DNA of 63,557 nt, filler included, from Octopus bimaculoides (taxonomy: Eukaryota): NCBI RefSeq assembly GCF_001194135.2. It is 7 parts of 7 records of this genome, joined end to end, with 100 filler letters (N's around TTAATTAATTAA, not from the genome) between each part and the next. Parts side by side here need not be neighbours in the genome. Positions count along the whole stretch, not along the records: positions 48,772 to 62,363 come from NC_069008.1; 6 more parts are not named here. One strand, given 5' to 3'. Every line of letters begins with the position of its first letter. Within the stretch, counting starts at the first letter, position 1. This document shows, in pieces, positions 1-63,557 of this stretch. The translations under genes were made by a program, and so were the position numbers. The notes under the pieces were generated by a model. That model worked only from the letters and a program-made list of their open reading frames with translations, had not been told where the DNA came from and did not search any database.

Positions 1-26751: not shown

Positions 26752-27415
26752 NNNNNNNNNNNNNNNNNNNNNNNNNNNNNNNNNNNNNNNNNNNNNNNNN
26801 NNNNNNNNNNNNNNNNNNNNNNNNNNNNNNNNNNNNNNNNNNNNNNNNNNNNNNNNNNNNNNNNNNNNNNNNNNNNNNNNNNNNNNNNNNNNNNNNNNNN
26901 NNNNNNNNNNNNNNNNNNNNNNNNNNNNNNNNNNNNNNNNNNNNNNNNNNNNNNNNNNNNNNNNNNNNNNNNNNNNNNNNNNNNNNNNNNNNNNNNNNNN
27001 NNNNNNNNNNNNNNNNNNNNNNNNNNNNNNNNNNNNNNNNNNNNNNNNNNNNNNNNNNNNNNNNNNNNNNNNNNNNNNNNNNNNNNNNNNNNNNNNNNNN
27101 NNNNNNNNNNNNNNNNNNNNNNNNNNNNNNNNNNNNNNNNNNNNNNNNNNNNNNNNNNNNNNNNNNNNNNNNNNNNNNNNNNNNNNNNNNNNNNNNNNNN
27201 NNNNNNNNNNNNNNNNNNNNNNNNNNNNNNNNNNNNNNNNNNNNNNNNNNNNNNNNNNNNNNNNNNNNNNNNNNNNNNNNNNNNNNNNNNNNNNNNNNNN
27301 NNNNNNNNNNNNNNNNNNNNNNNNNNNNNNNNNNNNNNNNNNNNNNNNNNNNNNNNNNNNNNNNNNNNNNNNNNNNNNNNNNNNNNNNNNNNNNNNNNNN
27401 NNNNNNNNNNNNNNN

Positions 27416-27447
<32 letters not shown>

Positions 27448-27452
<5 letters not shown>

Positions 27453-28282
27453 GCGATGGATAAATTGTCACGATTTTATACTTTTAATTTCGCGCATTGT
27501 TTGTTATTTGTTTTGTCGAGTACACAGTTTAGTAGGATCAGTTGGGCATCGTTTGTGAGAAAAACAGCACCATGACGCAATTCACTCTGTCAGAAATTTG
27601 AAAACGATATGCTGTACTGCTTGGCATTCGTGCCAGAAGCTCCTCTACGAGTATTTCAGAGTGTTTGTGTGTCAGTCTGAGGATATGTACTTATAGTGAT
27701 AAAAATCATTCATCCAGTCATAGTTTCGAGTGATCACTAGTGATGACGACGTGATGGCCCCATTCATCTTTCTGCACGGCTTAATACTCAACACGGAGGC
27801 CTACATCAAGTGTCTGGAGAAGGTAGTGCTGCCCTGGGTCAGGAGGGTTGCTGCTGGAAGACTGTATGCCTGGCAACAGGACTCTGATCTATGCCACACA
27901 AGCAGGAGAACCTGTCATGGCTGTCAGACAATTTCTACGACCATATCACCCCTAACATCTAGCTATCTAACTTCCCAGACTGCAACCTCCTTGGTTATTA
28001 TGTGTAGAGCGCATTTGAGGGAGAGACCAACAAAACTCCTTGTATCAAGATGAACTGAAGGCAAAGATTATGGCAGTATCTATCAACTTAAACAAGGAGA
28101 CTGTCCAGAAGAGTTGCAGGGGATTCCGAAATCGTCTGGAGGCCGTGTTTTATTGAATAAATTTGCTCTTTAGTATTTCAAGATATTATCATGTAATTTT
28201 GGTAAATATATCTGTTAGAATGAGATGTCAGTATGATTTTCATTTTCACGTAATTTAGACGACAGTTTATTCACTGCACCCT
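27448..28282 (+). mobile_element. Internally deleted DD37D (maT-type) Tc1/mariner element
   Basis: Short TIRs: agggtgcgatggataaattgtc vs reverse complement agggtgcagtgaataaactgtc. The transposase remnant reads WQQDSDLCHTSRRT / SWLSDNFYDHITPNI*LSNFPDCNLLGY, giving 37-residue spacing after one frameshift is corrected. Confidence 0.75.
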
Positions 28283-28285
28283 CTA

Positions 28286-28352
<67 letters not shown>

Positions 28353-28679
28353 GTACGTGTGTCTTTGTGTCTGTGTTTCCCCCCACCCCTCCGCGCGTTC
28401 CCGTAACTTGGCGGTTCGGCAAAAGGGAGGGATAGAATACGTACTAGGCTTACAAAGAATAAGTTCTGAGGTTGATTTCTTCGACTAAAAAAAACATTGA
28501 GGGGGTGCTCCAGCATGACCGCAGTCAAATGACTGAAACAAAAGAATAAAGAATATACACATACGCACATACACGAACACACACAGAGATTTATATACAC
28601 GCACACATATACACACACACATACATATATATATGTATGTGTATATATATATGTACATATATATATATACATACATACA

Positions 28680-28683
<4 letters not shown>

Positions 28684-28762
<79 letters not shown>

Positions 28763-28835
28763 CTAAATAACATAGCCTAAAAGAATCTCTGATGAAGAGG
28801 AAGATATGTGCGTATGGGTGTGTATCTGCATTATG

Positions 28836-28917
<82 letters not shown>
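28684..28917. repeat. (TA)n (28684-28761) and (GATA)n (28836-28917) microsatellites
   Basis: Direct reading. These are representative of dozens of (TA)n, (CA)n, (TATG)n and (AAT)n tracts across the window. Confidence 0.95.
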
Positions 28918-29382
28918 CACTATACATACATAAATACATGTATACACATATATATGAATATATACACATACATATTCACCTGCATGTATGAAATGTTACA
29001 GCTACAAATACCAGATCTTGTAGATAAATGCAGGAAAAGTTCTAAATTAGAAAAGAAAAAAAGCCTTTCATTGAACTCCAAATTCCTTGATAACTGAGAG
29101 ACGGCCATGTTGTTTTGATTTTCCTGTCACTCGTCGGAGGGACCCTTTCAACAATATGGCTGTTGAATCACTTAGGTAACAAGTATGTAACTGAGCCTGA
29201 ACAACGCATTTCTATTGTAAAGCACGTTTACGATCTAACAGATGACCCGAGAAAGAAACCTCTGCATGGATGCTTGACCTGTTAGAAATAGTAGCCAAAT
29301 CTCCCTCAGCTCTTTCTCTGCCACCGTCAAAAAAAAAGGAAAAGAAATGAGGAAAAGCATATTAGATAATTTGTCTGAAATA

Positions 29383-30062
29383 CATTACCGAAAATAATGG
29401 TTTCAAATTTTGGCAGAAGGCCAGTAATTTCGGGAGATGGTGTAAATCGATTACATCGACCCCAGCATTCAACTGGTATTTATTCTATAGATTCTGAAAG
29501 GATGAAGAACACAGTCCACTTCGGCGTGATTTGAACTCGGGATGTAAAGACTGAAAAATGCCGCTAAGCATTTTGCCTTGCATTACCTGAAATAATGATT
29601 TCAAATTTTGGCACAAGGCCAACAATTTAGTGAGAAGGATAAGTCGATTACATCGACCCCGGTGTCCAACTGGTACTTATTTTATCAATCGTGAAAGGAT
29701 AAAGGAGAAAGTCGACCTCGGTGGGATTTGAACTCAGAATGTGAAGACCAACAAAATGACGCCAAGAATTTTGTCCGGCGTGCTAACGATTCTAGCCTCT
29801 CGCTGCCTTATATGACCTGAAATAATCATTTCTACTCTAGACACAAGGCCTTGAAAATTTTTGGGGAAAGGGACTAGTCGATTACATCGACCCCAGCACT
29901 AAACTGGTACTTATTTCATCGACTCCGAAAGGATGAAAGGCAAAGTCGGCCTCGGCGGAATTTGTACTCAGAACGTAGCTGCAGAGGAAATACCACTAAG
30001 CATTTTGCCCGACGTGCTAACGATTCTGCCAGCTCGCCGCCGTACATTATCTGAAATAATGA
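29383..30062 (-). mobile_element. Three head-to-tail SINE copies (6608 family) separated by a recurring ~18-bp junction
   Basis: cattac(c/t)tgaaataatg-like junctions start at 29383, 29581, 29811 and 30045. Units are ~200-235 bp and mutually diverged. Confidence 0.8.
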
Positions 30063-30224
30063 CGGAGCGGTCACAGCCTTTGATTTTAAGTCTGCTTCTT
30101 CATAGCTCACTTGTGGACAAAAAACAACAGATAATACAGTTCTGTATTTAAGAGATGAGGAATTATGTACATTATTTACATTATTTACATTTGACGGATA
30201 TTTGTCCTCATCTTGTTTGTTGCT

Positions 30225-30270
30225 AACACAGCGTTTCGGCTGATATACCCTCCAGCCTTCATCAGGTGTC
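30225..30270 (-). ncRNA. Mirror hammerhead motif with mutated cleavage triplet (GCU), probably inactive
   Basis: The minus strand reads GACAC CUGAUGA A GGCUG..CAGCC GAAAC GCU GUGUU. The conserved U16.1 is replaced by C. Confidence 0.55.
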
Positions 30271-30316
30271 TTGGAGAAACCTTAGGAATGAGAACCCAGG
30301 TTCGAAATTTCTCCAA

Positions 30317-30362
30317 GACACCTGATGAAGGCTGGTGGGTATATCAGCCGAAACGTTGTGTT
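30317..30362 (+). ncRNA. Minimal type I hammerhead ribozyme motif with palindromic ACGU stem III (dimer type)
   Basis: GACAC - CUGAUGA - extra A - GGCUG/CAGCC stem II (10-nt loop) - GAAAC-GUU (30355-30357) - GUGUU (pairs GACAC, with one G-U). Confidence 0.7.
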
Positions 30363-30409
30363 AACAACAAACAAGATGAGGACAAATATTCGTCATATGT
30401 AAATAATGT

Positions 30410-30802
30410 TGTTGTTGTAGTTGGCACTCCGTCGCTTACGACGTCGAGGGTTCCAGTTGATCTGATCAACGGAACAGCCTGCTCGTGAAATTAACGTGCA
30501 AGTGGCTGAGCACTCCACAGACACGTGTACCCTTAACGTAGTTCTCGGGGATATTCAGCGTAACACAGAGTGTGACAAGGCTGACCCTTTGAATTACAGG
30601 TGCAGCAGAAACAGGAAGTAAGAGTGAGAGAAAGTTGTGGTGAAAGAGTACAGCAGGGTTCGCCACCATCCCCTGCGGGAGCCTCGTTTAGTTTTAGGTG
30701 TTTTCGTTCAATAAACACTCACAACGCCCGGTCTGGGAATCGAAACCGCAATCTTATGACCGCGAGTTCGCTGCCCTACCCACTGGGCCATTGCACCTCC
30801 AC
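30410..30802 (-). mobile_element. Full-length tRNA-derived SINE with (CAA)n tail and 12-bp TSD
   Basis: The minus strand has A box TGGCCCAGTGG and B box GGTTTCGATTCC. TSD tgtaaataatgt lies at 30398-30409 and 30803-30814. Confidence 0.85.
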
Positions 30803-31407
30803 TGTAAATAATGTAAATAATGGACAACAGATAATGGTTGATGTTCTTGTTGCTGTCGTTGATAAGATTGAATTTACAAGTCAGTGAAAGATTTGAATGC
30901 TACTTTCAAAGCTTCCTTTGAAACACTTCTCTACTGAAGTAACCCTAACAAAAGTATTTAATACTAAGACACACACTCATTTACGATTTGCATTTCCACA
31001 AAGAAGATTATAATGAACGGATGATTGCAAGAGTGCAGATTTTCTCAGTTAAGAAGACCAATTTTACTACTAGTCACTCTTGAATAGCAAAAATAAAGCT
31101 AGTGACTTTTTTAAAAGAAGTACATTCCCTAAATTAATGACGATATAATCAGGTTTACTGAAACCGCTTAGCTTTCCACGAAAAGGGACATATGTGAGAA
31201 AAGAGATTGGTCTATTGAGGGTAAGTCATCTCTTATGTTTTAGATTGTTCATTATGGAAATAAAAGTGGATGCCGAAAAACAAAAGAGACATTCTAGCCA
31301 TAAATGTACTGCCCTATCTTCGGGGGTTTGTGCATCTAGAGCTATATTATCCAATGTCTATGTATGGTGTATTCACAAATAGTTTAGCATGCTGATAGAG
31401 AGAGATA

Positions 31408-31456
<49 letters not shown>

Positions 31457-31529
31457 TGTGTGTATGCATATGATTTGATATTTGTGTGTGCGCGCACGCG
31501 AATGTGTGTGTGAATGTTAAATTGAAAAG

Positions 31530-31770
31530 TCAATGGTTACGGTATAGCACTCACTATCGTGAGATCGTTGTTTCAGTTCCTGGACCGGGTGGTGCGTCGT
31601 GTTCTTGAGCAAAACACATCATCACGTTGCTTTGCGATCAGTCGACACCTGACATGTGCACCTGTTCAGACAACGTCGATTTGATGGCGGGAGTGAGCTA
31701 ACGTACAGCACATCTATTTGATTACTATGAACAAATCATTTGTACCGGTTAATCAGCAAAAACTTGCAGA
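31530..31770 (+). mobile_element. tRNA-headed SINE (related copies at ~10915-11100 - and ~46790-46985 -)
   Basis: Shared blocks cactcac(g/t)atcgtgagatcg and gtgttcttgagcaaa. The block acctgttcagacaacg matches the 10915 copy. Confidence 0.65.
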
Positions 31771-33122
31771 AACGTCTTTCTCGCATTACAAGAGACAAAC
31801 ATCATACAAATTGAGTTTATTTTTTTTTAAGCTAGTTGCAAAATAACAACCGAAAATTTACTGATATAGTGACCCAATTCTGAGAATAGCTATAAGTTCA
31901 TTATAAAATTTGTGTTAACAAGGACTTCAAGGTTCGCCTCGCGGCTTATTCAGCCACACAGTTCAGTAAGTCGCAAGGCGAAACTTGAAATCCCTGTCAA
32001 CACGCGTTTATTTATGTGTGTCTATCGTAATGTAAGAATTGTAAGGTACATACAAATATATATTTTATCTTTTACTTGTTTCGGTTATTAGTCTGCAGAC
32101 ATGCTGATGCATCGCCTTCAAGAATTTTAGTCGAATGAATTGGCCCCAGTACTTATCTTATCAAACCTGGTACTTCTTCTTTCGGTTTCTTTTGACGAAC
32201 CGCTAAACGCACCATCACCGGTTGTCAAGTGGTAGTGGAGGAGAAACACAGATACAAAGACACGCACGCGAATTCGCACCAACGAGCGCACACACATACT
32301 TGTGTATGTGTATGTGTGGTTTGTGTGTGAGTGTTTGCGTGTGTGTGTGTGCGTGCGTGTGTGTGTGTGCTTTCCCAACTGATTTCTTCTTGAGAGGAAG
32401 AGAGAGGGTGAGACAAAAGGAAAAAAAGAGAAGAATATTAAGTTGCTTCTATATATAAGTTCACATAAAAAAAGACATTAAAAGAAAACTTACTGTTTCT
32501 TGCAATAAATACATCCAAAGCCAAATTTTTCTCATAGACACTTAAAAATAATACTTTGGATCCCCAATTTACTATTTTGCGTGGACACCNNNNNNNNNNN
32601 NNNNNNNNNNNNNNNNNNNNNNNNNNNNNNNNNNNNNNNNNNNNNNNNNNNNNNNNNNNNNNNNNNNNNNNNNNNNNNNNNNNNNNNNNNNNNNNNNNNN
32701 NNNNNNNNNNNNNNNNNNNNNNNNNNNNNNNNNNNNNNNNNNNNNNNNNNNNNNNNNNNNNNNNNNNNNNNNNNNNNNNNNNNNNNNNNNNNNNNNNNNN
32801 NNNNNNNNNNNNNNNNNNNNNNNNNNNNNNNNNNNNNNNNNNNNNNNNNNNNNNNNNNNNNNNNNNNNNNNNNNNNNNNNNNNNNNNNNNNNNNNNNNNN
32901 NNNNNNNNNNNNNNNNNNNNNNNNNNNNNNNNNNNNNNNNNNNNNNNNNNNNNNNNNNNNNNNNNNNNNNNNNNNNNNNNNNNNNNNNNNNNNNNNNNNN
33001 NNNNNNNNNNNNNNNNNNNNNNNNNNNNNNNNNNNNNNNNNNNNNNNNNNNNNNNNNNNNNNNNNNNNNNNNNNNNNNNNNNNNNNNNNNNNNNNNNNNN
33101 NNNNNNNNNNNNNNNNNNNNNC

Positions 33123-33388
33123 TTTTTTCGTTGTTCGTAAAAAAAAGTTCGTTTTCTATGTTTTCGTTTTTGTTTTCTATTCTCATTGTGTTCAACGTTT
33201 TTTGATGTCCTGTACCCATATATGCATGTATATATACATATATATGTAGGTATGTTCATATATGTATGGATATATGCATATATTTATATATTATTTATAT
33301 TATTATATGATCGAACGCCATGCATCTCTTTCCAAGTAAGTTTTATCTTAATAATTACGATGCGCACACTTCTACTATCTCTTCTGTG

Positions 33389-33432
<44 letters not shown>

Positions 33433-34025
33433 TTCATCATTTCTGTTTTTCTCTTCCACCCTTTCCCTATTCTTCTCTCCCTTTCACCGTTTACCCTCTC
33501 TCTCTCACTCTTCCTCCTTGACTCTCTCATCGCTGACACGTGACAAAAGGGGTTCTCTCTTTCTGTCCACTTCCTTCCTAAAGAAAAGATATGCCTTTTC
33601 TTGTCTTCTCTCATGGCTCGTCTACCTAGCGTTCATNNNNNNNNNNNNNNNNNNNNNNNNNNNNNNNNNNNNNNNNNNNNNNNNNNNNNNNNNNNNNNNN
33701 NNNNNNNNNNNNNNNNNNNNNNNNNNNNNNNNNNNNNNNNNNNNNNNNNNNNNNNNNNNNNNNNNNNNNNNNNNNNNNNNNNNNGTATACTCATTATGTT
33801 GCATGTCTCGTTTCTCTGTTTGTTTTTTTCGTTGTTCGAATAAAAGTTCATTTTCTATGTTTTCGTTTCTCATTGTGTTCAACGTTTTTTTTTTATATCC
33901 TGTACCCATATATGCATGTATATATACATATATACGTAGGTATGTACATATATGTATGGATATATGCATATATTTATATATTATTTATATTATTATATGA
34001 TCGAACGCCATGCATCCCTTTCCAA

Positions 34026-34028
<3 letters not shown>
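33123..34028 (+). repeat. ~210-bp diverged direct duplication (33123-33338 and 33824-34028)
   Basis: Both copies share ttttttcgttgttcg...ctgtacccatatatgc...gatcgaacgccatgcatc..ttccaagta, with indels and substitutions. N gaps lie nearby. Confidence 0.8.
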
Positions 34029-34059
<31 letters not shown>

Positions 34060-34311
34060 GCATTACTATACATGAATGCCTCACGCTAATAGGGACTCTA
34101 AAGGTCAAGCTACCATAATAAACACATTTTTACCGAACGCTAGGAAATGCAACTCTCAAAGCTAGCCCCTTAAAAACAGACTAAATTATAGATCTTGATT
34201 TCGTAGTTATTGCAGTATTATGCAACTTCTACTCGTCAGTATAATATGGTCAAGACATAAAAATAAACAGAAAATCAACATACCAAACTAACATCTCGTG
34301 TATCCAGCATA

Positions 34312-34351
<40 letters not shown>

Positions 34352-34930
34352 TCAGTGGTTCATATATCTGAAAAAGAAGCCCACTCTAAAACATATACAT
34401 ATATGTTTATGCTTATATATATCGTCTTTTTTTAATACACACACGCACACACACANNNNNNNNNNNNNNNNNNNNNNNNNNNNNNNNNNNNNNNNNNNNN
34501 NNNNNNNNNNNNNNNNNNNNNNNNNNNNNNNNNNNNNNNNNNNNNNNNNNNNNNNNNNNNNNNNNNNNNNNNNNNNNNNNNNNNNNNNNNNNNNNNNNNN
34601 NNNNNNNNNNNNNNNNNNNNNNNNNNNNNNNNNNNNNNNNNNNNNNNNNNNNNNNNNNNNNNNNNNNNNNNNNNNNNNNNNNNNNNNNNNNNNNNNNNNA
34701 GAGAAAGAGAAGTTGATGGGAAACCTACTGGAAATACATTTCAGTGTTCTCCTATATAGCTGTACGTTTATCTTCTGTATCAGGGAGTCTCTTGAAATCT
34801 TCCCTAAACTATCTTGTATTTTTTTAACCTTCCTACAAAATTAGAGTTTATCTTGAGAGGACATGTTTCGAAATCCAGACAAATATGAGAATCAGAGTAT
34901 GTGTACGACTATGTGCGTGCATGTGTGTGC

Positions 34931-34972
<42 letters not shown>

Positions 34973-35621
34973 TTGCGTAAATTCAATCCTTTCAACAAAG
35001 TTACTTAAACTGAAATAGTTACATTTATCTTTGTGTAAGTTAAAAAGGCAAAAATAAAACAGTTGGCCATTGCAATCTTTACTTATTATTTTTTTATGTA
35101 TTTATTCGTTTTGGTAAAAAGCGGAAGAGAAATTGTGGAGAGAATGAGCTATAGTTGAAACGAAGAAGATAATGAAAGAAATGTAAGAAGAATGATGGGG
35201 AAAGAATGACGAAAAAAATGACACTAGTGAAAGAAAGGGAGATAATGAAAGGAAAAAAATTAAAAAAGAGAAATATATTGATAAATAAATAAAAATTAAG
35301 AATATATTTCTATATACATGTGTGGATTTGTGTGCGTATATATATGCATGTGTGTATGTACATATATATATATATATGTATGTATGTATGTATGTATATA
35401 TATGTTTGTGTGTATGTATATGCATGCATACATACATATATACATATATATGTATGTATGCATACATACATACGTCTAAATATGTTCCTCTAGTACACGC
35501 GTGTTTGTAATAGAATATTTACATGCATACACATATACACCACACATGCATAACACACATACACGTACAAACCCAAGCACACAAACTCACCCACAAGCAT
35601 ACACACAGACTTCACATTCCA

Positions 35622-35664
<43 letters not shown>

Positions 35665-36271
35665 TATTCATGCACAAGCGCACGCACAATCGTTCATACA
35701 CATACGCCGACAGAAAAATGGAAAAGTGGAAGAGTCGTAAATGCAATGGCTTTGAAAGTGTTTGTATGTGAATTGCTTCCTTTAAGAAGTCCTCGGCGAT
35801 CGGGTAACACAACACCCAATTAGGAACTTATATATTTGTAGATATCATGGCTCTTTCTCTCCAATGCTAACCACCACCTCTTTACGAAAAAGGTACGCTA
35901 GAACAACTAAATCCATTATTTGAATCAATCTATGTTCTGTATTGTATGCAACTAGTCTGTGCTGATAGTCATGAACGTAACACTTTCCGAAAACAGTAAT
36001 AGAGGACTTAGACTAACAAACTTGTAAATAATCCCAGCTGGTCTTGTTTGCCGCCGACCGTTCGTGACCCTTAATTATGATATGTATGTACGTACGTACG
36101 CATGTATGTGCGTGTGTGCGTGCGTGTGCGTGTGTGTGTATGTATGCATGTGTGATGTGTATGTCTACATATATTTGTGTTTATATATATATATATACAC
36201 ACACACATATATACATATATATACACACATATATATATATACAAGTGTGTATACATACTATACACACACAA

Positions 36272-36308
<37 letters not shown>

Positions 36309-39300
36309 AATCTATATATATATATANNNNNNNNNNNNNNNNNNNNNNNNNNNNNNNNNNNNNNNNNNNNNNNNNNNNNNNNNNNNNNNNNNNNNNNNNN
36401 NNNNNNNNNNNNNNNNNNNNNNNNNNNNNNNNNNNNNNNNNNNNNNNNNNNNNNNNNNNNNNNNNNNNNNNNNNNNNNNNNNNNNNNNNNNNNNNNNNNN
36501 NNNNNNNNNNNNNNNNNNNNNNNNNNNNNNNNNNNNNNNNNNNNNNNNNNNNNNNNNNNNNNNNNNNNNNNNNNNNNNNNNNNNNNNNNNNNNNNNNNNN
36601 NNNNNNNNNNNNNNNNNNNNNNNNNNNNNNNNNNNNNNNNNNNNNNNNNNNNNNNNNNNNNNNNNNNNNNNNNNNNNNNNNNNNNNNNNNNNNNNNNNNN
36701 NNNNNNNNNNNNNNNNNNNNNACACATACACACACAGAGGGAGAGAAAGAAAATGAGAACACTGGAAATGAGGTTGGTGACGTATTTAAATTTAGTTACG
36801 TCAACTTTGGTAGCTGTCGTTCCATGTTGTAGATAACGAAAGAATTTTCTGTGATCCACCGTCATCTCTGATTGCAATCGCTGTGACTTCGGCTTGCCTA
36901 CCAATAATAATAGGCACTGCCATTTCTCAATCGGTGGATCAGTCATTTGCCCCTGATACTATTGTGTGACGGAAATTTTTTTTTTTTCTGAAACAGAAAA
37001 CCTGCAGAGAGTGCCTAAATGCCTGCTAGCCTGTATTAGATTGCTGGTAGCAGATCACGTTGCTTGTTCTGTCCCTGGTGACCGTTCGCATAAACATGCG
37101 ACCTACATGTGTACTGTAAGTGAAACTATGAAAGGAGAATCACCAGACGGGTGAGAGTGAGAAGGTGGTTGGACGGATGGATGGGTGGCTGGATGGGTGT
37201 TGTGGAGAAGTAGAAAACAATATATGTCTTTCCTATTGTCGTGGCTGTTATTGCTGCTGTTAATAATGTACTGTAGTTGTTATTATTGTTATTGTTTAGA
37301 AAACATACTTTCAAGGCATAAAACAGCTGGTTCTGGTGGACTCGATGAAAGTGAGATTAGTAAATGCACACACATATATATATATACATATATATATGTG
37401 TGTGTGTGTGTGTNNNNNNNNNNNNNNNNNNNNNNNNNNNNNNNNNNNNNNNNNNNNTTAATTAATTAANNNNNNNNNNNNNNNNNNNNNNNNNNNNNNN
37501 NNNNNNNNNNNNNATATATATATATATATATATAAACGCTTGTGTATGTTAATTTATATTTTAAAAATCTGTGAAGTGAATAGAATTATTTAGAATTATA
37601 TTATGCTGTTCAGAGTTCCACGTAATGCAAATATAATTCCCCGGCATACATAAACCCTGAAGCGACTCCCTCCCAATTTTCTATGGGGATTCATCTCCAT
37701 ATAGAAAACGACATTAAACTGAAGGATTACTCAATACTTTTTAGTAGAGTAGATATTTCTTAAAATTTTACAAGCGGAGTGATCGTGACCATGATGTTTC
37801 GGTCATCTAGCCTTCATCATATATGCTTACTACCTTCAATGCTGCAATACGTTCATTTAAATACATTCTCGCACGTAATCGTAAATTCTTTCACCTGCAT
37901 ACTTAATCGCACACTGAACATATATGTAAAGATAGCCTTTCCTAGCATTTGCATTGACCACCGTTTTACATGCCATAAGGACATAAATATTAGCAACAGA
38001 CCTGCAATTAGAGCTGACATTACAAATACCTAAAACACACATCTGTTTTAATAGGTAGTCAATTTTGTAATAATATACATCGATAACACATTCTAAACAA
38101 TCAAGTAATAAATATATGCCTTGTGTAAATTATTTTCCGCAACCCTAAAGCTATCACATCATAAATCTATATCTGGTTCCCTAACATTAATTATTCTAAT
38201 ATAGACACCCATTATTTTATTAGCTTTCACGCCATAACAGTCATTATGTCATATTCTCATGACTATCAAATTATCCACCATTTGCATATGTATAATAGTT
38301 TACTTTTCAGACCTTTTTACATGATCTATTTTACCGCAAACCCGCTGATTATCTTTTATGTATTACCCGCTCTTTTTTCATCACTGATCTTTAACATTTC
38401 TACCTTTTCTTAGATTAAATTACTTCATTTAATTTATGGTAAAAGCCTCGATTTTCTTAATAAATTAATAGTTATTCTAAAAATTAACCTCTTGTTCAGT
38501 CTATCACTCACCTTTACCACTTACCATTCACAAAAATTGGCGTATAAATTAGATTGTCACGAAAAATATAACAGGCGTAATAAATTATATAAATCTCGTA
38601 AGTTACAAACTCTAATCTATTGTACTGGAATATATAACCTCACTCACCAAACCATATTGCATTTTAGTACTACTTCTATCGAAATTTTAACTCAAGTTTA
38701 GAATAAATCTCAATTTGAATTTATCTGTTGCTCGCTTATTTTACTTCACCATTACTCCGAAGGAATTATAAACACTTCTCATCACCTCTACCTGGACAAT
38801 TTCCCGATACTTTCGTTCTACTTGTTTTTCATTTTACACACCATTCTCAAATTCCATCTCGACGTTTAACTTCTCTGTATAGTTCGAACGTGTAAAATTC
38901 ATTCAAATATTTCAAATGTGTAAACAAAAAACACTATAAATACTTATACACTTAATAATTTCTGTCTTAAACATGAACATTCTCACATATAAGCCTTCCA
39001 CAACACTCAATATTTCCTTATAAACGCTGCATAATAGACATCAATATATTTCTTTCTTTTCTTTTCCCTCGATGTTCTCTTTCTACCTTCTCACAAAAAA
39101 CCAATTTCTGATTTCACACGAGTTATTTCCTTTACTTAATTAGTATGGTTTGAAAACCTAATATTATGGTTCACTTTTTAACAAAGATTAGCTGTTCAAA
39201 AATGTTTTCTTTTATCACAAATAGTAGACATAACTCCGTGGCTTCTCTACACTCTCTCGCATTTACTTTACAACTACGCTTTTTTATACTCATTATATAC

Positions 39301-51414: not shown

Positions 51415-54400
51415 TTATCTCTCATAATTAAAGAAACAGCAAGTATTATCTCCAAGAGCTCCAATAACTACAAGAGAATTGTTTGAAGCAAATAAGGCCA
51501 TGACATAACGAACTTCAATATCATCAGAACTGAGTAAAGTTTGGCACTTACTGTATAAAGAAACTTGATAAATATCTTTATTTAAATCAGCTATGAAAAC
51601 ATTTTCACCATGTATGGTCAGTGGCCGTTCAGAAATGCCTTGAAATGGTAGTTTTAGTAATGGTAGTGTTAAACTCCTAACTAAATCTCCTCCTCCTCTG
51701 TACCAACAAACAACACATTGAACTTTCTTGTCTTTGATAACAATAATGTCTTCACTTGATGTGACACCAATTGCTGAGATAGCTTTGTCTTCAATAATAA
51801 TTTTCTGACTGTAATCACATGTTTCATCATTGATGTTAAGCACGTCTACATATGAATTAATTCTACATGATTTAACATCACACGCACACACCAGTTGATT
51901 TTCATTCTTTTTATAAATCATGTTGTAGTTTCTCTTAGTGTCGATTGTTTTTAAAAGAGACAGATCTTCTTTGAAGAACATTAGTTGTTTCTCCTCATGA
52001 AAGACAACTACAAAACATTCTGCTGTCCAACAACATATGTCCTGTGGGACTTTATTTATTTTTCTCTGCTGAATTACGTGACCTTCTGTTGTGGTCATTG
52101 TAAGAGTATTTTTAAATAAGAACACAACGGCATTGTTTTGTAATACAACTGGCTTAATATATCTGTACATTCTATATTCCTCTTCTCCAAATGTAGTTAA
52201 GGGAAGAGGAAACATTGTTGTTCTATGAGGCAGACTCCTGACTGCTACTTGATCACTTCCTGACATACTATATGCGATGTAATTGCCACATCTCACCTTT
52301 AGTCTACCTTTGTAAATTATATCCTCTGATGTGCCTCCTGATTCACTGTTTTCCAATTCCTTACTTTGTTCATGACTGAATTTTTTATTATCTGCTTGAA
52401 CTTTACTGGAAGGGAAATGAAGAATAGAACCAAACTTCAATAATGACACACTTTCCAGAACATTCAGTTTGTTGTTGTCTATCTGTATTGCATGATATTC
52501 AGTCAAGTTAATATGTGCACACCAGTAGATGTTTTTCACTTTCCTCCATATTACACCGTAAGGTACAAGACTTTGCCAAATTTTATGCATTGTCAAATCT
52601 CGATTCAGTTGAAATATTTCTTCTCTGTCAGGGGCTGTGACCATGATATATTTTTCTGAGAAACACACACCACCAAGTGTTGTTCCAAGATTTGTGTGGC
52701 ATAACAGTCTCCCATTTCTCTGAAACATTTTAACATTACCAGGATTGGCTTTTTCAATCACAACTGTCTTACCATCAACAGAAATGTCTATATCTTTTAC
52801 CTGAACAGAATAGAGGTCAGTCTGTAGTCGGCAAACATGGAATTTTTCTCGATTAAGTTTGAACAAGCCTTCAACATATAAAGATGTTTCATTATTTCCA
52901 GCAAACCTTGGACCATTACAGTTAATATTGTTGAAATAGAATTTGCATTCAGAACGTTTTTTATTCAAAAATATTTTCTTGTATTCACCAGTTTGCGACA
53001 AACAGACAACATGTGTATGTGAACTGGTGGCATTCCACATAGGAATGTACACATAAATACCATCATTTGTCATACAGTTGTATGGAAAAAGGTGATTAAA
53101 TGAATGTAAACGTTCTCCATCAGAGTTTAGAAAATAGGTAAATGCATCACCACAGACAACAATGATATCATTAGCAATAACTGTAATATGTGAGAAGTCA
53201 CTGGAGGATTTGATCCCAGTTAAGTCTATTTCTTTCTCTATTTGAATGGCTGACTGTCTTTCATTGATATGGATCACAGACAGAGTATATTTCTCAAATC
53301 TCTCAATACCATGGTCACAAACAAATAGATTGTCTGACAAAGAAGCAATACAATTATAACATTTTTCTGTTTGGTAAGTTGAAAAGGACAATGGAAAATC
53401 TGTCTTTAATGTTAAAAGTTGGTTTGTATCAGTTGTAATAACCAGTGTGTTTGACTTCCAGCGACACATATGATGAAGGAGAACGTCCAGATGGATTGAG
53501 TCAAGAAGTTGACCATCAAAAGTTACTAATTTAATGCTATTATTATTTCTGTCGTATACAGCAATTAAGTTATTTTCAGTAATAACTGAACATTCAGCAG
53601 CCACTGGCTTTTTGTCTCCCAAACAAAGAGGTATCAAAAATTCTTGTGCTTTATCGGAAACTGTCAGATCCTCGATATACAATGCAGAAGTCAGCATTTC
53701 ACTGACACAAATCTTTCTGGAGAAAACATCTAATAAGTCAAGGGACATATTCAGCTGATTATTTGTAACGTAATCTTTCACCACTAAATCATGGTCATTT
53801 ATAGCAAACATACGGCTTTCATCGATCAGATAAATAAATTTTTTATCAATACATCCACCATACAGAGAATGTTGAGCTTTGAAACAGGAGTGTAAGGGAC
53901 TGGATCCCATTTTTGATGAAGTATTGTACACAAATATATTCTTCTTAGCAACAATTAATAGATTCAGTGATTCATTTTCTATTGTTAATGATTTTATCAA
54001 AAAGGGAATATTGACTGTAGAAATTATTTCACTTTGGTTGTGTTTTTGAACTGATACAATGTCTAAATGATATGGTTTATCACAAAAGCAAACAATTCGA
54101 CCTTCACTAAGTTTACAGGCCTTTACATAGGAATGGCTTAATGATATAATTCTAACTCGTTTTGATAAATTTCCAATAATCCATAATTCTTTCTCAAGTG
54201 GTAATGTCACTCCCATTTGGCTACTATCCCATCGGCATATATCTGTAGCTAAGGATGGCAGAGAGAATGTATGCACAACCTGTCCTCTTTTAGAAATATA
54301 TAACAAACACTCACTATTTATATCAGACACAACCACCTGTCTGTTCGGCAGATGATATATTTGAGAGATGAGAATTTTCTCATTTTCATCAACAGCACTG

Positions 54401-56619
54401 TATCGTATATTTAGATTTCTGATATAAGGACTTCTTGAGTGTAGACAACAATTTGACCATTCACGATAATTGTAAAAAAGGATCTTGTGGAGGTTAGAGT
54501 CCACTGCACAAATAGTTCCTTTGACAACTCCAATAGTAGAGACAGTAGCTGAAGGAAGTTGCAGCCACCATTTAACTTCTCCATATATATCATAACATAT
54601 GACAATTGACTCTCTACTGTAGAAAACATAGAAGTAAATTTTATTGGTGAAGATATGATGAGGATAGCCATTGAAATCAAGATGCCTTTCGAAAAGCTTT
54701 TTGCAGTGAATTGAATAAAATACCAGTTTATGTTCCTTCTTGATTACAACAACAAAATTGATTGGAGTTGCAGCAATGCTGACATCATAATGTTCTAATG
54801 AAATTTTGTTTTCAATAACAACTTCATTCTCCTTAACCAACAGAATATGTACCTCTTTGTTTTCCTCAGTGGTTAGAGCCAAAAACTTATTGGATACTAT
54901 ATGACACATTTGAATGTAATGAGCATGGACGTCTATCATGGGGCCTTGGTTTAGTACTGGACAATCAGCAGGGCATGTAATATATTGAATTTTCCTGTTT
55001 TCTTTAAACAGAACAAGAAATGAGCTTGAGTCCAATCTACAAAAGTCAGTAGGTTGGAACTGGAAAGTTAATGATTTTCTCCAAATTTTTGTTCCATTAT
55101 CAGCAAATAATATAGCTTTTAGATTCCAATAAGTAACTAACACAGAAGAGCTTGTCATAGGTAGAATCTTTTTAATATGGTAGGGGTCATCAATGTAAAT
55201 TTGATTGTTCAAAACAGGGGCTTGTTTCTGCTGTGAGCAAGTTAACCTTGGCCAAAAGTCTTCATTTCTCCCAACAACATGTCCAACACCGAAATAATCA
55301 GAAAAGAAAATATTTTTGGTGCTTACAGAAAAATATCGAGCTTTTATCCCAATTTCTCTCTGTGATACACTACCTGTAGATGAAATCTTATAAATGATAT
55401 TTCCTTGGAGAACATAAAAATAGTTGTCGTAAACAGTGAGGTCAGTTGGAGCAGTGAGAGAATGGCTATATAACTGAAATAACTGTTGACCTTCAAAATT
55501 ATAACAAGCAATTCTATTTATGTTGGCAAATGTTATTAACATACTATCATTTGTTCCTACGGCGATATTTGTAGGGTCGTCTTTCAGACTGAATATGCTT
55601 TCAACTGTATTATGAACCCAGTCTACGAGATATATTGTTTTACTAAACAATTTGATACCTAAAAAGGTACAATTCTTCACATAAAAAATTTTGTTAAAGC
55701 CACAATGAAAAGTTTTCATTTGACAACTAGAAGGATTAATAATGATAATTTTTTTCCTGAATGGGATCGTTGCCATAACAGTTTGTTTATCAACTCTGGT
55801 AAGGTCAGTGACTGGAGAAGGACTATGAACTACATTGCAGTCACCATCTGTTGTGGAACAAGATAAAGTCATCAAATGTAGTGAATATGTCACTATTCCG
55901 CCCTCGATTGTGACAATATTTGAAATTGTGTTTGGAGAATCTTTATCTGAAGCACTGAAATTTAATGTTCTGGGCACATCCGGTGAGAGTGGCCGAAACT
56001 TTTTCAACGGCTTTTGCATGACAATGGTCTTGTGTGAGAAAGAGTTGCTGTTTGTGTATAAGTCAAAACATTGTTCAAGAAAAGAGGCAACTTCTTTCTG
56101 AACAATATAATCATCAGAATTGGTTTTAAACAATCTGTTTATTGTGTGAATAAGATCTTGTATGAAAAGTTCTTTATTTAATCCTTCACTTTCTAAGTAA
56201 CTGCAAAATTGATCCTTTTTGTTTTCCAACATTTTCATATTGTTTGCACATTCATCGATTGTTAGCTTGTATCCAGCTTTGGGCAAAATACTTGGTACTT
56301 TAACTATTTCCTGCTTTTTCTGGTCACCTTTTTTATGTCTATTGTTTCTTAAGTCATGGGAATATTGCTTCTGCAATTTTTGTGAATCTTCATCTGAAAC
56401 TTCATCTGAAACTTCATCTGTCAAGGTTTCAATTTCATCTTTATGCTTATGATAATATGTTAAAGCTGTTTTCATTTTGAGTGATGATATCTTGAAGCTG
56501 TCTTCCTCTTCCTTTAATTTAAAATTCATATTAGGTGGCAAGCTGTCAGAATCATTAGCACACCTGAAAAAATGTTTTTTTTTGGTATTTTGTCTGTCTT
56601 TTTTCGCTTGAGAAGACAT
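51415..56619 (-). CDS. 1734-aa uninterrupted ORF: charged/helical N-terminus (~aa 1-230) plus ~6 tandem NHL-like (six-bladed beta-propeller-type) modules; uncharacterised TRIM-NHL-related protein
   Basis: A 5.2-kb open frame in AT-rich DNA cannot plausibly be chance, and the composition is globular. A start motif recurs about every 250 aa (aa ~235, 481, 750, 1007, 1273, 1487): hydrophobic strand-D-x-N...G-x(8-12)-[P]-x-D-[IFL]-C. Examples: PVTDLTRVD, PTDFCRLDS, ATDICRWDS, LHHMCRWKS, PQDICCWTA, and IAVYDRNNNSIKL. The fold call is by-eye pattern recognition, not an HMM result. Confidence 0.9.
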   Translation of the reverse strand: MSSQAKKDRQNTKKKHFFRCANDSDSLPPNMNFKLKEEEDSFKISSLKMKTALTYYHKHKDEIETLTDEVSDEVSDEDSQKLQKQYSHDLRNNRHKKGDQKKQEIVKVPSILPKAGYKLTIDECANNMKMLENKKDQFCSYLESEGLNKELFIQDLIHTINRLFKTNSDDYIVQKEVASFLEQCFDLYTNSNSFSHKTIVMQKPLKKFRPLSPDVPRTLNFSASDKDSPNTISNIVTIEGGIVTYSLHLMTLSCSTTDGDCNVVHSPSPVTDLTRVDKQTVMATIPFRKKIIIINPSSCQMKTFHCGFNKIFYVKNCTFLGIKLFSKTIYLVDWVHNTVESIFSLKDDPTNIAVGTNDSMLITFANINRIACYNFEGQQLFQLYSHSLTAPTDLTVYDNYFYVLQGNIIYKISSTGSVSQREIGIKARYFSVSTKNIFFSDYFGVGHVVGRNEDFWPRLTCSQQKQAPVLNNQIYIDDPYHIKKILPMTSSSVLVTYWNLKAILFADNGTKIWRKSLTFQFQPTDFCRLDSSSFLVLFKENRKIQYITCPADCPVLNQGPMIDVHAHYIQMCHIVSNKFLALTTEENKEVHILLVKENEVVIENKISLEHYDVSIAATPINFVVVIKKEHKLVFYSIHCKKLFERHLDFNGYPHHIFTNKIYFYVFYSRESIVICYDIYGEVKWWLQLPSATVSTIGVVKGTICAVDSNLHKILFYNYREWSNCCLHSRSPYIRNLNIRYSAVDENEKILISQIYHLPNRQVVVSDINSECLLYISKRGQVVHTFSLPSLATDICRWDSSQMGVTLPLEKELWIIGNLSKRVRIISLSHSYVKACKLSEGRIVCFCDKPYHLDIVSVQKHNQSEIISTVNIPFLIKSLTIENESLNLLIVAKKNIFVYNTSSKMGSSPLHSCFKAQHSLYGGCIDKKFIYLIDESRMFAINDHDLVVKDYVTNNQLNMSLDLLDVFSRKICVSEMLTSALYIEDLTVSDKAQEFLIPLCLGDKKPVAAECSVITENNLIAVYDRNNNSIKLVTFDGQLLDSIHLDVLLHHMCRWKSNTLVITTDTNQLLTLKTDFPLSFSTYQTEKCYNCIASLSDNLFVCDHGIERFEKYTLSVIHINERQSAIQIEKEIDLTGIKSSSDFSHITVIANDIIVVCGDAFTYFLNSDGERLHSFNHLFPYNCMTNDGIYVYIPMWNATSSHTHVVCLSQTGEYKKIFLNKKRSECKFYFNNINCNGPRFAGNNETSLYVEGLFKLNREKFHVCRLQTDLYSVQVKDIDISVDGKTVVIEKANPGNVKMFQRNGRLLCHTNLGTTLGGVCFSEKYIMVTAPDREEIFQLNRDLTMHKIWQSLVPYGVIWRKVKNIYWCAHINLTEYHAIQIDNNKLNVLESVSLLKFGSILHFPSSKVQADNKKFSHEQSKELENSESGGTSEDIIYKGRLKVRCGNYIAYSMSGSDQVAVRSLPHRTTMFPLPLTTFGEEEYRMYRYIKPVVLQNNAVVFLFKNTLTMTTTEGHVIQQRKINKVPQDICCWTAECFVVVFHEEKQLMFFKEDLSLLKTIDTKRNYNMIYKKNENQLVCACDVKSCRINSYVDVLNINDETCDYSQKIIIEDKAISAIGVTSSEDIIVIKDKKVQCVVCWYRGGGDLVRSLTLPLLKLPFQGISERPLTIHGENVFIADLNKDIYQVSLYSKCQTLLSSDDIEVRYVMALFASNNSLVVIGALGDNTCCFFNYER

Positions 56620-56625
56620 GTCAAG

Positions 56626-56670
56626 CTAAGTAAAAGCAGATCTATAATGAAATATGAACAAAATCAACAT
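56626..56670 (-). promoter_or_regulatory. Candidate splice acceptors just upstream of the ATG of the long ORF
   Basis: The minus strand reads tgttgattttgttcatatttcattatAG/atctgcttttacttAG/cttgacATG. This is a pyrimidine-rich tract with AG at 56643-56642 and 56627-56626. The second AG belongs to the in-frame TAG that bounds the ORF. Confidence 0.45.
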
Positions 56671-57269
56671 TTATTTTCTTGAAAATATTCAAATCTGAAG
56701 AAGATATTTACTTCATAATTTTCAAGCATCTTTTATCTTTTTCTTGTTTTAGTCTTTGGACTGTGGCCACGTTGGGCCACCACCTTAAATGCTTTAGTCA
56801 AACAAATTTTAAAGCCTGTTACTTATTGGTCTGTCTTGCCAAACCGCTAAGTTATGGGAATGTAAACAAACCAACACCACACACATATGCAAACACACAC
56901 ACACACACAAATTTTCACAGCAATCACAAGCTGGATATGCCTATTCATCTCCAACAATAGAGAGCAGTTGCCATATTTCATTCCATAGCAGCTACCTCTG
57001 AAGAGTGCAGGGCTACATATTCGGACTATTACCTAACACTTCTTTGAACCCCTAGTGCAAAACCGATTGGTAAGATCGGGCATAATGAATACATAAAGTT
57101 GTGCACTTTGATTAATATATTGTCAATGTTCAGTACCATATATTAGGTAAAGGCCTCATGGAGGCAAATTGGCTGATGCTGGTGGCACATGAAAAGCACA
57201 ATGACGAATAACAGAGAGCTTTGGCATTATGTTGTGCTTGAGAAGAAGACCCATTAAGCCAAGTAAAAT

Positions 57270-57500
57270 TGCAGTCGTGGCAGATACTGGTGTCCCGCAA
57301 ATGGCACCCATGCCAGTGGCAATTAAAAGCACCCATTATACTCTCAGAGGGGTTGGTATTAGGAAGGGCATTCAGCTGTAGAAACCATGCCAAATCAGAC
57401 TGGAGTCTGGTGCAGCCCGTCAGCTGGCCAGCCCTGGTCAAACTGTCCAACCCCCAACCCATGCCAGCATGGACAACAGACAAGAAATGATGATGATGAC
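57270..57500 (+). mobile_element. Interspersed repeat ending in (GAT)n, RTE-associated SINE-like (second copy 60060-60325)
   Basis: Both copies share ttaggaagggcat(t/c)cagctgtagaaac...cagat(c/t)ggagtctggtg...gtcaaac(t/c)gtccaacc..atg.agcatgga and a gatgat tail. Confidence 0.6.
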
Positions 57501-58699
57501 GATAACACATAACAGGCTTCTTTCAGTTTTCATCAACTAAATCCATTACAAGGCTTTGGTCAGTCTGGGGCTATAGAAAGCATTTGCCCAAGGTGCCACA
57601 CAAGGGACTGAATAAAAGACCACATGATTCAGAAACAAGCATATGTGCCTTTATAGAGTATAAGCAAAATAAAATATGAATTTTTTCCCCCACTCAATGC
57701 AGTGCCCCAGCATGGTCACAGTCAAATGACAGAAACAAGTAAAAGATAAAAGATAATTCCATTTATAAAGCAGTCTAATCAACATTTAAACAACTTTTCA
57801 TTAGAAAAATAATTAGAAATTAGCATTGATGAGATAAAAACATTATAAATCATAGAAATGTATAAAATATTGTTAAGCCACTTAGCCTAGTGATTATGAT
57901 GTTCTGCTCATGACTGTAATGTCAGGGGTTCAATTTTTGGACAGGGCAGCATGATGTTTTTCCCCTGAGCAAGGCACTTCATATCACATTGAGCCAGTTT
58001 ATACAACTGGAAAATAAACAAGAATCACCTCTCTCCAATGAATTCACTCCAGTACCTTTCTTTTTAAGCCTGATACTTATTCTGTCAGTTTATTTTGCCA
58101 AAACCACTAAGTTACAGGACATTAGCACAACAACACCAGTTGTCAAGCAGTGTTGGGGGACAAACACAGACACAAAGGCACACATATACATACATACATA
58201 CAGACAGACTAGTACAAACATGCTATCTTTAAGATAGTATATTTTACATTGATATTATACCACTGTATCACATATTACTATAGTATATATGCATAAGTAT
58301 AAACATGGCCTGCAGGTGGGAATAGAGTTTAATGAAGGGAGGCGTGCGTAGAGTTTCTGAAGATGGTTATTTCACTCTTTAAATGTAGTTTAAGGGAGAT
58401 TTGGCTGCTATTGAAAGGAATACAAGGTGCATTATTAAAGTATACTGGAATTATTACTGAATATATTTTTCATGTACATTGTCACTGCAACTATTGTATG
58501 TTATGCATAGGTTTTCTTTGATTATTGTATAATCTCCAGGTTATTCCTGACATTTTAGTGAGTCTATCAGGTACATTTATTTCATTAGAAAATCCTACAA
58601 ATTATGCTCTGAAAGTCATGTATCTTCATAATCGTTGTGAGGGGTCTGTATTGTTTGTTCTTTGTGTTACTAGACAAATATTTATTTACTATTTGAAAG

Positions 58700-59660
58700 T
58701 ACAAAGTAGTATCAAAAAGTTCCTGGACTAGTTATGTTTAACCATTTGAGCCCGTAACACCAGTTTACCGGTGGATGATTTATTTTTCTCTATACCATAG
58801 CTCCACTCTACCAGTGGAGTACATTGGGAAGCCAGGTCAAATAAGGTTCAGGGGGTTAGGGCTCAAAGGATTAATAAAATATAACTTAAATACCTAAGTT
58901 TTAATATCATCTCCTTCTAAATAGACACCTTGTGCAGTGTATTACTACATTACTGCCACATTTGGAATCTGGTGGTCCTGCCACTTTTGGAATCTAGCCT
59001 GGAAGTCCTTTTCTCTAAGCAAGTTGAGGACCTTCTGTGATTTACTCTGAATCTCAACAATGGTGTTAAAAGTATGGCCTTTGAGTTGCATTTTCATTTT
59101 GGGGAAGAAATGGAAGTCCACAGGTGCTAAATCTGGTGAATAGGGCAAGTGTGGAAGTGATACCGTGTTGTTTTTGGCAAGAAACTAACAAGTGAGGAAA
59201 TCTTGGTGACAGGGTGCATTGCTGTCATGAAGAATCCAATTCTTCCTACTCCACAGATCCGGTTGCTTTCACCAAATGTTCTCCCTCAAATGCTTCAAAA
59301 CATTGCAGTAGAACTCTCGAGTGACGGTCTGGCCCTGGGGGACAAATTCTCAATGCACAACATCACATTTCTGAGCACTTGAGGCATTTCTTCCAGATTT
59401 CTCATTGTCTTCTAGAGATGTTCTGCTTTTGAAGCACCAGTACCACTCAAAACATTGCGTACAACCCATTGCCTTCTCACTATAAGCTTTTAAAGCATGC
59501 TCAATGTTTCACATTGGTAATTTTTGTTCCTGTCCATGACAAAATTGCAGACTACAGCATACATGTGATCACAAAGACACAAATTTCACAACTTGCAAAG
59601 TAAACACAGTGATGTCACTCAGCACACTGCCCCATGAAGGTCGCTGCTAGCTCTCACTGC
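58700..59660 (-). mobile_element. Internally deleted mariner (DD34D-type) relic
   Basis: EFVPQGQTVTREFYCNVLKHLRENI, WILHDSNAPCH, LPYSPDLAPVDFHFFPKMKMQLKG and a C-terminal GVYLEGD. A TIR-like gtatcaaaaagttcctggact lies at ~58709-58729. Confidence 0.85.
58742..58870. mobile_element. 129-bp TTAA-flanked MITE (piggyBac-type) inserted in the mariner end
   Basis: TTAA at 58738-58741 and 58871-58874. Terminal repeats CCATTTGAGCCC and GGGCTCAAAGGA match at 10 of 12 positions. Confidence 0.7.
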
Positions 59661-62289
59661 ACATGCAACCATGTGATGTATTATACGTTTTTTTTTATAT
59701 GGTATATATACATATCCTTTTCTAATGTACACGTTTTTAATATAATACATGTACATTTATAATATCATATCATATCGTATACATTTACCCATTATATGTT
59801 AAATCATACTGTGCGTTTATATATCGTAATGTATTATCTTAAATTGTCAAATATTTTTATACAACTTGGAAACTATGCATGTTTATAATATAGATGACAA
59901 ATATATATATATAGATGACAAATTGTCTGCACTCTTTGTAATGCTTACAAGCTTTCCTCAGCAATGCTTCAGTATTAGTAAGATGTCAGTAATGAGTGTG
60001 TGTTTGACTTTTCAGTCCTGTTGAGCAGATGAAATATGAAGGATAGAGGACTGCTTATAATTGGACTGACTCCTGTGCAGGTGGCATGTAAAAAAAACAC
60101 CATTTGAGCATGGCTGTTGCCAGTACTGCCGGACTGGCCCTTGTACCAGTGGCACGTAAAAAGCACCCACTACACTCTCGAAGTGGTTGGCGTTAGGAAG
60201 GGCATCCAGCTGTAGAAACTCTGCCAGATCAGATTGGAGTCTGGTGTAGCGAGCTGGTTCGCCAGTCCCCAGTCAAACCGTCCAACCCATGCTAGCATGG
60301 AAAGCGGACGTTAAATGATGGTGATGACATGTCAGAGTGACGATGAAAAGAGGACAGTATTAGGTGGTTGTGAGATGTGCTAAAAACAACAGCTAAATTT
60401 CCCTTTAATCACACACAAAATTTTTTTTGTGTGTATAATTGTATGAATTCCTGAGTGTAGAACACAAATTGGCAAAAATTTTCTGAAAATTCCAGAAAAT
60501 AAAAAGGATCTAAAACTAGTTATAGGTTGCTTAAACCAGAATACTAGCCTTATTTTATTGACCCTGAAAGGATAAAAGGCAAATCAGCATTGATAGAATA
60601 TGAACACAGAATATAAAGATGGATGAAATGTTGCTAAGAATTATGTCCAGTGCAAGTAGCTATTCTATCAGTTCATCAAGAGAATTAAAATAGTTATGAC
60701 AATAATTTTTACAGTTCTATATTAAAGAGATGAGGAATAATGCACAAAAATTTTTACCAGAGTAAAACGTCTGGGCTTCAATTCCTGACTGGAATATTTC
60801 TTTGGATTTCAGTACACTTGTTCAGGGCAGTTCCTTGTAAGCGGCTGCCATAAAATGGCTTCTATTCATGTGAGTTAGTTTTATAGATGTGACGGGGAAA
60901 ACTTGTAAACATTATGCAATGTGTGTGTGTGCATGTATGTATTAATGAATGTGCTTGTGTTTGAGTGTGTGTGTGCCTGCTCATGCATGTGTGCTTTTAT
61001 TCCTCAGTTTGATTGCCTCTTTATTTCTATCTTCTTCCATCTAGCTTTCACCATCATAATCAAAAGTATTACCATCCCTCTTCCTCACTCTACACTATTC
61101 ACAAATTTATGTAGGTCAACCACTGCTTCCTACTCAAACAAGTTGTTACTGTTTTCTTTTCTTTTTCTTTTCTTTTCATATTCAGGAGTGGGTGGCAAAA
61201 TGCTTTTTTGCCAACAACATGGTTCCGGATTCACTCCCACTGCATGGCACTTTGGACAAAGTGTTTTCTTCTATAGTCTTGGGCTGACCAAAGTCTTAGC
61301 CTTGTGAATGGATTTGGTAGATGGAAAACTGAAAGCCCATCTATATGATACATAAAAAGGGTAAAACCCCCTTGGACATGAATGACCATGGGATGTACTT
61401 AGAAGTTACCCTCTGAGGCACAAGTCCATGCAAGATTATTTATGGAAGACCAGTAGTCGCCTATGCATACCAGCCTCACCTCTCCACACCACCAATATTA
61501 TACAAGGGAAAGGCAAAGGCATATACAACTTGGCACTAGTGATGTCACAACTCTTTTCTACAGCTGAAGGAACTGGAGCAATGTGAAATAAAGTGTCTTG
61601 CTCAAGAGCACAACATGCAGCCAGGAAGTACACAGAGTTCAGGCAGAGGTTGAAATTATACAACAGTTGTGCAATAGATTTTCAAGCAGGATACATTGAA
61701 AGATACAAGTAGGATATTACAGTTTGGAAAGCAAATGTGACAATGGAGTAAAAACTTTAAAAACGGTTTTATTAACAATTTTTCTGAGGAGACAGGGTCT
61801 ACCCACAGTCTTTCTCAGGAAGTGAAACCAAGACTTATTATTATTTTTTTTTCCAGCATGCTTGTTTGAAGTGATCACTGCGGAAACAAACTGTTATGCA
61901 GTATGTAAACAAACTGGAAAGATAGCTTGTGGTTCCCTTTCAGACAGACACTCTCTCACAGCAGCATTTGCGACTACACCACCAGCAAACACTCTTCCCC
62001 ACCAATTTCTTTTTCATTAAGTGCCCATTTCTACAAATTTCAGTAAGCATCGAAAATACTTTAATAAACAAAATAAACTGAAACGATAAATGCAAACAAA
62101 AATAATTCAACAAACAAAATAGGCACTTTCGAAAACGCTAAAACAAACCGAAAATACTTTTGAAGTCTTCTTTGAACAGTCGATTCAAACATAAACAAGC
62201 AAGAAAAAAACATGAAAAAACAACAACGCGAGGACGTGGAATAAGTACAGTGTTATTGGACGCTCAGGAAAGGAAAGAAAAGAAAGAGG

Positions 62290-62324
62290 ATTTAATGTTT
62301 CGAGCGGAGCTCTTTGTCAGAAAT
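62290..62324 (-). pseudogene. Solo degenerate hammerhead relic
   Basis: The minus strand reads AUUU CUGACAA A GAGC ucc GCUC GAAAC AUU AAAU. Two CG>CA changes separate it from an intact CUGACGA...GAAACGUU core, and stem I AUUU/AAAU is intact. Confidence 0.5.
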
Positions 62325-62774
62325 ATAGGAAAAGTCCGAAGACATATTGGAATCATATTGTATNNNNNNNNNNNNNNNNNNNNNNNNNNNNNNNNNNNNN
62401 NNNNNNNTTAATTAATTAANNNNNNNNNNNNNNNNNNNNNNNNNNNNNNNNNNNNNNNNNNNNCACTTTATTTCACATTGCTCCAGTTCACTCAGCTGTA
62501 GAAATGAGTTGCGTCGTCACTGATGCGAAGCTGTATCGGCCTTTGCCTTTCCCGTGGATAACACTGGTGGCGTGGAGAAGGGATAACACTGGTGGCGTGT
62601 CTAGTTGACCATGGTCATTTTCCCGTTCATACTTTCCACGTCCCATTCACACACCCACACACACACATACATATGCACACATACATACATACATACATAC
62701 AAAAATACACGCGTACACAGACATATATTCTTACCAACGGAATGGTATGCTTTATCTATCTATCTATCTATCTA

Positions 62775-62813
<39 letters not shown>

Positions 62814-63516
62814 GTCTATATGTCTGTCTATCTATCTGCGTATATGTCCGTCTGTGAGTGTCTCTGACTCTCTAGTTGTATGTGTGTATATAAATAAATA
62901 AATAAATATATATATACATGCATGTAAGTATATTCGTACATATATACACAATATATACCCATCTAACAATCTGTACGCGCACACACACATACACACGCGC
63001 ACGTACGCACACTCAAACAAACACTCACACACACATATATACATATGTATATACACATGTACATGTCACTCTCTCACTCATTCTCAAAATCTCCCCGCTC
63101 TCTATCTGTATGTATGTGTGTATCTGAATGTTCATAACATACATGTATTTATTGAGTGCTGAGTGTAACACATTTTCAAGAAGTGTACAAAAAAAGAGCT
63201 CAATAAATAACCACGGCTGGAAGTTTGCAGCACCGACAATATGTCTGCCAGATAAAAATCTAAAATAAATAAATAAATGAAAAATACCTCGCAATGCAAA
63301 TATATGATTAAAATACCTAATTACTAGCCAGACTGTTTAGTTTCTAGACAACCATTTAAGACATTCATCATCCGTAGCTTTTTAGTGGAAAATGATTGTA
63401 GAGATAGCCGAAACACGACTAAATATAAATGACTGTGGTATTCCACGATCTAGTATATATCCACTAGATATCTATAATGTTATACAGAAAACATTTATAA
63501 AACATGTTATGTATAT

Positions 63517-63547
<31 letters not shown>

Positions 63548-63557
63548 TATATATATA

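Follow-up and report, generated by a model that had tools for sequence, protein, structure and literature searches.

A single-exon octopus gene for a protein of six tandem NHL-type modules related to the propeller of TRIM-NHL proteins

What kind of protein is encoded by a long, uninterrupted octopus exon in which repeated propellers seem to follow one another, and from which ancestor did it arise? The question is raised by a locus in the window, by which we mean the whole 63,557-nucleotide stretch of Octopus bimaculoides DNA (seven parts of the genome joined end to end) that was analysed. A first-pass annotation had described the locus as a single-exon gene, and this is borne out: the list of open reading frames in the window contains a single intact ORF of 1734 codons at 51415..56619 on the minus strand, with a product of 1734 aa, and this coding sequence is identical to a called gene on O. 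bimaculoides CM046628.1, at about 9.17 Mb (9.169-9.175 Mb). An in-frame stop lies three codons 5' of the ATG, right behind a polypyrimidine-AG, and the coding sequence of the paralogue is likewise a single exon. At the local composition (33% G+C, with a stop probability of 0.076 per codon), the probability of finding no stop in 1734 codons is ~1e-59. A tblastn search with TRIM N-termini as query found no sequence coding for a RING or B-box in the 10 kb that flank the gene on each side, which rules out a hidden upstream exon of this kind over that distance. An Rfam scan of the piece that holds the gene gave no matches. An endonuclease fragment found 1.7 kb past the stop codon is a separate element. 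The gene and the parts of its product are as follows.

51415..56619, minus strand: complete single-exon coding sequence, 1734 aa plus stop codon, from the ORF list and matching the called gene
55921..56619, minus strand: N-terminal region, aa 1-233, hydrophilic, with no recognisable domain
55183..55920, minus strand: module 1, aa 234-479, NHL-type propeller module, about 23 strands; confident all-beta AlphaFold2 (AF2) prediction over aa 234-454
54373..55182, minus strand: module 2, aa 480-749, NHL-type propeller module, about 24 strands; AF2 confident over aa 470-719
53602..54372, minus strand: module 3, aa 750-1006, NHL-type propeller module, about 19 strands, the first ~15 of them confident
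52804..53601, minus strand: module 4, aa 1007-1272, the most NHL-like module, about 22 strands
52162..52803, minus strand: module 5, aa 1273-1486, short NHL-type module of 214 aa, about 16 strands
51418..52161, minus strand: module 6, aa 1487-1734, NHL-type propeller module, about 23 strands, ending at the C-terminus

The six module starts named in the first-pass annotation, at nt 55920, 55180, 54372, 53600, 52803 and 52160, correspond to aa 234, 480, 750, 1007, 1273 and 1487. They are in register by profile-profile alignment and fall within about 15 residues of the AF2 domain boundaries, the confident all-beta blocks beginning at aa 234, about 470, 751, about 992-1008, 1274 and about 1490. 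The motif proposed to mark these starts was also recovered, as VVVSDINSECLLYISKRG at aa 762-779 with ATDICRWDSSQMGVTLP at aa 791-807, and again as IAVYDRNNNSIKLVTFDG at aa 1019-1036 with HHMCRWKSNTLVIT at aa 1049-1062; its counterpart is TDFCRLDSSSFLVLF in module 2 and QDICCWTAECFVVVF in module 6.

The N-terminal region (aa 1-233), which is disordered and had no match in Pfam, has lysine-rich patches and acidic ones, including a DEVSDEVSDED repeat encoded by a 12-nt tandem repeat at 56383-56420. It may contain a short helical segment at aa 120-200, AF2 pLDDT is <30 over aa 190-233, and no other part of the protein is so poorly conserved among paralogues (mean pairwise identity 0.36, versus 0.47-0.64 for the modules). 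Pfam scans detected no RING, and there are only 4 Cys among these 233 aa; nor did they match any B-box or coiled-coil family, and no TRIM N-terminal similarity was found in the locus. EGF and LDL-A modules likewise had no matches in the protein. Hydropathy of the whole protein agrees with the earlier claim that signal peptide and transmembrane helix are absent, as Kyte-Doolittle values average -1.65 over the first 40 residues, and the maximum for any 19-residue stretch, a mean of 1.51, falls within beta-strand segments.

Recognition of the modules themselves required profile methods, because self-BLAST of the protein shows no internal repeats. The repetition that had been proposed is therefore seen in profile alignments, in which the modules are in register, and not in direct self-comparison. 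Pfam NHL was not matched by the window protein or by any of 14 family members up to E 1, and the assignment of the modules to this class thus rests on profile-level evidence. Single-sequence searches of Pfam and the PDB returned only noise (PspAA, E 0.19; PLL2 lectin, E 0.5), and a member-by-member Pfam scan of the family gave only sub-threshold hints of propellers (DUF4934, WDR90 and WDR35). A profile of the whole protein family reached Brat in the PDB at only E 0.13, and pooling the modules raised the signal. The top seven matches of the pooled module profile among PDB sequences were the NHL propellers of TRIM2, TRIM3 and Brat (E about 5e-4), followed by TRIM71. In addition, an exhaustive search of 1.84 billion representatives identified as the nearest outside relatives proteins that carry RING, B-box and NHL domains by Pfam, the closest being from cephalopods and bivalves, which bears out the suggested kinship with divergent TRIM-NHL proteins of molluscs. 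Aligned to the NHL domains of such proteins, each module gave hhalign values of 85-99.4% and the pooled profile 99.5%, versus <=1% for the reversed control. P0039 (Acanthosepion pharaonis CAE1315789.1), for example, is a genuine TRIM whose own NHL domain matches TRIM2/3 at E about 1e-11 in a search of PDB sequences, and A5 aligns to it at 98.3% (hhalign, E 1e-14).

The modules differ in how strongly they carry this signal. Module 4, to which the outside TRIM-NHL proteins align, is strongest against the NHL alignment (hhalign 99.4%, E 8e-22), followed by module 6 (98.6%, E 6.5e-16, independent of the search profile), module 3 (97.5%, E 6e-12), module 2 (95.4%, E 1.7e-8) and module 1 (94.4%, E 9e-8; reversed control 0.2%). 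Module 5, which lay outside the profile that found those NHL proteins, gave 84.9% (E 6e-6). Compared with one another through family profiles, modules 3 and 6 and modules 4 and 6 align at 96%, modules 3 and 4 at 85%, modules 2 and 6 at 66% and modules 2 and 4 at 33%; the alignment of modules 4 and 6 is in register (residues 1-186 against 1-190), as is module 2 with both, and modules 1 and 5 are weak against the others. The modules are contiguous in sequence and mutually homologous. We conclude that all six are NHL-type modules homologous to the C-terminal NHL propeller of cephalopod TRIM-NHL (RING-B-box-NHL) proteins, and that they are whole-propeller duplicates of one ancestral unit. It is very probable that the protein as a whole is a hexa-module NHL protein that descended from a TRIM-NHL propeller with loss of the ligase part.

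Predicted structure is consistent with this picture. The two AF2 models, built from an alignment of 17 sequences, are of moderate confidence (mean pLDDT 60 and 67), with most of the second half of module 3 and the geometry between modules unreliable; all modules are predicted to be all-beta. Modules 1, 2, 4 and 6 have 22-24 predicted strands each, compared with about 19 in module 3 and 16 in module 5. Module 3 is modelled confidently at aa 751-899 and poorly at aa 902-990, a C-terminal site at which paralogues carry low-complexity insertions that are Ser/Arg-rich in P0003 and P0004. Module 4 has fair confidence in both models (aa 992-1219 and 991-1249), as does the C-terminal block at aa 1444-1734, within which module 6 proper begins at about aa 1490. 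In module 5, AF2 secondary structure and pLDDT indicate about 12 strands, a disordered insert at aa 1394-1444 (window 52288-52440) and then about 4 strands, and its length is 213-230 aa in every paralogue that has it complete. By these strand counts, five modules would be full-size (about 250-270 aa with 22-24 strands, or about six blades, each), and module 5 seems to form about four blades split by the disordered insert, with too little sequence for six. The earlier description of about six propellers therefore stands for the five full-size modules and needs qualification for the fifth in line.

Foldseek results fit the expectation that a predicted structure would contain repeated beta-propellers, the top matches being the multi-propeller proteins DDB1, LRP2, Trm734, IFT-A and SF3b130 (E 1e-17 to 1e-20; 1e-18 to 1e-20 for DDB1). 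These matches raise an alternative, in which the protein is a substrate adaptor or core scaffold of a ubiquitin ligase or another multi-subunit machine, like DDB1, CPSF160 or SF3B3, with propellers that dock subunits rather than sense RNA or pathogens, and with ligase activity supplied in trans by a separate RING protein. The best matches of both halves of the protein (DDB1, SF3b130, Trm734 and IFT-A) speak for such a role, as does the derivation of the modules from the substrate-binding domain of an E3 ligase, and DDB1, CPSF160, SF3B3 and Trm734 do combine several beta-propellers in a single cytosolic or nuclear chain that works as a platform for docking. However, TM-scores are only 0.15-0.29 (0.15-0.20 for DDB1), reflecting no more than several propellers in a row, and there is no sequence similarity to DDB1-family proteins. 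The three seven-bladed, WD40-like propellers of the latter are interleaved and joined to a C-terminal helical domain, a topology and a domain that are both absent here. Moreover, DDB1, CPSF160 and SF3B3 are single-copy and universally conserved, as is normal for a core subunit, whereas the octopod family is fast-evolving, multi-copy and confined to one lineage. We consider the adaptor role unlikely.

Comparison with other known systems points back to TRIM-NHL proteins. The octopod modules are homologous to the C-terminal six-bladed NHL domain of the class VII proteins (TRIM2, TRIM3, TRIM32, TRIM71/LIN-41, Brat and Mei-P26) and of the divergent RING-B-box-NHL proteins of cephalopods and other molluscs, such as P0039, with which they have in common the second-blade motif 'P-x-D/G-I-C-R/L-W ... 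V-T-L-P-x-x-K'; both lack a signal peptide, and the octopod protein is probably cytosolic as they are. Unlike them, the octopod protein has no RING, B-box or coiled coil, and hence no intrinsic E3 ligase or dimerisation module; it carries six tandem propellers rather than a single C-terminal one, is only about 15-20% identical to any NHL domain, which is below the Pfam threshold, and belongs to a hexa-propeller family restricted to octopods. It is a derivative of the TRIM-NHL family and not a member of it. The LDL-receptor family (LRP2/megalin, LRP1), which ranks high in Foldseek, also strings many six-bladed propellers of the same broad structural clan on one chain, but these are extracellular YWTD propellers in proteins that also have EGF and LDL-A modules, a transmembrane anchor and a signal peptide, none of which the octopod protein has. 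NHLRC2, the teneurin NHL domain, peptidyl-alpha-hydroxyglycine lyase and bacterial multi-NHL proteins (P0048, the PknD sensor) are of the same repeat class, and the bacterial proteins can carry many NHL repeats. They differ, however, in their partner domains (thioredoxin, YD shell, CARDB, kinase), those from animals contain just one propeller, and in sequence not one of them comes nearer than the TRIM-NHLs of cephalopods.

The family was anticipated to be lineage-specific and without a described function, and what we found agrees. In the exhaustive search of 1.84 billion representatives, only octopod proteins belonged to the family, collinear across all six modules; it occurs in multiple copies in Argonauta (Argonauta hians) as well as in O. 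bimaculoides, O. vulgaris and O. sinensis, all three of the genus Octopus. The A. hians member is 36% identical over aa 112-1720, a divergent Octopus subfamily is 32% identical over aa 207-1730, and paralogues are roughly 50% identical to one another. Since the six-module architecture is common to the multi-copy family in both genera, it is older than the split between Octopus and Argonauta. Named members are all 'uncharacterized' or 'hypothetical', except for two short fragment models labelled MIB2(-like), and a literature search found no paper on the family, on its gene IDs or on the expansion of TRIM-NHL proteins in octopuses.

Is the gene maintained? Relative to the syntenic O. sinensis orthologue, dN is 0.048 and dS 0.107 (omega 0.45), and dN is well below dS in every module, with omega ranging from 0.23 to 0.62 and lowest in module 6 (0.23). 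The two loci are orthologous and syntenic, and their flanks share about 89% identity. Near aa 675 the reading frame of the O. sinensis orthologue is shifted (CM016888.1, about 1,490,100), which could mean that the gene is dispensable in that species; the 1060 open codons that follow fit a sequencing error or a very recent event. One might regard the locus as a decaying or non-functional lineage-specific duplicate, with an ORF that has escaped stop codons by chance or lost its constraint only recently, and the many truncated gene models and fragments in the family, the frameshift and an omega that is relaxed against typical housekeeping genes all lean that way. This is nevertheless very unlikely, given the odds of ~1e-59 for a chance ORF of this length, the low dN in each module, the codons still open past the frameshift in O. 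sinensis and the retention of the full architecture in Argonauta and in Octopus paralogues of 32% identity. The O. bimaculoides gene is intact, selectively maintained and single-exon. That it encodes a protein of a mobile or selfish genetic element is extremely unlikely, and we rejected the idea: its single-exon CDS, the clustering of numerous copies and fragments on one small chromosome, and the repeats and retrotransposon remnant nearby are outweighed by the lack of transposase, integrase, reverse transcriptase and endonuclease domains (Pfam), an ORF not bracketed by terminal inverted or long terminal repeats, the age of copies only about 50% identical, the syntenic orthologue with its similar flanks, and the separateness of the endonuclease fragment.

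Taken as a whole, the explanation that we consider probable is a hexa-NHL protein of TRIM-NHL descent acting as a non-catalytic multivalent binding platform. Because it lacks an E3 ligase module, a signal peptide and a membrane anchor, the protein would most likely be soluble, cytoplasmic or nuclear, and non-catalytic. By analogy with the propellers of Brat, LIN-41 and Mei-P26, which bind RNA, and with those that bind proteins, every module may have its own ligand-binding face, so that up to six different or repeated ligands could be held on one polypeptide. RNA binding by the NHL propeller has been documented for Brat (PMC4015489) and Mei-P26 (PMC9070667). The outcome might be a scaffold for an RNP or protein complex, or a high-avidity sensor; we offer this scaffold or sensor mechanism tentatively, and it may well prove wrong. 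A diversifying recognition family would be consistent with the moderately fast evolution (omega 0.45), with the divergence of paralogues and with the large number of copies and fragments.

As to the ligands, module pI in the paralogues varies between 4.1 and 9.7 and follows no consistent pattern, and judged by module charge and pI there is no conserved basic surface. Net charge and pI were thus uninformative as a proxy for RNA binding; the spread gives no support for uniform RNA binding, and the evidence favours neither RNA nor protein ligands, nor does it favour immunity or any other process for the family. A bolder version of the platform reading is that octopods evolved a ligase-free 'hexa-NHL' class by repeated duplication of an RNA-binding TRIM-NHL propeller, yielding multivalent RNA readers that would act as cytosolic sensors of foreign or repetitive RNA or as organisers of neuronal or germline RNP granules, with paralogue-specific propellers forming a combinatorial recognition code. 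We think this quite unlikely; if true, it would represent a lineage-specific RNA-recognition system without counterpart in model animals.

In E3 ligases that govern mRNA fate, development and antiviral responses, the NHL propeller is familiar as a ligand-binding domain present once, at the C-terminus. The octopod protein is a new architecture made from this known domain, in which the propeller parted from the ligase and was copied to give six on a single chain; this hexa-propeller protein went on to form a multi-copy family that evolves fast and is confined to octopods. For about 20 octopus gene models so far called 'uncharacterized' or 'hypothetical', an annotation as TRIM-NHL-derived tandem NHL-propeller proteins is now possible. 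Should the modules bind RNA or proteins independently of one another, the family would provide a natural example of avidity engineering with propellers. It would likewise be a candidate for cephalopod-specific biology, be it in RNA regulation, immunity or reproduction, and could supply structural studies with divergent NHL scaffolds.

The gene lies in the part of the window at 48772-62363, which derives from O. bimaculoides GCA_001194135.2 (CM046628.1, about 9.17 Mb). The coding sequence and a repeat within it lie as follows:

51415..56619, minus strand, uninterrupted ORF of 1734 codons (ORF list)
56383-56420, within the coding sequence, tandem repeat with a 12-nt unit (96% matches over 3.2 copies) encoding acidic DEVSDEVSDED in the N-terminal region

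An in-frame stop three codons 5' of the ATG immediately follows a polypyrimidine-AG, and therefore the whole coding sequence sits within this single exon, as the first-pass annotation had proposed; at the local base composition, the computed probability of 1734 codons without a stop is about 1e-59. Gene calling likewise gives one unbroken coding sequence for P0003, a paralogue located on CM046628.1 at a distance of 2.8 Mb. The earlier reading of a protein lacking a signal peptide or TM helix also holds, because the N-terminus is strongly hydrophilic and the Kyte-Doolittle maximum over 19-residue windows is just 1.51, within predicted beta-strands. The 12-nt repeat is a site of possible length polymorphism.

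The six module starts of the first-pass annotation correspond to residues 234, 480, 750, 1007, 1273 and 1487. With the single sequence, self-BLAST gave no off-diagonal match, a Pfam scan found no domain, and a PDB sequence search returned noise only. Module profiles were therefore cut from a family alignment of 14 octopus proteins (A1, about 50% identity) and compared profile to profile. Modules 3, 4 and 6 match one another in register at 85-96% probability (residues 1-186 of module 4 against 1-190 of module 6, for example), module 2 scores 66% against module 6 and 33% against module 4, and modules 1 and 5 match the remaining modules weakly. Modules 2, 3, 4 and 6, aligned jointly, hold together over their full length, and the claimed two-blade start motif recurs in all four as 'VVVSDxN..L..I...G' in the first blade and '..DICRW.S....V' in the second. 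Identity between modules is just 15-19%, about the level reached when a module is compared with a TRIM-NHL propeller.

Two overlapping AlphaFold2 models (aa 190-1290 and aa 740-1734, each from a 17-sequence alignment) have mean pLDDT values of 59.7 and 66.7, a moderate confidence, yet they are structured, with the following predicted all-beta blocks:

aa 234-454, module 1
aa 470-719, module 2
aa 751-899, first part only of module 3 (aa 902-990 poor)
aa ~992-1249, module 4, appearing in both models
aa 1274-1394, first part of module 5
aa 1444-1734, remainder of module 5, then module 6

DSSP assigns about 23, 24, 19, 22, 16 and 23 strands to modules 1 to 6, from which ring closure and blade counts were inferred: five modules would have about six four-stranded blades each and module 5, split by a disordered Ser/Glu/Lys-rich insert (aa 1394-1444), about four. 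Foldseek against the PDB gave more than 1400 matches per model at E up to 0.001, headed for both models by DDB1, LRP2/megalin, Trm734, IFT-A and SF3b130 (E 1e-17 to 1e-20), with low TM-scores (0.15-0.29) because relative domain orientations differ. For the predicted models, these matches establish a row of several propellers and do not fix the propeller class. The proposal of about six tandem propellers stands as to the six all-beta modules and their multi-propeller matches, with the refinement that module 5 appears to be a short one.

Three independent lines of evidence point to the NHL class. First, when the pooled module profile (A5) was searched against all PDB sequences, the first seven matches were NHL propellers (TRIM2, TRIM3, Brat), with whole-sequence E values of about 5e-4 that sum several weak blade matches; TRIM71 appeared lower in the same list. 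Second, an exhaustive HMMER search with a profile of aa 234-1290 against 1.84 billion representative proteins returned just 38 proteins with E no higher than 1e-3. The octopod family supplies the strong matches; the weak tail, with E from 1e-8 to 7e-4 and aligned chiefly to module 4, consists by Pfam of proteins with RING + B-box + NHL, B-box + NHL, or NHL alone. This tail includes one bivalve protein and P0039 (CAE1315789.1, from the cuttlefish Acanthosepion pharaonis), whose N-terminus matches the RING/B-box/coiled coil of TRIM28, TRIM2 and TRIM3 and whose C-terminus matches TRIM2/TRIM3 NHL domains at about 1e-11; by these matches, P0039 is a genuine TRIM. Third, hhalign compared each module profile with an alignment of seven NHL domains taken from the weak-tail proteins:

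module 1, 94.4%, E 9e-8
module 2, 95.4%, E 1.7e-8
module 3, 97.5%, E 6.4e-12
module 4, 99.4%, E 8.3e-22
module 5, 84.9%, E 6.4e-6
module 6, 98.6%, E 6.5e-16
pooled modules, 99.5%, E 2.2e-23

With the NHL alignment reversed as a control, each module scored at most 1%. The matches of modules 5 and 6 are not circular, because both were absent from the search profile that found the NHL proteins. Against P0039 alone, A5 reached 98.3% (E 1.2e-14, P0039 residues 410-621). No family member reaches the Pfam single-sequence NHL threshold; the three lines together therefore justify the first-pass label of NHL-like at the profile level.

No signal for a RING, B-box or coiled coil was found anywhere in the protein, nor any coding sequence for them within 10 kb either side of the gene, so that the protein is a derivative of TRIM-NHL proteins rather than a member of that family proper. 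Residues 1-233 contain no domain and are less conserved than any other part, at a mean paralogue identity of 0.36.

Among the relatives found, the multi-module architecture is confined to octopods; the same searches found no multi-module homologue in decapodiforms (squid and cuttlefish), only single-propeller TRIM-NHLs. O. bimaculoides has at least six loci, while O. vulgaris and O. sinensis have about that number or a greater one. Two Argonauta hians proteins are collinear with aa 112-1720 at 36% identity, and collinearity at 32% identity extends to a divergent Octopus subfamily; the six-module layout, including a short module 5 (213-230 aa in every paralogue where it is complete), therefore predates the Octopus-Argonauta split. 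Source names are all 'uncharacterized' or 'hypothetical' except for two short fragment models tagged MIB2(-like), and no mention of these genes was found in the searchable literature, which bears out the suggestion of a lineage-specific, undescribed family.

One small chromosome per species holds a disproportionate share of the family, with further copies scattered over larger chromosomes:

CM046628.1, 18.6 Mb, O. bimaculoides
29.19-Mb record, O. vulgaris
CM016888.1, 15.1 Mb, O. sinensis

The O. vulgaris record carries more than 12 short 'hypothetical' family fragments (CAI9742749 to CAI9743143). The MIB2-tagged models, CAJ1099278.1/CAJ1099277.1 of O. vulgaris (P0036/P0090, 'E3 ubiquitin-protein ligase MIB2(-like)'), align to positions 1-80 of module 1 at E 1e-20 and may reflect either faulty joining in the gene model or a true fusion between a family fragment and a MIB2-like gene. 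In the paralogues P0003, P0004 and P0005, low-complexity insertions occupy fixed sites. P0003 and P0004 have a poly-Arg/poly-Ser run in module 3 (about aa 902-915 of the window protein, coinciding exactly with a disordered stretch of its model). In P0004 and P0005, module 6 contains a long tandem array of the acidic unit 'ESEDQ(I/L)', which extends that module to 394 and 378 aa, respectively, versus 248.

The O. sinensis orthologue (L003) occupies a syntenic locus with non-coding flanks about 89% identical and aligns across all 1734 residues (ORF 84-92% identical). It shows one change of reading frame:

L003:11953-11959 (CM016888.1 ~1,490,100), single frameshift near aa 675

This accounts for the truncated 680-aa gene model P0017 (LOC115226593). 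Since the 1060 codons beyond it remain open, the frameshift reflects an indel in the assembly or else a mutation that arose very recently. Nei-Gojobori estimates between the two species are dN 0.048, dS 0.107 and omega 0.45, distributed as follows:

N-terminal region, omega 0.55
module 1, 0.32
module 2, 0.55
module 3, 0.41
module 4, 0.62
module 5, 0.43
module 6, 0.23

These values indicate purifying selection, yet fairly fast evolution. A decaying gene, which the frameshift might bring to mind, is quite improbable given this constraint, and a mobile-element protein is very improbable for a gene with a syntenic orthologue.

The surroundings contain several repeat-like features. About 1.7 kb past the stop codon, an ORF with an assembly gap (run of N; 48772-49719, minus strand) has weak matches to endonuclease/exonuclease/phosphatase (E 0.075) and 'endonuclease-reverse transcriptase' (E 0.015) and 50% G+C versus about 33% around it; it is probably a non-LTR retrotransposon remnant. 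The 3' flank holds a 125-nt duplicate (49848-49972 and 50607-50731, 99% identical, spacing 759 nt) and, within 49848-50731, four copies of a 39-nt sub-repeat, an arrangement that suggests either tandem duplication in place or a piece of some repeat element. Beginning about 110 nt 5' of the ATG, an inverted repeat with 64-nt arms (56728-56791 and 57691-57754, 78% complementary, 899 nt between) may represent a MITE-like insertion into the promoter/5'UTR region.

Taken together, the analysis shows a soluble protein that carries six NHL-type modules and lacks a catalytic or ligase domain. Some TRIM-NHL proteins use the NHL propeller to bind proteins. In Brat (PMC4015489) and Mei-P26 (PMC9070667), the propeller binds RNA directly. 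By analogy with NHL propellers elsewhere, the octopus protein would be a multivalent binding platform, each propeller contributing one ligand site, and would serve as a scaffold or high-avidity sensor. As a rival to this reading, a DDB1-like complex scaffold is unlikely though not negligible. Module pI spans 4.1-9.7 without a conserved pattern, and uniform RNA binding is therefore unsupported. Copy number, fragments and an omega in the middle range are in keeping with a diversifying recognition family, a fit that does not itself name the ligand. The structural reading of the first-pass annotation is thus upheld overall and the finding is real, refined to five full propeller modules and one short one. 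The ligase-free tandem hexa-NHL protein is a new and unusual architecture made from a known domain, and the uncharacterised octopod-specific family that carries it can now be annotated.
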